Source of the DNA: a virus
Lineage: Duplodnaviria > Caudoviricetes
Reading direction: 5' to 3' (one strand)
IMG/VR virus record: IMGVR_UViG_3300032330_001252
Span: 18,432 to 82,431 of that record
DNA length: 64,000 bases
Shown: in pieces, positions 1 to 64,000 of the stretch
How positions within the stretch are numbered: the stretch's first letter is position 1
Layout of the letters: every line of letters begins with the position of its first letter
Program-made: the position numbers and the translations under genes
The notes under the pieces: model-generated
Database searches by the model: none
Told to the model about the DNA's origin: nothing
Seen by the model: only the letters and a program-made list of their open reading frames with translations

Positions 1-3000
1 TACGCTACTGTTGCAGCTAACATATTTGCAGCAAGTGCTGCATTTAATGCACTAAAAGATGCAATGGCTACAACTAACATGATTGAGGGCTTAAACCAAT
101 TAGGTGCTCAAAGCGGTCAGTCACTAGGTACATTAGCCAAAAACTTTGCTGATGCTAGCGGTGGCGCTATCAGTTTGCGTGATGCTATGCAAGCAACTGT
201 TCAAGCTACAAGTGCAGGTTTATCAACCAAACAATTCTCACAATTAGGTGATGTAGCCAAGAAAGCTAGTTTAGCTCTTGGACGAGACATGGCAGATTCT
301 GTTAGCCGTTTAACTCGTGGTATTACTAAACTAGAACCAGAACTATTAGATGAATTGGGTATCTTTACTAAAGTTGGTAAAGCTACTGAAGACTATGCAA
401 GAAGCGTAGGTAAATCTGTTGACTCTTTAACAGATTTTGAAAAACGCCAAGCATTTGCTAATGCAGTATTAAAAGAAGGTGCTGATAAATTTGGAAGCAT
501 TGACATTCCGGCTAATCCATACGATAAACTACTAGCTAGTTTAAAGAATTTAGCACAAACAGGCTTAGAAGTAGTTAATAATGTACTAGGTCCACTAATC
601 GGTGCATTAAGTCAAAGCCCAGCAGCACTAACCACAGGTATTGCTGCACTAAGTGTTATGTTACTAAAACAGGCACTACCAGCTATTGGCCAGTATCGCC
701 AAGGATTAGTTGCTGCCGCTGAAACAGCTAAAAAAGCAGCAGAAATTCGTGCAGGTGAAGCAGGCAAAGCAGTTGAAGCAAGTGCTAGCGCACGTGAAGC
801 CGCACTAGATAAAGCTGCAGAAGCAGAATTACGAACTGTTAAAGCCGCTGCACAAAAAATTGAAGAAGTAAGGACAAGTGGTTTTGGTAAGCAATCTAAA
901 GCTGCAGAAATTCTTAAAAAGAATACTCAAGATGTTACGCAAGCTGAACTTGATTATCTAACTAAAGTAGGAGAAAGATATAAAAAGCAAGGCAAAGATG
1001 ATATTGCAGACCGTTACTTTAATGCCGTAACAGCAATTAAATCAAGTGCCAAAGCTGAAGCAGAGTATCAAACTGTTGTAGATGCTACAACAAAGAAACT
1101 AACAACACAGCAAGGTGCTTGGACAGCCCTTGGTCAAGCTCAAGCTCAAGCTAAACGTACTGCAGATATTGCTACTTCTAAGTCAATAACAAGTAATGCT
1201 GCAGAAAATACTGCTATTTTAGGCATGAGTGGTGCTTGGTCAGAAATGCGTAAACAAGTTGGTGAATCCCAGATGGGGCCAATTCGTAAAGCATTTACAA
1301 CTGTGTCCAGCGCAATTAGTATTGCTTCAACAGCTCTTATGGGGTTTGTTGGTGCTTTACAAACTTATATATTTATTATTGGTGCAGTTATTGCAGGTGC
1401 TAGACTACTAGACTCTTACTTAACTAAAAATGCAGAACAGTCAGAAGCATTTAAACTAGCATTAGATAATTCAAATGAATCTGTAAAGAATTATGACAGA
1501 ACATTAAAAGCTCTAAGTAAGATGGATTCTAGTGCTGTATTTAGTGCAGCAGGTGTAACTGCCCAAGCAAATGCTTTTAAAGAGCTAAGTGATAATCTTG
1601 GTACATTACGCGAAAAGTTTGAAGAATTAGATAAAGCAACCACAGGTTGGGATAGATTCTGGGATGGAATTTTTAGTAAGAGTCAAGGACAAAAATTTGC
1701 GGAAGCAAGTGTGTCTAATATTACTAAGTTAATTGCTGGTATTGACAATCCAGATGTTCGTGCACAAATGACTGCTAAAGTTGATGAAGTACTTGGTACA
1801 ACAGGTGGTAGTCAACTACAATGGCTGGAAGCTCTTAAAAAGGGTGGACCAGAAGCTGCTGCTGCAGTAAAACAAATTGAAGATAAGATTAAACCGCTCG
1901 CCACAGGCATGAGTATAACTGCTAGCCGTAGTAAAGAGTTTGACGATCAACTTAAAAAATTAACGGATTCTTACAAAGAATTTGCATTTTCAGCTATTGA
2001 TAAATCACCTATGAGTAAACTAGGTGATGATATGTTGTTATTTTCCACAAAAACAGTAGGAGCACTAGCAGATACAGAAGCCGGCCTTGGTAGTATGAAT
2101 AAGTTACTACAAGATGCTACAAAACTTGGCATGTTCAGTCCAGATGTTTTTGCACAAATGCAAAAAATGAGAACTGAAGTAGAAGGACTAAACAAACAAC
2201 ACGGCGATACTGCTATTAAACTAAAAATAGCTAGACAAGAGGTTAGTTCATTAGAACTAGAGTACGAAAGATTAAACAAAGCTTACGGTGGTTTAAGTGA
2301 AGATCAAATTCAATCTTTACGAAATGAGGGTGCTGACACTTCTGGTATTGATCAGATGCAGGCAGCTCAAGAAAAACTTAATAGTAAGTTAGCTTACATA
2401 TCTGAATTAAATCGCAAAGATACAGAAGAAAGACGAAAAATTGCTGAATTAATGGCTAGTCCAGTATTCAAAGAAATGGCTGTTGAGTCTTTTAAAATCG
2501 GTGCTGATCTAATTAGTAAAAGTATAGATTTTGCATTTCAAAAAGCTAGTATTGACCTAAAGCGAGGTATTCTTGGTAATTTAAGTGATTTACCAGGTTC
2601 TGGTGCTTTACAGCGAGAAGTAGACAAACAAGATATAGGTATTCAACGTTCTCAATTAGAGATGCAAGCAAAAATGCTTCAAGCTCAGTACTTAATGATT
2701 GCTGCTCAGAACCAAACTACTGCCGCAGTAATGATGGATAAAGCAAAAGCTAGACTTGAAGGGCGTGATGCAACTGGTGCATATCGTGGTGAAAGAAGTG
2801 ATGCCGGAAATGCCTCAGTAAGTAATGCTCAAGGCATGATGGATATTACTGCACAGTTCAATGAATTTGTTACTAAAGGTGGTAAAGGTGCTCCTGCTAT
2901 GGTTAATAGTTTAACCAAGGCAATGAAAGATTTTGGTAAAGAAAGCCCAGAAATGGCCGCCAGCTTACAACAAATGTTAGCTGCTACTAAATCTTTTATG

Positions 3001-4527
3001 GAAGTGGATGCTACTAGAGCAGGTATTGACACTAAAGACAAACTGTCAAAAATGCAAATGGGCTTAAAGCTAATACAGGAACAAAAAACTGTTAATGAAG
3101 CTATTAATTCAGAAGAAAAATCTGCCATTGCCTTAAAACAAGCTCAACTAAATATTATTGGTCAACAAAATGCTTTCCAAACAGAAGAACAAGTAGCTGC
3201 ACAAAAACTTCTTTCTATAGAAGCAGCTAACCAAGAATATGCTCAGCAAGGAATATCTATTGCAGCAGATAGAGCCAAATATGAATTACTTATTGCTGAA
3301 GCTAAAAAAGCAGGATTAAAAACAAGTGAGTTAGAAGATAGTAGTAAAAAGTTATTACTTATCAGAGAAACTAATCGTGAAGCTGATAAAACAGTTAAAA
3401 CAGCACAGGCAGAAGCAGCTGAAAGATTAAACCTAATTAAAGTCTTAGCAGAAGAAGAAATGCGCAGACTTAATATTAGACAAATTATTGCAGATACAAA
3501 CGCTATTAGAGCAACTACTACTAATGAATTAAATGATTTAGAACTACAATATCAAATTAATTCAGAAAAATTCTCTGCTCAACAAATTGCTGATTCTAAG
3601 GCTATAATTGAAACTACTAAGATTCAAACAGAAGCAAGAGCTAAACTTGCAACTCTCGAAATTAATTATTTAAGAGAGATAACTAAATTAGTAGAGGCAT
3701 ATCAAAAAGCAGCGCCAGGTGCTGCTGGAGAAGCCGTAAGAGCTGATATTAGAGCTCAAATGGAGGCTATTGGTGAAAAGTATACTGCTGAAGTAACTGG
3801 CGTTAATGCTGTTGCAGCTGCTAAACAAAAATTAGTAGACTTAGACAAGAGCCTATCAGAGCGTCAAAAAGCTTATGGCGATGTATTTAAGAAAACTTTT
3901 GAAGGTATGGCAGATGCTATTGTAACATTTGTACAAACTGGCAAACTGGATTTCAAGGGTTTAATTGACTCTATGTTGGCTGATTTGTTACGTTATGAAT
4001 TACGCTTACAAGCATTAGCAATGTATCAAGCTATGCGCCCAGGACTACTAAACTTCTTTAACTTTGGCTCTAGCCCTGGTGGTGCACCAATAGTTGATAG
4101 TACTGCTAGTTCACTATTACCAACGCTTGCTGCAAAAGGTCGTGCTTACGACTACGGAATTGAAAAGTTTGCAATGGGTGGAACCTTTACTAATCAAATA
4201 GTAGATTCTCCTACATTGTTTAAATTTGCTCAAGGCACTGGTATGATGGGTGAGGCAGGCCCAGAAGCTATTATGCCCCTAAAGCGTGATGCTAATGGAA
4301 ATCTTGGTGTTCGTTCAGGTCAGCAACAACCTAATGTTGATGTTGTAATTAATAACTATAGTACGGCACAGGCTACCACAGAAGAGACTACTGATTCTAA
4401 GGGCAATCGTAGAATTGAAGTTACTATTGGTGATATGACAGCCGGAGAGATGAGTAGAAGCGGTAGCGCTACACAAAGATCTATGAGAAATACTTACGGT
4501 ATTCAGCCCCAACTAATTAGGAGATAA
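1..4527 (+). CDS. Tail tape measure protein, 5'-truncated by the window edge
   Basis: Frame is open from base 1 (YATVAANIFAASAAFNALKDAM...), resembling the T5 pb2 N-terminal region; long Ala/Lys/Glu helical body; C-terminal GMMGEAGPEAIMPL motif typical of siphophage TMPs; followed by tail-tip genes. Confidence 0.93.
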   Translation, partial: YATVAANIFAASAAFNALKDAMATTNMIEGLNQLGAQSGQSLGTLAKNFADASGGAISLRDAMQATVQATSAGLSTKQFSQLGDVAKKASLALGRDMADSVSRLTRGITKLEPELLDELGIFTKVGKATEDYARSVGKSVDSLTDFEKRQAFANAVLKEGADKFGSIDIPANPYDKLLASLKNLAQTGLEVVNNVLGPLIGALSQSPAALTTGIAALSVMLLKQALPAIGQYRQGLVAAAETAKKAAEIRAGEAGKAVEASASAREAALDKAAEAELRTVKAAAQKIEEVRTSGFGKQSKAAEILKKNTQDVTQAELDYLTKVGERYKKQGKDDIADRYFNAVTAIKSSAKAEAEYQTVVDATTKKLTTQQGAWTALGQAQAQAKRTADIATSKSITSNAAENTAILGMSGAWSEMRKQVGESQMGPIRKAFTTVSSAISIASTALMGFVGALQTYIFIIGAVIAGARLLDSYLTKNAEQSEAFKLALDNSNESVKNYDRTLKALSKMDSSAVFSAAGVTAQANAFKELSDNLGTLREKFEELDKATTGWDRFWDGIFSKSQGQKFAEASVSNITKLIAGIDNPDVRAQMTAKVDEVLGTTGGSQLQWLEALKKGGPEAAAAVKQIEDKIKPLATGMSITASRSKEFDDQLKKLTDSYKEFAFSAIDKSPMSKLGDDMLLFSTKTVGALADTEAGLGSMNKLLQDATKLGMFSPDVFAQMQKMRTEVEGLNKQHGDTAIKLKIARQEVSSLELEYERLNKAYGGLSEDQIQSLRNEGADTSGIDQMQAAQEKLNSKLAYISELNRKDTEERRKIAELMASPVFKEMAVESFKIGADLISKSIDFAFQKASIDLKRGILGNLSDLPGSGALQREVDKQDIGIQRSQLEMQAKMLQAQYLMIAAQNQTTAAVMMDKAKARLEGRDATGAYRGERSDAGNASVSNAQGMMDITAQFNEFVTKGGKGAPAMVNSLTKAMKDFGKESPEMAASLQQMLAATKSFMEVDATRAGIDTKDKLSKMQMGLKLIQEQKTVNEAINSEEKSAIALKQAQLNIIGQQNAFQTEEQVAAQKLLSIEAANQEYAQQGISIAADRAKYELLIAEAKKAGLKTSELEDSSKKLLLIRETNREADKTVKTAQAEAAERLNLIKVLAEEEMRRLNIRQIIADTNAIRATTTNELNDLELQYQINSEKFSAQQIADSKAIIETTKIQTEARAKLATLEINYLREITKLVEAYQKAAPGAAGEAVRADIRAQMEAIGEKYTAEVTGVNAVAAAKQKLVDLDKSLSERQKAYGDVFKKTFEGMADAIVTFVQTGKLDFKGLIDSMLADLLRYELRLQALAMYQAMRPGLLNFFNFGSSPGGAPIVDSTASSLLPTLAAKGRAYDYGIEKFAMGGTFTNQIVDSPTLFKFAQGTGMMGEAGPEAIMPLKRDANGNLGVRSGQQQPNVDVVINNYSTAQATTEETTDSKGNRRIEVTIGDMTAGEMSRSGSATQRSMRNTYGIQPQLIRR

Positions 4528-4529
4528 TA

Positions 4530-4904
4530 ATGGCATATAGTTATGTATGGCCAGCAACACTTCCTCAAGTGCCTCAAAAAGGGTATTCGGAAACTGGTGG
4601 AGCTAATATTTTAAGTACTAGTATGGATTCTGGTCCAGCTAAGCGTAGATATCGTGGTAAAAGACCACAAACATTATCTGTTAGTTTTCTAATGACTACA
4701 GCAGAAGTAACAGCTCTAGAGACATTTGTTCTAGGCCCTAATGCTATCAGAGGCGTTGCTAGATTTGGATTCCCACATCCACGTACTGGACTAACAGTTG
4801 AAGTAAGAATTTTACCAGAAGGTAGTGATGGTAACTTATATAATGTGAGTTATACTGCCCCAGGCTACTATAATGTAAGTATGAAGTTAGAAATATTACC
4901 ATGA
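4530..4904 (+). CDS. Distal tail (Dit / gpM-like) protein
   Basis: 124 aa directly after the TMP; WPATLPQ...MDSGPAKRRYR pattern typical of Dit-like proteins. Confidence 0.7.
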   Translation: MAYSYVWPATLPQVPQKGYSETGGANILSTSMDSGPAKRRYRGKRPQTLSVSFLMTTAEVTALETFVLGPNAIRGVARFGFPHPRTGLTVEVRILPEGSDGNLYNVSYTAPGYYNVSMKLEILP

Positions 4905-5434
4905 GTAGATTAACATCAATGAGCCCAGAAGCTATCCGTGCGGTTTTTTCGCCAGACATGGATAGTGATCTAATATTTTTACTAACAATGTATGATCCTA
5001 CCACAGGTGGTGTAGCTGCCCGTTTAGCCGATAACTTTACACAAAGACTTACAACAGCGCCTTATGCCGAAACACCTACTGAAGTATACTATGGTGTAGT
5101 AAGCAGAGGCGAACAGTTTTTATTCCTACCTATGGACCTAAGTCTGCCCAGTGAAGAAGAAGCACAAGCGCCTCGCTGCTCACTAACTTTACGAGATGTA
5201 ACTAGGTATGTTACACCTATTATACGTAGTATTAGTGGGCCGCCAAAAGTAAAAATGGAGTTAGTGTTATCAAAAACTCCAGATATTGTAGAAGCTAGTT
5301 TTGTAGGTTTTTATATTAATAGTTTTACATATAATGCTGATTCAGTGACTGCTGAATTATCTATGATTGATTATGAGCGTGAACCATTTCCAATGCACGC
5401 ATTTACAGCTCCATATTTTCCAGGATTATTCTAA
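4901..5434 (+). CDS. Minor tail protein (DUF1833 / gpL-like)
   Basis: Position between Dit and the NlpC/P60 gene; FLFLPMDLSLPSEEE and EPFP motifs. Confidence 0.65.
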   Translation: MSRLTSMSPEAIRAVFSPDMDSDLIFLLTMYDPTTGGVAARLADNFTQRLTTAPYAETPTEVYYGVVSRGEQFLFLPMDLSLPSEEEAQAPRCSLTLRDVTRYVTPIIRSISGPPKVKMELVLSKTPDIVEASFVGFYINSFTYNADSVTAELSMIDYEREPFPMHAFTAPYFPGLF

Positions 5435-8400
5435 TGTGGCATAATAAATACGTGGGTATTCCCTATAAAGAAAAAGGCAGAAATCTTGACGGCGTTGATT
5501 GCTGGGGATTGCTGCGTCTAGTATATTCTGAAGAATTCAAAATTAATTTACCAAGTTTTGTAACAGACTATGCAGAAAATGATACTTTACGTATTCAAGA
5601 ACTAATTGCACAATATAAAGAGGGTTGGACACAATTAGAAGAACCTGAAGAAGGGTGTACTGTACTATTTAAAGTACTTGGTACCGAATCTCACGTTGGT
5701 ATTGCAGTTAGTAACACTCACTTCTTGCATGCGCGAGAAGGACAGTACTCGGCAATTGAAAGCTTCGATTCCCGCGCTTGGAAAAATCGTATTGTTGGAT
5801 ATTTTAAATACACAGAAAAAAGTTCAGCAGTATTAAATCTAGTACCACATCCCTTACGCACACAAAGATTTACTGTTGCAGTTGAGCCAGGTACTAAACT
5901 AGAAGAATTAGTACCTTGGGTTGCCAAAGAATATTCTATTCCTCAAGAGTTACGTTCACGAATTATAATTGTACTTAATGGTCGAGTTACTGACCCTGGT
6001 GAGTGGTCTGTAACTACATTAAAAGATACTGATCAGATTGAGTATAGAGCCGTACCAGCAGGTGGCGGCGGTGGTATTTTTAGAATGATTGCAATGATTG
6101 CAATTGCAATTGCTGCTCCTTATGCTGTTGCATATATGGCTGGAGCAACGTCAGCAGCTATTGCAGCTAGTGGAGCACTAGTAGCTAGTGGGATGGGTGC
6201 AGTTGCCTTTACTGCCGCAACTATGGCAGTTAGTTTAGTTGGCTCAATGCTAATTAATGCTATTGCACCTATTCGTCCACCTTCAGCACCAAGTGATCCT
6301 GGTAGTAGTGAGCGCCAGTTGATGGTTACAGGTGCAGCCAATCAAGCTAATAAGTATGGAGCAATACCCGTTATTTTAGGGAAAGTAAAAATTACTCCTC
6401 CTCTTGGTGCTCAAAATTATATTAGTTATGAGAATGACCGTGATACATATTTAACTATGTTATTGGTATGGGGCTATGGTCCTTTGGTAATAGACCCTGC
6501 AACTATTAAAATTGGAGAAGTTGCAATATCTAACTACACTCTATCAAAATTTACTGATGGAACAGATAAACTAATAACACTAGATCATAGAACTACTCCT
6601 ACTACAGCAGAACTAACAAAATTTAATTCTATTTATGGCAGCGACGTTTATCAAGTAAACAAGAATCTTACACTAGTATGTGATGGTAATCCAGAAGGTT
6701 CAACAGTAACTACCTCAGCAGTGGATAGTGAAGATGTGCCAATTACAACAACTACATTCCCTACTCCTGGACCTTATTCTGAAGCGGCAAGTTCTACTGC
6801 TGTAGATAAGGTAACTGTAGCTATTCATTTTCCACAAGGATTAAGAAAAGTAAAAGCAAGAGGTGATGGTGCTGGTGATAGCTCAGCAACATCTGTTACA
6901 CTTAATTATGAAGTTAAGGTTGGTAGTGGTGCTTGGACTCCTTGGAAAAGAGTTGTATATGGTACAGATGCTGCTAAAAAAGATGCATTTACTATTACTG
7001 AAACTTATGACATAGGCAGTACTCAATTACTGCAAGTAAGAGTTAGACGAGAAACTGGAGATAACACAGAAGATAATCCAGATTGGAGATATGCTTTTGA
7101 AACAGTATTTTTAAGTGCTACATTTATTAGTAATACTAGTCCAGCTGTAGATCCTAAAAACTGTGCTATTGCTAAGACAGCTATTCAGGTTAAAGCCAAC
7201 GAACAACTAAGTAATAGTATTGAGGGTATAAATGCTATTGTTCAAACTTATGCTTTAAGTTGGAATGGTACAGCTTGGGTAATGGCAGGTACAAGTAATC
7301 CAGCCGACTTATTTAGATATGTGTTACAACATCCAGGTAATCCACAAAGAATACTAGATAGTGAAGTTAGTGATAAAATTAATTTATTACAACTACAATA
7401 CTGGCATGACTATTGTGTTACAAAAGGATTCACATTCAATCGTATTCAGTCAGAATCAAAAAGCGTCCTAGATACACTACGAGATATTTGTGCCGCAGGT
7501 AGAGCTAGTCCTGCATTAGTTGATGGAAAATGGACTGTTGTTATTGATGAACCAAAATCAAATATAGTACAACATTTCAGTCAGCATAATAGTTGGGGAT
7601 TTGAAGGAACTAGAGCCTTACCTAGATTACCTGATGCATTACGTGTTATATACTATGATGAAGATCAAGATTACCAAGAGGCCGAAATAATTGTATATGC
7701 TTCAGAAAAGTCGCAAGCTAATGCAGAATTATTTGAAAGTATTCAGTTACCTGGAGTAACAAAAAGTACTTTAGTAATAGATCATGCTAGATGGCATATG
7801 GCACAAGCTCAACTTCGTCGTGAAAGTTATACACTAAGTACAGATATTGAGTACATTGTTGCCAATCGAGGTGACAGAGTAAAAGTAACTCACGATGTAC
7901 CAATGTGGGGTTTGGGTAGCGGTAGAATAAAAAATAAGCTAACTAGTACTATTTTTGAACTAGATGAGTTAGTTCCTATTGATGATGCCTCTAGTCATAC
8001 AATAAGAATTAGAAGTAGTACTGGTGCTAGTACTGAAAGAACTATCAAACAACAGTTTATTATCAGCTCAGTAAACAGGGCTAATAATTTAGTTACAGTT
8101 ACATTAAATGATGTACATCCATTAAGTATTGGCGACTCTGTGTATGTAACTACACCAGTACCAACTATTGGCAGTCCTACGGCTGTTGTTACAGCCGTAA
8201 CAACCAATTCTTTTAGCTATATTTCAATCGGAGGTAGTGTAAGTACTACTTCTACTAGTGGAACAGTAGTATTAAATGATGGGTACTACAGTAAAGTTCA
8301 AGTAACTGTAAGTACTACTGCTAGTGAGGCTAATAGTGGCGATCTTTTCTTATTTGGAAAATATCAGCAAGAGTCTCAAGATTTAATTATTATGAATATT

Positions 8401-9231
8401 GAGCCTACGACTAATAAGACAGCCAGAATTACTTTAGTAGATTATGGCGTAACTAGTAGCTATAATATATTTACTGGATATTTAAATTTAACTGCTGCAA
8501 CTGTATTTGAAACAAATATTACAAAAGCGCCTGAGTTTTTACAAAATGCTTTCGCAGACACAGATGTACCCGCAGTTACTAATATTCAAAGTGATGATTT
8601 AGTAGCGGAAATTATTAGTCCTGGTACTTACTCTTATAGAATACGAGTAAGTTATGCTAATAGTAGTCAATTACCCCCAACTGTCCAAAGTGTAGAATGT
8701 CAATACGACCTATCTACTTCTACTAATTCAAGTAATTATAGAACAGTAGTAGTTCCTTTCTTATCTAATACTGTAAATATACCAAATGTATTAGTTGATG
8801 AGATTTATAAACTACGTTTGAGATACGTAAGTTCTGATGGTAGAGTTGGTGTCTGGAGTGCTTGGTACACTCATAGTGTATCTGGCAAACAATTTAATTA
8901 CAATAATGTAGATAGCGTTATTGTAAAAAGAGTTGGAAGATTTATTAGTGTTACTCCAAGCATGACCGTATTACCAGAAGATTTCAAATTTTACGAAGTT
9001 AGAGTGTTTAAAGATGCTGGAACTGGTGATTTTTGGAATAGTACTGACACTAATATTATAAAAACCAAAACAACAAGTACAGCTAATATTGATATTAAAC
9101 AATTTCCTGTACATAGAATAAGTGCCGCAGGTGTTAAATATAGGGTAGCAGTACGTACAGTAAATACTGTAGGTAATTATTCTACTACTAGTTTGCTTGG
9201 CGAAATAACTTTAACAACCATAGCACCTTAA
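5434..9231 (+). CDS. Tail tip protein: NlpC/P60 (gpK-like) + gpI-like + gpJ-like hub/central fibre with FnIII-like C-terminus
   Basis: N-terminal YVGIPY...DCWGL...HVGI...FLHA (NlpC/P60); ubiquitin-like segment ending YRAVPAGG, then a hydrophobic Ala/Gly stretch and YGAIPVILG (gpI-like); TSNPA...GRAS (gpJ-like). Confidence 0.85.
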   Translation: MWHNKYVGIPYKEKGRNLDGVDCWGLLRLVYSEEFKINLPSFVTDYAENDTLRIQELIAQYKEGWTQLEEPEEGCTVLFKVLGTESHVGIAVSNTHFLHAREGQYSAIESFDSRAWKNRIVGYFKYTEKSSAVLNLVPHPLRTQRFTVAVEPGTKLEELVPWVAKEYSIPQELRSRIIIVLNGRVTDPGEWSVTTLKDTDQIEYRAVPAGGGGGIFRMIAMIAIAIAAPYAVAYMAGATSAAIAASGALVASGMGAVAFTAATMAVSLVGSMLINAIAPIRPPSAPSDPGSSERQLMVTGAANQANKYGAIPVILGKVKITPPLGAQNYISYENDRDTYLTMLLVWGYGPLVIDPATIKIGEVAISNYTLSKFTDGTDKLITLDHRTTPTTAELTKFNSIYGSDVYQVNKNLTLVCDGNPEGSTVTTSAVDSEDVPITTTTFPTPGPYSEAASSTAVDKVTVAIHFPQGLRKVKARGDGAGDSSATSVTLNYEVKVGSGAWTPWKRVVYGTDAAKKDAFTITETYDIGSTQLLQVRVRRETGDNTEDNPDWRYAFETVFLSATFISNTSPAVDPKNCAIAKTAIQVKANEQLSNSIEGINAIVQTYALSWNGTAWVMAGTSNPADLFRYVLQHPGNPQRILDSEVSDKINLLQLQYWHDYCVTKGFTFNRIQSESKSVLDTLRDICAAGRASPALVDGKWTVVIDEPKSNIVQHFSQHNSWGFEGTRALPRLPDALRVIYYDEDQDYQEAEIIVYASEKSQANAELFESIQLPGVTKSTLVIDHARWHMAQAQLRRESYTLSTDIEYIVANRGDRVKVTHDVPMWGLGSGRIKNKLTSTIFELDELVPIDDASSHTIRIRSSTGASTERTIKQQFIISSVNRANNLVTVTLNDVHPLSIGDSVYVTTPVPTIGSPTAVVTAVTTNSFSYISIGGSVSTTSTSGTVVLNDGYYSKVQVTVSTTASEANSGDLFLFGKYQQESQDLIIMNIEPTTNKTARITLVDYGVTSSYNIFTGYLNLTAATVFETNITKAPEFLQNAFADTDVPAVTNIQSDDLVAEIISPGTYSYRIRVSYANSSQLPPTVQSVECQYDLSTSTNSSNYRTVVVPFLSNTVNIPNVLVDEIYKLRLRYVSSDGRVGVWSAWYTHSVSGKQFNYNNVDSVIVKRVGRFISVTPSMTVLPEDFKFYEVRVFKDAGTGDFWNSTDTNIIKTKTTSTANIDIKQFPVHRISAAGVKYRVAVRTVNTVGNYSTTSLLGEITLTTIAP

Positions 9232-9243
9232 TAGGATCCAAAT

Positions 9244-11103
9244 ATGTCAGCTTCTTTATCCCCAGGTATTGATTCGTTAGTTTTATCCGTGGCTCGTCCA
9301 TTGGACTCAGATGGGGTAACGCCACGCGACGACTTAATTGGTTTAAAAGTGTGGTACTCTACCACAAGTGGTTTTGACCCTAGCCAAGGGCAAGGAACAT
9401 TAGTTTATGACGGTGCAGGGCTTATAGCTACTATTAGTGGCTTGACTGCCCGTGCCACATATTATGTAAAATACGCACTTATCAGTGAAATTGAGCCGGA
9501 TTACTATACAATTAGTGATCAGCTAAGTGCTATACCTGCGTACGGCTCTACAACAGTAGATAATACACCACCACCTACTCCAACTGGTGTTACAGTTAGT
9601 TCAGCAATTACAAGTGTATTTATTCAACACGATAGTCCAGTTTATTCGCAAGGACGTGGTCATAAAAAGACTCATGTCTATGCAATGAAAACCACTGCAT
9701 CAACGCCAGCAGCTAGTATTGTATTTGCTAATGCCACAAAAGTTGCTGAATTTACTGGTACAATTTTTACCATGAGTTCCAACCCAGGTACTACATGGCA
9801 TATATGGTTAAAGTGGGAAACTAATGACGGATACTTTAGTGCTGTAGCAAGTGGTGGTACAAGCGGCAATGAGACCACAACTGGACAAGATGTAACTTCA
9901 CTTTTAGGAGTATTAAATAAACAGTTAACTGCTAGCGAATTAGCTACTTCGCTTAGTACTCGTATTGACTTAATTGATACAGCTAGTACTGGTTTGGTAG
10001 ATAAAGTAACCGGATTAATTACTACTTATGGTGATACTGCTAACTCAGCAACTAATGCTGCTGCCGCACTAGCTGCTAAAACAGCAGCCATTGCAGCTCA
10101 AACGGGTGCTGAAACAGCCGCTACTACTGCTACTACAAAAGCTACTAATGCTGCTACATCAGCAACAGCGGCTGCCACATCTGCTACTAATGCTGCTACA
10201 TCTGAAACAAATGCAGGAACTAGTGCTGGAGCTGCAGCTACTTCTGCTACAACTGCTAGTACAAAAGCCGCAGAAGCTGGTACTAGCGCTACATCTGCCG
10301 CTACATCTGCAACTAATGCCGCCAGTAGCGAAAGCGCTGCCGCTACTTCAGCAACTACTGCAGCTACTTCTGCTACAACAGCTGGTGAAAAAGCAACTGC
10401 CGCATCTAATTCAGCTACTAGTGCGGCAACATCGGCAACTAATGCAGGTACTTCAGCTACTAGTGCGGCAACATCGGCAACTACTGCAACTACTAAAGCA
10501 GCAGCAGCTAGTGTAAGTGCAACTAATGCTGCTACATCAGAAACTAATGCAGCTGGCTCAGCTACAAGTGCTGCTAGTTCCTTAACTAGTGTACAAGCGG
10601 TAGCAACTGACTATAATGGTGCTGTACAAACACTTGCCCGAACAGTTGCTGGTTCAGATGGTGCTACTGCCCAATATACTGTTAAAGTTCAAACAGGTAC
10701 AAATAATGCCAAGTATGTAGCAGGTTTCGGATTATCTAGTACAACTACGGCTGCTGGCGATTCTACAAGTAATTTTGCTATTGTAGCCGATAAATTTTCA
10801 ATTGCTCCCGTAGCGTCAGGAATTAATGCTAATAGCGCTAGTCCATTTTTTGTACTAACACAAACTACCAAAATAGATGGTATAGATGTTCCAGCAGGTA
10901 CTTACTTAAAAACAGCTTTTATTGCAGATGCAACTATTACTACTGCAAAAATTGCTGATGCAGCAATTACTAGTGCTAAAATTGATAGTTTGAGTGCTAG
11001 TAAAATCACAGCTGGTACAATTAAAGTTGACCTTGCCATTAAGTCTCCAGATGAAAAGTTTATAGTAGATTTTCAGAATAAATATATCTCCATTACGGTT
11101 TAG
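9244..11103 (+). CDS. Tail fibre with Ala/Thr/Ser heptad repeats and a DUF1983-like C-terminus
   Basis: FnIII-like N-terminus; ATSA(T/A)(N/T)A repeats; C-terminal AQYTVKV...YVAGFGL...FAIVADKF...ADATITTAKI typical of gpJ/DUF1983 ends. Confidence 0.8.
   Translation: MSASLSPGIDSLVLSVARPLDSDGVTPRDDLIGLKVWYSTTSGFDPSQGQGTLVYDGAGLIATISGLTARATYYVKYALISEIEPDYYTISDQLSAIPAYGSTTVDNTPPPTPTGVTVSSAITSVFIQHDSPVYSQGRGHKKTHVYAMKTTASTPAASIVFANATKVAEFTGTIFTMSSNPGTTWHIWLKWETNDGYFSAVASGGTSGNETTTGQDVTSLLGVLNKQLTASELATSLSTRIDLIDTASTGLVDKVTGLITTYGDTANSATNAAAALAAKTAAIAAQTGAETAATTATTKATNAATSATAAATSATNAATSETNAGTSAGAAATSATTASTKAAEAGTSATSAATSATNAASSESAAATSATTAATSATTAGEKATAASNSATSAATSATNAGTSATSAATSATTATTKAAAASVSATNAATSETNAAGSATSAASSLTSVQAVATDYNGAVQTLARTVAGSDGATAQYTVKVQTGTNNAKYVAGFGLSSTTTAAGDSTSNFAIVADKFSIAPVASGINANSASPFFVLTQTTKIDGIDVPAGTYLKTAFIADATITTAKIADAAITSAKIDSLSASKITAGTIKVDLAIKSPDEKFIVDFQNKYISITV
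10040..10600 (+). repeat. Coding tandem repeat (7-aa/21-nt Ala-Thr-Ser units), including an exact 30-nt duplication
   Basis: tcagctactagtgcggcaacatcggcaact occurs at 10411-10440 and 10453-10482. Confidence 0.9.
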
Positions 11104-11132
11104 TACAATTATTATTTGCCGCTAAACAAAAC

Positions 11133-11164
11133 AAAAATACCAGCCATAGGGCTGGTATTTTTTT
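11133..11164 (+). terminator. Rho-independent terminator after the core tail genes
   Basis: aaaaataccagcc-atag-ggctggtattttt followed by a T run. Confidence 0.85.
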
Positions 11165-11167
11165 ATG

Positions 11168-11196
11168 TTGACATTAGCCTGCCCTTATGATATAAT
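11168..11196 (+). promoter_or_regulatory. Consensus sigma70 promoter driving the accessory block
   Basis: TTGACA (11168-11173), 17-nt spacer, TATAAT (11191-11196). Confidence 0.85.
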
Positions 11197-11321
11197 AATA
11201 CAAAATGTCCACAGGTGTTTAAATTTTTTCTTGACAAGCGGAAAGCTAGTTTGAAACACCATAATATAATAGAATTAGCTTAGTTATGCTAACTAGCCGC
11301 AATAAGCAAGGAGAATATCTA

Positions 11322-11669
11322 ATGCCGGAACTAGTCCCTGAAAATTTAATTCAAGCGTTTGGCGCGGTTGCTATGGCAGCTATCGTTGTAATGCTTGGAA
11401 TTCAAAAAATCATAAAACATTGGCAAACCACAGACGCAGAAAATTCAATTATCAAAATTATGCATAATGAATTGGAACGTATGAGCCAACAGAATACAGC
11501 TCTTAGTGTAGAGCTAGGTAGATTACACAACGAAGTAATTGCATTAAATACACAACTACAAATGTTGACTGTAGAAAATCAGCGATTACAAACAGAAGTT
11601 ATTGCACTTACTAATGAAGTAAGTAGCTTTAAAGCATTAAGACAAGGCGGTGCATATGGCAAGATCTAG
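11322..11669 (+). CDS. Membrane-anchored coiled-coil protein (holin-like candidate)
   Basis: AAGGAG RBS before ATG 11322; one N-terminal TM helix followed by a heptad coiled coil. Confidence 0.5.
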   Translation: MPELVPENLIQAFGAVAMAAIVVMLGIQKIIKHWQTTDAENSIIKIMHNELERMSQQNTALSVELGRLHNEVIALNTQLQMLTVENQRLQTEVIALTNEVSSFKALRQGGAYGKI

Positions 11670-12246
11670 ACTGTTAGACCCAGCTAATGACCTTATAACA
11701 GATGGCGGTGACGTACTTTGGAGTTTTGTAAGAGGCGAGCAATTAGAGTTTCCTATTACCTTAAACTTTGTAGAAAACGTAATGGCTGGCTACACATACG
11801 AAGCAGTAGTTGTAGAAGCCGATAATATTCCTGAACAAACTACTACTCCTACAACGGTTAAAGACGGCGGCATAACAAACGTCTTAGTTGTTAGAGTTCC
11901 AACAAATCGTGGTAACTGGGATTCAGCTCAGGCTTACAACAAAGAAGAAGTAGTTTATTATGGTGGCAAATACTATAAACTAATAGCTGGCGTAGCCCTT
12001 ACAAATACAGTAACACCAGACTTAGACCCTAATTGGTTAGAAACTACACTAAGTAAAGTATACTTACAGTTTCCAAAAACTTTAGGTTCTACATGGGGAC
12101 AAGTACCAACAGTTACTACTCCAGTTTACGGATTCTTTGAGTTACGAGTAACTGAGCCACAAGACAATATTTTTAGACGTACTTGGAAACCTATTCGAGG
12201 TATGGTAGAAATCCTATTCAGCCCTACTTACAGCGCTGACGATTAA
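11650..12246 (+). CDS. Putative virion structural/adaptor protein
   Basis: 198 aa beta-rich ORF in the tail operon, with an internal WDSAQAYNKEEVVYYGGKYY carbohydrate-binding-like insert. Confidence 0.5.
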   Translation: MHMARSRLLDPANDLITDGGDVLWSFVRGEQLEFPITLNFVENVMAGYTYEAVVVEADNIPEQTTTPTTVKDGGITNVLVVRVPTNRGNWDSAQAYNKEEVVYYGGKYYKLIAGVALTNTVTPDLDPNWLETTLSKVYLQFPKTLGSTWGQVPTVTTPVYGFFELRVTEPQDNIFRRTWKPIRGMVEILFSPTYSADD

Positions 12247-12254
12247 GGAACACT

Positions 12255-15206
12255 ATGACACTAGATACTAGACAAATTTTACTAACAGCTACAACGTATA
12301 CTGGGCAGGTAGAAACTGCAAATATAGTAGGTAATGCACCAGCTACTAGTGAAATTGCTTCTGGTATTCCTGGTGCACTACCAGTAATAACACAATTAAA
12401 TGATGTAGCGTTAAATTTTACAGCTACCAACATGGGCGAGGAAAATATTCCAGACCCACGATTATTTAAATTTTTAAGTGATGAATTTAAATTAAACGAA
12501 CAAGCAGTCAAACAAGTTTTTAAGAACTTAAGCGACTTATCTACCACAGACGAACAAGTACGCAAATTACTACAAAAAGTTCTCCAAGACATTACAACTA
12601 CATCGGACGTATTTGACAGAGTTTGGACTGCATACAGAACTTACACAGATTCTACAACTAATACCGAGCTGTTACAAAAAGACTTCCAAAAAGTACTTTT
12701 AGACTTATCAAACAGTAGTGATTTATTACGCACAGATGTAGGCAAGTATTTAGCAGATGTAACTGCACTAGCCAACCTAAGTTACGCAGTTATCTTAGTA
12801 GGCAAAGACCTACAAGATCAAACAATTGGATTCACAGATGTTTTAACTCGAATTGTAGATTTTAACAGAACTTTTGAAGACACGGCATTTATGACCGATG
12901 ACTTTTATGGTGCTGCTAATATTGATGATGACGAGTACGCAGATGTTTATAAAGTTGTTTTAGAGTGGATACGCCCTGAAGAAACATTTTCGGTTGACAT
13001 AGATAAACCAGATGTAGAAGATCAGGCCGCACTTGGCGAACAAGCTTACTTAGAGCCACAGATTCCTAAAACGGACCAAGTTGTAAATGCAGATTTACAG
13101 TTTGCTACCATAGCGCTTAGCAAATTAGATCAAACAACAAACAGTGAGCTACAGGTATTTGATATCACAAAGCCTGATCGTGAAGATACGGCTACTACCA
13201 GCGAACAACAAGCATTTGATGTTGTCAAACCAGATTTGGTTGACCAAGCTACAAATTCAGACCTACAAACCCTGGATGTTGGTCAAACCAGCAGCGATAG
13301 TTTTACAGCTCAAACAGAAGAATACTACTTTGATGTTGATAAACCAGATATAGCAGATCAAGCAACAGCCACAGATCAAGCAGCCAAAGATTTTAGCAAA
13401 CCAGCAGATGACGATCAAGTATCGATTGCTGAGTTATTGCTAACCAAACTAATTGGTTTAAATATCAATGAGATTGACTACTTCTTAGAAGATTATGTAT
13501 TTGACATAACAGATTATACATTCAAAGCTGTTCATGCCAGAGACCAAATTACTCAAATTGTAGTAACAAAACAATTCGAAGACCTAGTAGACTCCACAGA
13601 TGACTTTTATGGCGAAGCAAACATCGATGATGATGAGTATGCTAGCATTGACAAAGTACTTGCCGATTACAGCACATTCTCAGAGAACTTTGATCGAGTA
13701 GTACAGTATATTAGGTTGTTTTACGAAACAGCCACAATGTTGGAACAAGCGGAACTAGCTGCCACAAAAGTTGTTAGTGATCAGACCAGTAATAGTGAGT
13801 TAACTAACTCAGATGTTTACAAAGTCAACAACGATCAAACCACTACATCAGAAACAAAATCATTCGATGTCGAACAAACTAGTATAGATCAAGCTACTAG
13901 TTCAGAACAAGCAACCATTGCCACAAGCACTGTATACTCAGACCAAGCAACTACCACAGATGACTTTAGCAGATTCTACCAAGCAGTTAGAGTTTTTGCA
14001 GAACTAACACAAACAACCGAACGTATTGAACAACTTGTAGAGCGTGTTAGTTCTGACCAAGCTGTGTTTACAGAATTGTTTACCAGAGCTGTTGAAAAAT
14101 TCTCAAATGACCAAGCCGCAACAAGCGAACAGCAAACATTTGACTTTTATGGTGTTTACGAGGAGCTAGTAGATGCAACTGATGACTTTTATGGTGCTGC
14201 TAACATTGACGATGATCAAATTGCAACAGTTGACAAAGTACTTGCCGACTATGCAACTAATTCGGAAACCATAACTACTGTTGCTGAATTTTACAGAACA
14301 TTCTTAGAAACTGCAATCAGCGCAGATCAGGCAACATTTGATTTTGCTAAATCGCTGTTAGACACTGTAACAACATCAGAAAGATTTCAAGTTGATTTTT
14401 CAACATCACGAACTGAAACTGCTACTATATCAGAAACAGTTCAACAAGCTTTTGAAACATCCAGAACTGAAACAGTTGCACAAATTGATTTATTCACGCA
14501 AAGCATTGAGCCGGCCAAATACGAAACGGTTGTTACAAGTGAAGCTACCGCATACGATACAAGCCTAGACAAGCGTGAAACTGCAAACACTGCGGAAACA
14601 GTCGCTCAAGATTTTTCAACGCCACGCACTGATGTGGCAAGTATCTTAGAGTTATTTACCAGTGAATGGACTGCGCTTAGAAGTTATAGTGATGGTATAG
14701 CGCAAACTGATACAGTTAGTCTAGACACTACCAAACCTGCAACTGAAACAACCACAACAAGTGATGCACAAACACTTGATGTAATCAAACGACCGCTAGA
14801 TACTACTACAACATCAGAGGTCGTTGGCAAAGATGCCACTACCGAGTTCTCAGAACTAGTAGATGCCACAGACGACTTTTACGGTGCTGCAACTGTTGGC
14901 GACGATGAGTACGCTGCAATTGACAAAGTACTTGCTGATTATGCTACCAATTCGGACGTAGTCACAACATTAACTACTTTCTTAAGATCAGTTAATGAAT
15001 CCCAAATTTTATCTGAAGTATTCGCTGCTGCAACTGACAAAGCACTTTCAGATATTACTAACAGTAGCGATACTGTGACCTTGCTTACTGCTCCAACAAA
15101 ATTGGAGTCAGTATCAACATCTCAAACAATTTCACTTACTTTACAGAGCTATTTCTCTCAGGACTATGCACAGTTAGGGTATACAGGTGAAACATATACT
15201 TATTAA
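12255..15206 (+). CDS. Large acidic tandem-repeat protein, probably virion-associated
   Basis: 983 aa, very rich in D/E/T; four DDFYG(A/E)A(N/T)(I/V)(D/G)DD(E/Q) repeats plus many ~19-aa D-x-A/T...SE units. Confidence 0.75.
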   Translation: MTLDTRQILLTATTYTGQVETANIVGNAPATSEIASGIPGALPVITQLNDVALNFTATNMGEENIPDPRLFKFLSDEFKLNEQAVKQVFKNLSDLSTTDEQVRKLLQKVLQDITTTSDVFDRVWTAYRTYTDSTTNTELLQKDFQKVLLDLSNSSDLLRTDVGKYLADVTALANLSYAVILVGKDLQDQTIGFTDVLTRIVDFNRTFEDTAFMTDDFYGAANIDDDEYADVYKVVLEWIRPEETFSVDIDKPDVEDQAALGEQAYLEPQIPKTDQVVNADLQFATIALSKLDQTTNSELQVFDITKPDREDTATTSEQQAFDVVKPDLVDQATNSDLQTLDVGQTSSDSFTAQTEEYYFDVDKPDIADQATATDQAAKDFSKPADDDQVSIAELLLTKLIGLNINEIDYFLEDYVFDITDYTFKAVHARDQITQIVVTKQFEDLVDSTDDFYGEANIDDDEYASIDKVLADYSTFSENFDRVVQYIRLFYETATMLEQAELAATKVVSDQTSNSELTNSDVYKVNNDQTTTSETKSFDVEQTSIDQATSSEQATIATSTVYSDQATTTDDFSRFYQAVRVFAELTQTTERIEQLVERVSSDQAVFTELFTRAVEKFSNDQAATSEQQTFDFYGVYEELVDATDDFYGAANIDDDQIATVDKVLADYATNSETITTVAEFYRTFLETAISADQATFDFAKSLLDTVTTSERFQVDFSTSRTETATISETVQQAFETSRTETVAQIDLFTQSIEPAKYETVVTSEATAYDTSLDKRETANTAETVAQDFSTPRTDVASILELFTSEWTALRSYSDGIAQTDTVSLDTTKPATETTTTSDAQTLDVIKRPLDTTTTSEVVGKDATTEFSELVDATDDFYGAATVGDDEYAAIDKVLADYATNSDVVTTLTTFLRSVNESQILSEVFAAATDKALSDITNSSDTVTLLTAPTKLESVSTSQTISLTLQSYFSQDYAQLGYTGETYTY

Positions 15207-15215
15207 GGATTTTAT

Positions 15216-15668
15216 ATGTTACAAGACAACATCAAAACTAAAGGTACGTTGACCCTAGTTCTAACGGACGAAAACGGTAACGTAAAACAACAAGATGAGC
15301 ATAACTTAGTAGTTTCTACAGGTTTAGCTTATATCGCTAGCCGCATGAAAGATGCCACAGCAACTGCAATGAGCCACATGGCTGTTGGCGCTGGTGCTAC
15401 TGCCGCTGCTGCTGCTAACAGTGCTCTTGGTAGCGAACTAGGCCGTGTTACACTAACTAGTACTACTATTGTTACTACTTCGGTAACTAATGACGCAGTT
15501 CAATACGTTGCAACATTCCCAGCTGGTACAGGTACTGGTGCTATTACTGAAGCTGGTATTTTCAACAACGTTAGTGCTGGTACAATGCTATGCCGTACAG
15601 TTTTCGCCGTGATTAACAAAGGTGCATTAGACACCCTAACAATCACTTGGAAAGTAACTGTAGCTTAA
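15216..15668 (+). CDS. Tail fibre/baseplate-associated structural protein
   Basis: NLVVSTG...MAVGAG...ITEAGIFN pattern common to fibre-anchoring proteins. Confidence 0.6.
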   Translation: MLQDNIKTKGTLTLVLTDENGNVKQQDEHNLVVSTGLAYIASRMKDATATAMSHMAVGAGATAAAAANSALGSELGRVTLTSTTIVTTSVTNDAVQYVATFPAGTGTGAITEAGIFNNVSAGTMLCRTVFAVINKGALDTLTITWKVTVA

Positions 15669-15686
15669 TTTTAACGGGGATTACCT

Positions 15687-15920
15687 ATGGCAACAATTAT
15701 TACTCGTGTATTGGGTGCTACCGCCAAAGGTACTCCTCTTACAAATGAAGAAGTTGATAATAACTTTATCAACTTAAACACAGAAGTCGGTTTAAAAATG
15801 GTCAAGTCTGCTAATCTAGGTGATCTAGCAGACTTGCCTACCGCAAGAACAAATTTACAAGTGTATAGCCAAACAGAATCACTGAACCAGTCGATTGCTA
15901 TGGCTATTGCTCTAGGATAA
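15687..15920 (+). CDS. Small structural protein (KGTPLTNEEVDNNF motif)
   Basis: Motif recurrent at phage fibre N-termini; C-terminal SIAMAIALG. Confidence 0.55.
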   Translation: MATIITRVLGATAKGTPLTNEEVDNNFINLNTEVGLKMVKSANLGDLADLPTARTNLQVYSQTESLNQSIAMAIALG

Positions 15921-15929
15921 GGACAACAA

Positions 15930-16256
15930 ATGGCTTTCAAATCAAAAATAACAGCAAACATCGGAGTAGACGCCAGTCCTAGTACCCTAACCCCTGTAAT
16001 CACATCAGGACAAACAGCTACTCTTATTGGCTTATCTATTGCCAATACCACAGGTGCGACAATTAATGTGAGTGCCCGTGTTGTAAAAGCAGACGCAACG
16101 TCTGCATACTTAATTAAGAACGCCGCAGTCCTACCAGGCGGTGCACTGGCCATTGTTGGCGGTGATCAAAAAGTGGTTATTGAACAAGGCGACTCAATTA
16201 CCGCCTCAGCAAGCGCAGCAAGTTCAGCAGACGCAGTAATTTCATACTTAGTTTAA
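15930..16256 (+). CDS. Small beta-rich structural protein
   Basis: AAGGA RBS; GLSIAN...IKNAAV...KVVIEQGD pattern; tail operon context. Confidence 0.55.
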   Translation: MAFKSKITANIGVDASPSTLTPVITSGQTATLIGLSIANTTGATINVSARVVKADATSAYLIKNAAVLPGGALAIVGGDQKVVIEQGDSITASASAASSADAVISYLV

Positions 16257-16266
16257 GGAGTAGTCT

Positions 16267-19056
16267 ATGTATATTGGAAATACTCCCTTCCAAGGTTTAG
16301 TTGGTGGCGGAAATATTCTAGACGCTTCGATTGAAGGCGTAGACCTAAGCACTAGTGCAATTGCAGCTAGACTTGGCTATACTCCTGTTGATCCAGGTGC
16401 AGCGGTATTCAGTGCCACAGTTGGTATTAGTTCTGGTAATTTAAATTTCAGCAGTACTGGTCAAAAGATTACTGCTGATTTTAGTAATGGCACAGTAGCT
16501 AATCGCGCAGCTTTTCAAACAACCACAGCTAATTCAGCTACTCGTCTAACTGTGTTACCAAGTGGCACAGGAACAATTAGTGCTATTAACCTACACGGTG
16601 CTTCAGATCCCACAAATTCAAGTGTTGCTCAATTTAATATGGTTGACGGCACTAGTGCTCAAGTACAATCAAATCGTTTTGGTACAGGTACTTATTACCC
16701 ACTAACTTTCCACACAAGTAATACTGAACAAGTTCGTATTGATACCAGTGGTAACTTTAAACTAAATGGCGGATATATGTCATTTGGTGACAACGGATAT
16801 ATTCGCGCAGATTCAGAAGGTTGGTTACAACTACAAAGTGGTACTAGCGGTACCCGCATTATGAACTCTAGTAATGCAGCAGCATATGTAACTATAGACT
16901 CTAGTGGTAACTTTTTACTTGGCGTAACAGACACTAATCCGCCAACTAGCGCAAACGCATTTGCATTTGCAAAATCAGATAATACTTTACGTTTTAGCAA
17001 TACAACAGCTGCTGGTAAAGTTTGGACTATAGGTACGGCTACACCAGGTATTGCAAGTCAAAGTGACTTCTTTAGTTTTGGTCGCTATAATGGTACTGCT
17101 TGGGCTGAATTAGCGCGTTTTGATAATGCTGGTCGCTTAATGATTGGAGTTACTTCAAATATTAATGCAACCACAGCACTACAGGTGTATTGGTCAAATA
17201 ATGCGCGTATTGGTATTGATAGTCCTGATAGCCAAGGATTTTATTTTACCAAAGCTGGTGCAAATAACGGTACTTTTAGAGTTGACACAAACGGTAACTA
17301 CGAGTGGTACACAAAAACTGTTTCCCAAGCAATGATTTTAGCTGCTGGCGGTGATTTATTAATTAATGCTACTGCAAATTATACTGGTGCTAAACTATAT
17401 GTAGAAAATAAAATTAATGTAAATTATAGTGGCGAAATTGCTATGCGCTATAATAATAGCAGTAGTACAGAAAATACTGGATACTGGAAAGGTATGACTG
17501 GTACTAGTCCTGCCTCTGGTGGTAGTGCTCGTGGATTACACCTATTTAATTATGACAAAGATAGTGATGAAGGTATTAACTTTTGGACAGGTATTCCAGG
17601 CTCTGCCACACGATTGGCGAGAATACTACCTAGTGGTAATGTTGGTATAGGTACAGATAGTCCAGCAGTAAAACTACATGTAACTGGAAATGGTGAAGTT
17701 TTAAGAGTTGCCACAACTACCAACGGTTATTTATCTTGGTATCGTGGAGCTACGTGGGCAGGGTATATTGATGCCGAATCTGGTGGAGATATGACTTATG
17801 CAAATGCCACTTCTACTGGTAATATAAAGTTTATTACTAACTCTGGTGAGCGTATGCGTATTACTGCCGGTGGTAGTGTTGGTATAGGAGAAACTAGTCC
17901 AGCTAATAGATTAAGTGTTACTAGTACAGGTTCAAGTAATACAGGTGTAATTGGTATTACTGCTACAGATTCGTCAAGCTCATTTATTTGGGCATCTCAA
18001 GCTTTTGATTCAGTAATGCCAGCCGGTTCAACTTTCCTTCATATGATTGGAAAATCTGGATCTACAAGAAATGCTGGTTATATTGGGTATAGATGGAACA
18101 GTGATGCTGCATCAGGTAACTTACTAACATTTGGTCATTTTGGTGTTGACTACGCTATGAATCTCACGGGTGCAGGTAATGTTGGTATTGGTACTACGAC
18201 CCCGCAAGGTACGCTAGAACTAAAAGGCAATTACGAAGCTGGATATAGTTTAGTTCTTTCAGGAACTTATGGTACTGGTAGATCTTGGGGTTTTCGCACA
18301 CACGGTGGAAATTCTGAAACATTTGCACTATACGATATAACAGGTACCCTTCGTAGAATGTATTTTAGTTCTACAGGTGAAACAGTATTTGAAAATGGAA
18401 GTGGTGTACAACGTTTATTTATTGATGCTAATGGTCAGGTTGGTATTGCCACAGCGCCAGGTTACAAATTTCATGTTGAGGATAGTTCTGCATTAAGCTC
18501 TGGTTTCCGCAATCACTCTAGCTTTACTATGAGTAATATGACTGGGGGCGGTTTATCAGTTGGTATAGGTAAATCAGGTAGTACAAATAACTTAGCAAAA
18601 GTAGTATTTAACTATGCTGGTAGCGGAAGTACAAGTAACTCACTTGGTCTTGGTTTTTGGGATAACGACAATAAGTGGAAATTATTTCCTACTGGTCGAC
18701 TAGACATAAACGGTGTAAGCGTATTTTATACTGCTGGTAACTGTGGTGGCGTAGATAGTTTTTATGTTGATATTCCTATTGCTAATGATAATACTGGTAG
18801 TGCTAATACATATCATATTCAAGCAAGTTTCTCACATGCAAGCTGGGGTGGTTACGGATGCTTACTAGACACTTGGTATAATGCTAGAGGTGCTGGTAAC
18901 TTTATTGAACAGTATGATACCAGAGCAGTAACTAGCAGTAACGGCGGTAGCTGGTCAGTTTCAAAACCTGCTGCAGGTACACTGCGCATTACTAAAAATG
19001 CTGGTACTTATAGTGGCGGTGGTCCTTATTGGATTCGAGTAACTTTTGCAGCATAA
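16267..19056 (+). CDS. Long tail fibre / receptor-binding protein 1
   Basis: MYIGNTP start; repeated GNVGIGT-type shaft motifs; distinct C-terminal tip. Confidence 0.85.
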   Translation: MYIGNTPFQGLVGGGNILDASIEGVDLSTSAIAARLGYTPVDPGAAVFSATVGISSGNLNFSSTGQKITADFSNGTVANRAAFQTTTANSATRLTVLPSGTGTISAINLHGASDPTNSSVAQFNMVDGTSAQVQSNRFGTGTYYPLTFHTSNTEQVRIDTSGNFKLNGGYMSFGDNGYIRADSEGWLQLQSGTSGTRIMNSSNAAAYVTIDSSGNFLLGVTDTNPPTSANAFAFAKSDNTLRFSNTTAAGKVWTIGTATPGIASQSDFFSFGRYNGTAWAELARFDNAGRLMIGVTSNINATTALQVYWSNNARIGIDSPDSQGFYFTKAGANNGTFRVDTNGNYEWYTKTVSQAMILAAGGDLLINATANYTGAKLYVENKINVNYSGEIAMRYNNSSSTENTGYWKGMTGTSPASGGSARGLHLFNYDKDSDEGINFWTGIPGSATRLARILPSGNVGIGTDSPAVKLHVTGNGEVLRVATTTNGYLSWYRGATWAGYIDAESGGDMTYANATSTGNIKFITNSGERMRITAGGSVGIGETSPANRLSVTSTGSSNTGVIGITATDSSSSFIWASQAFDSVMPAGSTFLHMIGKSGSTRNAGYIGYRWNSDAASGNLLTFGHFGVDYAMNLTGAGNVGIGTTTPQGTLELKGNYEAGYSLVLSGTYGTGRSWGFRTHGGNSETFALYDITGTLRRMYFSSTGETVFENGSGVQRLFIDANGQVGIATAPGYKFHVEDSSALSSGFRNHSSFTMSNMTGGGLSVGIGKSGSTNNLAKVVFNYAGSGSTSNSLGLGFWDNDNKWKLFPTGRLDINGVSVFYTAGNCGGVDSFYVDIPIANDNTGSANTYHIQASFSHASWGGYGCLLDTWYNARGAGNFIEQYDTRAVTSSNGGSWSVSKPAAGTLRITKNAGTYSGGGPYWIRVTFAA

Positions 19057-19068
19057 CAAGGACAAACA

Positions 19069-19434
19069 ATGATACTATTATTTAATACAGCAGGACAACA
19101 CGTGTTTTCCTGCTTACATATACCAGATTCACATAAAACTAGTGAGTATACTGCTGCAAAATTACCTGATACTGAAACTTTTGATATTAACCGCGTTTAT
19201 ACACTAGTAGAGGGTGAAATTGTTGTAGGTGAATTAAAGCCTGTTGATCAAGCAGAAATTGCACGAATTGAAACAGAACTTGCCGCAATGCAATATCAGC
19301 AAGAACGTAGACAAGCATACCCTTCTATAGAAGATCAACTAGATACATTGTATCACGGTGGATATGATGCTTGGAAAACAGAAATTGCTGTAATCAAAGC
19401 CCAATACCCTAAACCAACGGGAGGTAACGCATGA
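19069..19434 (+). CDS. Tail fibre assembly chaperone
   Basis: Follows fibre 1; C-terminal RRQAYPSIEDQLDTLYHGG...IKAQYPKP motif typical of fibre chaperones. Confidence 0.7.
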   Translation: MILLFNTAGQHVFSCLHIPDSHKTSEYTAAKLPDTETFDINRVYTLVEGEIVVGELKPVDQAEIARIETELAAMQYQQERRQAYPSIEDQLDTLYHGGYDAWKTEIAVIKAQYPKPTGGNA

Positions 19435-22400
19435 GTTACATAGGAAATAGTCCAGGAGTAGCGTCACAACGTGTAACGACTACCTTAACGGCAACAGCTG
19501 GGCAAACTCAGTTTACTACCCAGTCAGGTTATGTTTTAGGTTACGTAGACGTATACTTAAACGGTGCTAAATTAGTAAATGGTTCGGACTTTGAAGCTAT
19601 CACAGGTACTTATATCACCCTATTTGCCGGGGCTGCGGTTAATGATGTCATTGAATTGGTTAGCTATGTTCCACGCGGGTTATCGGATGGATACACCAAA
19701 GCCGAAGCAGATGCCAAGTTTCTTGACGTTGGTGGTGATACTGCTAGTGGAACAATTAATCTAGGTACTAACGGACTAACAGTTGGCACTAATCAATTAG
19801 TTGCTAACGGCGGTTTTGTTGGTATTGGTACAGCTAGTCCAACAAACAAATTAACAATTCAAGCCGATGCTACTGGTGTATCGTTTGCTGATAATGCAAT
19901 AGCACAGCTTTTAATTGAAGGTTTAACCGATTATACAAAACGCCTTGGTTTGGGTATTGACACAACAAACAATGTTGGCGTTATCCAAGCACAAAAATAT
20001 GGAACAGGTAATTATCCATTAGCAATTAATCCCGCAGGTGGTAATGTTGGTATTGGTACAACTAGCCCTAGTTCAGCATTATATGTAAGACGCACTAGTG
20101 GTAATTCAGGAATTTATACTGACTATAATGGTACTAACATTGGTCGTATTGAAGCTGCCTCAAATGGCAATTTATATATTGGTATTACAACTGGTAATGG
20201 CGATATTGCTATCGGCAACACTGCAAATACTTCTGTAATTAATATTCTATCCTCTGGCAATGTAGGTGTTGGTACAGCCAGTCCAAGCGGTAAATTTCAC
20301 GTATCACAAACTTCTGGAAGCATGTACATAAACGTTGCTGGCGGTATTCCAAGAATGTATCTTGGTGGTGGCAACGGCTGGGGTTTCAACCGAATTACTG
20401 CAACCGAAGATATTTTCTTTGGTGAGCCAGGCGACACAGGAACTTGGAGAGTTCGTGGGTCGGGAACAATTTCCCTAGGTGTAGGTAACACTGCTACATC
20501 AATGACCATTGTTGGTGATGGCGGTAACGTTGGTATTGGTACTTCATCACCAGCTTACCCTCTTGATATTTTAAAAACGCAAGACGGAAGTACCATAGTT
20601 CAAGTAACTAATGCTTCTACAGGTACATCAGCCAGAACCAGACTACTATTTACAGGCGATGCATCAGCAGGCAGTTTAAGTGCTGGTATGCACAACAGCG
20701 CACATGCCAGCTATCCAAATCAAGCATGGATCTGGGCTAGTGGTTCAACAACTCCACTTGTATTAGGTACGCAAGGTACTCCAAGATTAACTATTGATAG
20801 TTCGGGTAGTGTAGGCGTTGGATTAACTCCAAGTTCACAGTTTAGTGCGGGTAAAGCTATTGAAGTAGGCTCAGCGGGTAATGCTTTCTGGTCTAATGGT
20901 GCAAATGACGTTAGAATGTCTGCAAACGTAAAATACAATTTACATGCAGCAACAGGTTACGCTAGTACATATGTACAAAGTGCTGGCGTACATACATGGA
21001 ACACTTCTCCTTCTCAAGCAGCAGGTACTGCGGTAGCTTGGAATACCGGAATGACATTAAGTGCATCTGGTTACCTTGGTATTGGTACTGCTAGTCCAGC
21101 AGGCTATTTACACTCAGAAGGTAGTGCAGCAATAAATGCACTATTACGTAACCCATTAGCTAGTGGGTATACTACTTTACGTTTATATAATGATATAAAT
21201 AGTGCATATCGCGCTCTTGAAATTGACTATAATGGCTCTACCTACCCTGGAGGAGAGCTGGCTTGGATTGGCACTACGGGTGCATATCCAGTAGTTCTTG
21301 CTACAAATAATACCGAACGTATTCGTATTAATGGTTCAGGTTATTTTGGTATTGGAACTTCTAATCCAATAACATTACTACACGCTAAAGCTACTTCTGC
21401 GGCAGATGTTACCTATAGACTTGAACCTTATACCAATGCTTATGCAAGTAAACTACTTATTAGTTCACAATCTTCAGGTGATGGTGGTATTCAGTATGGT
21501 GCAGGCGGTGGTAATGATTTAAATGTTTTTGCATATGGAAATATAACATTTTTAAACGGTACAGGTTCAATTAGTGGTGGTATTGGCACAGAACGTGTGC
21601 GTATTGACTCCAGTGGTAACGTTGGTATTAATACTACTAGTCCATTAACTGGTGGTGGTGGTGCTCGTTGGTTAACTATTGCTGGTAATACTGGAAATAG
21701 TTATAGTGGAGGTATTGCATTTAGTATTGGTACTACTAATCAGTGCTGGGTATATCAAGACACTGATAACTACTTTTCAAATCAAGGTGCTGGTTCAAAC
21801 GCAGGATTTAAGTGGGGATTTGGTGCCACTGACTATATGCGTTTAAATAGTACTGGCTTGGGTGTTGGTACATCAAGTCCAAGCGCTAAACTTGAGGTTA
21901 GAGGTGCTACTAGTGATAATATTATAGCTGCTAATGCTATTTTTAAAGCTACTGGTTCTGGTGGTGACGGTATTGCAATAGGTGCAACAAATTCTTCACC
22001 TTGGGCCAATTGGATTCAATCTGGCTATTTAGGTAATGGATATAGCCCAGCATTTAATAGTGGGTATCAGTTATCCCTAAACCCAGTAGGCGGTATTGTT
22101 ACTGTAGGTACTACTAGTACTGGTGATGGCGGTAGTAAATTGGTTGTTAATGGAGCTGCAACATTTGGAATTCCAGGACGTTTTGTTCATGCCTGGTGGC
22201 AAGGAGTCTCTCAGGGTACTACCTATCTACATATTCGTACTAGTATGTGGGGTGGTGGCGCTACTTATGGTAACCGTGATTATATAATGGGTGGTTTCCG
22301 TATTATGGGATATCAGTATACTACTCCAGGCAACTGTGACCAATGGATTCAATTCCATAATTGGAGTGGAAGTACTAATAATGGGTACAACAAGTCAAAT

Positions 22401-22580
22401 GCTGGAAATTGGGATGCTGACAACTATGCGTATGTAGATTCTACTGGATATGTTACTTTAAGATTAGCAACTCCAAGTAATTATACTGCATATACTGTTG
22501 ATTTACATCAAACTGCTATATATGCTGTAAGAACTATAACCGTAACTGCTGTAATAGCATCTAATAGTACTACAATTTAA
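19431..22580 (+). CDS. Long tail fibre / receptor-binding protein 2
   Basis: MSYIGNSP start; ATAGQTQF...VDVYLNGAKL domain; about nine GxVGIGT-type repeats. Confidence 0.85.
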   Translation: MSYIGNSPGVASQRVTTTLTATAGQTQFTTQSGYVLGYVDVYLNGAKLVNGSDFEAITGTYITLFAGAAVNDVIELVSYVPRGLSDGYTKAEADAKFLDVGGDTASGTINLGTNGLTVGTNQLVANGGFVGIGTASPTNKLTIQADATGVSFADNAIAQLLIEGLTDYTKRLGLGIDTTNNVGVIQAQKYGTGNYPLAINPAGGNVGIGTTSPSSALYVRRTSGNSGIYTDYNGTNIGRIEAASNGNLYIGITTGNGDIAIGNTANTSVINILSSGNVGVGTASPSGKFHVSQTSGSMYINVAGGIPRMYLGGGNGWGFNRITATEDIFFGEPGDTGTWRVRGSGTISLGVGNTATSMTIVGDGGNVGIGTSSPAYPLDILKTQDGSTIVQVTNASTGTSARTRLLFTGDASAGSLSAGMHNSAHASYPNQAWIWASGSTTPLVLGTQGTPRLTIDSSGSVGVGLTPSSQFSAGKAIEVGSAGNAFWSNGANDVRMSANVKYNLHAATGYASTYVQSAGVHTWNTSPSQAAGTAVAWNTGMTLSASGYLGIGTASPAGYLHSEGSAAINALLRNPLASGYTTLRLYNDINSAYRALEIDYNGSTYPGGELAWIGTTGAYPVVLATNNTERIRINGSGYFGIGTSNPITLLHAKATSAADVTYRLEPYTNAYASKLLISSQSSGDGGIQYGAGGGNDLNVFAYGNITFLNGTGSISGGIGTERVRIDSSGNVGINTTSPLTGGGGARWLTIAGNTGNSYSGGIAFSIGTTNQCWVYQDTDNYFSNQGAGSNAGFKWGFGATDYMRLNSTGLGVGTSSPSAKLEVRGATSDNIIAANAIFKATGSGGDGIAIGATNSSPWANWIQSGYLGNGYSPAFNSGYQLSLNPVGGIVTVGTTSTGDGGSKLVVNGAATFGIPGRFVHAWWQGVSQGTTYLHIRTSMWGGGATYGNRDYIMGGFRIMGYQYTTPGNCDQWIQFHNWSGSTNNGYNKSNAGNWDADNYAYVDSTGYVTLRLATPSNYTAYTVDLHQTAIYAVRTITVTAVIASNSTTI

Positions 22581-22589
22581 GGAAACAAA

Positions 22590-22754
22590 ATGATAAAAAA
22601 TGAAGCAATTCAAAAAATAAATGAAACTATGTTTCCTGCGGCCAAAAACGGTGATGATGTGCTATTTGAAGGTTACTGGTTTTTAATGACAAATGACAAG
22701 TGGGCTATAGATGATTCTAAAGCCCATCCTGCCGAGGAGGTAGCCGATGAGTAA
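22590..22754 (+). CDS. Small hypothetical protein, 54 aa (not in the ORF track)
   Basis: AAGGAA RBS; MIKNEAIQKINETMFPAAKNGDDVLFEGYWFLM...EEVADE*; fills the gap between fibres 2 and 3. Confidence 0.6.
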   Translation: MIKNEAIQKINETMFPAAKNGDDVLFEGYWFLMTNDKWAIDDSKAHPAEEVADE

Positions 22755-25700
22755 AGCCCTAGAATTAGCCAAATTCGGTCGTGAGAGTGCTCCCACCGGT
22801 GCGGTTATTGGTGATACAGACACACAAACACTAAGCGCCAAGACTTTTTCAGATAGTCCGATTTTTAGTTCAGGAACTGCCAATGGTGTTCCTTACCTAA
22901 ATGGCAGCAAAGTATTTACAACTGGTTCCGCACTAGTATTTGACGGCACTAACTTGGGCGTTGGAGTTGCCAGTCCAACAGCCAAACTACATGTTGGTGT
23001 AGTTGGCGATAACGAAACTGTTATCGCACGTTTTGGTACAACCAGTACAGGTAGTGTTCTTTCATCACTGAAAATATTATCAGACCCTAGTACAAGTACT
23101 GTTAAATTTGATGCCACAGGTGCAGTTGGAAATAATATAACATTTTTAACTGGTGGCACAGAACGTGTACGTTTTGATAATAATGGTCAGGTTGCAGTGG
23201 GCAGTTCACCAAATGCAGGCTGGGTAGGCACTAAATCTATTATGTTAGGTCAAAGTGCCAGTTTTTATGGTGATGGTCAAACATACAACTGGCCAGCAGG
23301 TATTGCAACTAATGCGTATCGTACAAACGCTACAACTTGGAAATATCAAGCACCTACTGCAAGTTTATTAGCTAGCTGGAGATATGAACAAGGTAATGTT
23401 GTTGATGGTTGGGGTTGGTTTTATGCTGCCACAGGAGCAATAGATACTACTATTAGCTATAGTCAATTAATGAAATTGACCAGTAGTGGTAACTTTGGCG
23501 TTGGCATAGACCCAAGCTATAAGTTGCATGTAAATGGTGATGCATATATAGTTGGTAATACGTATGTACCAGGTAAACTAATACAAAGTAGTTTAACTAG
23601 TTATCCTCAACAGTCAATAAGTTTAAGCGTAGGTACAGCTACTTGGGTTAAAATGTTTACCATTACAAGTCCAGGTGGTTGTCGAGTTAGATATAATGCT
23701 GGAAGTAATAATTCTGAAGAACAAGGTGAATTTACTGTAAAAGGTACCTATGTAGCTTCTGGCACTCAGTTAACTTGGACTCGTCAAACTTACTACCATA
23801 ATATAACAGAAATTCGTGTTACTGGTAGTAATAGTACTCCATATACTGTGTGGGCATTAGTAAGAACCACAGAATTTGTTCCAAGTTTTAACTGGCAAGT
23901 TATTGAAGCATTAAATTCAGTAACCCTATACAATACCACAGGAGAAACACCCGGTACAGCTGTAGCAAGTATTAATAGTCCTGGTTATAATAGTACTAAT
24001 TTTACAGGCGATAGTATTGTTAACGGTAACCAAGGTATTGGCACTTATACTCCGTATAAAAAGTCACATATAGTTGGTGGTGCTTTAGCCATTGACTCAA
24101 GTTCAGCAACAGCTAGTGGCGTTTCCGATGCTGGTCAAACAAATAATTTATTATATTTAAGAACACCTTATTCTAGTAACGCTGGATCTGTTACCAATAA
24201 TGGTATGAAATGGGGTATAAGATTTGTAGGCAGAGCAGGTGATAATGTTTGGGGCGAAGGTAAGGCTGCTTCTATTTATGCTGTAAGTGAAGAAGATACT
24301 GGTGCTGGATATAACCGAAAAGTTGGTTTAAGTTTTTGGACTTCTGGATTTGATCTTGATCAAGCAGAACGTTTGCGTATTGATAATAATGGTCGCGTAA
24401 TCATTAATCCAACACAAGCTACCAATTATACAGCAATGCTTGATATTTATGGTGGTGGTGGTGCTACAGCATTGGGCGCTATTCGTATTGGTGACGGTAA
24501 TTATGCTAGTGGACATACCAACTACTGGGATATTGGTCGAGATAATAACGTTTCAGGTGATTTTACTTTTGCACTAAATACTAGTGAAAAGATGCGTATT
24601 AAAACTAATGGTAAAGTTGGTATTGGTACAACTGATCCACAGGAAATATTACATGTTCAAGGTAAAATGCGTTTATTTGATGGTGGATATCCCTATATTG
24701 ACCTAGGTATTAGTACAAGTAATTATTGGAGAATCATCAATGATAATCCAAATGATGTACTAAAAATAGGTAAAAACGGTGCAGCATCATTTATGATTGA
24801 TGCTACTGGTAACTCCTATGTTAATAGCTCAAATCCATCGACTGGTATTAATTTATATATTCGAAATACCACTGATACTGGTGGCGATAATACTCGTTAT
24901 GCTGGTATTCAGTTTCAAATTGGTAGTGATTTAGGTACTGCTGCAATTCAAGCATATAGAACTGCCAGTGCAAGCGATTATTCAACAGCCCTAGTATTTT
25001 TAACTAAAGGAACTGGAGCCCCAGCTACAAATCCTGTAGAACGTATGCGTTTAAATAGTTTAGGCTATTTAGGTATTGGTACTAATAATCCTGTAAGTGC
25101 GTTGCACGTTGTAGGAGCTGTTAATAATACCTCTACTAGTGCTGGTGTACATGCAGGCTTATATGCTGGTACTTATGGTGCAGTTGAATTAGTATCACTT
25201 GCCGGTGGATCAAGTTGGATTGACTTTCATGATACTGCTGGTGATGATTATATTGAACGTATTCGCGGCGGTGATGGTGCATTAAAATTTTATACAAATA
25301 AAAATAATACTCCAAGTGTAACTATTAGTAGTAGTGGAGCTGTATCTTTAACTGGAACTATAACCAATTCGCAAGGCGGCGGTACTGGTAGTACAAGTAC
25401 TCACTATGCAGCAGCAACTATTTCACCTACTAGTGCAAGTAATGGTACAGCTATTTATGACATTTATTTACCAAATTATTTTACTGTAACTGATGCCATG
25501 GATTTAGAACTATATGTTCATTCAAATCCAAATGGCGGTGGTAGTGGAAGTTATCGTCAAACAAAACATATTACAGCACATTGTTTGACTCAGTGGCATG
25601 GATCAGGATATACCCCATTTTTAGAATGGGATAGCGTCAATGATTATATGGGTTTAGGTTTTGATTGTGTAATATTCTTTCAACCAAGCGGACAAGAGTT

Positions 25701-25848
25701 TACTACTCAAGTAACAAGTACAGCTGCAAATAATAGTAGTTATTTTTGGAGCACTCCTGGAGTTTATTTACGAGTTAAAGTAAGTGGATTTAACTCTAGT
25801 TACTCTGGTGTTCAATCACTTGGACTAATAGTAGGGCATAAATCATGA
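22747..25848 (+). CDS. Long tail fibre / receptor-binding protein 3
   Basis: MSKALELA start; DTQTLSAKT; GTANGVPYLNGSKV; repeated GxGIGT motifs. Confidence 0.85.
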   Translation: MSKALELAKFGRESAPTGAVIGDTDTQTLSAKTFSDSPIFSSGTANGVPYLNGSKVFTTGSALVFDGTNLGVGVASPTAKLHVGVVGDNETVIARFGTTSTGSVLSSLKILSDPSTSTVKFDATGAVGNNITFLTGGTERVRFDNNGQVAVGSSPNAGWVGTKSIMLGQSASFYGDGQTYNWPAGIATNAYRTNATTWKYQAPTASLLASWRYEQGNVVDGWGWFYAATGAIDTTISYSQLMKLTSSGNFGVGIDPSYKLHVNGDAYIVGNTYVPGKLIQSSLTSYPQQSISLSVGTATWVKMFTITSPGGCRVRYNAGSNNSEEQGEFTVKGTYVASGTQLTWTRQTYYHNITEIRVTGSNSTPYTVWALVRTTEFVPSFNWQVIEALNSVTLYNTTGETPGTAVASINSPGYNSTNFTGDSIVNGNQGIGTYTPYKKSHIVGGALAIDSSSATASGVSDAGQTNNLLYLRTPYSSNAGSVTNNGMKWGIRFVGRAGDNVWGEGKAASIYAVSEEDTGAGYNRKVGLSFWTSGFDLDQAERLRIDNNGRVIINPTQATNYTAMLDIYGGGGATALGAIRIGDGNYASGHTNYWDIGRDNNVSGDFTFALNTSEKMRIKTNGKVGIGTTDPQEILHVQGKMRLFDGGYPYIDLGISTSNYWRIINDNPNDVLKIGKNGAASFMIDATGNSYVNSSNPSTGINLYIRNTTDTGGDNTRYAGIQFQIGSDLGTAAIQAYRTASASDYSTALVFLTKGTGAPATNPVERMRLNSLGYLGIGTNNPVSALHVVGAVNNTSTSAGVHAGLYAGTYGAVELVSLAGGSSWIDFHDTAGDDYIERIRGGDGALKFYTNKNNTPSVTISSSGAVSLTGTITNSQGGGTGSTSTHYAAATISPTSASNGTAIYDIYLPNYFTVTDAMDLELYVHSNPNGGGSGSYRQTKHITAHCLTQWHGSGYTPFLEWDSVNDYMGLGFDCVIFFQPSGQEFTTQVTSTAANNSSYFWSTPGVYLRVKVSGFNSSYSGVQSLGLIVGHKS

Positions 25849-26174
25849 TTACAACAAAAATATATCAATTAACAACTTTTGACGTAGAAGATTTAACTAA
25901 CTGTGTACTTACAGTTAGTTGGTCTGTTACAGCACCTCTGGGCATTAACGGTCCAGATGGTGAACCAATGACAGAATCTATTTTTTATAAATCTACTTTG
26001 GATTTACCACAAAATAGCACAAGCTTTATTAACTACTCTGATTTAACAGAACAACAAGTTATCGCTTGGATTGAAACAAAGCCAGAGTATACCGAAACAA
26101 TTAAAAAACTTGAACTTAAAGTCAAGACTACTCAATCCCCTCCACAAGTTCAACCGTTGCCATGGGCACAATAA
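25845..26174 (+). CDS. Fibre-associated small protein/chaperone
   Basis: FINYSDLTEQQVIAWIE and C-terminal PLPW motif. Confidence 0.6.
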   Translation: MITTKIYQLTTFDVEDLTNCVLTVSWSVTAPLGINGPDGEPMTESIFYKSTLDLPQNSTSFINYSDLTEQQVIAWIETKPEYTETIKKLELKVKTTQSPPQVQPLPWAQ

Positions 26175-26189
26175 TAAGGAAATTCTAAA

Positions 26190-26501
26190 ATGGAATTCAA
26201 AATCGTACAACTAGAGCGCCAACTACCAAGCGGCGGAATTACAGTAGCACACTGGACTGTGTCAAAAACTGACGGGGACGTAACAGTCTCCAGTTATGGT
26301 GCACAAGGTTTTCAACCAGACCCTCAGGCAGAAGGATTTGTGGCATTTCCACAAGTAACTGAAGCACAAGTTATTGGTTGGATTCAGGACGCCATGGGCA
26401 CCGAAGGTGTTGCAAGCTTAGAAGCATCACTAGACGCTCAAATCGCACAAATCAAAACACCAAGCACTGCTACTGGCATGCCTTGGTTCGTAGCGGAGTA
26501 A
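26190..26501 (+). CDS. Fibre-associated small protein/chaperone (paralogue of the previous gene)
   Basis: FPQVTEAQVIGWIQ and C-terminal GMPW, matching 25845..26174. Confidence 0.6.
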   Translation: MEFKIVQLERQLPSGGITVAHWTVSKTDGDVTVSSYGAQGFQPDPQAEGFVAFPQVTEAQVIGWIQDAMGTEGVASLEASLDAQIAQIKTPSTATGMPWFVAE

Positions 26502-26508
26502 TTGACTA

Positions 26509-26925
26509 GTGTGGTTCTTTAACTTTATACCAGGAACGTTGTTTTATTTACTATTTTTAGCATCAGGAATAGGCTATGTAATTAGCCTATTTCTACCAGC
26601 TACAATCTTACAAAAACAAGTAAAAATTGCAAGCGTTGTGGCACTTGCAGTCTCCATCTACCTACTAGGTATGCTTTATGTAAACAACTGGTGGAAAGAT
26701 AAAGCAGCCCAGTTAGAACAACAAGTAGCTGAACTATCGGTCAAGAGTGCCCAAACTAATACTGTAATTGAGAAAAAGTTAGTTACCCGAACCGAAATAG
26801 TCAAGGTACGTGGTGATGACATTGTTAAATACGTTGACCGTGAAGTTACAAAATACAATGATGGTTGTGTGATTCCACAAGAATTTATTACAGCGCATAA
26901 TTTATCAGCGGAGCAACCCAAATGA
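26509..26925 (+). CDS. Inner-membrane spanin (Rz-like)
   Basis: GTG start; N-terminal TM helices, then coiled coil and TEIVKVRG...YVDREV...CVIP; directly upstream of a lipoprotein. Confidence 0.7.
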   Translation: MWFFNFIPGTLFYLLFLASGIGYVISLFLPATILQKQVKIASVVALAVSIYLLGMLYVNNWWKDKAAQLEQQVAELSVKSAQTNTVIEKKLVTRTEIVKVRGDDIVKYVDREVTKYNDGCVIPQEFITAHNLSAEQPK

Positions 26926-27191
26926 AAACTTTAGCAATCATACTAGCACTTGCTTTATCAGCCTGCTCCACAGTGGTTCCAGTCACAGCCAAGTTTCCTG
27001 AGCCTCCTGGATTACAAGCTCAGCAACGTTGCCCTCAATTGCAAAAACTTGGCGATAATGCACAATTAAGTGATGTTGCCAAAACCGTTACTGTTAACTA
27101 TACCGAGTACTATACTTGTGCAGTTAAAGTAGATGCTTGGACCGAATGGTATAGCAAGCAAAAAATCATTTTTGAAAGTTTGGGAAAATGA
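26922..27191 (+). CDS. Outer-membrane spanin lipoprotein (Rz1-like)
   Basis: Lipobox LALSAC followed by a Pro-rich segment with further Cys residues. Confidence 0.75.
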   Translation: MKTLAIILALALSACSTVVPVTAKFPEPPGLQAQQRCPQLQKLGDNAQLSDVAKTVTVNYTEYYTCAVKVDAWTEWYSKQKIIFESLGK

Positions 27192-27811
27192 ACATAACTT
27201 TAACGCAGTTACAACAACTGCTGCCCAAAAATCCTTATGTTGTTCAATGGCATCACGCTCTTGAACAGCTGCTTCCAGATTACGAAATCAATACTGCTCA
27301 GCGTATTGCAGCGTTTGTTGCACAGTGTGCACACGAGTCGGCAGGATTTACGGCACTCAAAGAAAATTTAAATTATCGTGCGGCTACTCTACGCAAGATT
27401 TTTCCAAAATACTTTCCAGATGATGCGATTGCCAACGACTACGCTAGTCGTCCCAACAAGCAGGCCGCAATTGCTAATAAGGTTTATGCTAATCGCATGG
27501 GCAATGGCCCTGAGGAAAGTGGAGATGGATACAGGTTTTGTGGCCGTGGATTAATTCAGCTTACAGGACGCGACAACTATTCGTGGTTTGCCGCCAGCCT
27601 GGGTATATCGGTAGAAGAAGCTTCAGAGTATCTTCAAACATTTGAAGGTGCTGCACAATCGGCTTGCTGGTTTTGGGAAACCAACAAACTCAACACTTGG
27701 GCTGATGCTGGGGATATTTTGACCTTGACAAAACGAATCAATGGTGGTACAATTGGTTTGGAAGATAGAAAAAAACATTACGAACACGCCCTACACGTTT
27801 TAGGAGCTTAA
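27188..27811 (+). CDS. Endolysin, glycoside hydrolase family 19
   Basis: QCAHESAGF, ENLNY, GDGYRFCGRGLIQLTGRDNY and TKRINGGTIGLEDR motifs. Confidence 0.92.
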   Translation: MNITLTQLQQLLPKNPYVVQWHHALEQLLPDYEINTAQRIAAFVAQCAHESAGFTALKENLNYRAATLRKIFPKYFPDDAIANDYASRPNKQAAIANKVYANRMGNGPEESGDGYRFCGRGLIQLTGRDNYSWFAASLGISVEEASEYLQTFEGAAQSACWFWETNKLNTWADAGDILTLTKRINGGTIGLEDRKKHYEHALHVLGA

Positions 27812-27812
27812 T

Positions 27813-28994
27813 ATGCTTAAAAGAGCTTTAGTAGTTTTATTACTAACCACGGGTACTTTAAACGCCCAAACTCTTATTAATCAAGGGACTTACGACTCTA
27901 AGTCCTTGGTTGATACCAATTCAACTAGTGTGTCGACTAGTACCGTTAACACAAATGCTAACAGTACATCGACTAGCACAAATACTAATAACACTAATGT
28001 TACTAGTACTTCAACTAACACAAACAACAATGTACAAAGTGGCACAGTTACTAACAATAACGTAAACACTGGTACAATGACTTATAATAACAACAATACT
28101 AGTACAGGTACACAGGTTAATACAAATAATAATGTTAATACTGGTACAATGACCTATAACAACGTCAACAGTGGTACGATGACAAATGTCAATCAGAACA
28201 CTAGCGCAGTTACAACAAACAATACTAATACAAATATTAATAGTGGCACAATGACCAATATTAATCAAAACACAAATACGTCGACGTCGGTTAATACAAA
28301 TAACAATATTAATTCAGGAACAATGACGTATAACAATAACAACGCAAATACGTCAACATCGACCAGCAATAATACAAATACTAACATTAATTCAGGAACA
28401 ATTACCAATAATAACAATAATGTTAATACTGGTACAATGACCAATAATAACAATAATGTTAATACTACAACTGCAAATACAACTAGTACTAACACTAATG
28501 CTAATAACAATGTTAACCAAAACGTAAATACTGGTGACATGACAAACCGCAATATTAATACTACTGAAATTACTCAACGAGTAATTCAACCTCCTCCAAC
28601 AGCAATCGCACCTACAATGATGAGTGGTGGAAATGCTGACTTATGTTCAACAGGTACTTCTGGTTCAGTACAAACACAGATTTTTGGTGTTAGTGGCGGC
28701 GGTACAGTACGAGATATGAACTGTGAGCGTTTAAAGTTATCAAAAACACTATACGATATGGGAATGAAAGTAGCAGCAGTTGCAACAATGTGTCAAGATC
28801 GTCGCGTATTTGATGCTATGCTAGCAGCAGGCACACCATGTCCTTATGAAGGCAAAATCGGTGAATCTGCAAAAGCTGCTTGGGAATCTAATCCAGACAA
28901 ACTACCAAAGCTTGATGAGGAGAAAATAGATGACACTTACAAGAAAGTTGGTTTCGGTGCTTTGCTTGGTGCTCTTGTTTTCAAAGTATTCTAA
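27813..28994 (+). CDS. Exported Asn/Thr-rich repeat protein with a Cys-containing C-terminal domain
   Basis: Signal peptide; nine [VI][NQ][ST]G[TD][MVI]T repeats; C-terminal DLC...NCERLK...MCQD...TPCP; hydrophobic tail. Confidence 0.75.
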   Translation: MLKRALVVLLLTTGTLNAQTLINQGTYDSKSLVDTNSTSVSTSTVNTNANSTSTSTNTNNTNVTSTSTNTNNNVQSGTVTNNNVNTGTMTYNNNNTSTGTQVNTNNNVNTGTMTYNNVNSGTMTNVNQNTSAVTTNNTNTNINSGTMTNINQNTNTSTSVNTNNNINSGTMTYNNNNANTSTSTSNNTNTNINSGTITNNNNNVNTGTMTNNNNNVNTTTANTTSTNTNANNNVNQNVNTGDMTNRNINTTEITQRVIQPPPTAIAPTMMSGGNADLCSTGTSGSVQTQIFGVSGGGTVRDMNCERLKLSKTLYDMGMKVAAVATMCQDRRVFDAMLAAGTPCPYEGKIGESAKAAWESNPDKLPKLDEEKIDDTYKKVGFGALLGALVFKVF

Positions 28995-30666
28995 CGCACA
29001 GAATACCACAACCGATCTAACAACAGGTAACTTAATTGAAATGGGTAGTTGGATGGGTGTTCGTTATACAGACAATGCTGGTGTTGGGGCTTGCTGTAGT
29101 GGTGGCCCTAATCCTGCTATGAATACAGATACCAACACACTACGCTTTAGTTATGGAATGATGGCAGCAGCCCAATCTATTGCACTAAGCAAAGTGTTTG
29201 ACGCTATTGGTACTGGAATTAAAGTAACTGGATACAACTATAGTTGGCAAATTAATAATGAAGGTTATACCAGCGGTCCACTATATGCCAATGTTAGTTT
29301 AGTTGGCAAAAATGGTAATGTCTTAGAAAGCTATAACTACGACTATAATCGTTATATTCCTGGCTTTGAAACTTTTTATGGTACTCAAAAGTTTAGTGTA
29401 GACTATGGAGCACCAAGCTTAGATTCATTAAATGTTAGTTTTACTGGCAAAGATAACCGATTTTGGGCGGGTTATTATGGCCCACGAGTTCGTGATGTTA
29501 ATGTTTCACTAAACTATGCGTTTGATACTTCAAAATCTCCAGCACCTATTACGCTACCCACAGTTGTAACAAATGTAGATACTATTACATCCAGTACCGC
29601 TAGTTCAGGTTTATTGGCTACAACAGAAGGGTTGCCGCAAGTAGTTCAGCAAGCTGCTAGTACTGGTTCCGTAGTAAATTTTGATGGAACCATTAACACC
29701 ACTCCACAAACTCAACAACCGCAACAGCAACAACAGCAACAACAAACACAACAACAGCAACAAACACAACAACCTGTACAACAAGCAGTACAACCTGCTG
29801 TACGAGTAGCAGCTGAACCGCAAAAAGAAACTAACATACGTTCTAGTGGCCCAAGTGCACTAGCTATGAGTGTGGTTTCTAAAGTTCAAGAGGCTGTAAA
29901 AACAGTTGAAAAAGAAGCTGTAGCAGCTGCTGCAATGCAAGCTGCTAATGATGTTAAAAATGCTGATCAGCAAACAGCCAGTGCTATGGCAATGGTTAAT
30001 GCCCAAACTACTCAAGCACCACAACAGTCGTCTCAAAGTGCAGTTGGTTTACAACTACCGCAGCAACAGCAACAACAAAGCAGTGTGGCTGTTATGCAAG
30101 TAAAGAGCAATGAGCCTCAGGTATTGCAGTCGGCACAAGTACAACAACAGTCAACAAATGATGTTAGCCTATATAGTTTAGCGCCTGTGATTAGCGGTCG
30201 ATCAAGCACTGGTATTAGTGTAACAATGCAAACATTGCCACAACAAGAAATACCCGTATATGTTCCACTAGCACCACAAACACAAACGTCACAGTTTGAA
30301 ACTACGCAACAAGCATTTAAAACACAAGAAACTGTTGCAATTGCAATAGTTTCACCTGTACGTGGCAATCCCCTAAATGACTTAATTGAGGGTAGAGCTA
30401 CACTAGAAGCAATGGTACAAGAACAAAAAGTGGAAGAACTAAAGCGTGCTATTACTAGTAATGAGCTAGAAACAGGAATTACACTAACCACAATGGCAGT
30501 TGTGCCACAAGGTTACGCACTCTATGGCATAAGTTTAGCAGACGCTAAATTTTATGAATCCAAACCAATTTACCAAAATCAAAGAGTAGTAGATAATGTT
30601 AGACTATTACGTGGATTAGGATCTGACCTAAAGCATCAGCAAATGGTTCAAGATCAATATAGATAA
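28930..30666 (+). CDS. Exported protein: N-terminal beta domain plus Gln-rich low-complexity region
   Basis: Signal peptide; YSWQINN...GYYGPRV domain; poly-Q tracts. Confidence 0.7.
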   Translation: MTLTRKLVSVLCLVLLFSKYSNAQNTTTDLTTGNLIEMGSWMGVRYTDNAGVGACCSGGPNPAMNTDTNTLRFSYGMMAAAQSIALSKVFDAIGTGIKVTGYNYSWQINNEGYTSGPLYANVSLVGKNGNVLESYNYDYNRYIPGFETFYGTQKFSVDYGAPSLDSLNVSFTGKDNRFWAGYYGPRVRDVNVSLNYAFDTSKSPAPITLPTVVTNVDTITSSTASSGLLATTEGLPQVVQQAASTGSVVNFDGTINTTPQTQQPQQQQQQQQTQQQQQTQQPVQQAVQPAVRVAAEPQKETNIRSSGPSALAMSVVSKVQEAVKTVEKEAVAAAAMQAANDVKNADQQTASAMAMVNAQTTQAPQQSSQSAVGLQLPQQQQQQSSVAVMQVKSNEPQVLQSAQVQQQSTNDVSLYSLAPVISGRSSTGISVTMQTLPQQEIPVYVPLAPQTQTSQFETTQQAFKTQETVAIAIVSPVRGNPLNDLIEGRATLEAMVQEQKVEELKRAITSNELETGITLTTMAVVPQGYALYGISLADAKFYESKPIYQNQRVVDNVRLLRGLGSDLKHQQMVQDQYR

Positions 30667-30675
30667 GGAGCCACT

Positions 30676-31239
30676 ATGGCAGAAGAAATTAAAGATGTTA
30701 ATGCTAAAGTTGATGAGCTAGAAGCTGCGGCTAAAAAATACGCAAGTAAAGATACTGTTATTAGTATTGGCGGATATGAATTTACTCCAGCAAAACTAAT
30801 GGTTGCTTTTACCCTTGTAAGTTCTAGTTTAGGCGGATTATACGGCACATTTGAAATCTACAAAGATTACATGGGCATGAAAAAGAAAATTGCTGAATAT
30901 GTTACACCTGATCTATCAGAGTTTGATAAGCGACTAGCAGTAATTGAACAAAATAGTTCTAAAACTGCTGATTATACTCGTGATATTAAAACTGACCTAA
31001 AGAATGATATTCGACGTAATGAATCAGTTACTGAACAAATTGAGCGTAGTGTAAAACAAGCACAACGTGAAAGCGATCAAGATTTAAAAAATATGCAAAG
31101 TACATTGCGTAATCAATTAGATCGTACACGTGATGACATGGAAAAATTAAAACGCGATACCGATAATAAAATTGACAAGCTAAATAGCTCAGTTGATAGT
31201 AAGATTCAGAAAGCCATTGATAATCCATTAGCAAAATGA
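30676..31239 (+). CDS. Membrane-anchored coiled-coil protein
   Basis: AAGGAG RBS; hydrophobic LMVAFTLVSSSLGGLYG followed by coiled coil; C-terminal DNPLAK. Confidence 0.7.
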   Translation: MAEEIKDVNAKVDELEAAAKKYASKDTVISIGGYEFTPAKLMVAFTLVSSSLGGLYGTFEIYKDYMGMKKKIAEYVTPDLSEFDKRLAVIEQNSSKTADYTRDIKTDLKNDIRRNESVTEQIERSVKQAQRESDQDLKNMQSTLRNQLDRTRDDMEKLKRDTDNKIDKLNSSVDSKIQKAIDNPLAK

Positions 31240-31616
31240 GAGCCTTAATTTTAGTACTAGCATTACTATGTGGTAATGCTAGTGCAGGATGCTCAATGCT
31301 TAGCGAAGAAGATCAAAAGTGGTTTGTTGCATCCAATGTAGCCATATTTGCAGATTGGCAAACTACCCGAGATTTAGCAAGACGAACAAATGAAGGCTAT
31401 CGAGAAGTTGGACCAATTGCTAAGCAACTTATAGGTTCACAACCTACTGTTGCCAGAGTCGATGCTTTTGTTGCAGCTAGATTTTTAATTAATTACTATT
31501 TAGCCTGCCAAGTAGAAAATAGTGAATTCAAACACACGTATTTAATTATAACTACTGCATCGCATGGACTTGCAGCAGCAAGTAACTATAACATTGGCTT
31601 AAGAATACGCTTTTAA
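31236..31616 (+). CDS. Hypothetical exported/membrane protein
   Basis: N-terminal signal with Cys residues; DWQTTR...E-x-GP pattern. Confidence 0.6.
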   Translation: MRALILVLALLCGNASAGCSMLSEEDQKWFVASNVAIFADWQTTRDLARRTNEGYREVGPIAKQLIGSQPTVARVDAFVAARFLINYYLACQVENSEFKHTYLIITTASHGLAAASNYNIGLRIRF

Positions 31617-31625
31617 GGGGATGTT

Positions 31626-31760
31626 ATGGCAATGTTACTTAGTCTTGTACTAGCATATATACCCCCTGAATGGACGTGTGTTAGATGGAGATGGACTGGA
31701 GACGTTTTCAATCGAAAGGTTATTTGTCTTGAATGGAAAAAACGAGACGATAAAAAGTAA
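31626..31760 (+). CDS. 44-aa peptide with a CVRWRWTGDVFNRKVIC motif (not in the ORF track)
   Basis: AAGGGG RBS; hydrophobic leader; two Cys flanking a Trp/Arg-rich hairpin; stop 2 nt before the next ATG. Confidence 0.6.
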   Translation: MAMLLSLVLAYIPPEWTCVRWRWTGDVFNRKVICLEWKKRDDKK

Positions 31761-31762
31761 GT

Positions 31763-32371
31763 ATGATTGATCCCATAAGTATAGGGCTTGCATTTACTGC
31801 TGCACAAACTGCTGTAAGTCATATAAAACAAGCTATTGCTTTGGGTAAAGACGTTAATAGCTTGGTTGGTCAATTTAGTAAATTTTTTGAATCAGCCGAT
31901 GCAGTACACAGAGCCAAAATTTTAAATAAAGCAAAAAGCGCTGGTAAAAGTGATTATGAACTAGGTAGAGAAGCTTTAGAAATAGCCATGCACAGCGATG
32001 CTTTACGAGAAGCAGAGCGACAGTTAAAAGATATGATTGTTTGGCAGTTAGGTAAGCCCCAAGTTTGGGAGCAAATGATAAAAGAACGTACTAGATTATT
32101 TAAAGAACGCGCTGAAGCAGAAACCAAACTTGCTGAATTAGATAGAAAACGTAAACAAAAAATAGCAGATCAATTTATGTTTGCTATGTATTTTATAGGT
32201 TTTAGTATATTTTTATTTGCTTTTATTATGGGTGGCATTGGTATATACGGTGCTATTGAAGATAAGCGTATATATGAAGAAAAAGTTGCTAAAGCTCACC
32301 TAGAACGAAATAGACGAGCTAAAGCAGAACAAGAACGCTCTAAACAAGAAGCTTTAGATGCGATCAAATAA
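31763..32371 (+). CDS. Hypothetical membrane protein
   Basis: MIDPISI... start; coiled coil; one C-terminal TM helix. Confidence 0.65.
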   Translation: MIDPISIGLAFTAAQTAVSHIKQAIALGKDVNSLVGQFSKFFESADAVHRAKILNKAKSAGKSDYELGREALEIAMHSDALREAERQLKDMIVWQLGKPQVWEQMIKERTRLFKERAEAETKLAELDRKRKQKIADQFMFAMYFIGFSIFLFAFIMGGIGIYGAIEDKRIYEEKVAKAHLERNRRAKAEQERSKQEALDAIK

Positions 32372-32390
32372 TTAAAGGATCTTAACAAAG

Positions 32391-32675
32391 ATGCACAATG
32401 ATTTAAAATTATTTAAATGGGCAATAATCTTATTGCTATTCCCTGTAGCACTAGCATTTTTTGGTAAAGATACTTTTAGGTATCCTTGTCAAGACCCACA
32501 AAATTGGGACAAAGACTTTTGTAAGATGCCTGTTTGTGATGTTACCAGAACTTGCCCAGAACACATTTTCAAAGGCCAACGTGATCCTAGACTTGGGCCT
32601 CCAGAAACAAGGATAGAACCTATGGCAAAAGCACAATGTACAACACCAACACAAGGAGCTAATTGTGGAAAATAA
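32391..32675 (+). CDS. Small Cys-rich membrane-anchored protein
   Basis: TM helix followed by FRYPCQDPQNW...C...C...TCP. Confidence 0.65.
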   Translation: MHNDLKLFKWAIILLLFPVALAFFGKDTFRYPCQDPQNWDKDFCKMPVCDVTRTCPEHIFKGQRDPRLGPPETRIEPMAKAQCTTPTQGANCGK

Positions 32676-33120
32676 TACAATTATCTATACCGAAGACCAG
32701 CTAATGGCCCGTCTTAAATTTTTTATCGGTATCTGCTTAGCACTTACTTTAACTGGTATTGTATTTGTTGTTTTATACTCAATTATTTTCATTACTCAAC
32801 CACTAAACGCAATCAGTCCAATTGACCAAAAGTTTTTTGAAATGATTATTCCAATTGCTACTTTTTTAACTGGTACGCTAAGTGGAATTATGTTAGCTGG
32901 CGGTAGTAAAGAAGAAATGGAAATGAAACGCGATATGATCAAGCAGGCACAAGAAAATTCAAATACTTATGCCAAAGCTAATCCACTAAAAATTGAACCA
33001 GCTTTTACACCAGGTATATCAACAACTGCTGGATTTAATGGGACTTCAGCTGCACCTGCTACTGTGGTTTATATCAATGGTAAACCAGCCCCCGTACAAC
33101 CACCACAGCCGGAAATTTAA
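32665..33120 (+). CDS. Two-TM membrane protein (holin candidate)
   Basis: Two hydrophobic helices and a Pro-rich C-terminus. Confidence 0.55.
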   Translation: MENNTIIYTEDQLMARLKFFIGICLALTLTGIVFVVLYSIIFITQPLNAISPIDQKFFEMIIPIATFLTGTLSGIMLAGGSKEEMEMKRDMIKQAQENSNTYAKANPLKIEPAFTPGISTTAGFNGTSAAPATVVYINGKPAPVQPPQPEI

Positions 33121-33338
33121 TGACTAATTTAAAAAGTATGTTATCTCAAGACCCTGCGGTTAGCAGTAAACGAGTAATTACTTTTCTTGCATTTTTACTA
33201 TGTGCTGCTGCTTTTATAGCAATGATATGTGGACATACAATAGATCAAAAACTATTTGATTCTATGATGTATATTGTAATTGCAGGATTAGGATTTACTG
33301 CAAGCGAAAAGTTTGCACCAACCAAGGAAACTAAATGA
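33120..33338 (+). CDS. Small two-TM protein (holin candidate)
   Basis: SSKRVITFLAFLLC...IVIAGLGFTASEKF; 72 aa with a charged C-terminus. Confidence 0.5.
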   Translation: MTNLKSMLSQDPAVSSKRVITFLAFLLCAAAFIAMICGHTIDQKLFDSMMYIVIAGLGFTASEKFAPTKETK

Positions 33339-33532
33339 AAAGTTTATTTTATTCACTATGTGTAGTACTAGGAGCAACACTCTTAGCCTACAATAATCCA
33401 GCATTTGCTGAACCAGAAACTAAAAAAGTCTGTGTTGAGCAAAAAGATGCTAAGGGTAACCCAAAGCAAGTTTGCAAAGAAGTCAAACAGCATAAAAAAC
33501 TAGAAGGTACTAAAGTTCCAGACAAGAAGTAA
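33335..33532 (+). CDS. Small exported Lys-rich protein with two Cys
   Basis: Signal peptide ending PAFA; KKVCVEQ...KQVCKEV. Confidence 0.6.
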   Translation: MKSLFYSLCVVLGATLLAYNNPAFAEPETKKVCVEQKDAKGNPKQVCKEVKQHKKLEGTKVPDKK

Positions 33533-33594
33533 TCTAACTAAGTGGCTAGCCACTATAGTGTGGTTAGCCGTTCACTAACCAACCAAGGTCAGTT

Positions 33595-34281
33595 ATGGCA
33601 AGTTCATCAGGAAAAAAAGCTCGCAGAGCACAAACTCAACCACTAAATCCAATTGAATATGGATTTAAAGATGTTAAACCCCTAAATTTTATTCAGGGCG
33701 AGTACTTAGAAGCAATCAAATATAATGATATTATTTTTGGTATAGGTTCAGCAGGTACTGGAAAAACATTTGTGGCAGCATCGTATGCAGCTGGAGAGCT
33801 ATTCCACAGACGAATTAATAAAATTATTTTAACAAGACCTAATGTAGAAACAGGAAGAGGTTTAGGCTTCTTGCCTGGAGAATTAGAGGAGAAATACGCT
33901 CCTTACTTAGATCCATTTGACCAAGTTTTCAAACGCACGCTTGGCGCAGGTTTCTACGAATATGCTCTTAAATCAAAAACTATTGAACCAAAGCCGCTGG
34001 GATTTATGCGAGGTGCCTCATTTGAGAACTCAATCATTCTAGTAGACGAAGTTCAAAATATGACCAAAACCGAGTTCAAGATGTTATTATCACGAATCGG
34101 TAAAAACTGTAAAGTAATTTTATCAGGAGACCCAGACCAAACAGATATTGAAGATAGTGGCCTAGAAGATGCAGTACATCGTCTAGAAGGTATCCCAGGT
34201 ATTGAAATGGTTAGATTCTTAGACGAAGACATTGTTCGTAGTAAGATGTGTAAACAAATTATTATGGCATATAGAAATTAA
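33595..34281 (+). CDS. phoH: PhoH-family ATPase
   Basis: GSAGTGKT Walker A; LTRPNVE; GFLPG; FMRGASF; DEVQN; GDPDQTD. Confidence 0.93.
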   Translation: MASSSGKKARRAQTQPLNPIEYGFKDVKPLNFIQGEYLEAIKYNDIIFGIGSAGTGKTFVAASYAAGELFHRRINKIILTRPNVETGRGLGFLPGELEEKYAPYLDPFDQVFKRTLGAGFYEYALKSKTIEPKPLGFMRGASFENSIILVDEVQNMTKTEFKMLLSRIGKNCKVILSGDPDQTDIEDSGLEDAVHRLEGIPGIEMVRFLDEDIVRSKMCKQIIMAYRN

Positions 34282-34290
34282 AAGGTAATT

Positions 34291-34671
34291 ATGGCAGAAA
34301 TGTATAAACCTACAGAAGGCATGGCCAGTGCCGCACGACGTGCATTAAAATGGCATGAAGAAGGTAATCCAGGTGGCACAATGGTTGGTTTAGCACGAGC
34401 CAACCAATTAAAAGACCGCAGTGAGTTATCCGCTAGTACTGTACTAAGAATGTATTCATTCTTTAGTCGTCATGAAGTAGATAAAAAAGCTACTGGTTTT
34501 AACAGTGGTGAAGAAGGTTTTCCAAGTAAAGGTCGAGTAGCTTGGGATTTATGGGGCGGCGATGGTGGTTTTAGTTGGAGCAAAGAAAAACGTGATCATA
34601 TTATGAACACCCGCAAAGACTATGACACAATACAATTTGCAGCCACATTTTTAGCAAGTTCAGATGACTAA
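34291..34671 (+). CDS. Conserved phage hypothetical protein
   Basis: TVLRMYSFFSRH...VAWDLWGGDGG motif. Confidence 0.6.
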   Translation: MAEMYKPTEGMASAARRALKWHEEGNPGGTMVGLARANQLKDRSELSASTVLRMYSFFSRHEVDKKATGFNSGEEGFPSKGRVAWDLWGGDGGFSWSKEKRDHIMNTRKDYDTIQFAATFLASSDD

Positions 34672-34674
34672 AAG

Positions 34675-34710
34675 AAAAGCCCCTAAGTATTGCTACTTAG
34701 GGGCTTTTTT
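34675..34710. terminator. Bidirectional terminator at the convergence of the + and - transcription units
   Basis: aaaagcccctaagta-ttgc-tacttaggggctttt with A and T runs on the two sides. Confidence 0.9.
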
Positions 34711-34711
34711 G

Positions 34712-35179
34712 TTAACCAATAATATTCCAGCGTGTGCCGTCAAATACCACAAATAAACTTTGTTCAGTGCCAAGAGTTTTGTCTCCTGAACTGTCTAGGT
34801 TTTGACTAGTGCCTTTGACTTTTATGTTGCCTTCTACTTGATTTTTTACTATGTATACTTTACCAATTACGCCTAGTGGTAGGGTAATAGTAATGTCTTT
34901 TTTAATAGCACCAATGTAATAATCGGTTGCTAATGCAGTATAATTTATTGCTGTTAATTTTACATTTATTAAGCCACTTCCACCAAGAGTACTCAGTACT
35001 CCTAGGGGTGTAATAGACAAACCACTACCAACTTGAATAACACCAAGACTGGTAGTAGTAGCTTCTTCACATTCTATTGTAACTGGAACTATTCCAGGTG
35101 GTGTAGTTATATTTACTGGTGGATTTTGTGTTAATCCTTTACCAGCAAATATAACATTGGGTTGTCTAACATAAGCCAT
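34712..35179 (-). CDS. Beta-rich structural-type protein (DY..TITLP..G..Y.(I/V)K domain)
   Basis: C-terminal domain shared with the two adjacent ORFs, ending VVFDGTRWNII. Confidence 0.65.
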   Translation of the reverse strand: MAYVRQPNVIFAGKGLTQNPPVNITTPPGIVPVTIECEEATTTSLGVIQVGSGLSITPLGVLSTLGGSGLINVKLTAINYTALATDYYIGAIKKDITITLPLGVIGKVYIVKNQVEGNIKVKGTSQNLDSSGDKTLGTEQSLFVVFDGTRWNIIG

Positions 35180-35185
35180 AATAAC

Positions 35186-35584
35186 TTAAGTTAACAACCA
35201 CTGAACACCATCATAAATAAGTGTTAGTGCACCATAAGGTGTATTAATTACTGCATTTACAGCACCATCAATAGTGCCTGCAGTTGGAACAATAGTAATA
35301 GGTGTTGCAACACTTGCTAAACCTAAACCATCTTTGATAATAAAAGTTTGCCCTGTTACGCCAGCAGGTAGATTTACTGCTACTGCGACTGGTCCAGGTA
35401 CTTGTACACTAATAGCAGCATCTGCACTTAGTACTGCTACGGGCGATACTACTGCAATTCTGATTGCAGTAATTACTACACCACCAGCACTAATAGTAAT
35501 TCGGTTTGCGCCTGTACCTGTGGTAGGTGTAATTACAATACCAGTGCCTGCTAAGATACTGGTGGGATTATTTGTATAAGACAT
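35186..35584 (-). CDS. Beta-rich structural-type protein (paralogue)
   Basis: VNLPAGVTGQTFIIKDG...TIDG...PYGALTLIYDGVQW. Confidence 0.65.
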   Translation of the reverse strand: MSYTNNPTSILAGTGIVITPTTGTGANRITISAGGVVITAIRIAVVSPVAVLSADAAISVQVPGPVAVAVNLPAGVTGQTFIIKDGLGLASVATPITIVPTAGTIDGAVNAVINTPYGALTLIYDGVQWLLT

Positions 35585-35598
35585 ATGTGTCCTTTAAA

Positions 35599-36054
35599 TT
35601 AAGTTATGCTCCAATTAGAGCCGTTAAATACTACTGTAATACTACCAAATGGTACATCAATAGTAGCGGTGCCGATATCGACATTTTGTGCTGTTCCTTG
35701 TACTGTAATAGGTGCATTATTTGCATTTCCACTACAATCTTTAATTACGTATACTGTGCCTAGTATGCCCACAGGCAGTGTAATTGTTACTGGTGCTACG
35801 GTTAACACGCATAAAAAATAGTCTGTAGCTAAAACCGTATAATCATCAATAACATCAGTAACTGGTACTATGCCAGGTGTACCTGGTGGTCCAGGCGGTC
35901 CTGGCGGTCCAGGTGGACCAGGAGGTGCAACAATTGTACGATTACTAATAAATAGGTCATCATCAGTTGCTGGATAACACGCTGGATATACTGGTGGTAA
36001 AAACGGAACCATAGGCCAACCAAAAGGCATGCCTTGTTGTTGCTGCTGTATCAT
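35599..36054 (-). CDS. Collagen-like (GPP repeat) protein with the same C-terminal domain
   Basis: PPGPPGPPGPPGPPGTPG followed by DYFLCV...TITLP...YVIKD...VFNGSNW. Confidence 0.75.
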   Translation of the reverse strand: MIQQQQQGMPFGWPMVPFLPPVYPACYPATDDDLFISNRTIVAPPGPPGPPGPPGPPGTPGIVPVTDVIDDYTVLATDYFLCVLTVAPVTITLPVGILGTVYVIKDCSGNANNAPITVQGTAQNVDIGTATIDVPFGSITVVFNGSNWSIT

Positions 36055-36109
36055 AAATACCTTTCATTAAAAAAGCCCCCACAACTTGTGGTTGAGGGGG
36101 CCTACAATA

Positions 36110-37033
36110 TTAACGAATGTTAGTATTTGTATTAGTTGGGTTAGCAGTTAGTGTGCCGCTTCCAACATTAATAGCTTCATTTGTAGAACGAATTTGCTGG
36201 CCTAATCCGTAGATCATGCTAGCTAATTGGCCATACTGTTGCTGTTGTTGAGTTTGTTGTTGCATTTGGTTGATGTTATTAGTTGTAGTAACATTAATAC
36301 CATTTGTAGCATCTTGTAGTCTACGATCGCCACGTAGCTCAATGATTTCTGCATTAGCATCAGTCAATTGACGTGTTAGATTTTGTTCATACTGAGCTAC
36401 AATCAATGCACGAGTAGTAGTACCATCTGCAACAATAGCACGTTCTGTATTATTGAATCCAGTTAACATATTTGTATTAACTTGATTTAATTGTTGTGAT
36501 AACAACATTGCCGTTGCATTAGTAGCTTCTTTGGCAGCATCAATACGTGCAGCTAAACTACTTGTAACATTATTAAATTGATTGGTAAGACCTAAGCTTT
36601 GTTGAGCTTGTGAAGCCTCAAAACTTGCAGCATTAACTGCTACAGATTTATCTACTGCACCAATTGATTGCATTAATTGCATATTAGCTGTAGCTTGACC
36701 AGTTACAGCAGCTGCTCCACCACCGTCTTGACCGCCAAATAAACCGCCATTACCTTGACGTAGTAGGCTACCCAAGATCAATCCACCGATCAATCCACCG
36801 CCACCACCACCGCCAAATAAACCATCACCACCACCGCTCATCATCATACCACTTGGGTTTAATACTTCTGCCATTTTTGTATCCTTTAATTTTGTGATCT
36901 GACCCATGACTTTTTTATAGTAGTCATTAGCCTGATCGAGTTTGTCTTGAAGCGCACCCATTGTAAATGCAACTTGTTCCTGAGTTGGAACAGGCACACT
37001 ACCGGGAGCGCTAATCTCATCAGCCATAATCAT
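36110..37033 (-). CDS. Gly-rich / Gln-rich helical protein of unknown function
   Basis: GGGGGGGLIGGLILG segment; coiled-coil core; QQQTQQQQQYGQ; AGGAA RBS. Confidence 0.7.
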   Translation of the reverse strand: MIMADEISAPGSVPVPTQEQVAFTMGALQDKLDQANDYYKKVMGQITKLKDTKMAEVLNPSGMMMSGGGDGLFGGGGGGGLIGGLILGSLLRQGNGGLFGGQDGGGAAAVTGQATANMQLMQSIGAVDKSVAVNAASFEASQAQQSLGLTNQFNNVTSSLAARIDAAKEATNATAMLLSQQLNQVNTNMLTGFNNTERAIVADGTTTRALIVAQYEQNLTRQLTDANAEIIELRGDRRLQDATNGINVTTTNNINQMQQQTQQQQQYGQLASMIYGLGQQIRSTNEAINVGSGTLTANPTNTNTNIR

Positions 37034-37096
37034 TTTTCCTGAGTTGATTTTTAAAACGCTTCATGCGCAGTTCACAAAATTTTATGAACTAAGTTT

Positions 37097-37124
37097 ATTA
37101 TACACTATTTTTAACAAAACACAA
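37097..37124 (-). promoter_or_regulatory. Putative promoter for the collagen cassette
   Basis: Minus-strand TATAAT at 37102-37097, with a TTGTGT-like -35 about 16 nt upstream. Confidence 0.45.
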
Positions 37125-37179
37125 CCACATTTAGATCCTTCCAGCAAAACTAAATGACGCTGAAATAAGCAGAAAACAA

Positions 37180-37214
37180 AAAAGCCCTCTAGTATTTCTA
37201 CTAGAGGGCTTTTT
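37180..37214 (-). terminator. Rho-independent terminator after the nrdJ unit
   Basis: aaaagccctctagta-ttt/c-tactagagggctttt inverted repeat. Confidence 0.85.
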
Positions 37215-37228
37215 ACATTGCGGTTTAA

Positions 37229-37408
37229 TTACTGTGGGGCAACTTCTGCAGGGGCAGCTTCTTGCTTGGGTAATTGTGCTTCAGCTTGTTCACGAATCTT
37301 TTGTGACAATGGATTTGCGATTTTTGCTGGCAATTCTTGTAAGCCAGCTAAAATGCAATTAACTTCATCAACAGAAAGGTCGTTTAGGGTGAATTTAATA
37401 TCGTTCAT
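37229..37408 (-). CDS. Small helical protein, 59 aa (not in the ORF track)
   Basis: MNDIKFTLNDLSVDEVNCILAGLQELPAKIANPLSQKIREQAEAQLP...PQ*; ends just before the terminator. Confidence 0.7.
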   Translation of the reverse strand: MNDIKFTLNDLSVDEVNCILAGLQELPAKIANPLSQKIREQAEAQLPKQEAAPAEVAPQ

Positions 37409-37426
37409 ATTTATATAAAAAGTGGG

Positions 37427-39391
37427 TTATTTAATTGGGCAAGCGCCCGTTGCACACTCAGCATCCAGAATCTCATCGAAGCTGTTGGTGTTATTTAAGT
37501 CGACTTCAACTAATGTTTTTACATATTCGGTGTAGTCTTCTTCGGTTACAACTTCTTGTGGAAGGTATAAGTAACCTAAATCTTTTGCAGTTTTGGTTGG
37601 GTCTGTACGATAGATGAAACTAACACCTACATAACAATCCCAGTTATCCAATAACCAGCTAATAATATCTTCTACTTCGCTAGGGTCATAGCTAATAGTT
37701 ACGGATGTATTTTGTTGATTCCAACTAGTTTGTAGCAACTTATATCGTTCTAACTGTAATACAGCAGATTCGATATTAACTTCTTTGCCAGCAACTTTGT
37801 CAAATACTACGCCGTCCCACATTACCGGAAACGTAACAAGAACTCCAGAATCATCAACAGGATGATTAATAACACGATAATTCGCTTGACGTAGCTTTTC
37901 AACCACCGGGTCATGTTTCGAGAATTGAACATTGTTGAAAATATACTTTCCTAGTGGCTTGTGTACACCTTCGGTAGTATCCATAATCTTGGATAGGGTT
38001 CCTGAAGGCTTAATACAAGTAACATTTTTAGGAGCTGGTAAGCCTAATTCATGAGCCATACCAATAGCAGCACCAGTAGCGGTACGTTTTAGGTACTCAT
38101 AGTCATAACCAGTCATATCAGGACGTTTAGCGATACCGGTGAGGCCGACTCCACAAAGACGCAAGAAGTAGTTGTTGAGGTGCCAGGATTCTTGCAAAAT
38201 ACCATCTTGTAAGTTAACACAAGTTTGTCTGTAGTTTGCACGAGCCGCCAATCTGATGGCTGCATGGAGTCCAGCTGTGTCACCCTTGAACTTGGCGATA
38301 TCTGTTTCCGTGAGGTTACAGAAACTTTTATTTCCGAGCAAGATCTCGACACATGGGTTTGCGCCCTTAAACCAAGGGGCTCTGCGTAATGCTTCAACTT
38401 CGTTGATAAAACCTGGTTCACTTCCGCCTGCCTCCAACATTAATTGGAAAATCTTTTCTAGATCACTACGCAATGGTTTTTCTTTGAATACCAAGCTGTT
38501 ATTAGATTGTGTGCGGTGTGCATTGTTATGCAACCACCAATCTTTTTTGGCTACAGCAAACTCTTCCCACTCTGGTTGACCGTAATCGAAAAGCGCGATC
38601 TCAGCACTGCGACGACTGGATAAAATAGTGCCAAGATGGTTAACAATGTCAAGAATATCCATCCTAGTAAGTAAACTGTCAGCACGACCATTAAGTATAT
38701 TGGCGATAGCAACATAAGCAACACTAATTGCGCTATCACCTGAACTAATCCAGCCATATCCTTTTAACCTTTCACCAGCAGGTCGAAGCTGACTAAAGTC
38801 CAGAACCAGAGTATCAGCAGGATACTTCCCAGCCAATAGTTTTCCGATTGATTTAGCCCACGCTTCTGCGGAGTCTCCAACTTGGATAGTCCAAGTTTTA
38901 GTTTCTGCATCCCATTTTTCCACATTGTGTTCATTTCCACCCTTCTCAGTACGCTCACTACGAACTACTCGAATATTCTTAATTGGGTTTGAAAACCCGT
39001 TTAGTGTACCTACAATGGGCTTAAATCCAACTCCACAACCTTGTAGTAACAACCATAGAACGTCAACTACGTCATAAATGGTCTCAACGTGTGTAAAACT
39101 ACAATTAAATTGTGATGCCTCACGGCTTTTAGCTACGTTAGTTCCGCCTAGCCAAAGTGTGCGTCCGCTCATTGATACTTTACGATCTAGCATTAATTGC
39201 TCAAGATCATATAATTCTGCGTATTCTTGGTCATTTAAATCACGACCTGCTGCTCGTTCCCATAACCATTGTTGATGGTCAATAACGCGGGCAACTGTTT
39301 CTTGCCAAGTTTCAAATTGTTTTCCGTCGTCTGAAGTTGGTCTATTATATGTACGACGTGTAATTACTTGTGCTCTTGTACTTGGGTTCAT
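37427..39391 (-). CDS. nrdJ: Class II (AdoCbl-dependent) monomeric ribonucleotide reductase
   Basis: RTYNR...TWQETVARV; GRTLW; NCSF; GANPCVEI; TCIKPSGT; C-terminal CATGACPIK redox pair. Confidence 0.92.
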   Translation of the reverse strand: MNPSTRAQVITRRTYNRPTSDDGKQFETWQETVARVIDHQQWLWERAAGRDLNDQEYAELYDLEQLMLDRKVSMSGRTLWLGGTNVAKSREASQFNCSFTHVETIYDVVDVLWLLLQGCGVGFKPIVGTLNGFSNPIKNIRVVRSERTEKGGNEHNVEKWDAETKTWTIQVGDSAEAWAKSIGKLLAGKYPADTLVLDFSQLRPAGERLKGYGWISSGDSAISVAYVAIANILNGRADSLLTRMDILDIVNHLGTILSSRRSAEIALFDYGQPEWEEFAVAKKDWWLHNNAHRTQSNNSLVFKEKPLRSDLEKIFQLMLEAGGSEPGFINEVEALRRAPWFKGANPCVEILLGNKSFCNLTETDIAKFKGDTAGLHAAIRLAARANYRQTCVNLQDGILQESWHLNNYFLRLCGVGLTGIAKRPDMTGYDYEYLKRTATGAAIGMAHELGLPAPKNVTCIKPSGTLSKIMDTTEGVHKPLGKYIFNNVQFSKHDPVVEKLRQANYRVINHPVDDSGVLVTFPVMWDGVVFDKVAGKEVNIESAVLQLERYKLLQTSWNQQNTSVTISYDPSEVEDIISWLLDNWDCYVGVSFIYRTDPTKTAKDLGYLYLPQEVVTEEDYTEYVKTLVEVDLNNTNSFDEILDAECATGACPIK

Positions 39392-39398
39392 GCTATCC

Positions 39399-39872
39399 TT
39401 ATGTGCCAGTACTGCCGAATCCGCCAGTACCGCGTTGTGTGTCGTTCCAAATATCTGTAAATTCTGGTAGCAAAACTGGCATAATAACTAGTTGAGCAAT
39501 TCTGTCACCACGCTGAATTTTATATGGGTCTTCTGAAATATTTTTTAACAGGACTTTGATTTCCCCACGGTAATCCGCGTCAATAACGCCTACGCTGTGA
39601 GGGATAGTAATTCCCTTTTTTCCTTGAGAGCTTCTGTTAAAAACAAAGCCTGCGTAGCCCTCTGGAATTTTTGTCGCTACTCCTGTACCAACAAGTTTTT
39701 GTTCGCCAGGATAGATTTCCAAATCTTCAATGCTCATTAAATCTGCACCAGCATCGGTGGGATTAGCACGTTTTGGAAGAAACTGTTTGTCTTCGACTAG
39801 ACAAGGAATTTGTTGTTTGATTGATACTCCACGACTGTGATCGTAGGTTTGGTTAATGTTTAAAAAGCTCAT
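39399..39872 (-). CDS. dut: dUTPase (trimeric)
   Basis: AGADL; RSS; GVIDADYRG; RIAQLV; RGTGGFGSTG. Confidence 0.95.
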   Translation of the reverse strand: MSFLNINQTYDHSRGVSIKQQIPCLVEDKQFLPKRANPTDAGADLMSIEDLEIYPGEQKLVGTGVATKIPEGYAGFVFNRSSQGKKGITIPHSVGVIDADYRGEIKVLLKNISEDPYKIQRGDRIAQLVIMPVLLPEFTDIWNDTQRGTGGFGSTGT

Positions 39873-40714
39873 TTTAAATAGATTTCTAGGGTTTCGTCAA
39901 TTTGTTTGCAGTTTTCAACACCAATGGCATCTTCACTATAAGTGACCAAATCCATTAGCTGATAGTTTAGCATTAATTGATCTTTACATTGATTTAGTTC
40001 TTGGATGTATTTATATTTACCACTAATTGGAATACTTGCAATAATATCGTAAGTACTGCCATATTCATTAACAAGTCCCACGGCTCGTTTAGGCCCAATA
40101 CCAGGCACCCCAGCAACATTATCACCACTATCGCCTGTAAGACACTTAATACTAATGTAGTCTTCGGGCTCAAAATCATAGTGGTCATTCCAGTTATCAA
40201 CTGTGACTTCTTTTCGTGTAACATAGCTAAATCTTGAAATATCTGGTTGTACAAGCAAATCCCAATCTCGGTCTGAACTAATCAGCCAAATCTGATCAAC
40301 GGGTAGTTTGGATTTTTGTTTTACGATATATGCGGCAATATCGTCAGCCTCTACGCCCTGAAACTTAATAACAGGATAATCTGTATTATCTTGTATATAT
40401 TCTAGTGTCTTTTGGAATTCTTCAAAGAACAATTCAAAGGCGGCTTTTTCAGCATCAGTTTGAGTCTCAAACTTGTCTTTACGATTTTGTTTGTATTCTG
40501 GGTAGATTGCTTTGCGATAGCTAGACGAACCTTGGTCACAAGCAAGAATAACTTTCTTGGCTTTGTAACTTTTCTTGAGGCTGTCAACTGTGCGTAAGTA
40601 GTCTACTGCAAAATCAGTAGCTCCACTATGTTTATATCGAAATGCGAGGTTGAGCGCATCTACTACCATTAAGGTATTATCAGGCTCAGATACTTGTTGA
40701 AAACTTTTGCTCAT
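39869..40714 (-). CDS. 5'-3' exonuclease/flap endonuclease (T5 D15-like)
   Basis: VVDALN; EADD; SSDRD; GDSGDNVAGVPGIGPKRA; T5 synteny next to dut. Confidence 0.93.
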   Translation of the reverse strand: MSKSFQQVSEPDNTLMVVDALNLAFRYKHSGATDFAVDYLRTVDSLKKSYKAKKVILACDQGSSSYRKAIYPEYKQNRKDKFETQTDAEKAAFELFFEEFQKTLEYIQDNTDYPVIKFQGVEADDIAAYIVKQKSKLPVDQIWLISSDRDWDLLVQPDISRFSYVTRKEVTVDNWNDHYDFEPEDYISIKCLTGDSGDNVAGVPGIGPKRAVGLVNEYGSTYDIIASIPISGKYKYIQELNQCKDQLMLNYQLMDLVTYSEDAIGVENCKQIDETLEIYLK

Positions 40715-40744
40715 TTTTAGTAATATTGTGTGGTTTAAGTATAT

Positions 40745-40773
40745 ATTATACCCTAAATTGCAATCTAAGTCAA
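40745..40773 (-). promoter_or_regulatory. sigma70-type phage promoter
   Basis: TTGACT-N17-TATAAT(ATAT). Confidence 0.8.
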
Positions 40774-41222
40774 GTTACAAATTTGGGTTGCTCGTTTACT
40801 AACCAGTCTTCTAGTAGTGCTACATAGAACTCATGTTCGTCTATGGAAACGAATAGGTATCTATAGTTGGCTGTGGGCATGTCTAAAAATGCAACAAATA
40901 TCTTTGATCGGTCAAATTTAAATGCTAATAGCGGTTTTTTATTTACTTGTTGGCCTTGACGCACTGATTGTTTCCAAAACTCAATTAACTGTGGATTTTT
41001 ACCAGTTAATAGCGCGCTGGATATATGGTCTTCCGCATAACCTTTTACTTCTACTGCATATAAGTTAGTTCGCCCAGGCACATATAAGTCTGCCTTTAGC
41101 TGATGTTTAGGGTCAAGGGCACCTGATCCAGGAACCCTCTCCCAACCTAATCCTGTATGCTTTTTAAGAGCATCACGTACTACAGTTTCAGTGCGAGCAC
41201 CTTTTGCTCTGCTATCGACCAT
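40770..41222 (-). CDS. Holliday junction resolvase-like PD-(D/E)XK nuclease (T5 D14-like)
   Basis: SRAKGARTE; ADLYVP; VEVK; synteny. Confidence 0.85.
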   Translation of the reverse strand: MVDSRAKGARTETVVRDALKKHTGLGWERVPGSGALDPKHQLKADLYVPGRTNLYAVEVKGYAEDHISSALLTGKNPQLIEFWKQSVRQGQQVNKKPLLAFKFDRSKIFVAFLDMPTANYRYLFVSIDEHEFYVALLEDWLVNEQPKFVT

Positions 41223-41540
41223 TTAGGTTTTTGCTTTTGGATTTACAATAACTGGAGCTTCTGTAGCGGCTACTGTATCTTCTACAACTACTTCTTGTGT
41301 TACTGGAATAGCTTCTGGAACAGGAGTAACTACAGCTTCGGCTTCAGTAGCAATTTCTGTGCCACGAAATTCAAGTGTGCAATTAGGGTCAACGCGAACT
41401 GTAACAGTACCACTACCAACAACAGTTAAACTTGAACGCTCATGATCGCTAAAGTAGTCACCTACTTTTAGCTCATACATACTGCCAGTTTCACGAACAA
41501 TAGTAGCTACTACTGAACCGTTAATTTCTTCTAAAATCAT
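41223..41540 (-). CDS. Hypothetical protein inserted between D13 and D14
   Basis: Beta-rich N-terminus and an A/E/T/P-rich tail; tightly packed between its neighbours. Confidence 0.6.
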   Translation of the reverse strand: MILEEINGSVVATIVRETGSMYELKVGDYFSDHERSSLTVVGSGTVTVRVDPNCTLEFRGTEIATEAEAVVTPVPEAIPVTQEVVVEDTVAATEAPVIVNPKAKT

Positions 41541-41541
41541 A

Positions 41542-43380
41542 TTATACCTCTATTTGTGAGATGTTATTACGTTTCGACACATTTACTTTTTCCAGTAATG
41601 GATGAGTAAATCCATGTGAAACAAGGAAAGTATTCAAATGCTCTTCACGCAATAATACTTCTACTAGTTTTTCTTTACCGTCAACATCTAATGTTTCGAC
41701 AGTTTCATCTAGTATCAATAGATTAATTCTTGAACTAGACAACGTTTGCATTAGCTTTCGTATAGCTAATAGTGTTGCCACATTAACACGAGCTTTTTCA
41801 CCACCTGATAATGCTAAAATTTCAATATCTTTGCCATTATCAGTAATAACCACATTTAATTTATCACTAGCACTGACTTTAAATCCTATTTGGAATCTGC
41901 CGTCAGATAAGTCAATTAAATATTTGTTAGTAATTTCTTCTAGATCTTTTACTAAACACTCGATTTTGTAAGCAACTAAACCTGTAGTAGAAAACGTTTT
42001 AGTTAGTACGTTTACTACTGACATTTTTTCACTTAGTTCATGTAATTTAGAACTATATGTTTCTAGTTCTGCGTTCATTTCCGTTAATTGACTACTAATA
42101 GTATCAACTTTGGAATTATGAGTACTAGCTGCTACATTTTGTTTCTCAGCTTGTGCTATTGCAGTTTTAAGATTAGTTAGTGCAACTTGAAGTGCCGTAA
42201 ATTTAGACTCAAGTTCGTTTTTATCTAATAAATCTTCTTGTAACTCAGTATTAATTAACTGATGATACTTTTCCCATTCATCGCGAGCTTTGTTAGCCGA
42301 TTCCCATGCTGTAGATTTAGTAGTAAATTCTTGTTTAATTAACTCTATTTCTTTTAATCTAGTATTAATTATAGCTATTTTTGAACTAGCTTCTTGCTGT
42401 ATAGCTTGTTGTTCTGCTATAAGCGCCGATATTTTTGCTTCGTCAATAGACTGTAAACAAGTAGGGCATGTTCCATGTAGTGCACCTATTTTTTTAATAA
42501 ATGCATCTGAGTCTTTTACAGATTTACTTAATTCAATAGAACTAGTATTAAGTTGTTTAACTTCTGGAGTTAATACACTAACTGTATCTACTGGAGTTTC
42601 TGGTACAGGAAATAATTTAATTCTAGACTGTATTTGTTTATAGGTGTTATTCTGAGTAATCTTTTTATTTGTGGATTCTAGTCCACGAATTTTAGAATCT
42701 AATTCTGCTACTTCTGCAACTAAACTATCTTCTATTACTGGAACTTCACAGTATTCTTTGTGAGATAAATCCATTTTAGAATACTTATCTAACCAACTAT
42801 TTACAGTGTTTACTTGAGACTGTACTGCTGTAATATCCTTAGATAATTCTTGACTTACTTCTTTGAAAATTTCTTGCGCTCTAGTGTACTTGCCTAAATT
42901 TAAAATTTCAATAAGAAACTTTTTACGGGCAGTATCAGCTGCAGTTAAAAATTCTAAACTACTAGCGTTGGATTGATAAACAATTTGACTAAATGTCTTA
43001 TGATCAAATCCTAAAATATCTTCAATCATTTTGTAAGTGGCTGTGGCTGTGTGAGCACTAATGTCCATACCACTTTTAAACAACTTAACAGTTTGACTAG
43101 TACCACGACTAGTTTTAATTTGATACTCAGTACCATCTCGTTCAAAGTCAAGTTCAATACTGTAGTTTTTATCTTTTACATAGCGGTTTAAAATATCCGC
43201 TTTTTTGATTGATTTGGAGTTTTTGTTGAACAAAACTTCTTCAAGAATAAGGGCTATGGAACTTTTTCCATGCCCGTTCTTTCCTACAAGTTGCGTCAGT
43301 GGCGCAGCAACAAAATTTATGGTGTTATCTTTTCCATAACTAAACGCATTACTCCAACTTAGCCTTTTGATTGTTATCAT
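41542..43380 (-). CDS. SbcC/Rad50-like recombination ATPase (T5 D13-like)
   Basis: GKNGHGKS; central CPTC zinc hook in a coiled coil; LSGGE; LDE. Confidence 0.93.
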   Translation of the reverse strand: MITIKRLSWSNAFSYGKDNTINFVAAPLTQLVGKNGHGKSSIALILEEVLFNKNSKSIKKADILNRYVKDKNYSIELDFERDGTEYQIKTSRGTSQTVKLFKSGMDISAHTATATYKMIEDILGFDHKTFSQIVYQSNASSLEFLTAADTARKKFLIEILNLGKYTRAQEIFKEVSQELSKDITAVQSQVNTVNSWLDKYSKMDLSHKEYCEVPVIEDSLVAEVAELDSKIRGLESTNKKITQNNTYKQIQSRIKLFPVPETPVDTVSVLTPEVKQLNTSSIELSKSVKDSDAFIKKIGALHGTCPTCLQSIDEAKISALIAEQQAIQQEASSKIAIINTRLKEIELIKQEFTTKSTAWESANKARDEWEKYHQLINTELQEDLLDKNELESKFTALQVALTNLKTAIAQAEKQNVAASTHNSKVDTISSQLTEMNAELETYSSKLHELSEKMSVVNVLTKTFSTTGLVAYKIECLVKDLEEITNKYLIDLSDGRFQIGFKVSASDKLNVVITDNGKDIEILALSGGEKARVNVATLLAIRKLMQTLSSSRINLLILDETVETLDVDGKEKLVEVLLREEHLNTFLVSHGFTHPLLEKVNVSKRNNISQIEV

Positions 43381-43627
43381 GTTCTAGTAATCTTTTCTTT
43401 AATTCGTGTAATCCGCCAATTAATTCTCCATCTAAGAAGATTTGCGGTACACTGCGTGCGTTTGGAACTTTAGAGATTAAGTCTTTTTTACTATAACCAT
43501 TAACGCCAAGCATACATTCAGTATAACTAATTGACCTTTGTTCTAGTAATCTTTTTGCTTCTGAGCAGGCAGGGCAATTTGTTTGTGACCAAACTTCTGC
43601 TTTAAGATGATTCAATTTTTTCTGCAT
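43349..43627 (-). CDS. grx: Glutaredoxin
   Basis: CPAC active site; RSVPQIFLDGELIGG. Confidence 0.88.
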   Translation of the reverse strand: MQKKLNHLKAEVWSQTNCPACSEAKRLLEQRSISYTECMLGVNGYSKKDLISKVPNARSVPQIFLDGELIGGLHELKKRLLEHDNNQKAKLE

Positions 43628-44558
43628 AATTTTGCATTTCCTTTAAAACAGCTTCTACAGTATTGTCTGGTAACTCTAAGATATAGGTTAAATATTCTTT
43701 GACTTCTTCGGTTAGACTCATTTCAGGGTCTAACATTAGTGCACTATCTGTATCTCGCTTGATGACTTTACGATCAATTAACTCACTGTCTTCTAGCTCT
43801 CCCAGTTCGTGCATATCACCTTCCACTTGGTAAATGGTATGGTCATAATCTGTCGCTGGTTTAGGGTCAGCAACTCCAACGGTTTTTCTGATAAGCTGAG
43901 GTAAGCTGAATTTGAGCCATACGTGATCCAAAGTACTAGAATCAAGCAAAATAGCTCCAGTGTCCACGGAACTCCTGTGAAAACTAGTGGTATAAGGGCT
44001 GCCTGGATACAGAATATTAAGTTGCGAATTTTCATAACTATGTAAGTCTCCTGCTAACACAATATCCCAGCGTTTAAATAATTCTAGATCAACTTCTGGT
44101 TTAACGTGCGGTGGGATTTCGCCACGAACATGGGTACAACAAATTTTGCCATGTGTTAAATGCGGAGCTTTTTCAAATTCTTTTAGTTTATTGTAAGGAA
44201 TAATATCTATACCATTTTGGCTATAGAAATCATCAATAACTTCTACTAGTGGATTTAGTCGATTAGTAGATTTTTTAAGATTTGTTAAGAAAGTTGTATC
44301 TTTCTTAAGCATTTCGTGATTACCTGGATAAATAATTGTTGGCTTATTAAAACTAGCCACAAAGTCAAAATACAACTCTACTTCATCCATTGTTGGTAAT
44401 CTGTCAAAAACATCACCACCAATAATTACTAAATCAGCTTGTTCTTGCATTTGTTGAAATTGCTCAACAAATAAACGAAAACGATTTTTTGCCCACTCAA
44501 TAGGTACGTTTTTTTGACCTAATTTTATATGTACATCAGCTGTGAATAGTATTTTCAT
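43602..44558 (-). CDS. SbcD/Mre11-like nuclease (T5 D12-like)
   Basis: ADVH; GGDVFD; GNHE; GDLH; YPGSP. Confidence 0.92.
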   Translation of the reverse strand: MKILFTADVHIKLGQKNVPIEWAKNRFRLFVEQFQQMQEQADLVIIGGDVFDRLPTMDEVELYFDFVASFNKPTIIYPGNHEMLKKDTTFLTNLKKSTNRLNPLVEVIDDFYSQNGIDIIPYNKLKEFEKAPHLTHGKICCTHVRGEIPPHVKPEVDLELFKRWDIVLAGDLHSYENSQLNILYPGSPYTTSFHRSSVDTGAILLDSSTLDHVWLKFSLPQLIRKTVGVADPKPATDYDHTIYQVEGDMHELGELEDSELIDRKVIKRDTDSALMLDPEMSLTEEVKEYLTYILELPDNTVEAVLKEMQNYAEKIESS

Positions 44559-44572
44559 ATTTTATAGACAAA

Positions 44573-44605
44573 ATAGCCCGCAAAGTGTTTAATTTTGCGG
44601 GCTAT
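44573..44605 (-). terminator. Terminator after the SSB gene
   Basis: atagcccgcaaa...tttgcgggctat stem with a T run on the minus strand. Confidence 0.8.
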
Positions 44606-44609
44606 AGTT

Positions 44610-45257
44610 TTAACCTAAGTCTTTAACGGCTTCACGCTCTGCTTCAGAGGTACCGTCTTCGCTTTCATCATCACTGTTTGTGGTGATTTTTGTTAATAGA
44701 GCCAACACTTCATCTTCTGTTGGGCGAGTGTATTTTTCATCAATTGATTTAGATGCGTTAACTAATTCACGTTCTGCATCTGAAAGTGCACGAGTTTTGC
44801 AACGCAACACTTGCAACTGGTACTCAACATTATAAGCCAATGGGCCTGTCTTTACTCGTTTGAAAACAATATCCCAACCTGTATCGAAATCTGTAGGATC
44901 ACCTAAGTCTTCGGCTGCTGTCAAAATTTGTTCAAAGAGTTTTTTCTTTAAGTTAAGGGCTTTAACCTTACCATCTTTAGGGTCAATACAATTAACTGTG
45001 TATGACCAGCTGCATTTTAGATCTGGAAAAAAGTCAGGCACATGATCTTTTTGTAGATTGTCAAACTTTTCTTTGTCGCGGCTAAATGCCAAGCACTCTA
45101 CTGGAATGTCCTTGTTGTTAGAACCTTTCAACCAGTAAATATAGCGGGGAAGAACTCCACCAACTAAACGTACTACATTCTCACCATCTTTGTATTCATA
45201 AGACTCGACTTTGTTTGATTGTGCTTTGCCTTTTGTGTTCTTGAAGCTAATTGCCAT
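44610..45257 (-). CDS. Single-stranded DNA-binding protein (T5 D11-like)
   Basis: Acidic C-terminus; T5 synteny; MAISFKNTKGKA start. Confidence 0.8.
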   Translation of the reverse strand: MAISFKNTKGKAQSNKVESYEYKDGENVVRLVGGVLPRYIYWLKGSNNKDIPVECLAFSRDKEKFDNLQKDHVPDFFPDLKCSWSYTVNCIDPKDGKVKALNLKKKLFEQILTAAEDLGDPTDFDTGWDIVFKRVKTGPLAYNVEYQLQVLRCKTRALSDAERELVNASKSIDEKYTRPTEDEVLALLTKITTNSDDESEDGTSEAEREAVKDLG

Positions 45258-45259
45258 TT

Positions 45260-45652
45260 TTAATTTTCCTCGTACTTGAAGTATATTTTGTTTTGTGTTA
45301 TAGTGATTAGTGGGTTTGTTTTTATGTTATCTAGATCAATATCTTTAAAGTATGATAGGTCTAAGTATTTTACGTTGAATAGTTTGTATAAACTATAGTC
45401 GCGTCTACCCGCTAACTGTATATATTGTGATTTATAAATTATATCCGTTATATTATCAGCAAAAAACCCATCAGGGTTAATTAGATAACTATTACCAATT
45501 AAATTACGAATAGGTTTTACTTTTGAATAACTATTTTTAGGTATTTGTTTTTTAGTATAAAACAAGCGAAGCTTTTCAACCATTTGTTTAGGATTTCCTA
45601 AGGTTTCTGCTTCTAATACTGAAAGGTTAAAGAAAAGTATCATATTCGACAA
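45260..45652 (-). CDS. Conserved T5-like hypothetical protein
   Basis: Lies between D10 and D11 as in T5; YIQLAGRRDY motif. Confidence 0.65.
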   Translation of the reverse strand: MSNMILFFNLSVLEAETLGNPKQMVEKLRLFYTKKQIPKNSYSKVKPIRNLIGNSYLINPDGFFADNITDIIYKSQYIQLAGRRDYSLYKLFNVKYLDLSYFKDIDLDNIKTNPLITITQNKIYFKYEEN

Positions 45653-45662
45653 CTTAATATAT

Positions 45663-45691
45663 ATTATACCAGGTTAACAAGCTATTTGCAA
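45663..45691 (-). promoter_or_regulatory. sigma70-type phage promoter
   Basis: TTGCAA-N17-TATAAT(ATAT). Confidence 0.8.
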
Positions 45692-45701
45692 GTTAATTTT
45701 T

Positions 45702-47006
45702 TTATATGGTAGTTATTTGCCAGCCTTTACGCATATATAGGCCAAGCCTATCGTTATTTTGTTTTTTATCGGCGTATCCAGCAAAATTAATGTCTACTAC
45801 TAACGGATCTAGTTTGTCTGGAAACTTTCGCTGTATCCTACCTACGATTTGTTCTAACAAACTATCGTTAGACATTGGTATGGCTAGTATTACACACGAG
45901 AGCCTGTTAATAGATATGCCTTCTGAGAAGATTTGACGAGAACCAGCAATGGCTCTTTTTTCTCCTGATAGTATTTGTTCTTTTGCAAGGTCTCTATCCC
46001 CTTCGGAACCAGTAACCAACAAACACGTTTCTCCAACATTTTCTTTAACTTTCCTTAAAAATTCAACTCTATCAGCAATAATTAGTACGCTGTGTCCGTT
46101 TAATATTTCTAGTTGAGCAATTTCACTGATAAATTTAACATATCGCTCGTTTTCACATAAGTCATTGATTTTCTCTACCCAAGTAGCACCAGGTTTTAGA
46201 GTAATTCCAGACCTTACTATTCGCACTAATGGTTTAAGTGTGTTTGCTTCTGGTGGTTTTAATACTATGTTACCAAAGTAGTCACCAAAAACAACGTGCT
46301 TTCCATCTTTACGAATCATTGTACCACTTAAGGCAATTCTGTATCTAGCATGAAACGCATCTACAGTAGTAGAAAATGTACTAGCAGGACAGTGATGTGC
46401 CTCATCTAGGATAACTAATCCAAATTCTTTGCTTAAAATAGGTAGATGTTTAACTATAGATTGTATATTTCCTACTACGATAGCTCGGTCTTCAATGTCA
46501 AATATTCCGCCACCAATAACACCTGGCTCCATACCATATAGGTGTTTAACTTCACCAATCCATTGGTCTCGCAAACTAGCAGTATGTGTAATAACAAGCG
46601 TGCGCTGACCAAACTTTTTAGCTAGGTAAAGAGCAGTAAAAGTTTTGCCCCAACCAGGTAAAGCATTAATAAATACTGAGTCATGTACTTGATCGTAGAT
46701 TACTTTTTGATCTTCTCGTAGAGGAAACTTAGGTTCTGGAAAAGGTACTGGTACTAATGTGCGTTTATCAATTAACTCATACCCTGATGGGATATAGTCT
46801 TGCCTACCTTGTGGCACACTTATAATGCCCTTAGGCAATATTTTGTAGTTTTTTATTGTTTCAATAGCAAAAAATTGCTTTGACCCAGTATCTTTTTTGA
46901 TTTTATAAGTAAGCTCTTTAATTATCTTTTTAGAGTGATCTACTCCAGGATCATCCATATAAATCCTGTTAGATATAACGGCTTTTGGCATTATATTAAT
47001 CTCCAA
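45702..47006 (-). CDS. SF2 helicase (T5 D10-like)
   Basis: ALPGWGKT; DEAHH; LSGT; EGIS; QIVGRIQR. Confidence 0.92.
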   Translation of the reverse strand: MEINIMPKAVISNRIYMDDPGVDHSKKIIKELTYKIKKDTGSKQFFAIETIKNYKILPKGIISVPQGRQDYIPSGYELIDKRTLVPVPFPEPKFPLREDQKVIYDQVHDSVFINALPGWGKTFTALYLAKKFGQRTLVITHTASLRDQWIGEVKHLYGMEPGVIGGGIFDIEDRAIVVGNIQSIVKHLPILSKEFGLVILDEAHHCPASTFSTTVDAFHARYRIALSGTMIRKDGKHVVFGDYFGNIVLKPPEANTLKPLVRIVRSGITLKPGATWVEKINDLCENERYVKFISEIAQLEILNGHSVLIIADRVEFLRKVKENVGETCLLVTGSEGDRDLAKEQILSGEKRAIAGSRQIFSEGISINRLSCVILAIPMSNDSLLEQIVGRIQRKFPDKLDPLVVDINFAGYADKKQNNDRLGLYMRKGWQITTI

Positions 47007-47563
47007 CTGTCTTTTCTAGTAACATCACTCAATCCGTACAAAATATGTATTTTATTGATTACTAGAAATACTGCGTACTGATGGAAATCTTGTGGGCGTT
47101 GTAAGCATTTAAATCTTTGGGATAGACCTTCTACTTCTAATACACATCCTAAGCCATCGGCAGGTAAAACTTGTTTAATCTTTTTTGTTATCAGTTTGGC
47201 GCGTGTATATTTTTTCCACTGAAATACTTTGCCTGCATTGTCAATAAACCATGTGGTTGATTTTGCAAGTTTTATTAAATCAGCTAAAAAATATATTGCT
47301 GTTGATATTTTATGTAATTTTATTTTTTTATCTTTTTGTAGAGCAAGTCTACGTAAACCTAATGTTTTTTGTGGCAGGTTGCTATCATCCACTATTTTAA
47401 ATGTTAAGCTAGTACTGTTACTTTCGTCTATGTACTCTGTATGGAAAAAGACCAAACCATTTTTCAGATTTGGTTCTTTTTCACTTAACTTAAAGACGGG
47501 CCATGTTATCGCCTGTAACGCCGTAAACTTCGTCGAAGTGTCCAAAGCTGTAGTCATCTCCAA
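46991..47563 (-). CDS. Conserved T5-like hypothetical protein (start uncertain)
   Basis: WPVFKL...TLGLRRL...FIDNAGKVF; lies between pol and D10. Confidence 0.65.
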   Translation of the reverse strand: MEMTTALDTSTKFTALQAITWPVFKLSEKEPNLKNGLVFFHTEYIDESNSTSLTFKIVDDSNLPQKTLGLRRLALQKDKKIKLHKISTAIYFLADLIKLAKSTTWFIDNAGKVFQWKKYTRAKLITKKIKQVLPADGLGCVLEVEGLSQRFKCLQRPQDFHQYAVFLVINKIHILYGLSDVTRKDSWRLI

Positions 47564-49772
47564 TGTCCTGATCTACACCAATAGGTGTGTTAGGAATTTC
47601 ACAGCCCCATTGATGTTGCGTGTTACGCTTTAGAATTTCGCAATATTCTTCAACTTGTTCTTCTTTTACTAGTGCCACAACTGAGTCATGTACTAGCATA
47701 AAGATATTAGCATCTAAACCTTTAGCTTTAACTTCTTTAGCAGTGCCCATAGCACCAAGCAAATTGACATCACTAGCAAGAGACTGTACTTCAGCGTTAA
47801 TACCGCTGCGTACTTCATGAGCAGCAATACCTTTGTCACTAGAAAAAACATTAGGTAGCCTACGCTTCCTACCAAAAAAGCTATAAGTATAGCCATTTGC
47901 TTCAATAAATGTTTTGCGGTCATCTAACCATTTCTTCAATTTGTTGAATTTACTAAAGTAAGCCTTAATATCTTCACGAGCTTGTTCAACTGGATATGGT
48001 TGACCAGTTGCTTTACTAACAGTTTGAGATACTTTGTTAGCACCTGAACCGTACAAGATACCAAAACTGATAGCTTTAGCAGATTGACGCATACTACCAT
48101 ATAGTTTTTTAACATCCTCAACAGGACATGGTAAAGAAAATACCATTTTAGCAATCGTTGAGTGAAAATCACCACCACTGCTAAAAACTTGTTGGAGATT
48201 CTTGTCGCCCGATAACACAGCTGCATAATACATTTCAGCTGTGGTTAAATCCTGAGAAACTATTTTGTATCCAGGTGGAGCAACCAAACATCCTTTGATA
48301 ATGGGGTTATCACGGGGAATCTGCTGAGCATTAAACTTGCCTGAACTAGATAAACGCCCAGATGTGGTAAAGATAAGATTAAAGTTTGTACGAATTCTGC
48401 CATCTTTGTCTAACTCAGGTAAAATCTTTGAAATATAAGTATTTTGAATCTTGCCTAGCTGTCGTACTTTTAAAATAGCAGCAGGTAGTGGATGTTCTTC
48501 TGATAATTGCTCTAAGACTTCTGCGTCGGTTGAGATTGCTCCTGTGGCTGTCTTTTTTCCAGTAGGTTGTAGACCAAGATAATCGAACAAGACGACACGC
48601 AGCTGCATAACACTATTAGGATTAAAAATCTTACCAGTGTCTTGCTCAAACTGTTTGACTGCTTCAAATCCATAGACTACTTCCTTAGCCTCAGCAATTT
48701 GTTCATCTAGGTATTTATTAGCAGCAGCCATACGCTCACGACTAATAGGAATACCTACTTCTTCCATGTCCATTAAGAATAGTGTGCCTGGAATCAGGAT
48801 TTCTTCATATACCTTACGCAGTTTATCATTCTTTTGAACGATAGGCCAGAATTTGTTGAAAAGATCAAAGGTAACGGCGGTATCAATCGAAGCGTAACGA
48901 CTAATAACATCGAACGGAATAAGATCATAAGTAAAATCATCCTGAAGAATACCATTGCTTGCACAGTACTCTTTCTTAAATTCGTCTAGTTCTGCGTCAT
49001 AGTCACCATAATCGGTGTACTTTAGAGCCAACTGTTTTAGACCATGACTATCAGTTTCATCTAGCACATAATGCATAACCATTGTATCATGTACTCGTGT
49101 ACGATCAAAGTCAATATCAAGATGGTATTTAATCATCTTGAAGTCAAACTTCATATTGTGGAACACAGTAGAGAAGTTTTTAGCAATTTTGCGTAACAGC
49201 TCAATACACTCCTCATCAAGGCAATCAGTCATAATGTACCTGCCTTGATGGGTTTTGTAAGTTAAGGAAACACCTAACACATACCCGTCACGAGGGTACA
49301 GTGCTGTTGTTTCTGTGTCCCATGCAACATAGCCTTGAGCATTATCAAGAATTTCTTGTAAGTATGCTTTAGCTTCAGCAGTATCACTAATACCTTTGTA
49401 GTCACCAGCCGTCATAGGTTTTAGTTCACCAGCAATATATTTGTGAATTTTATCACAAGCACGCTGAAAATCTGGCTTACCCTCTGGCTTGAACGCAAGC
49501 ATAGCTGGGTTACTAATAGCAATATATTTATCCGCTACTAATTGACCTGCCATATTAGTTACCGAAGTAATCTTGCCGTATTCTTTGGCGGCTTCTGCAC
49601 CCACAAGAATAACTAGATCATAAGGATCAAGGTCAACTTCTAGGTCGACGTCTTTCTTCAAGAGTTTAGTAATAGGAACTGAACTCATGTGGTAATGATC
49701 GTACTCAAACTGAAAATAATCAGAATAACGAGTACGATTTGGAGCTTTGTCAATTAACGCAATTTTTTTCAT
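47490..49772 (-). CDS. pol: DNA polymerase, family A, with 3'-5' exonuclease
   Basis: DTETT; HNMKFD; TSGRLSS; QDLTTAE; RQSAKAISFGILYG; LVHDS; T5-like N-terminus. Confidence 0.95.
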   Translation of the reverse strand: MKKIALIDKAPNRTRYSDYFQFEYDHYHMSSVPITKLLKKDVDLEVDLDPYDLVILVGAEAAKEYGKITSVTNMAGQLVADKYIAISNPAMLAFKPEGKPDFQRACDKIHKYIAGELKPMTAGDYKGISDTAEAKAYLQEILDNAQGYVAWDTETTALYPRDGYVLGVSLTYKTHQGRYIMTDCLDEECIELLRKIAKNFSTVFHNMKFDFKMIKYHLDIDFDRTRVHDTMVMHYVLDETDSHGLKQLALKYTDYGDYDAELDEFKKEYCASNGILQDDFTYDLIPFDVISRYASIDTAVTFDLFNKFWPIVQKNDKLRKVYEEILIPGTLFLMDMEEVGIPISRERMAAANKYLDEQIAEAKEVVYGFEAVKQFEQDTGKIFNPNSVMQLRVVLFDYLGLQPTGKKTATGAISTDAEVLEQLSEEHPLPAAILKVRQLGKIQNTYISKILPELDKDGRIRTNFNLIFTTSGRLSSSGKFNAQQIPRDNPIIKGCLVAPPGYKIVSQDLTTAEMYYAAVLSGDKNLQQVFSSGGDFHSTIAKMVFSLPCPVEDVKKLYGSMRQSAKAISFGILYGSGANKVSQTVSKATGQPYPVEQAREDIKAYFSKFNKLKKWLDDRKTFIEANGYTYSFFGRKRRLPNVFSSDKGIAAHEVRSGINAEVQSLASDVNLLGAMGTAKEVKAKGLDANIFMLVHDSVVALVKEEQVEEYCEILKRNTQHQWGCEIPNTPIGVDQDIGDDYSFGHFDEVYGVTGDNMARL

Positions 49773-49792
49773 AAAACTCTTTCTAATACTTT

Positions 49793-49821
49793 ATTATAGC
49801 GTATTTGGGCTAGTAATTCAA
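49793..49821 (-). promoter_or_regulatory. sigma70-type phage promoter
   Basis: TTGAAT-N17-TATAAT. Confidence 0.75.
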
Positions 49822-49823
49822 GT

Positions 49824-50678
49824 CTATTTTGTAATATACTCACTAGTGGCTTGCACATCAAACTGGTCTAATTCACCAGGATCTACACCATCTGGTAAGT
49901 CAATAATCTCTACTATAAATCCACACTCTTCAATTAATGGTTTTAGTATCTTAGCTGCTTTTTGACCAGCTTCGTCACCATCAAACATTATATACACATG
50001 AGTTATGCCTTGTGCTTTAAATGGTAATAATTTGGATTTTGTATTATTTTGTAGTGTGTTAGTACCAAAACAACACACTACATTTTCTAAACCTTTGTCA
50101 TAAAGATTTAGCATATCAAACATACCTTCTACTAGCACCATTGAACTATAACCGCTAGGAAGGTGGCTTGGAAACACAGGAATTTGCACTCCGCTAGGAT
50201 AGTTGATATATCTGGGATTCCCATTAGAAAGTGTGTGCCTACCAACGTACACTACCGTTTTTCCAGTAATATCTTTGATGGGAAAAATGATGCGATCTGC
50301 AAGCTTTTCTACTGTGTTTGTATAGAACGCCCCAAAATATTTCAATGTTTTAGGACTAATACCTCTGAACTGTTTTGTAAATGGAGTATACCCTGCTGGT
50401 AGTTCCAAATCCATTCCAAAGTTTTTTAGTTCACTTAATTTTTCTTTGAGTGCTACAATTTTCATTGGCACAGGATTTGTGAAAACCCCGTAATACTTGA
50501 AAATGTTTGTTTTAAAACCGCAACTAAAACAATGAGCGACTCCAGTGATTTTATCAACTCGGAAACTAGGGTTAGAATCTTCGTGTTCTGGGTTAAGACA
50601 TTTAATCAAATAGTCTCGCCCCGACACAGTAAATGCCAAGTTGTTTTTATTTATAATGTCTAATACTGGGTCGCTCAT
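49824..50678 (-). CDS. DNA primase
   Basis: CLNPEH...CFSC zinc finger; TOPRIM VEGMFD and FDGD. Confidence 0.92.
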   Translation of the reverse strand: MSDPVLDIINKNNLAFTVSGRDYLIKCLNPEHEDSNPSFRVDKITGVAHCFSCGFKTNIFKYYGVFTNPVPMKIVALKEKLSELKNFGMDLELPAGYTPFTKQFRGISPKTLKYFGAFYTNTVEKLADRIIFPIKDITGKTVVYVGRHTLSNGNPRYINYPSGVQIPVFPSHLPSGYSSMVLVEGMFDMLNLYDKGLENVVCCFGTNTLQNNTKSKLLPFKAQGITHVYIMFDGDEAGQKAAKILKPLIEECGFIVEIIDLPDGVDPGELDQFDVQATSEYITK

Positions 50679-50679
50679 A

Positions 50680-52071
50680 TCAATTCCAAGGTAAGTCTGC
50701 GGATGTGTCGTCTTGTTTTACTTTATCTAATTTTTCTTGTGCTTTGCCAGCCTTTTTAATTGATTCTTTAGCTGCTGGCTTATCAATAGATTGTGCGCTG
50801 ATGCGTAAGGTATCCCAATCAATGGGGCTTGTAAAAGCCATTTCTTTTCCACCACGTATTTTGGTTGTTTCAAAGCTGATTGCATTTGTCTCTTTGTCAT
50901 GGGCTTCCATAGTAAGAGCAATGTCGGCTGCATCAAGAATACCCTTCGCAAAGCGGGCTTCACCGTCTTTATCAATCTGATACGGCGAAACCATAACGAT
51001 TTCATACTTACGGGCAAGGTTCTTAAGTTTCTTGGACACTTCAATCTGTGGCTTCCAATCATACTGATCGTTTCCTTCTAAGACAATTTGGTTAAGGTAG
51101 TCAACTACTACTAATTTTAGTTTATCACCAAATTTAGCTTTGGCTTTGCCAATGTGCAAGTCGATGCTACTTAGGGTCAAATCGCGATCATCAACAATAA
51201 TCATTTGATTATCAGCTTTTAGACTACAACTACGAACAAGCATTTCTTCAAATTTAAATCGATCACGGTGTCGCATAAACTCACTTACTAAGTCTGAACT
51301 GTTCTCAAACATTTCAGCACGAGCTTTTACTACTCGTAGTAATTCCTCGTTGGTAAGTTTATGTTGTTTTAAGTTCTGTAAATTAACATTAGCTAAAATA
51401 GACAAGTTACGTTCCATTGTCTCTTTAGCGGTCATCTCAATAGAGAAGTAAATACTAGAATTACCAGACTCGTATTGATTAACGAAAAGATTGCTACTAG
51501 CAATAGATTTACCAGATCCCCGTTTACCCCCAATGAGAATGAGTTCCTGGCGAGCAACACCGCCAAGAACACTATCAAAACTATTGTTGAGGCCAAGATA
51601 AACACGTTCTTTTTCCAAATCTTCGGGATGGCTGAACATCATCATATCAGCCATTGTAAATACTTTTTCTGATGTGTGCGTTTTTTCTTCGATTGTTAGC
51701 GCAATTGTGGCTAAGTTTTCTTTTATTTCATTTGTGTCGTAGAGGGGTAATTTGTCTACGAACTTATCTAATAATTTTACCGTTTCGTTTTGAGTATATT
51801 GGTCGATCAGTGCGTCCAATGCTACTTCGGCAGAAACGTCTGGCACCTCGGTTAACCTGAGAGTTGCCAGTGTTTTAGACGCCGGACCCTCCCTTAAGGT
51901 TAGTTCAAGATCGTCAAATGACGGTATAGCGCTGTACTTTTCATAGTACTTATTAACGACGCTATACAAGGAAGAGTACGCAGGGTCTAAAAATACCAAC
52001 TTAAGTTTTGCCCAGATATCTAGGTTACGCTCAGCTAGCAATTTGTTTAAGACTACTGCACTAGTATCCAA
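50680..52071 (-). CDS. Replicative DnaB-like helicase (T5 D6-like)
   Basis: GGKRGSGKS; FSIEM; VVVDYLN; SPYQ. Confidence 0.92.
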   Translation of the reverse strand: MDTSAVVLNKLLAERNLDIWAKLKLVFLDPAYSSLYSVVNKYYEKYSAIPSFDDLELTLREGPASKTLATLRLTEVPDVSAEVALDALIDQYTQNETVKLLDKFVDKLPLYDTNEIKENLATIALTIEEKTHTSEKVFTMADMMMFSHPEDLEKERVYLGLNNSFDSVLGGVARQELILIGGKRGSGKSIASSNLFVNQYESGNSSIYFSIEMTAKETMERNLSILANVNLQNLKQHKLTNEELLRVVKARAEMFENSSDLVSEFMRHRDRFKFEEMLVRSCSLKADNQMIIVDDRDLTLSSIDLHIGKAKAKFGDKLKLVVVDYLNQIVLEGNDQYDWKPQIEVSKKLKNLARKYEIVMVSPYQIDKDGEARFAKGILDAADIALTMEAHDKETNAISFETTKIRGGKEMAFTSPIDWDTLRISAQSIDKPAAKESIKKAGKAQEKLDKVKQDDTSADLPWN

Positions 52072-52073
52072 GA

Positions 52074-52373
52074 TTACCCTACTTTCGCTTCATTGTCAAT
52101 AATTACTTGGTCAATAATTTCTGTGACTTTATATAAAATCTGCTCTCGCAGTTTCTTAATGTCTTGCTGATATGTAGCATCCGTATCATAGAGCAGGCTA
52201 AGTTGCTCATGGGTAATAAGTTGCTGCAAACCAAAATAAATCTGGTCGTAAGCCATACTAGATTCTGGCGTTACTTCTACATTAGCCGCTTTGCCATAAT
52301 TATGAATGGCTTGTTTTACGACTTCTTCCATTGTAAAGGAGTCGTTATCGTGATATGTAATTGTTACTTTCAT
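52074..52373 (-). CDS. Hypothetical protein
   Basis: AGGAGG RBS; packed against the helicase gene. Confidence 0.65.
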   Translation of the reverse strand: MKVTITYHDNDSFTMEEVVKQAIHNYGKAANVEVTPESSMAYDQIYFGLQQLITHEQLSLLYDTDATYQQDIKKLREQILYKVTEIIDQVIIDNEAKVG

Positions 52374-52392
52374 ATTCTCGACCTCCTAAAGT

Positions 52393-52427
52393 AAAAAAGC
52401 TCGGGAGCTTTTAGGGACTCCCGAGCT
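52393..52427 (-). terminator. Terminator after D5
   Basis: agctcgggag...ctcccgagct stem with an A6 run on the plus strand. Confidence 0.8.
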
Positions 52428-52446
52428 GATTGGCAATAATTGCTAA

Positions 52447-53196
52447 TTAAGCAGCTGCTTTAGCTTCTGCTTTAGCTTTCTTAGCTGCACCATCATAGTC
52501 AGCAACTTTGATACCACGACGAGTAAGCAAAGTACGCAGACCACGCTCTGTTTTGTCAACAGCGGCTGCAATTTCAGCAACAGTCATAGTGCCGATTTTG
52601 TCGCCCAAAGCGGTTACAGGGTCGATAGACTCTTTAGCATGAGATTCGCGTTGTGCTGGAATCTTGCTGATTTGACCTTTGCGAGTCAAGCTCAAAGCCT
52701 TACCACGAACGCTAGCAACAGTCTTGTTCAATGCAGTTGCAATGTCTTCAATGAAGCTACCAGTTTCAGCCATTTTGATAAACTTGGCTTCTTCTGCGTC
52801 AGAGTAAGTACGAGCGATCTCAACTTTTTCAGCAGGCTTTACAGAACCAGTCAACTCTAGGGCAAGCAATTTGCCTTGGATTTGCTTAGCAGTAAACTTG
52901 CCGCCAGCAAAGTGCTCAGCGATTTGTTTGTAAGTTAGGTTACCTGCGTTAGCGTTAACGAAATCGGCGAGATCAGCGCCTTCGTCAGCGGTAAAAGCAG
53001 ATGTTTTTTCTTTTGCAAGACTAGCGACTTCACGGTCTAATTGACGCAATTTAGAAGCAACGCTACGAGTGGTGAAACCAAGAGTTTCAGCAGCACGCTC
53101 AACGGCTTCAACGCTAACAGGGCTTGCATTGCCAACGATATTCATTAGTTGGTCAACAGCTTCGTCAGACCATTTCTTAGTGGCTTTTTCAGTCAT
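52447..53196 (-). CDS. DNA-binding protein (T5 D5-like)
   Basis: Repeated HTH-like units (SVASKLR; QIQGKLL; SVRGKAL; RGLRTLL); synteny. Confidence 0.85.
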   Translation of the reverse strand: MTEKATKKWSDEAVDQLMNIVGNASPVSVEAVERAAETLGFTTRSVASKLRQLDREVASLAKEKTSAFTADEGADLADFVNANAGNLTYKQIAEHFAGGKFTAKQIQGKLLALELTGSVKPAEKVEIARTYSDAEEAKFIKMAETGSFIEDIATALNKTVASVRGKALSLTRKGQISKIPAQRESHAKESIDPVTALGDKIGTMTVAEIAAAVDKTERGLRTLLTRRGIKVADYDGAAKKAKAEAKAAA

Positions 53197-53950
53197 TTTT
53201 ATTTTCTTTCAAGAAAGTATTTAAGTTTGTGATTATGGTTATTCCGAGAGACTCGGCTTTTTTGCGTTTTGAACTACCCTTATCTTCTTCATCAACTAAA
53301 TAATCTGTGGTTTTAGTCACAGACTCTACTGGTTTGTAGCCTGACTCTTCTAATGCTTTGTAGGCTTCTGCTTTAGTTTTATAAGACGATAATTTTCCTG
53401 TAATGCAAATGGTTTTTAAGTCTCCACTCACAACGGAATTTTTATTTGTTTGAAATGAGAAAGGCAAAAACTCTCGCATTTCCAAGAAATCAGTTTCTAG
53501 CCAAGACAATAGGTTTTGGGTTACCTTATCGCCTAAACCTGCTTGTTTACAGGTTTCCTGATTAATTTCGTCTATCGAATTAACAACAAGACAAATTTTA
53601 GTCGAGGCAGTATTACCTACAAGAGGAATAGAGAATGAAGCTAGAATAGTAGCCAGGTCTGCTGACTTGGCTTTTTCAATCTCTGTTAATAGCTTTTCAG
53701 CTACTTTGGCACTGCCAACGGCATCCGTTACTTGATCTTGGTCAAGATAAAACAATTCTGTAATATCAGCCAAGCCAAGTTTTTCTACTGTACGAGCACC
53801 CATACCCTTAATGCCAAGAGTCTTACAAAAATGTTCAACTTTCTTACTAAGCTGAGCACCACAAGCCGTGTTTCTACAAAAGAGCTGATCGTTGACCAGT
53901 TCAAGAGTATAATTACAGCAAGGACATTCAGTTGGTATTTGGATTCTCAT
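53189..53950 (-). CDS. NAD-dependent DNA ligase, subunit B (Zn finger/HhH/BRCT)
   Basis: CPCC...C...C; IKGMG HhH; ICITGKL BRCT. Confidence 0.9.
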   Translation of the reverse strand: MRIQIPTECPCCNYTLELVNDQLFCRNTACGAQLSKKVEHFCKTLGIKGMGARTVEKLGLADITELFYLDQDQVTDAVGSAKVAEKLLTEIEKAKSADLATILASFSIPLVGNTASTKICLVVNSIDEINQETCKQAGLGDKVTQNLLSWLETDFLEMREFLPFSFQTNKNSVVSGDLKTICITGKLSSYKTKAEAYKALEESGYKPVESVTKTTDYLVDEEDKGSSKRKKAESLGITIITNLNTFLKENKND

Positions 53951-53975
53951 GGTTTATGTATCAATTTATAAGTAT

Positions 53976-54004
53976 ATTATACTTGATTAAGCAGGTTATT
54001 GCAA
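53976..54004 (-). promoter_or_regulatory. sigma70-type phage promoter between the ligase halves
   Basis: TTGCAA-N17-TATAAT(ATAC). Confidence 0.8.
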
Positions 54005-54036
54005 GTCTAAATTTCTAATGCCCTTGGCATAAAATT

Positions 54037-54990
54037 TTACGCGTCAACCTTGTGTAAAATACAGGGTATAATTTCTCCGCTACGAATTACCGCTACGGTG
54101 TCTCCGATTTGTAAATCCAGCATTTCAATAAAACCAGGATTATTAAGAGTAGCACGACTGACGAGGGCATCACCAATATAAACAGGCTCAAGAATAGCAA
54201 CTGGAGTGACTTTGCCACTTTTGCCAACTTGCCATTCAACATCAAGAAGTTTTGTTTCAACGTGTTGAGCACGCTCTTTTCTAGCATAAGCACCTCTGGG
54301 ATGTTTGGCTGTGTAGCCTAGTTCATAAAAAGTTTTGTTATCGTTAATACGGAATACTACGCCGTCACAAGGATATATCTTGTCTAAGTCTGGCTCGTTA
54401 ATAACACTAAAACCAAAACTGCGGAGTTGGTCTAAGTCTTCAGTAAATTTAGAACTGAGACTGGGTTGCACACCATATGCAAAGAAACCAATAGCACGAG
54501 TCTTAAACTCGTCAACTGATTTCAAGTTTAGTGCACCTGCGGCATAGTTGCGAGCATTTTCAATATTGATTGGAGCTACAACTTCGCCAGTTACTTGTAC
54601 TACACCCATTACTGGAATAGTATGAGGCACTAGCTTAGTAGCCAGCAACTTATCAGTGATAAGTTGACCTTCTACACCATCACCACGCGTAAGACCTCGG
54701 ACAAGATTACCATCAACATACAGTAAGCTAACAGCTGCCCCGTCCAACTTAATACTAACAGCAACATCTCTGTAGCCTTCCAAAGGACGCTTCTGATCTT
54801 CATCTTCATAATACTTTTGCAAACTATACATTTGATAAACGTGCTTTTCCACATTGCCATGTTGCTTAGCGCCCACGGCATTGTAACCAATTGACTCAGA
54901 CAACTGGTCAAACTGAGCATCACTGATAATTGGATTACCAGCATAGTATGCTCGCGAAGCTACATTTAAATATTGTTCTAGTTTATTCAT
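54037..54990 (-). CDS. ligA: NAD-dependent DNA ligase, subunit A (adenylation + OB)
   Basis: KLDG; TRGDG; GEV; DGVV; RSGEIIP. Confidence 0.92.
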   Translation of the reverse strand: MNKLEQYLNVASRAYYAGNPIISDAQFDQLSESIGYNAVGAKQHGNVEKHVYQMYSLQKYYEDEDQKRPLEGYRDVAVSIKLDGAAVSLLYVDGNLVRGLTRGDGVEGQLITDKLLATKLVPHTIPVMGVVQVTGEVVAPINIENARNYAAGALNLKSVDEFKTRAIGFFAYGVQPSLSSKFTEDLDQLRSFGFSVINEPDLDKIYPCDGVVFRINDNKTFYELGYTAKHPRGAYARKERAQHVETKLLDVEWQVGKSGKVTPVAILEPVYIGDALVSRATLNNPGFIEMLDLQIGDTVAVIRSGEIIPCILHKVDA

Positions 54991-55621
54991 TAATCAAGTC
55001 TTTCAAGAAGTTGCTCATAAGCTGTGCGTGTCGTGGGTGATAGTAGTCAGGAACACTGCCTTCATCATACCACCACTCTAGGGCTTCTGGGTGACAGCCA
55101 ATCATTCCAACATTGCCTTGAATAACCGCCATTGCGTCACCATTAGCATATGTAGCATACACATCCATGTTATCACCAAGGATAGCACAGCCGTCATAGA
55201 AATACATGGCGTGGTCTTCGTCTAGCCAAGTAATATCAGCATAAGTTGGGCCGTCATAGTCAATATCAGCAGTAGGACGCTCAATGTACTGGTCAATAGT
55301 CAAGTCTACAGTAATGTCAAAGTAGTCAGGGCCTGCCCAATATGCTCCCATACAAATACCAAAGTACTTGCCGTTATAAACACCAATAAATGTGTGAATA
55401 GCATCAATGTGATCTTCTGTAAAAATATCATAGAAGTCATCAGCATCGCCCATACCTCCAGGAAAGCATACTGCATCTACTGTCTTTAAAAAGTCAATAT
55501 TAAGTTGGTTAATACCAAAAGTACGAATGTCAAAGTCACGAACCAATCCGTCAATCATGCCCAAGGCACATTCGGTTTCACATTGTGGATCGTGAATAAA
55601 AATTGCGATTGTTGGTTTCAT
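54983..55621 (-). CDS. Class I glutamine-amidotransferase-like protein (BPL_N type)
   Basis: FPGG; GICMGAY nucleophile elbow; CHPE. Confidence 0.75.
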   Translation of the reverse strand: MKPTIAIFIHDPQCETECALGMIDGLVRDFDIRTFGINQLNIDFLKTVDAVCFPGGMGDADDFYDIFTEDHIDAIHTFIGVYNGKYFGICMGAYWAGPDYFDITVDLTIDQYIERPTADIDYDGPTYADITWLDEDHAMYFYDGCAILGDNMDVYATYANGDAMAVIQGNVGMIGCHPEALEWWYDEGSVPDYYHPRHAQLMSNFLKDLINE

Positions 55622-55646
55622 GGTTTACTCTGTGTTTTAAAGAATA

Positions 55647-55675
55647 ATTATACCAGTTTAGGGTCGGGATTACAA
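55647..55675 (-). promoter_or_regulatory. sigma70-type phage promoter
   Basis: TTGTAA-N17-TATAAT. Confidence 0.7.
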
Positions 55676-55947
55676 GTCAATTTTTCAGCATAGTGGCGAA
55701 TAATGTCCTCGCCTTCTGCCTTAGAACAGATTTCGAACAGTCCATCTAAGATGGCATAAATATTATCAGTACTAGCAGGAATTGATACGCCTTCCCTACT
55801 TGGTACCCATTCACCTTCGTAACTAAGAAAGTATTTTCTTAATTGAAAGTATACTGTATCTTTAAATTCATTGATTACTAGTCGTACTTGGAAACCCTTT
55901 TCCATGTTCTCTTCAATGACTTTACTATATTGTATATTTGAATCCAT
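55648..55947 (-). CDS. PC4/p15-like ssDNA-binding protein
   Basis: INEFKDTVYFQLRKYF...PSREGVSI; a PC4 homologue is known from T5. Confidence 0.8.
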   Translation of the reverse strand: MDSNIQYSKVIEENMEKGFQVRLVINEFKDTVYFQLRKYFLSYEGEWVPSREGVSIPASTDNIYAILDGLFEICSKAEGEDIIRHYAEKLTCNPDPKLV

Positions 55948-56004
55948 GTGGTTTCCCGTAAAACTTTTAACTTTCAGAATTTTGCAGCTTTGGCGCCTGT
56001 GTTT

Positions 56005-56628
56005 TTATATGCGTACTCCAAGCTCTCGAAGGTGTTCTAACGAGGCTAGCTCTGCGGCTTCTTGATAAGCAGATTGCAACCATTTTTCATGCAACAACCA
56101 GATACCATACACATATCCATGTTTTTCAGTGAGTTTCTCACTATCAATTCTAGCGGTAGAATCATAGCGAGCACTATATACTACTTCGCCAATTTTAAAT
56201 CGGTCACGCATAGCCCCTTCAGGAATTAACTGTGGACTAAAATAACTAGAACCAGGTACTCTGATGGGAACTGCGTTAGCTTCTAGGACACTTTTAATAA
56301 AAGTTGGGCTACGATAAGTAGATTTAGATATTGAATCTACAGTTTCGCCAGCCAAGTATTCACTGATAATATAAACTCGTTCATCATCAGTTACTGGTTT
56401 ACCACGCTTCTCAGCCCTACGTTCAGCATCTCTAGACTGCTTCTTTTTGAAATCTTCTATAATAGTACCCAGGCGAGTAGTATTATATGCCATGCCTAGC
56501 ATTTGGCAAGCATCTTTTTTAGTAATAGGCTTGACGCCTTCTTCAGGCTCAAGCAAACGAATAACTTTGCTAATATTAGCAGGAGTCATTAATTCTTCTT
56601 CGCTAGCTGATTTGCGTCTAGTAGCCAT
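56005..56628 (-). CDS. Conserved T5-like hypothetical DNA-binding protein
   Basis: TKKDACQMLG; YLAGE...YRS...VLE; C-terminal SH3-like segment. Confidence 0.7.
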   Translation of the reverse strand: MATRRKSASEEELMTPANISKVIRLLEPEEGVKPITKKDACQMLGMAYNTTRLGTIIEDFKKKQSRDAERRAEKRGKPVTDDERVYIISEYLAGETVDSISKSTYRSPTFIKSVLEANAVPIRVPGSSYFSPQLIPEGAMRDRFKIGEVVYSARYDSTARIDSEKLTEKHGYVYGIWLLHEKWLQSAYQEAAELASLEHLRELGVRI

Positions 56629-56629
56629 A

Positions 56630-56833
56630 TTAACCTTTCTTTACTCTTTTCTTTGCTTTTGCCCTGATATTGGGTTTCATTTTGCTTAACTCATAGCTAC
56701 GGATAGCTTCTCTAACATCAAGCATAAGTTGCTCATCATCCCAAGTTAGTTTGGTAGAGCCGTCTTCGTAAGTAGTCACTGTTAGGTGACTACCTTTTAC
56801 TACACTGATTATTTTCTTCTTTTTCAGTTTCAT
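56630..56833 (-). CDS. Small basic hypothetical protein
   Basis: 67 aa between the D3 terminator and the next gene. Confidence 0.55.
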   Translation of the reverse strand: MKLKKKKIISVVKGSHLTVTTYEDGSTKLTWDDEQLMLDVREAIRSYELSKMKPNIRAKAKKRVKKG

Positions 56834-56834
56834 A

Positions 56835-56860
56835 ATAAAAAAGGCGGCACAAGGCCGCCT
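56835..56860 (-). terminator. Terminator after D3
   Basis: aggcggc-acaag-gccgcct with an A run. Confidence 0.8.
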
Positions 56861-56863
56861 GCT

Positions 56864-57226
56864 TTACGCTTTCAATACGCCTAAGAAATAAACTGCGGCT
56901 TTGCCAGTCAATTTGCTTAAAATGTCTTCGTCAACTTCAGCACCTTTGGCTTCGATCGCGGCTTTAAGATCAGCAATGCTAGACTCTTTGCTAACACGCT
57001 TGCTACCTTCACCAGCGGGCTTAGTAGTTTTGCTAGTAGAAGCACCAGCTTCTTTCTTAACATAAACACCAGCTTGTACTAGCACCATGCGAACGCCATT
57101 AGGCGACATTTCAATTTCTTCTGCAATATCTTTGATAATTTCAGTTGAGGATTCAGGTGTTGGGCCTGCTCCTTCGTACATTTCGATAACTTTAGCTTTA
57201 AGTTCATCAGTCCAAGTCGATGCCAT
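56864..57226 (-). CDS. T5 D3-like protein
   Basis: WTDELK...IAEE...NGVRMVL..AGVY; KLTGKAA. Confidence 0.75.
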   Translation of the reverse strand: MASTWTDELKAKVIEMYEGAGPTPESSTEIIKDIAEEIEMSPNGVRMVLVQAGVYVKKEAGASTSKTTKPAGEGSKRVSKESSIADLKAAIEAKGAEVDEDILSKLTGKAAVYFLGVLKA

Positions 57227-57240
57227 ATTTTTCCTTTAAT

Positions 57241-57513
57241 TTAAACGTATTCTGTGTTGAGATCCGACATTTTATTTGGGGTAAAACGGCGGTAATTATG
57301 TTTCAAGTCATGTTTAGCCAATAGAGCCATAGTTGCCTCATGTTGTGCATTTTTCAACTCACGCATTTCATTGGCAAACAAAGCAAACTCATCTTCTGGC
57401 ATCTGGGTAACATCAATGCCTTCAACGAACTGAGTAGGACTAACCAACTCAATTACTGCTCGGTCAGAAACTGAGCCATCAGCTTTAGTGTATTTAAATT
57501 CCAAAAGTTTCAT
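57241..57513 (-). CDS. Conserved hypothetical protein
   Basis: FKYTKADGSVSDR...YRRF (WYL-like pattern). Confidence 0.6.
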   Translation of the reverse strand: MKLLEFKYTKADGSVSDRAVIELVSPTQFVEGIDVTQMPEDEFALFANEMRELKNAQHEATMALLAKHDLKHNYRRFTPNKMSDLNTEYV

Positions 57514-57543
57514 GTTATGCCTTTTCTAATTGATTAAGTATAT

Positions 57544-57572
57544 ATTATAAACTATTTGATTGATAGATTCAA
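57544..57572 (-). promoter_or_regulatory. sigma70-type phage promoter
   Basis: TTGAAT-N17-TATAAT(ATAT). Confidence 0.8.
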
Positions 57573-57583
57573 ATGAATATTTT

Positions 57584-57844
57584 TTAATCTTGTTTTAGTA
57601 TTTCTTTAGATAATCCACGCTCAAATTTTTCAGCCATATTATTGGATAGTAGTGGCATAATTAAAACTGGAGCAACAAATGCACTGATAAAAATATATAT
57701 AAGTACACTAAGGATTGGGTATCCTGTAAAACTATTTTTAATATCTTGTGCTCTAGCTTTTTGTAATAGGGGCCAGAACCAGAGGTAGCATGCAGTAATA
57801 GAAGTACTAAATGCAAACAGCAAGTAGTATTCTATTAAACCCAT
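57584..57844 (-). CDS. Two-TM membrane protein
   Basis: Two hydrophobic helices; T5-like position. Confidence 0.65.
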   Translation of the reverse strand: MGLIEYYLLFAFSTSITACYLWFWPLLQKARAQDIKNSFTGYPILSVLIYIFISAFVAPVLIMPLLSNNMAEKFERGLSKEILKQD

Positions 57845-58212
57845 ACTAGATTCCCATATTTATCGCGTGCTCGTGCACCTAGTGAAAAACTTACTTTACC
57901 TTCTGGTAAGTTGCGGAAATCTTTTTTACTGTGCATAGCAATAGCTGCTGCTTGAACTTTAGGATTGCTACTAAACAAATCCCAGTCAGCACGGCCAGTA
58001 AATAGTTTAAATAATTTTGCAGTTTGAATATCTGTTTTAGACCACTCCTTATTTTTAGGAGTTTTGCGACGATACTTAATATTTGTTAGAGCGTCTTTGA
58101 TCTGTTCATTGTTAGGTTGTTGTTTTAGTAGCTTTAGTAGTTTTCGTTTGCGGTTAGCTTCCATTGTCCCTGAGGACTTAGAAGCAGATGTATTTTGTGA
58201 TTTTGTTGCCAC
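57835..58212 (-). CDS. Basic conserved T5-like hypothetical protein
   Basis: EANRKRKL...QPNNEQ..AL motif; GTG start. Confidence 0.65.
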   Translation of the reverse strand: MATKSQNTSASKSSGTMEANRKRKLLKLLKQQPNNEQIKDALTNIKYRRKTPKNKEWSKTDIQTAKLFKLFTGRADWDLFSSNPKVQAAAIAMHSKKDFRNLPEGKVSFSLGARARDKYGNLVWV

Positions 58213-58213
58213 T

Positions 58214-58468
58214 TTAAAACCTTTTTCTTATTTTAAATACGCCATGCTCTTCAGCAGGCTCTAACTCTATGACTCCTGCTTTTTCCAAGTATTGAAGCAC
58301 TTCAAATGCTTCACCATAAGTTTGGATTAGTTGTTCTTCTTGATTAACCAAGTCATGAACAACTTTTAAGAAGTCAAGAGTAACTAGACGCCATTGTTCA
58401 GTATGTAACTGAGTCAATAGCTTCTTGAACGGATTCTCTGTCGTAATGGATGTGGTCTTCGTGAACAT
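58214..58468 (-). CDS. Hypothetical protein (start uncertain, possibly a later TTG)
   Basis: Fills the gap; overlaps the end of the upstream ORF. Confidence 0.45.
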   Translation of the reverse strand: MFTKTTSITTENPFKKLLTQLHTEQWRLVTLDFLKVVHDLVNQEEQLIQTYGEAFEVLQYLEKAGVIELEPAEEHGVFKIRKRF

Positions 58469-58760
58469 ATGCTTCTGTATCGCTTTCTACAACGGCGATA
58501 ACTTTGTTCAAGTTATCCATTTGTGTTTTTGTATTATAACAGGTTTCTAAGGCAACGATAAGGTCTGGAATAGACTCAATCGAGATTGGCATATAACGAT
58601 CACAACCATCAGAAATAGCTACTTCATCTGTACCACCAGGATTAGTTCCAAACTCTACTTGATTGTAGAAGAAGTCACCATCCTTGTTAGGGCCAAACAA
58701 ACCATCATCGCCAAAAGTATCAATGTCGGTATGCGGGACTTGGGAGAAATAAATTTTCAT
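58398..58760 (-). CDS. Acidic hypothetical protein (MKIYFSQVPH...)
   Basis: ATG at 58760 lies downstream of promoter 58797-58825; the longer ORF-track start overlaps that promoter. Confidence 0.6.
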   Translation of the reverse strand: MKIYFSQVPHTDIDTFGDDGLFGPNKDGDFFYNQVEFGTNPGGTDEVAISDGCDRYMPISIESIPDLIVALETCYNTKTQMDNLNKVIAVVESDTEAYVHEDHIHYDRESVQEAIDSVTY

Positions 58761-58796
58761 GTTGTTTTCTTTGTAAAAATTGTTTTTGGAATATAT

Positions 58797-58825
58797 ATTA
58801 TAGCAAAAATAGCTCTTGAGTTCAA
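58797..58825 (-). promoter_or_regulatory. sigma70-type phage promoter
   Basis: TTGAAC-N17-TATAAT(ATAT). Confidence 0.8.
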
Positions 58826-58841
58826 GAAAATATTTTTGAAA

Positions 58842-58866
58842 CAAAAATCCCAGCCGTAGCTGGGAT
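58842..58866 (-). terminator. Terminator after tRNA-Ile2
   Basis: atcccagc-cgta-gctgggat followed by TTTTGTTT on the minus strand. Confidence 0.8.
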
Positions 58867-58869
58867 AAG

Positions 58870-58944
58870 TGGTGCCCTGACTAGGAATTGAACCTAGACT
58901 CAACCGATTATGAGTCGGCTGCTTTACCATTAAGCTATCAGGGC
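58870..58944 (-). tRNA. tRNA-Ile2 (CAT; lysidine type) or tRNA-Met
   Basis: GCCCTGA/TCAGGGC acceptor; CCGACTCATAATCGG anticodon arm like bacterial Ile2; encoded CCA. Confidence 0.85.
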
Positions 58945-59348
58945 TTTGTTTGACTAGCTAACTCTTTGTATCCGCGCCCTGTAGGGTGAATACCATCTGC
59001 ACTCATTTTATCTTTGGGTCGAGGCAGGACTATATCCCCATACTGTTTGGCGATTTCTTCTATAGCTGTTTGTGCTTCTGGTTTGCGTTCCCTGCCTGGG
59101 CTAATCCAAAATACTCGTTTAGCTACTACTTGACTACGAACTGTTTCTAGTTCGCGTTTAGTTTTTATACCTTTGTGATCATTAGCACCAAGACTAATAA
59201 TCACAGTATCTGCGGATAAGTCTTTTGTAATATGCTGATTAACCCAAGACCAAGAATTAATGCCACTTTTAGCAATAGCCTGACACTCTGGTCTTTGCAT
59301 ACTTACACCAACGGCAATACTATCGCCTAATATTAGACATTCTAACAT
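58938..59348 (-). CDS. SGNH/GDSL-type hydrolase
   Basis: GDSIAVG; SLGAND; DGIHP blocks. Confidence 0.8.
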   Translation of the reverse strand: MLECLILGDSIAVGVSMQRPECQAIAKSGINSWSWVNQHITKDLSADTVIISLGANDHKGIKTKRELETVRSQVVAKRVFWISPGRERKPEAQTAIEEIAKQYGDIVLPRPKDKMSADGIHPTGRGYKELASQTKP

Positions 59349-59862
59349 TCTTTTTTACTTCTTCTAGTGAAATAGGTGTAAAATTGATTCGTTCCATAGA
59401 TACATTAAAATATCTATAGTCAGGAATCTGTGAAACAGTCATGCGCACTACATTGTTGTGTAAATGCCCATGCACATTAAGACCCCAACGAGCAAGGCTT
59501 TCAGGGTGGATAGGAATATGTGTTAGGATCATTCCGTCAAACTGATGACTACCACGAATGTCTTTGAAGTATTGTAGATACTGATGTGCACTACAAAGAT
59601 CGTGATTGCCTTTGACTAGGACTTTTTCACCATTCATGCGTGCTAGAATTTCTAGACCCTTAGCATTACGGCTCATTGAAACATCGCCTAGAAAATATAC
59701 TTTGTCTGATGGCTTTACTACGCGGTTGTGGCAGTAAACCATATGCTCATTCATATGGTCAACATCGTCAAACACGCGCAGGGGTGTACCGTCCTGATTT
59801 TTAAAAGTCAAGATGTTTTTGTGATGAAAGTGATGGTCACTTGCGAAAAAGATGTTTGCCAT
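59320..59862 (-). CDS. Calcineurin-like metallophosphoesterase
   Basis: SDHH; LGDV; KGNHD; THIP; HGHLH. Confidence 0.88.
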   Translation of the reverse strand: MANIFFASDHHFHHKNILTFKNQDGTPLRVFDDVDHMNEHMVYCHNRVVKPSDKVYFLGDVSMSRNAKGLEILARMNGEKVLVKGNHDLCSAHQYLQYFKDIRGSHQFDGMILTHIPIHPESLARWGLNVHGHLHNNVVRMTVSQIPDYRYFNVSMERINFTPISLEEVKKNVRMSNIRR

Positions 59863-59889
59863 AAATAGAAAATCCCCGAAACAGTATAT

Positions 59890-59918
59890 ATTATACTCGA
59901 TTCGGGGATATAGTTCAA
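59890..59918 (-). promoter_or_regulatory. sigma70-type promoter overlapping a hairpin
   Basis: TTGAAC-N17-TATAAT(ATAT); inverted repeat at 59872-59880 / 59901-59909. Confidence 0.75.
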
Positions 59919-59928
59919 GATTGAATTT

Positions 59929-60003
59929 TGGTACCTCGTGACAGGTTCGAACTGCCGACCCTCGCCGTGTAAAGGCGTAGCTCTACCACTGAGCTAACGA
60001 GGC
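59929..60003 (-). tRNA. tRNA-Val (TAC)
   Basis: Cloverleaf; loop TTTACAC; TTCGAA T-loop; CCA. Confidence 0.92.
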
Positions 60004-60004
60004 A

Positions 60005-60078
60005 TGGAGCGGGGTGCGAGAATCGAACTCGCAACTCTAACTTGGAAGGATAGCGTTTTACCACTAAACTAACCCCGC
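60005..60078 (-). tRNA. tRNA-Gly (TCC)
   Basis: GCGGGGT/ACCCCGC acceptor; loop CTTCCAA; CCA. Confidence 0.92.
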
Positions 60079-60083
60079 GTATT

Positions 60084-60158
60084 TGGAGCAGGATGTCGGG
60101 TTCGAACCGACGACATTCTCGTTGGCAACGAGACATTCTACCACTGAATTAATCCTGC
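60084..60158 (-). tRNA. tRNA-Gly (GCC)
   Basis: GCAGGAT/ATCCTGC acceptor; TCTCG-TTGCCAA-CGAGA; CCA. Confidence 0.93.
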
Positions 60159-60159
60159 G

Positions 60160-60250
60160 TGGCGGAAGACGGAGGAGTCGAACCCCATCCCATTTCTGAG
60201 AACCTAGTTTTCAAGGCTAGTCGCCGACCTGCTCAGCTGCATCATCTTCC
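60160..60250 (-). tRNA. tRNA-Ser (TGA), long variable arm, imperfect D-stem
   Basis: GGAAGAT/GTCTTCC acceptor; G discriminator; loop CTTGAAA; variable hairpin TCTCA-GAAA-TGGGA; CCA. Confidence 0.8.
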
Positions 60251-60810
60251 TGTGCTTCTTGTTCACGTTTTTTAAGTACGCGACCTAATCTTTCGACAAC
60301 TTCATCCGAAGTCATCCAAATGTCTTTGTTGTGAAGCATATCTTTAATTTCTGCTTCAGTAAGGAAGTCTTTGTAGACTTCGCTTAAAAATTTCTCTGAC
60401 CATGCTCGTTCAAACTGTAGCTGATCATACATTTCTCCACCTTTGCCAAATGTTCCTGCACTATAGTTGTGAAACATAAATAGTGAATGTGGAGTTACTT
60501 GATACTCATGTCCACTAAGAAAAATCATAGTAGCAGCACTCATACAAGCACCTTCTACGCTAGTAATAATGTGAGCATCTGACTCACCCATTACGCGTAG
60601 GAATTGTAGTGTCGTGTAAAGATCACCACCCATTGAATTGATGTAAATACAAATTACATCAGTTGCTCTAGCGTTGCGAATACAGTCAAACCATTCTACA
60701 TACTCTTGAGCATCTAAAATCTCGCCTGATAAGTAGAATTCGTGTACACTAGATGTTGATTTTGTAAATTGGTTGTTTCCGCCCAATTTAGGGTCTAAGT
60801 CTTTACTCAT
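60217..60810 (-). CDS. ClpP-like serine protease
   Basis: YLSGEI; YINSMGG; CMSAA (catalytic Ser); FMFH (His); KDIWM (Asp); CAGGAG RBS. Confidence 0.88.
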   Translation of the reverse strand: MSKDLDPKLGGNNQFTKSTSSVHEFYLSGEILDAQEYVEWFDCIRNARATDVICIYINSMGGDLYTTLQFLRVMGESDAHIITSVEGACMSAATMIFLSGHEYQVTPHSLFMFHNYSAGTFGKGGEMYDQLQFERAWSEKFLSEVYKDFLTEAEIKDMLHNKDIWMTSDEVVERLGRVLKKREQEAQEDDAAEQVGD

Positions 60811-60826
60811 AATGCTCCTGTTAATA

Positions 60827-61140
60827 CTAGCTTATTCTGTTACGAGGAAAACTAGCGAAACCCTAAGCGGCAATTAAGCTGCTAAAGCGTAAACTGAATC
60901 GTTTGCGTTTATTTTTGTTTTGCTTCTGCAACTGGGAACAACCCCAATCCTAAGGCTTCTGCGTTACCTAGTTGTCCACGCCTTTACTCTTTGCCCTGTC
61001 GAAACCAAATGCAGCCCCATCAGAAGTATACCACGCTAGAGCCCATATAGGTTTCTTTCATCTAGGACATATACTTCTGGTGGAGCTGGGCGGAGTCGAA
61101 CCGCCGTCCAGAACACTTTTCTTTTTGCTTCATACAACCA
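60827..61140 (-). ncRNA. ssrA: Circularly permuted (two-piece) tmRNA: acceptor piece ~61140-61078, intervening segment 61077-61019, coding piece 61018-~60827
   Basis: T-arm GGCGG-TTCGACT-CCGCC and CAGCTCC-A-CCA lie upstream of GGGGCTG...TGGTTTCGAC; G3:U70 pair; tag ORF GCA AAC GAT TCA GTT TAC GCT TTA GCA GCT TAA (ANDSVYALAA*) at 60906-60874. Confidence 0.92.
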
Positions 61141-61141
61141 T

Positions 61142-61150
61142 ATTATAACA
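61142..61150 (-). promoter_or_regulatory. Extended -10 promoter for the tmRNA
   Basis: TG-T-TATAAT directly upstream of the acceptor piece. Confidence 0.6.
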
Positions 61151-61252
61151 CACTACCCATGCTGGGTGCTCCCAGTTACCCGCGGAAGGTGTGCGCGCGA
61201 TTACTCCGCATATATGCATTAAGTGGCGAGTAATGTGTTATAATATAGAGTA

Positions 61253-61504
61253 TTAAACATACTCTATGATTACTGAATCATCTGTATAATTTGCATATAG
61301 TAGCTCTATTTCTTGTGCAAATGCTTTAGCATCTGTTAAAGTTGCAAATTCTATTTGTATAGTATTATCGTCTAGTAAAATAAAGTCACCAACAATTTTA
61401 TTTTGCATTACATATCTTGAAAACAAGTTAGTACGTGCATCTATTTTTTCTTGTGATATTTCTTTACTTAAACCAATACCTATTTTACCTATAAGTGTAG
61501 TCAT
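61253..61504 (-). CDS. Hypothetical protein
   Basis: 83 aa AT-rich ORF with a GAG RBS, between tRNA-Thr and the tmRNA. Confidence 0.6.
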   Translation of the reverse strand: MTTLIGKIGIGLSKEISQEKIDARTNLFSRYVMQNKIVGDFILLDDNTIQIEFATLTDAKAFAQEIELLYANYTDDSVIIEYV

Positions 61505-61518
61505 AAATATCTCTAAAC

Positions 61519-61593
61519 TGGTGCCGACTATCGGATTCGAACTGATGACCTATCGCTTACAAGGCGATTGCACTACCACTGTGCTAAGTCGGC
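61519..61593 (-). tRNA. tRNA-Thr (TGT)
   Basis: GCCGACT/AGTCGGC acceptor; ATCGC-CTTGTAA-GCGAT; CCA. Confidence 0.93.
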
Positions 61594-61594
61594 A

Positions 61595-61669
61595 TGGAGT
61601 AGGTGACAGGATTCGAACCTGCATTGAACGGATTTGCAATCCGACGCGTAGCCGTTCCGCCACACCTAC
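61595..61669 (-). tRNA. tRNA-Cys (GCA)
   Basis: GTAGGTG/CACCTAC acceptor; U discriminator; loop TTGCAAA; CCA. Confidence 0.92.
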
Positions 61670-61670
61670 A

Positions 61671-61895
61671 TTAAATTTTTCTACTATTAACTAAAGTACT
61701 AAAAGTATCAAACAACTGAGTAAATTTTAAATCATAAATAGACTCTAATCCTAGTAGGTAATTTGAGATTTCATCGTTGGTCATTTGACCACCTTCAATC
61801 TTGCCTTCTAGTACATTCTTATCTAATAGTTTAATATCTTCAATAATATTCCAGCAATTCATTATTTGCTGTTCTAAATCAAATCTGTCGGTCAT
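61671..61895 (-). CDS. Conserved small phage hypothetical protein
   Basis: DRFDLEQQIMNCW...LLGLESIYDLKF. Confidence 0.7.
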   Translation of the reverse strand: MTDRFDLEQQIMNCWNIIEDIKLLDKNVLEGKIEGGQMTNDEISNYLLGLESIYDLKFTQLFDTFSTLVNSRKI

Positions 61896-62025
61896 TTTCT
61901 AGTTCCTTTAGTTTTTGTTTAATTGCTAAAGCAACAAACTCGCTTAAAGTGATATTTAAGTTTTTTGCTGCTTGTTTTACTTGTTTTAATAACTCTGCGT
62001 CAATATGTATTGTAATTGTTTTCAT
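61879..62025 (-). CDS. Ribbon-helix-helix (CopG-like) protein, 48 aa (not in the ORF track)
   Basis: MKTITIHIDAELLKQVKQAAKNLNITLSEFVALAI: alternating beta strand plus two helices. Confidence 0.6.
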   Translation of the reverse strand: MKTITIHIDAELLKQVKQAAKNLNITLSEFVALAIKQKLKELENDRQI

Positions 62026-62026
62026 A

Positions 62027-62497
62027 CTAATTTGCAAGTACAAATTTTAATCTGTCAGCAGCATAACTAGCTGCAAATGCTCGTGGTTTTACTTGTGCAT
62101 CAATATTGCAAGTACCTTTGATATACCCTACAGCTTGCTGTACAACTGCACTAGATTTATAGCGTTCATTAGGGTTAATATCTAGATGAACCTCAACATG
62201 ACGATCTTCTAATACATCGGCTAATTCGTGGAATAGATCGCTTACTTTATAAACTTCTTGCATTAAACGCATTGAAGGTTTGCTGGCTTTTTGATCCCAG
62301 TCACGTTCACGCTGAACATCACCAAAAATCTTACAGCCGTGTTTACCATCAATGTGTACTACAATAGCTAAAGTATAGTCTGCGTACCATTTACCATGAA
62401 TTTGTACTCGCTCTGAATCAGCACCTAAATAAACTTTAGTTTCAGGTGAGCATTGCCGAATATAATCTTTTACTTCTTGAATGTTAAATTTACGCAT
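62027..62497 (-). CDS. RNase H-like protein (YkuK/DUF458 type)
   Basis: YLGADS; RLMQEV; VHLDIN; ASYAAD. Confidence 0.75.
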   Translation of the reverse strand: MRKFNIQEVKDYIRQCSPETKVYLGADSERVQIHGKWYADYTLAIVVHIDGKHGCKIFGDVQRERDWDQKASKPSMRLMQEVYKVSDLFHELADVLEDRHVEVHLDINPNERYKSSAVVQQAVGYIKGTCNIDAQVKPRAFAASYAADRLKFVLAN

Positions 62498-62509
62498 GAT
62501 AATTATGTA

Positions 62510-62586
62510 TGGTACGGCCTAAGAGATTCGAACTCCTAACCTTTTCGTTCGTAGCGAAATGCACTAATCCGTTGTGCTAAGGCCGT
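62510..62586 (-). tRNA. tRNA-Arg (ACG)
   Basis: TTTCG-CTACGAA-CGAAA; CCA. Confidence 0.92.
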
Positions 62587-62587
62587 G

Positions 62588-62661
62588 TGGCAGAGGATAG
62601 AAGAATCGAACTTCTGACAACGGAATCAAAATCCGTGGTTATACCATTTAACTAATCCCCA
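62588..62661 (-). tRNA. tRNA-Gln (TTG)
   Basis: ACGGA-TTTTGAT-TCCGT; U1:U72 mismatch; CCA. Confidence 0.9.
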
Positions 62662-62667
62662 ACAATT

Positions 62668-62742
62668 TGGCTCCACAGGCAGGGATCGAACCTACGACCA
62701 ATTGATTAACAGTCAACTGCACTACCGCTGTGCTACTGTGGA
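62668..62742 (-). tRNA. tRNA-Asn (GTT)
   Basis: TCCACAG/CTGTGGA acceptor; loop CTGTTAA; CCA. Confidence 0.93.
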
Positions 62743-62744
62743 AT

Positions 62745-62900
62745 TTACCAGTGATGAATCACACCAGCAATGATAAAGCAGTTAGTTACTAAATAACTAA
62801 CTACAATAATTGTTCTTATAATGGCTACTTTGTCAGCAATGTCATCATTGCCTGCTTTTTCACCTAGGGCTTTTGCCCACAATGTCCAATATTTTTTCAT
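62745..62900 (-). CDS. Small membrane protein, 51 aa (not in the ORF track)
   Basis: MKKYWTLWAKALGEKAG...DKVAIIRTIIVVSYLVTNCFIIAGVIHHW*. Confidence 0.7.
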   Translation of the reverse strand: MKKYWTLWAKALGEKAGNDDIADKVAIIRTIIVVSYLVTNCFIIAGVIHHW

Positions 62901-62905
62901 AAATT

Positions 62906-62980
62906 TGGCGGTCCCAAGGGGTAACGATCCCCTTCTTCAAGCGTGACAGGCTCGCGTGCGTCCATGAACACTTTGAGACC
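62906..62980 (-). tRNA. tRNA-Asp (GTC) with a non-canonical T-loop
   Basis: GGTCTCA/TGGGACC acceptor; loop CTGTCAC; T-arm AGGGG-ATCGTTA-CCCCT; CCA. Confidence 0.88.
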
Positions 62981-62985
62981 AAATT

Positions 62986-63069
62986 TGGTACGAGAGGCGG
63001 GACTCGAACCCGCAAGCCGTAAGGCGGCAGATTTTAAGTCTGCTGTGTATACCATTCCACCACTCTCGC
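62986..63069 (-). tRNA. tRNA-Leu (TAA)
   Basis: GCAGA-CTTAAAA-TCTGC; long variable arm; CCA. Confidence 0.93.
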
Positions 63070-63072
63070 GTT

Positions 63073-63159
63073 TGGTGGGTAACCAGGGAATCGAACCCCG
63101 TTGCCTCTAGAGGCTACAGATTTACAGTCTGCTGAAGTCACCAATGCTTCTCGTTACCC
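63073..63159 (-). tRNA. tRNA-Tyr (GTA)
   Basis: GGGTAAC/GTTACCC acceptor; loop CTGTAAA; variable arm; CCA. Confidence 0.92.
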
Positions 63160-63207
63160 AATATATCAATTATACACAAATTTGATTGGAAAATCAAATC
63201 AAAAATT

Positions 63208-63281
63208 TGGCACCCCGGGAGGGACTCGAACCCCCACTAACGGTTTTGGAGACCGCAGTGCTGCCATTACACCACCGAGAT
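63208..63281 (-). tRNA. tRNA-Trp (CCA)
   Basis: ATCTCGG/CCGGGGT acceptor; GCGGT-CTCCAAA-ACCGT; CCA. Confidence 0.92.
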
Positions 63282-63300
63282 AAAAGCCCTAGAATAAATA

Positions 63301-63375
63301 TTAATAGTCCCTTTAGCTATCACGGCCAAAGGTGTTGTCGCATGGAGCGACATAAGTGATTGAAGTAACTATTAA
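63301..63375 (-). ncRNA. Candidate Y-RNA-like structured RNA (element B)
   Basis: Closing stem TTAATAGT/ACTATTAA; AGTTACTTC motif; hairpins TGTCGC/GCGACA and CCTTTGGC/GCTAAAGG; downstream of the TROVE gene. Confidence 0.5.
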
Positions 63376-63381
63376 AAGCAC

Positions 63382-63482
63382 TAAAGGCTTAGATTTGTAT
63401 AGGAACAAATCGAAACAGTACGTTAGTTTCACCATAAGAAGAAGTAACTGTTTCTATCACCATATACAAATCTAAGCCTTTA
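63382..63482 (-). ncRNA. Candidate Y-RNA-like structured RNA (element A)
   Basis: Perfect 20-bp terminal inverted repeat; inner GAAACAGT/ACTGTTTC stem; same AGTTACTTC motif. Confidence 0.55.
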
Positions 63483-63547
63483 CTTAGAGCACCACTCTCT
63501 CGCTTTGATCGGCTGACTACGATCCCTGGCGTGGATTAATTTATTTA

Positions 63548-64000
63548 TTAAACGGCTTCCCGTTCCAAGGCTTGGATGTAGTCTACTACAGCTTCTGAGA
63601 ATCCATTGACCTCAGTCCAAGCGTTGTGGTTTACTCCATTTTCGTAGGAGGCTACATTTACAACATAGCCTTTGCCTCGTGGAGCATCTGGGCGATCATA
63701 GCTTTGTTCGTCAGTGAACACAATACAACGATCATAACTGCCGTTAGCGTTGACTGTTCGCATAGCGTTACCCAACTGAGTACCGCCATGATGCTGACTA
63801 TTAGAGATTGCTTCGCGGAGAGCAAATCCACGACGAGGTGCTACACGCACAGCATTATTACTAAAACTATAAATCTCGACTTCCTCACAAACTTCTCGGC
63901 ACAACATAGCGAGTGCTGCTGCCGCATCGAAGCGATCTAGATCTGATTTTGAGGAGATTTTAGAACCGAACATAGAGCCACTAACGTCGATTACTAAAAC
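63548..64000 (-). CDS. TROVE-domain (Ro60/Rsr-like) protein, C-terminal vWA domain; 5'-truncated by the window edge
   Basis: Frame is open to base 64000: VLVIDVSGSM (MIDAS DxSxS)...GGT...IVFTDEQ...GYVVNVASYENGV...NGFSEAV. Confidence 0.85.
   Translation of the reverse strand, partial: VLVIDVSGSMFGSKISSKSDLDRFDAAAALAMLCREVCEEVEIYSFSNNAVRVAPRRGFALREAISNSQHHGGTQLGNAMRTVNANGSYDRCIVFTDEQSYDRPDAPRGKGYVVNVASYENGVNHNAWTEVNGFSEAVVDYIQALEREAV

Follow-up and report, generated by a model that had tools for sequence, protein, structure and literature searches.

We found that a ClpP-like protease gene in the tRNA cluster of an uncultured phage runs 34 nt into the tRNA-Ser(UGA) gene that follows it on the same strand, so that the last 11 codons of the protease ORF and its stop codon come from the tRNA gene. 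The tRNA belongs to the 8/4 type, which ARAGORN overlooks, and comparable read-ins occur in diverged relatives. We think it reasonably probable that this overlap is an inherited and tolerated product of tight gene packing, and not a dedicated device.

Genomic setting

The window, that is, the whole stretch of DNA analysed here, covers the final 64 kb of a viral contig from IMG/VR with a length of 82.4 kb. It carries the gene set of a large siphovirus, including a tape measure protein, a J-like tail protein, ribonucleotide reductase, SbcC and a DnaB-like helicase, with a family-A DNA polymerase match also among its siphovirus-type genes. The window phage is an uncultured, putatively T5-like phage. 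A megablast search of the locus against cultured phages gave no match, and in the cultured T5-like phage DU_PP_V the ClpP homologue does not adjoin any tRNA.

ARAGORN places a tRNA cluster on the minus strand, from about 63281 to 58870. Within it, the gene order on that strand is permuted tmRNA, ClpP-like ORF, tRNA-Ser and tRNA-Gly(GCC), after which the run goes on to Gly(UCC) and Val(UAC) (ARAGORN). The tmRNA gene is the next gene upstream of the ClpP-like ORF. The features of this segment are:

60874..61139, minus strand: permuted (two-piece) tmRNA with the tag ANDSVYALAA (Rfam RF04321, 114.5 bits, and ARAGORN)
60815..60819, minus strand: Shine-Dalgarno motif AGGAG, 4 nt upstream of the ATG at 60810 (sequence reading)
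60217..60810, minus strand: ClpP-like serine protease ORF, 197 aa plus TAG (ORF list, Pfam, PHROG)
60160..60250, minus strand: tRNA-Ser(UGA), 91 nt, 8/4 cloverleaf (sequence reading, alignment, covariance model)
60084..60158, minus strand: tRNA-Gly(GCC), starting 1 nt past the CCA of tRNA-Ser (ARAGORN)

A conserved protease gene

The ORF matches PF00574 (ClpP / peptidase S14) over residues 47-173 with 42.5 bits against a cut-off of 20.2, and phrog_1827 ('ATP-dependent protease') with an E-value of 4.6e-62; 2776 homologues were found at E<=1e-40. A putative catalytic triad, Ser91/His114/Asp163, aligns with the corresponding residues of ClpP 6hwm, and all three residues are invariant across 39 homologues. 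On the strength of these matches, the ORF is a conserved ClpP-family protease gene. In an AlphaFold monomer model, the tRNA-encoded tail forms a low-confidence helical extension (pLDDT 57 for the last residues).

The 8/4 tRNA-Ser(UGA)

The tRNA-Ser folds into an 8-bp acceptor stem, a 1-nt linker, a 5-bp D stem with an A.G pair, a 4-bp anticodon stem plus a C.A pair, a 5-bp variable arm with a GAAA loop and a 4-bp T stem, followed by G73 and an encoded CCA. Its minimum free energy is unremarkable (z-score -1.04). At 60250..60160, ARAGORN made no call at default settings and only a misfolded 'tRNA-???' call with lowered thresholds, and the one match from Rfam, tRNA-Sec at 29 bits, stayed under the gathering score. 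These search results, together with the A.G pair in the D stem and the C.A pair in the anticodon stem, would fit a tRNA-like sequence that is a decaying pseudogene captured as coding sequence, with nothing competing with translation. However, ARAGORN also missed all 21 homologues downstream of ClpP in related viral-contig loci, owing to the 8/4 architecture.

We recovered 29 homologues of the tRNA-Ser from related phage contigs, representing 24 distinct sequences; 21 stem from the related viral contigs, where they lie downstream of the ClpP gene, and the other copies from metagenome contigs. When these 24 sequences are aligned with the window copy, 98% of the cells pair on the cloverleaf and 10 pairs change on both sides, with compensatory changes in all stems. 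Position 8 pairs with position 65 in 25 of 25 sequences (13 AU and 12 GC, covarying), none of the 25 forms the canonical 49:65 pair, and the 12-bp acceptor/T branch is split 8+4 and not 7+5. Three of the five pairs of the variable-arm stem change on both sides. The anticodon loop CUUGAAA, a 7-nt loop with U33 and the anticodon UGA, is invariant in the 25 aligned copies. In the window copy the variable arm is intact, as are G73 and the CCA that follows it; four distant copies carry A73. A long variable arm and a discriminator G73 (or U73) are the features by which SerRS recognises its tRNA.

A covariance model built without the window copy (R1) scores the window tRNA-Ser at 102.2 bits (E 5e-24), and its nearest clade-mates score 102-104.5. 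The D-stem A.G pair (inside UGCAG/CGGCG) is found in every member of the window's tRNA clade, and nearly all copies also have the C.A pair at the anticodon-stem base. Moreover, this copy is the sole tRNA-Ser found within the window by ARAGORN and the covariance model. The window tRNA-Ser is, as far as its sequence can tell, an intact gene, because its covariance score equals that of its clade-mates, the A.G pair is clade-wide and the C.A pair occurs in nearly all copies. The sequence-only reading that preceded this analysis had noted the imperfect D stem, and the A.G pair is indeed present; as a sign of decay it fails, since it is shared by the whole clade. We dropped the idea of D-arm decay in the window copy on the same ground and for its equal model score. 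That reading had also named a non-expressed pseudogene as the outcome that would overturn it, whereas we found compensated pairs and an R1 score like that of the clade-mates. The pseudogene explanation is thereby largely refuted, and we regard it as very improbable.

As ARAGORN does not see this tRNA, annotation pipelines will list an ordinary ClpP gene, with neither the tRNA nor the overlap. The record of at least one cultured phage, PHB09, lacks an annotation for the 8/4 tRNA-Ser, and SUSP2 holds a weaker unannotated candidate.

The overlap and its stop codon

The shared segment and the sites within and beside it are:

60217..60250, minus strand: ORF/tRNA-Ser overlap, 34 nt; tRNA nt 1-34 correspond to the third base of Q187 through D197 and the stop
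60217..60219, minus strand: TAG stop, tRNA nt 32-34, in the 5' strand of the anticodon stem (sequence, alignment)
60211..60213, minus strand: anticodon TGA of tRNA-Ser (sequence, alignment of copies)
60250..60251, minus strand: predicted RNase P cleavage site between A(-1) at 60251 and G1 at 60250, placed from the tRNA 5' end

The overlap lies exactly where the sequence-only reading had put it, and its description of the final codons also holds: the ORF ends in ...E-D-D-A-A-E-Q-V-G-D-TAG inside the tRNA-Ser, with the TAG in the anticodon stem. The G of the Q187 codon CAG is nucleotide 1 of the tRNA (60250).

The anticodon stem reads CTAG/CTAG in the window and CTGG/CCAG or CCAG/CTGG in other copies; alignment columns 34:46 hold GC in 16 sequences and AU in 9. 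The in-frame TAG thus exists because of a compensated double change in the anticodon stem. In relatives with a CCAG stem, the TGA anticodon is in frame and is itself the ClpP stop codon. We also considered whether only the 91-nt tRNA allele provides a nearby in-frame stop and rejected this idea: with both alleles and in every frame, most copies offer a stop within 6-58 nt.

Distribution of the read-in

Among the closest 120 ClpP clusters (the best 120 of the 2776 homologues), 23 end in a tRNA-encoded tail of the type ..EDDAAGxAGD(QP). The tails take the form (L/M/V/Q)-EDDAAG-x-AGD, with or without QP or QS, while one cluster ends in EDDAAG, and they are translations of the 5' half of the tRNA. 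Their variable residue (Q/M/V/K/L) coincides with variable D-loop bases; therefore the tRNA, and not the protein, sets the tail sequence. Most read-in clusters are known as proteins only (20 of them without DNA), as are the close relatives that lack the read-in, P0002 and P0019-22. For P0005, the cluster with the short tail EDDAAG, the protein end implies a stop that would fall about 22 nt into the tRNA, in the D loop. At the DNA level, we found the read-in in three further loci:

L084: TAG 34 nt into the tRNA; ClpP gene with 93% nucleotide identity to the window
L078: TAG 34 nt into the tRNA; ClpP gene with 83% nucleotide identity to the window
L083: TGA 40 nt into the tRNA; ClpP gene with 74% nucleotide identity to the window

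In the 40-nt form, the ClpP stop is the tRNA's own anticodon.

The first tRNA-bearing relatives, 21 loci from IMG/VR, all carry the ClpP stop upstream of the tRNA, at a distance of 5-7 nt in 10 loci and of 41-547 nt in the rest; in the sister loci with 5-7 nt this stop is TAA. Scans of IMG/VR with the exact 36-nt pattern and with degenerate patterns yielded nothing or chance matches only, and the read-in clade is absent from IMG/VR except for the window's own record; one metagenome scan recovered it. Such a picture in IMG/VR could have come from an error of assembly or sequencing, or from a recent mutation private to this contig. Yet assemblies from JGI, ENA and Logan independently carry the same junction, which leaves the artefact explanation with a practically negligible probability. 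A private accident of the window contig is ruled out by the tails shared among ClpP clusters and DNA loci. The sequence-only reading had held that relatives with the stop upstream of the tRNA would point to a recent accidental read-in. Such relatives do exist in number, but the read-in is no recent private accident, since 23 of the 120 clusters share it, as do three diverged DNA loci.

In a quick-search ClpP tree, which has SH-aLRT support only and is provisional, the window's clade comprises 23 rows, 18 with the read-in and 5 without, and six more read-in rows fall into at least four other clades, which forces at least five state changes. The read-in persists across ClpP sequences down to about 69% identity. 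It appears to be old or mobile, and conserved yet dispensable; dispensable because many relatives keep their stop 5-7 nt upstream.

Two observations on this distribution sit uneasily with mere tolerance. The persistence to about 69% ClpP identity and at several positions in the tree could mean selection. Furthermore, about 7 of the 9 codons just upstream of the tRNA are one mutation away from a stop, yet no such stop has appeared in the read-in clusters.

Packing of ORFs against tRNAs

We counted non-redundant junctions in the related loci between the end of an ORF (60 aa or longer) and a nearby tRNA on the same strand. The stop lies 0-10 nt upstream of the tRNA at 77 junctions, most often exactly 1 nt, the ORF overlaps the tRNA at 20, and a gap of 11-60 nt is left at 16; the junctions fall into at least 10 types. 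ORFs that end 0-8 nt before the next tRNA, or within it, are the rule in this phage group. The window itself contains further examples:

58870..59348, minus strand: ORF 59348..58938 (136 aa) overlapping tRNA-Met(CAT) 58944..58870, with its TGA at tRNA nt 5-7
61595..61895, minus strand: ORF 61895..61671 ending in TAA, followed after 1 nt (U) by tRNA-Cys 61669..61595, a typical 1-nt abutment

The 7-nt overlap with tRNA-Met is also present in L004, L017, L027, L078 and L083 and thus in six loci including the window.

Bacterial RNase P favours U at position -1. In 180 of 270 tRNA junctions the base there is U, while T accounts for 27% of the bases. Where ClpP reads into the tRNA, position -1 is the middle base of the last sense codon before the tRNA, and 20 of the 23 clusters still have U there, as part of a Val, Leu or Met codon. 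Because U at -1 is kept there, the data argue indirectly that RNase P would still act at the read-in junction. In the window this base is A, which counts against our preferred explanation.

Proposed origin and consequences of the overlap

The reading that we favour is that two working genes of a T5-like phage tRNA cluster would have come to share 34 nt of one strand through tight packing. The ancestral ClpP stop, a TAA 5-7 nt before the tRNA, may have been lost in one lineage, upon which the ORF would have extended to the first in-frame stop within the tRNA. This stop is the TGA anticodon in many relatives and, in the sub-lineage of the window, the TAG that arose from the compensated stem change. 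The resulting tail of 11-13 residues would be a passenger whose sequence is dictated by the tRNA.

The cluster is probably transcribed as a single precursor, and full-length ClpP-like protein would be translated from the unprocessed RNA. A cut by RNase P between 60251 and 60250 would free the tRNA and leave a stop-less message ending in ...GCA CA (Ala186 plus 2 nt). We thus infer a non-stop ClpP mRNA after RNase P cleavage. The last ribosomes on this message could be rescued by trans-translation with host or phage tmRNA, giving a product of residues 1-186 plus a tmRNA tag. The sequence-only reading had called full-length ClpP translation and tRNA-Ser production mutually exclusive fates of one transcript. 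This is too strong, as a transcript may be translated repeatedly and then processed, and the outcome would be a kinetic partition and not an either/or switch.

Alternatively, the tRNA could be made mainly from its own transcript begun inside clpP, which would leave ClpP translation and tRNA output largely uncoupled. A weak promoter-like site lies within the ORF at 60487-60460 (9 of 12 positions), but such sites are not in excess (15 found, 13.2 expected from shuffled sequence). Since a search for a terminator-like site between ORF and tRNA found none, clpP transcripts must still contain the tRNA, and we consider an independent transcript improbable as the main source.

A weightier alternative is that the overlap was selected as a dose-limiting or coupling device. 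Maturation of tRNA-Ser by RNase P would then make a non-stop mRNA of the ClpP message, the tmRNA that the phage encodes just upstream would tag the truncated protease, and the tagged product (residues 1-186 plus AANDSVYALAA) would be degraded, which would tie the protease level to the flux of tRNA processing. This idea gains from the retention of the read-in in 23 clusters and four DNA loci with up to 26% nucleotide difference, from its scatter over several ClpP clades, from the U at -1 kept in 20 of 23 clusters and from the position of a phage tmRNA with an ..ALAA tag directly upstream. The second overlap, with tRNA-Met, conserved in six loci, and the similar logic proposed for T4 segB and selB/selC also speak for it. 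On the other hand, the order tmRNA-ClpP-tRNA-Ser is found in relatives without the overlap and is equally conserved where the stop is upstream, and therefore the link to the tmRNA is independent of the overlap. In addition, the overlap is missing from 5 members of the main read-in clade (23 in all), stop position and tail sequence drift, and most junctions of the cluster merely abut. We regard a selected device of this kind as possible but unlikely. Less likely still is a wider version, a selected phage trans-translation and proteolysis module in which the protease dose would be set by tRNA-processing flux and tmRNA availability, with the other tight junctions working likewise.

Inheritance and tolerance, the explanation that we prefer, needs no dedicated function, because the stop position drifts (in the DNA loci it falls 34 or 40 nt inside the tRNA), close relatives do well with no overlap and the gene order is the same with a normal stop.

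Comparison with known systems

Both the layout and the non-stop idea are already known from T5 overlaps, T4 segB and selB/selC. New here are the conserved protease gene in place of a selfish nuclease and the 8/4 tRNA as its partner, as well as the depth of the overlap, the deepest of its kind found, down to the anticodon, and a well-sampled natural series of junction states. Gene/tRNA overlap in phage tRNA islands thus extends beyond selfish nuclease genes, and a conserved protease gene can borrow its last 11-13 codons and its stop from a working tRNA across diverged lineages. The natural series of stops (5-7 nt upstream, 34 and 40 nt inside, about 22 nt implied) is well suited for testing the non-stop hypothesis. 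Our literature search on phage tRNA punctuation and ORF-tRNA overlap returned no phage paper; the T4 segB and T5 precedents were known separately.

Phage tRNA clusters are a reported source of 8/4 tRNA-Ser species of the allo-tRNA group (Mukai et al. 2017, PMC5389517), and in E. coli 8/4 and 9/3 allo-tRNAs were shown to be processed, to be charged and to serve in translation (PMC5389517). The window tRNA-Ser resembles them in its 8-bp acceptor stem, 4-bp T stem, long variable arm, G73 and serine anticodon and, by analogy, would likewise be processed, serylated and used in translation. As to overlaps, that study mentions only an allo-tRNA pseudogene overlapping a transposon ORF, and no functional 8/4 tRNA-Ser overlapped by a protein gene (PMC5389517).

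According to work cited in PMC8124441, tRNA excision sets mRNA ends in animal mitochondria, where stops are partly or wholly shared with tRNAs. The likeness to the window lies in these two traits, an mRNA end that in the window, too, would be set by tRNA excision and a stop that is shared with the tRNA. Mitochondria complete their stop codons by polyadenylation; we know of no such stop repair in bacteria, in which stop-less mRNA goes to trans-translation. Programmed non-stop regulation of the ArfA type works with a truncated mRNA whose output is controlled by tmRNA. Compared with ArfA, the drifting stop and the dispensability of the overlap in close relatives argue against an obligatory design in the ClpP-like gene.

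To our knowledge, ClpP and tRNA-Ser have no functional link. This separates the window from the selB/selC pair, which is cellular and has an obvious reason for coupling, as SelB binds Sec-tRNA and the two are functional partners. In Proteobacteria and Nitrospirae, the selB ORF overlaps or contains the tRNA-Sec gene selC, and a non-stop model has been proposed (Mukai 2021, PMC8124441). The trait is highly conserved and not essential there, and close relatives stop before the tRNA (PMC8124441). As in the window, the C-terminal extension is translated tRNA.

For T4 segB/tRNA-Arg, tRNA maturation was proposed to remove the stop codon and thereby to lower expression (Brok-Volchanskaya et al. 2008, PMC2330249). 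Stop loss through tRNA maturation is a proposal in both cases. In T4, the cut falls between the last codon and the stop of a homing endonuclease gene, whereas in the window 11 sense codons would be removed as well, and the gene is not a selfish nuclease.

A comparable layout is that of T5 (RefSeq NC_005859), in which hegD/tRNA-Gln2 (23 nt), hegC/tRNA-Ser2 (14 nt), T5.069/tRNA-Asn (24 nt) and T5.057/tRNA-Met (6 nt) overlap on the same strand. T5 and the window phage share the mixed ORF/tRNA cluster and the arrangement in which the 3' end of a coding sequence and its stop lie inside the 5' part of the next tRNA. In T5 the overlaps span 6-24 nt, the genes concerned are mostly those of HNH homing endonucleases or small ORFs of unknown function, and one of the tRNAs is a pseudogene. 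Here, by contrast, the overlapping gene encodes a widely conserved ClpP-family protease, the overlap covers 34-40 nt and reaches the anticodon stem or the anticodon, and it is common to about two dozen diverged relatives.

Anticodon stem and stop codon of the ClpP-like gene

The ClpP-like ORF of the window (60810..60217, minus strand) ends 34 nt inside the 8/4 tRNA-Ser(UGA) gene (60250..60160), and its TAG stop is created by a CTAG/CTAG anticodon stem (60217-60220 with 60205-60208). This form of the stem was seen only in loci with such a read-in, in DNA in all three cases (window, L078 and L084); loci without read-in carry CTGG/CCAG or CCAG/CTGG. Seven protein clusters whose tail ends in ..AGD, known from proteins, were also counted as CTAG/CTAG read-in cases.

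In three close ClpP clusters known as proteins only (P0019, P0021 and P0022), a variable stretch is followed by one and the same tail, EQLAESA. This pattern is similar to that of the tRNA-encoded tail, and EQLAESA may represent a further translated RNA gene.

Permuted tmRNA gene

Next to the ClpP-like gene lies a further RNA gene:
60874-61139, permuted tmRNA gene, immediately 5' of the ClpP-like ORF

The same arrangement is found in L002-L035, L083 and L084 and is conserved across the phage group, both with and without the read-in. The tmRNA and the ClpP-like gene may form a phage trans-translation/protease pair. The 95-nt 'tRNA-His(atg)' called by ARAGORN at 61078-61172 is the tRNA-like part of this permuted tmRNA and no separate tRNA; the false call recurs in L018 and L084.

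8/4 tRNA-Ser in cultured phages

R1, a covariance model of the 8/4 tRNA-Ser family built without the window copy, matches unannotated DNA in two cultured phage records, both stretches having been missed by standard tRNA finders:
OK040171, ~14394-14487 (L095 893-986), 8/4 tRNA-Ser(UGA), Pseudomonas phage PHB09, 101.4 bits
KT454806, ~85086-85174 (L094 876-964), candidate 8/4 tRNA-Ser, Escherichia phage SUSP2, 56.8 bits

The PHB09 stretch is a clear copy of the 8/4 tRNA-Ser(UGA) found in the window; that of SUSP2 is a weaker candidate.

Packing of ORFs and tRNAs

A second overlap in the cluster involves tRNA-Met:
58938-59348, 136-aa ORF, its TGA forming nt 5-7 of tRNA-Met(CAT) (58870-58944)

This ORF has no PHROG match. 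Its 7-nt overlap is kept in L004, L017, L027, L078 and L083; L003, L007 and L008 have overlaps of 10-15 nt. Throughout the tRNA cluster, ORF stops directly adjoin the next tRNA (window 58870-63281; L002-L056, L078, L083 and L084). The non-redundant junctions between ORFs of at least 60 aa and same-strand tRNAs, which span at least 10 types, show a gap of 0-10 nt in 77 cases, an overlap in 20 and a gap of 11-60 nt in 16, the commonest gap being exactly 1 nt. The base just 5' of the tRNA is U in 180 of 270 tRNAs at the junctions of the phage group. Such flush junctions look like the tRNA punctuation of mitochondria, here applied to phage messages.

What the first reader, a model, noticed from the sequence alone, without database searches (positions are those of the whole stretch)
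60827..61140. Phage-encoded circularly permuted (two-piece) tmRNA
Seen: on the minus strand the T-arm and CAGCTCC-ACCA come first, then a 59-nt intervening segment closed by a 10-bp inverted repeat (61021-61030 / 61070-61079), then GGGGCTG with G3:U70, helix-2 complementarity (CAGGGCA/TGTTCTG, ACAACT/GGTTGT) and the tag ANDSVYALAA*. Known: permuted ssrA occurs in Alphaproteobacteria and some Betaproteobacteria and Cyanobacteria, and ALAA-ending tags are ClpXP degrons. Standard tRNA/ORF annotation would miss it. Inference: acquired from, or adapted to, a proteobacterial host; no SmpB is seen in the window.
Basis: partly seen in the sequence, partly recalled or inferred. Interest (0 to 1): 0.85.

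Follow-up and report, generated by a model that had tools for sequence, protein, structure and literature searches.

The report
Phage two-piece tmRNA beside ClpP
An uncultured T5-like phage carries a real, well-conserved "back-to-front" (two-piece) gene for tmRNA, the RNA that frees stalled ribosomes; phage genes of this kind are already published, so it is an ordinary new member, with some new detail on how the RNA is probably cut out of a tRNA transcript.

Summary
ARAGORN calls a permuted tmRNA with tag ANDSVYALAA, and Rfam tmRNA_permuted scores 114.5 bits against a cut-off of 47. The beta-type model aligns end to end but scores 79.4, just under its cut-off of 84.

The carrier is an 82-kb IMG/VR contig of a divergent T5-like phage. 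No SmpB was found on it.

A homologous tmRNA is present in 28 of 55 related viral contigs, usually directly upstream of a ClpP-like protease gene. It is also present, unannotated, in Stenotrophomonas phage BUCTxx99.

Nine helices show strong covariation, G3:U70 is invariant, and the tag keeps AND…(F/Y)ALAA through synonymous changes. The gene is therefore under selection as a working tmRNA.

Phage two-piece tmRNAs are already published (PMC9004378: 53 unique). This scan has also noted them on many other DNAs (59 notes). The finding is a new member of a known kind.

Two details look new:
- The "TATAAT" box before the gene is one arm of a covarying 17–22-bp leader helix that starts at the CCA of the upstream tRNA in relatives. 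It is not a promoter.
- Both spacers can carry the same conserved hairpin module, seen here only in phage loci.

Both details point to processing from a tRNA polycistron. The host is unknown.

The parts
61227..61248 (-). Leader helix, 5' arm (CTATATTATAACACATTACTCG). In most relatives this arm starts with the CCA end of the upstream tRNA.
   Evidence: the repeat finder pair I5; RNAfold. The helix is 22 bp in the window, against a shuffled mean of 8.7 bp. Across 17 distinct arm pairs, 97.7% of positions are paired and 12 of 18 positions show compensatory change; the arm-swap control gives 79.0 +/- 2.2%.
61160..61226 (-). Leader insert (about 67 nt) enclosed by the leader helix. It contains a covarying hairpin, CTGGG-AGCA-CCCAG (61175-61162). 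Function unknown.
   Evidence: The block is conserved in 8 relatives, with compensatory changes in the hairpin (CTGGG/CCCAG, TCGGG/CCCGA, CTAGG/CCTAG, TCAGG/CCTGA). No Rfam family matches at E <= 10.
61138..61159 (-). Leader helix, 3' arm (TGGGTAGTGTGTTATAATATGG). It contains the TGTTATAAT box that resembles an extended -10 element, and it overlaps the first two G of the acceptor piece.
   Evidence: The box abuts ATGGTTGT with 0-2 nt of spacing, so a transcript started from it would lack the covarying GGUUGU strand (helix 1). Bacterial beta-type genes and relatives L157-L159 instead have a -10 box 6-7 nt upstream.
61078..61139 (-). tmRNA acceptor piece: helix-2 3' strands (GGTTGT, TGTTCTG), T arm, acceptor 3' strand CAGCTCC, discriminator A, encoded CCA.
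   Evidence: ARAGORN; RF04321 positions 1-62. Helices 1-4 are 95-100% paired with compensatory changes.
61019..61077 (-). Intervening segment (59 nt), removed during maturation. It has a 9-bp closing stem (AGAAGTATA/TATACTTCT) and an inner hairpin carrying the conserved module GTCCTAGATGAAAGAAACC..GGGCTCTAG.
   Evidence: All 9 pairs of the closing stem show compensatory change (helix 5). The module recurs in 13 phage loci, in either spacer position. RNAalifold predicts one long hairpin; 13 of 32 pairs are compensatory.
60826..61018 (-). tmRNA coding piece: GGGGCTG (G3:U70), D-loop analogue TGGTTTCGA, helix-2 5' strands, two hairpins in place of PK1, tag frame, helix 5, and a post-tag hairpin with the conserved loop TTCCTCGTAACAGAATA.
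   Evidence: Helices 6-9 are supported by covariation. G3:U70 is present in 23 of 23 relatives.
60874..60906 (-). Tag reading frame: resume codon GCA through TAA, encoding ANDSVYALAA*.
   Evidence: ARAGORN. Twenty distinct tag DNAs keep A-N-D and (F/Y)-A-L-A-A, with synonymous changes at codons 1, 3, 7, 8 and 10.
60217..60810 (-). ClpP-like serine protease gene (197 aa). Its ATG lies 63 nt after the tag stop codon and 15 nt after the post-tag hairpin, with an AGGAG Shine-Dalgarno site at 60819-60815. No terminator lies between it and the tmRNA.
   Evidence: phrog_1827, 210 bits; Pfam CLP_protease, 42.5 bits against a cut-off of 20.2. Ser and His, and probably Asp, align with the catalytic residues of solved ClpPs. 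No terminator was found. The start codon lies 22-130 nt after the tmRNA loop in 26 of 29 sequences, duplicates included.
61519..61669 (-). Upstream tRNA-Cys(GCA) and tRNA-Thr(UGU) on the same strand. In relatives, tRNA-Thr or tRNA-Tyr runs directly into the leader helix.
   Evidence: ARAGORN; synteny across relatives.
61253..61504 (-). 83-aa ORF with no family match. It sits between tRNA-Thr and the leader helix in this phage and not in most relatives.

Best explanation
This is a working two-piece tmRNA (ssrA) gene carried as an accessory gene in the tRNA island of an uncultured T5-like phage.

Shown:
- The gene has the permuted order: acceptor piece, spacer, coding piece.
- All tRNA-like and mRNA-like elements are present.
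- Relatives maintain these elements through compensatory base changes and through synonymous codon changes in the tag.

Inferred mechanism:
1. The RNA is transcribed as part of the minus-strand tRNA operon (tRNA-Cys, tRNA-Thr, orf83, leader, tmRNA, clpP-like) and not from a promoter of its own.
2. Two rod-like, stem-closed spacers (the leader and the intervening segment) are cut out. A double-strand-specific nuclease such as host RNase III probably does this. RNase P then makes the 5' end of the coding piece, and exonucleases trim back to the encoded CCA.
3. The two pieces stay joined through the acceptor stem and helix 2.
4. Host AlaRS charges the RNA through G3:U70.
5. Host SmpB and EF-Tu deliver it to ribosomes stalled on broken mRNAs.
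6. Translation resumes on GCA and appends ANDSVYALAA. The ALAA end sends the product to ClpXP-type proteolysis.

The ClpP-like gene immediately downstream is probably on the same transcript and may supply the proteolytic subunit. The likely benefit to the phage is that ribosomes keep recycling, and amino acids are recovered, while host and phage nucleases generate truncated mRNAs during infection.
For: Identity:
- ARAGORN calls a permuted tmRNA.
- RF04321 scores 114.5 bits against a cut-off of 47.
- RF01850 aligns end to end, E = 3.7e-24.

Selection on structure (alignment of 24 sequences):
- 93.2% of cells are paired, against 80.0 +/- 0.7% in shuffles and <= 52% with slid partners.
- 36 of 56 pairs show compensatory change, against 20.3 +/- 2.1 in shuffles (0 of 500 shuffles reach it).
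- G3:U70 is invariant, 23 of 23.

Selection on the tag peptide:
- AND and (F/Y)ALAA are kept in all but a few of 20 distinct tag DNAs, with synonymous changes at five codons. TAA is invariant.

Conservation:
- A homologue occurs in 28 of 55 contigs that encode the related ClpP-like protein.
- Homologues also occur in Stenotrophomonas phage BUCTxx99 and in two phage-like contigs of a MAG.

Phage context.

Dependence on the host: no SmpB on the contig.

Co-transcription and processing:
- The gene sits in a same-strand tRNA cluster.
- The leader helix is 97.7% paired with 12 of 18 positions compensatory.
- No properly spaced promoter and no terminator were found.
- The spacer module and rod-like fold are conserved.
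- The ClpP-like gene starts 15 nt after the post-tag hairpin and has Ser, His and probably Asp in place.
Against: - Nothing here shows expression, cleavage into two pieces, alanylation or tagging.
- The beta-type model falls just below its curated cut-off (79.4 against 84).
- PK1 is replaced by one or two plain hairpins, and PK2-PK4 are absent. This is a reduced tmRNA whose efficiency is unknown.
- RNase III involvement is inferred only from helix length and shape.
- The ClpP adjacency is a synteny inherited within one phage clade. Only 1 of 83 permuted tmRNA loci found without reference to ClpP has a detectable ClpP-like neighbour. A functional link is therefore not shown by the genomics here.
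- The contig is incomplete, so a phage SmpB elsewhere is not excluded.
Confidence: 0.8

Rival explanations
1. The RNA is a decoy or inhibitor. It binds host SmpB, EF-Tu or AlaRS to shut down or divert host trans-translation, as reported for the tag-less tmRNA-like RNA of mycobacteriophage DS6A, and does not tag proteins itself.
For: No phage SmpB was found. [quoted passage not shown] The pseudoknot content is reduced.
Against: The tag frame is intact. It evolves under peptide-level constraint (synonymous changes, invariant stop codon, ALAA end). Helix 5, which presents the stop codon, covaries. A pure decoy would not need any of this.
Confidence: 0.07
2. The gene is a recently captured or decaying piece of host ssrA, for example from imprecise excision at a tmRNA attachment site, with no function in the phage.
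For: Temperate elements often integrate into ssrA and carry fragments of it (PMC9004378). Many IMG/VR contigs matched by the T-arm pattern hold tmRNAs.
Against: The gene is full length. It holds a fixed syntenic position in at least 25 related lytic-type T5-like contigs. It shows abundant compensatory change. It forms a phage clade with 100/99 support, apart from the bacterial copies sampled. None of the window genes scanned matched an integrase.
Confidence: 0.03
3. The tmRNA works as in the best explanation, but its selective value is counter-defence. It would rescue ribosomes stalled by host abortive-infection nucleases that cut mRNAs or tRNAs, in the same way that phage tRNA arrays are thought to replace cleaved host tRNAs.
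For: The gene lies inside a 13-tRNA island with other RNA-handling genes: an RNaseH_like PF04308 protein, a phosphoesterase and a Ro60-like protein. The same tmRNA type recurs in the tRNA islands of unrelated large phages.
Against: No defence system or host is known for this phage. Co-location with tRNAs is equally explained by shared processing. Nothing here separates this benefit from general ribosome recycling.
Confidence: 0.2
4. The stem-closed spacers are DNA-level features, such as miniature mobile inserts or recombination sites that target CCA junctions, and not RNA processing signals.
For: The same roughly 35-nt module occurs in either the leader or the intervening position, and in different tmRNA lineages. 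This looks modular. Insert length ranges from 5 to about 170 nt.
Against: The arms differ in sequence between phages yet stay complementary, including G-U pairs, which only RNA tolerates. Mobile-element terminal repeats are normally conserved in sequence instead. The helices begin exactly at RNA ends (CCA / G1).
Confidence: 0.12

Closest known systems
Betaproteobacterial two-piece tmRNA (Rfam RF01850 beta_tmRNA; Sharkady and Williams 2004, as cited in PMC9004378 and PMC11915505)
   Same: - The break point of the permutation is the same.
- The acceptor piece starts with AUGGUUGUA.
- The intervening segment is closed by ACC-UAAG...CUUUUGAU-GGGG.
- A post-tag hairpin carries a related conserved loop (CCUYGUWACMRAA).
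- Tags are of the ANDxxFALAA type.
- The model aligns end to end at E = 3.7e-24.
   Different: - It scores 79.4 bits, below the cut-off of 84. Three bacterial genes sampled score 169-296 bits.
- It lies in a phage tRNA operon, not on a chromosome.
- A long leader helix replaces the closely spaced -10 promoter seen in the bacterial genes.
- The terminal GC-rich terminator hairpin is missing.
- The spacer carries a conserved module not seen in the three bacterial genes.
Published phage-encoded two-piece tmRNAs (PMC9004378 Table S1: Melnitz, Mosig, HTVC008M, phiCbK-like Caulobacter phages, cyanophages, Stenotrophomonas phages Mendera/Moby/YB07, Citrobacter phages Mordin/Moogle, Bordetella PHB04, Cellulophaga phi4:1)
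   Same: It is a complete permuted ssrA carried by a large lytic phage. It is often found in phages whose host lineage is not one reported to carry permuted tmRNAs.
   Different: - No T5-like (Demerecviridae-like) siphophage appears in the part of the table I read.
- Two cultured Demerecviridae, pVp-1 and T5-like poul149, have no tmRNA.
- No riboswitch was detected here, unlike Melnitz and Mosig.
- Melnitz carries an alpha-type tmRNA; this one is beta-type.
One-piece phage tmRNAs (for example mycobacteriophage Bxz1 and the cluster C phages listed in PMC9004378 Table S1)
   Same: Both are phage accessory ssrA genes located among tRNA genes.
   Different: Those have the standard gene order and yield a single RNA molecule. 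This one is permuted.
Processing stalks of rRNA operons and the intervening sequences of 23S rRNA that RNase III excises (from my own knowledge; not tested here)
   Same: Long, near-perfect helices bring together the ends of sequence to be separated. The excised spacer is not re-ligated, so the RNA remains fragmented but functional.
   Different: Here the helices flank junk or module inserts between a CCA 3' end and the next RNA's 5' end. No cleavage data exist.

Membership tests
Two-piece (circularly permuted) tmRNA, Rfam RF04321 | The covariance model scores at or above the curated cut-off of 47 bits. | tested here: met
   114.5 bits over model positions 1-213, E = 1.3e-21.
Two-piece (circularly permuted) tmRNA, Rfam RF04321 | Permuted gene order: T arm, acceptor 3' strand and CCA lie upstream of the acceptor 5' strand and tag frame. 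| tested here: met
   ARAGORN flags the gene as permuted. Read directly from the sequence.
Two-piece (circularly permuted) tmRNA, Rfam RF04321 | A 7-bp acceptor stem with the G3:U70 alanine identity pair. | tested here: met
   GGGGCTG pairs with CAGCTCC. G3:U70 is present in 23 of 23 relatives, and three other acceptor-stem pairs show compensatory change.
Two-piece (circularly permuted) tmRNA, Rfam RF04321 | An inter-piece helix 2 holds the two RNAs together. | tested here: met
   Helices 1 and 2 are 100% and 94.6% paired, and 7 of their 13 pairs show compensatory change.
Two-piece (circularly permuted) tmRNA, Rfam RF04321 | A tag reading frame that starts at an Ala resume codon and ends in a hydrophobic degron, with the stop codon in the loop of helix 5. 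| tested here: met
   GCA..TAA encodes ANDSVYALAA*. Relatives conserve the peptide through synonymous changes. Helix 5 is 79.9% paired and 2 of its 6 pairs show compensatory change.
Two-piece (circularly permuted) tmRNA, Rfam RF04321 | The mature RNA is two separate molecules. It is alanylated, binds SmpB and tags non-stop products. | not testable with these tools
   This needs northern blotting or RNA-end mapping, plus a non-stop reporter assay.
Beta-type two-piece tmRNA, Rfam RF01850 | The covariance model scores at or above the curated cut-off of 84 bits. | tested here: not met
   79.4 bits (E = 3.7e-24, full-length alignment). BUCTxx99 scores 81.3. Bacterial members score 169-296. I therefore describe it as having the beta-type design and being a divergent phage branch, not as a curated member.
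Beta-type two-piece tmRNA, Rfam RF01850 | Shared architecture: AUGGUUGUA start, stem-closed intervening segment, post-tag hairpin with a conserved loop. | tested here: met
   Direct comparison with three bacterial genes, L311-L313, and with the RF01850 alignment.
Beta-type two-piece tmRNA, Rfam RF01850 | An own promoter with a -10 box about 6-7 nt upstream of the acceptor piece. This is modelled in RF01850 positions 1-50 and seen in L311-L313. | tested here: not met
   In the window and 16 relatives the -10-like box abuts the RNA and forms the 3' arm of a covarying leader helix. Relatives L157-L159 keep the promoter arrangement.
Phage-encoded tmRNA (accessory gene of a virus) | The gene lies in a bona fide phage genome and not in flanking host DNA. 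| tested here: met
   The source is an IMG/VR virus record. Phage replication, tail and lysis genes lie on the same contig. The position is syntenic in related viral contigs up to 104 kb long.
Trans-translation system (tmRNA + SmpB) | A dedicated SmpB partner is encoded alongside. | tested here: not met
   No PF01668 match at E <= 1 in the 82-kb contig, which is estimated 78% complete. The system would depend on host SmpB.
ClpP protease family (Pfam PF00574), for the neighbouring gene | The Pfam score exceeds the cut-off, and the Ser-His-Asp catalytic triad is present. | tested here: met
   42.5 bits against a cut-off of 20.2. Ser (in GACMSAA) and His (in MFHN) align with the catalytic residues of ClpP structures 6hwm and 3q7h. 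Asp (in NKDIW) aligns with the RD motif. The Asp assignment rests on my memory of ClpP numbering. Activity and ClpX docking were not tested.

The most novel reading that the evidence does not exclude
The two stem-closed spacers (leader and intervening segment), with their shared module seen here only in phage loci, are a dedicated maturation cassette. The cassette would let a phage embed a two-piece tmRNA in a tRNA polycistron without a promoter of its own. A double-strand-specific nuclease would release the pieces, and the coding piece would be made on the same transcript as a phage ClpP. The phage would then run its own coupled 'tag and degrade' module, timed by tRNA-operon expression.
Probability: 0.25. 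Interest if true: 0.55.

Novelty: new member of a known kind. Interest (0 to 1): 0.35.

Why it matters
As a class this is not new, because phage two-piece tmRNAs are already catalogued. The value lies in three details.

1. It extends the class to an abundant, uncultured T5-like clade. It also exposes an unannotated copy in a cultured Stenotrophomonas phage (BUCTxx99), which offers a tractable laboratory system.

2. The alignment gives a well-supported secondary structure for a reduced, beta-design tmRNA that lacks classical pseudoknots.

3. The covarying leader helix and the shared spacer module suggest how phages produce a two-piece RNA from a tRNA transcript. This is directly testable by RNA-end mapping in wild-type and RNase III-deficient laboratory hosts.

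The recurrent placement next to a ClpP-like gene hints at a functional pairing of tagging and proteolysis, but this is not shown.

Tried and rejected
- **Promoter reading of TGTTATAAT.** Rejected. The box has no spacing to the covarying GGUUGU strand, and it is one arm of a helix conserved by compensation.

- **Trans pairing of the coding-piece 3' tail with the leader 3' arm.** Cognate duplexes average -10.2 kcal/mol against -8.7 for non-cognate ones, so this is not supported. Some tails simply begin another spacer-like element.

- **Riboswitch or ribozyme in the leader or spacer** (glutamine riboswitch as in Melnitz, hammerhead). No Rfam match at E <= 10.

- **Host or donor search with a 15-mer from the post-tag loop in 596 Gb of genomes.** Nearly all hits were chance. 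Only two were real, and both lie on phage-like contigs binned into Bacteroidota MAGs.

- **General tmRNA-ClpP linkage.** Only 1 of 83 permuted loci found independently of ClpP has a detectable ClpP-like neighbour. The linkage seen here is clade synteny. Other notes of this scan report it in T4-like phages, which I did not test.

- **Haliscomenobacter as host.** The MAG's own ssrA is one-piece, and the two permuted copies sit on phage-like contigs. Shine-Dalgarno motifs precede 34% of this phage's genes against 4.5% background, which argues weakly against a Bacteroidota host.

- **Supplements of PMC11915505.** These held no phage list.

- **PMC516066.** Not held in the library.

- **Genome G028.** It is unpublished; it appeared and was not used for any claim.
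Full report
**Observation.**
On the minus strand of the window, ARAGORN reports a permuted tmRNA at 60783-61170 with tag ANDSVYALAA*. Rfam's tmRNA_permuted model (RF04321) matches 60874-61139 at 114.5 bits against a cut-off of 47 (E = 1.3e-21).

Reading the sequence gives these elements:
- T arm at 61105-61089.
- Acceptor 3' strand CAGCTCC at 61088-61082, discriminator A, and an encoded CCA ending at 61078.
- A 59-nt intervening segment at 61077-61019.
- GGGGCTG at 61018-61012 with G3:U70.
- Helix-2 pairings TGTTCTG/CAGGGCA and GGTTGT/ACAACT.
- A tag frame at 60906-60874.

ARAGORN's 'tRNA-His(atg)' at 61078-61172 is an artefact on the tmRNA T arm.

**What carries it.**
The window is the right-hand 64 kb of an 82,431-bp IMG/VR virus record. 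The record has no terminal repeat, 38.5% G+C and an estimated completeness of 78%.

The contig encodes DNA polymerase A, a DnaB-like helicase, primase, SbcCD, ribonucleotide reductase, NAD-dependent ligase, tail fibre proteins, a GH19 endolysin and PhoH. Its polymerase is most similar, at 49% identity, to those of Vibrio T5-like phages such as pVp-1, a member of Demerecviridae. It is thus a divergent T5-like phage.

The tmRNA lies inside a same-strand island of 13 tRNA genes. No SmpB is encoded on the contig. Two cultured Demerecviridae, pVp-1 and T5-like poul149, have no tmRNA of either form. The gene is therefore an accessory of this uncultured clade.

**Which kind of tmRNA.**
Among the older lineage-specific Rfam models, the betaproteobacterial one (RF01850) is the best match. 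It aligns end to end (positions 1-331, E = 3.7e-24) but scores 79.4 bits, just under its cut-off of 84.

Only 3 of 151 sampled genomes of the GTDB order that contains Rhodoferax antarcticus (the genome used as centre) carry a true beta-type gene. Those three score 169-296 bits. Side-by-side reading of them shows the same architecture as the phage gene:
- an AUGGUUGUA start;
- an intervening segment closed by ACC-UAAG...CUUUWGAU-GGGG;
- a post-tag hairpin with a related conserved loop;
- ANDxxFALAA-type tags.

The phage gene therefore shares the beta-lineage permutation and is not an independent rearrangement. It is, however, a divergent branch.

**Relatives and selection.**
A scan of IMG/VR with the neighbouring ClpP-like protein returned 55 loci. 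nhmmer finds a homologous tmRNA in 28 of them.

The only match in 50,697 cultured-phage records is Stenotrophomonas phage BUCTxx99. There, ARAGORN and Rfam find an unannotated permuted tmRNA with tag ANDDVYVVALAA, scoring 100.1 bits on RF04321 and 81.3 bits on RF01850.

I aligned 24 distinct sequences (A1) and scored nine helices proposed from the window sequence:
- 93.2% of cells are paired. Shuffles give 80.0 +/- 0.7% and slid partners give at most 52%.
- 36 of 56 pairs carry compensatory changes, against 20.3 +/- 2.1 in shuffles (0 of 500 shuffles reach it).
- The covariation score is 0.352 against 0.141.
- G3:U70 is invariant in 23 of 23 sequences.

Twenty distinct tag DNAs keep A-N-D and (F/Y)-A-L-A-A, with few exceptions, through synonymous substitutions at five codons. 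Residues 4-5 vary freely and TAA is invariant. This is the signature of an RNA that both folds and is translated.

The PK1 position is occupied by two simple hairpins, both supported by covariation, or by one hairpin in some relatives. PK2-PK4 are absent. This is a reduced tmRNA.

**Phylogeny and host.**
An ML tree of 95 core sequences places the window in a clade with 100/99 support. The clade holds 18 members of the T5-like group plus one phage-like contig from a Haliscomenobacter MAG. Three members of the phage group (L126, L133, L159) carry tmRNAs that branch elsewhere, which suggests occasional replacement at the locus. The three bacterial genes form a separate clade (98/85). The tree is unrooted and gives no direction of transfer.

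Most IMG/VR loci that matched a T-arm pattern share phage genes with this contig. Beta-design tmRNAs are therefore widespread in environmental phages.

The host of this clade is unknown, for three reasons:
- The form of the tmRNA does not identify it. BUCTxx99 infects Stenotrophomonas, and published lists include phages of Citrobacter, Bordetella and Cellulophaga.
- The Haliscomenobacter MAG's own ssrA is one-piece, and its two permuted copies lie on phage-like contigs.
- Shine-Dalgarno motifs precede 34% of this phage's genes against 4.5% background. This weakly favours a host that uses Shine-Dalgarno sites, such as a proteobacterium.

**New anatomical detail 1: a leader helix where a promoter was expected.**
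The TGTTATAAT box just before ATGGTTGT looks like an extended -10 element. It leaves no room for a transcription start upstream of the GGUUGU strand, which is 100% paired and covaries.

Folding the upstream region shows that the box is the 3' arm (61159-61138) of a 22-bp helix. The 5' arm lies at 61248-61227, and the helix encloses a 67-nt insert.

The same helix, 17-22 bp long, is present in 17 of 23 other distinct sequences, including BUCTxx99, whose arm sequences are unrelated. Shuffled controls average about 8.5 bp. I counted pairs from the base of the helix over 17 distinct arm pairs. 97.7% of positions are paired and 12 of 18 positions show compensatory change. Swapping arms between phages gives 79.0 +/- 2.2%. 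The arms were selected for at least 15 of 18 pairs, which inflates the observed value somewhat.

In most relatives the 5' arm begins with the CCA of tRNA-Thr or tRNA-Tyr. In the window an 83-aa ORF is inserted after tRNA-Thr. The relatives that lack the helix (L157-L159 and a few others), like the bacterial genes, have a -10 box at the normal 6-7 nt distance.

I infer that this clade transcribes the tmRNA as part of the tRNA operon and releases it by processing.

**New anatomical detail 2: a shared spacer module.**
The intervening segment is hypervariable in length, from about 5 to 170 nt. All nine pairs of its closing stem show compensatory change (helix 5).

Inside the window's spacer is a module, GTCCTAGATGAAAGAAACC..GGGCTCTAG. 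It recurs in 13 phage loci from several tmRNA lineages. In two of these loci (L146, L156) it sits in the leader rather than in the intervening segment.

RNAalifold folds the whole unit into one long rod that continues the acceptor stem. 13 of its 32 pairs show compensatory change. The three bacterial genes lack the module.

Both spacers are thus the same kind of cassette, placed between a CCA 3' end and the next RNA's 5' end. Their length and regularity suggest a double-strand-specific nuclease such as RNase III. This is inference only.

**The neighbour.**
A 197-aa ClpP-like gene starts 63 nt after the tag stop codon and 15 nt after the post-tag hairpin, with an AGGAG ribosome-binding site. 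It matches phrog_1827 at 210 bits and Pfam CLP_protease at 42.5 bits against a cut-off of 20.2. The catalytic Ser and His, and probably Asp, align with solved ClpPs. No terminator lies between the tmRNA and this gene.

In 26 of 29 sequences, duplicates included, the first downstream ORF of 150-230 aa (the protease in most of them) starts 22-130 nt after the tmRNA's conserved loop. Co-transcription is therefore likely.

This adjacency is inherited within one clade. Only 1 of 83 permuted loci found independently of ClpP has a detectable ClpP-like neighbour. ClpP-like genes are common in T5-like phages that have no tmRNA. A functional pairing of tagging and proteolysis is plausible but not shown.

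**Comparison with what is known.**
Phage tmRNAs have been reported since mycobacteriophage Bxz1. PMC9004378 counted tmRNAs in 402 of 18,146 phage genomes, giving 133 unique forms, of which ARAGORN classes 53 as two-piece. That paper also discusses roles in ribosome maintenance and selective degradation. PMC11915505 lists 79 phage tmRNA sequences and built RF04321. PMC7162821 reports tmRNA and SmpB in huge phages.

This scan has itself noted phage two-piece tmRNAs, often near ClpP, 59 times in at least 56 genomes. I found no paper that describes the leader helix or the spacer module, but the library is incomplete.

**Verdict.**
The finding is real and correctly interpreted, but it is a new member of a known kind. 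The leader helix, the shared spacer cassette and the ClpP synteny are modest, testable additions.

No claim in this report rests on the unpublished genome G028 that appeared.

Noticed in passing
L002:3768-4093 (-), which is OR529408.1 at about 98583-98908: Stenotrophomonas phage BUCTxx99 (109 kb, cultured) carries an unannotated permuted tmRNA with tag ANDDVYVVALAA. It has only a 4-5-nt intervening segment and a 17-bp leader helix (CCATAGGTGAGTACCCT/AGGGTACTCACCTATGG). It would make a usable laboratory model.
   Followed up: partly
window 60160-60250 (-): A tRNA-Ser(UGA)-like sequence: acceptor GGAAGAT/GTCTTCC, T arm, and CCA at 60162-60160. Its 5' part overlaps the last 34 nt of the ClpP-like ORF. 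Neither ARAGORN nor Rfam calls it, and the D arm looks imperfect.
   Followed up: partly
window 63382-63482 and 63548-64000 (-): A perfect 20-bp inverted repeat with a 61-nt insert (fold -40.5 kcal/mol, z = -5.1, no Rfam family). It lies just downstream of a Ro60/TROVE-like ORF that is cut by the contig end. Y RNA genes usually sit beside Ro60 genes, so this is a Y-RNA candidate.
   Followed up: partly
window 61078-61172 (-): ARAGORN's 95-nt 'tRNA-His (anticodon atg)' overlaps the tmRNA acceptor piece and leader. It is a false call, with no Rfam tRNA match.
   Followed up: yes
L125, L127, L130, L150 (alignment A1, columns 138-154 and 340-353): Four relatives have an unusual T loop (GGCAGTG instead of TTCGACT) together with a changed D-loop analogue (CACAGGATCGA instead of TGGTTTCGA). 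This may be tertiary co-variation in the tRNA-like domain.
   Followed up: no
G002:C1:123000-143000 (L310) and G002:C90 (L210): A Haliscomenobacter MAG contains two phage-like contigs with permuted tmRNAs. One is 183 kb with 22 tRNAs in 10 kb; the other is 23 kb. The MAG's own ssrA (on C93) is one-piece, so these are probably mis-binned or host-associated phage contigs.
   Followed up: partly
window 62027-62497 (-): A 156-aa RNaseH_like protein (PF04308, phrog_11311) in the tRNA island. It has 50-66% identical homologues next to tmRNAs or tRNA islands in unrelated phage contigs (L310, L023, L034).
   Followed up: no
L010, L017, L047, L049, L056, L066, L081, L084, L085, L095, L099, L103, L110, L111, L117, L121: In many other IMG/VR phage contigs, the beta-design tmRNA lies within a few kb of a PhoH-like gene (homologue of window 33595-34281) or of a GH19 endolysin, and not near ClpP.
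   Followed up: no
window 61160-61226 (-): The 67-nt insert inside the leader helix is itself conserved in 8 relatives and has a covarying hairpin (CTGGG-AGCA-CCCAG). No known RNA family matches, and its function is unknown.
   Followed up: partly
L123 and L125 (alignment A1, columns 412-451): A roughly 40-nt structured insertion sits in the second hairpin of the PK1 region of two relatives. This shows that the region tolerates expansion.
   Followed up: no
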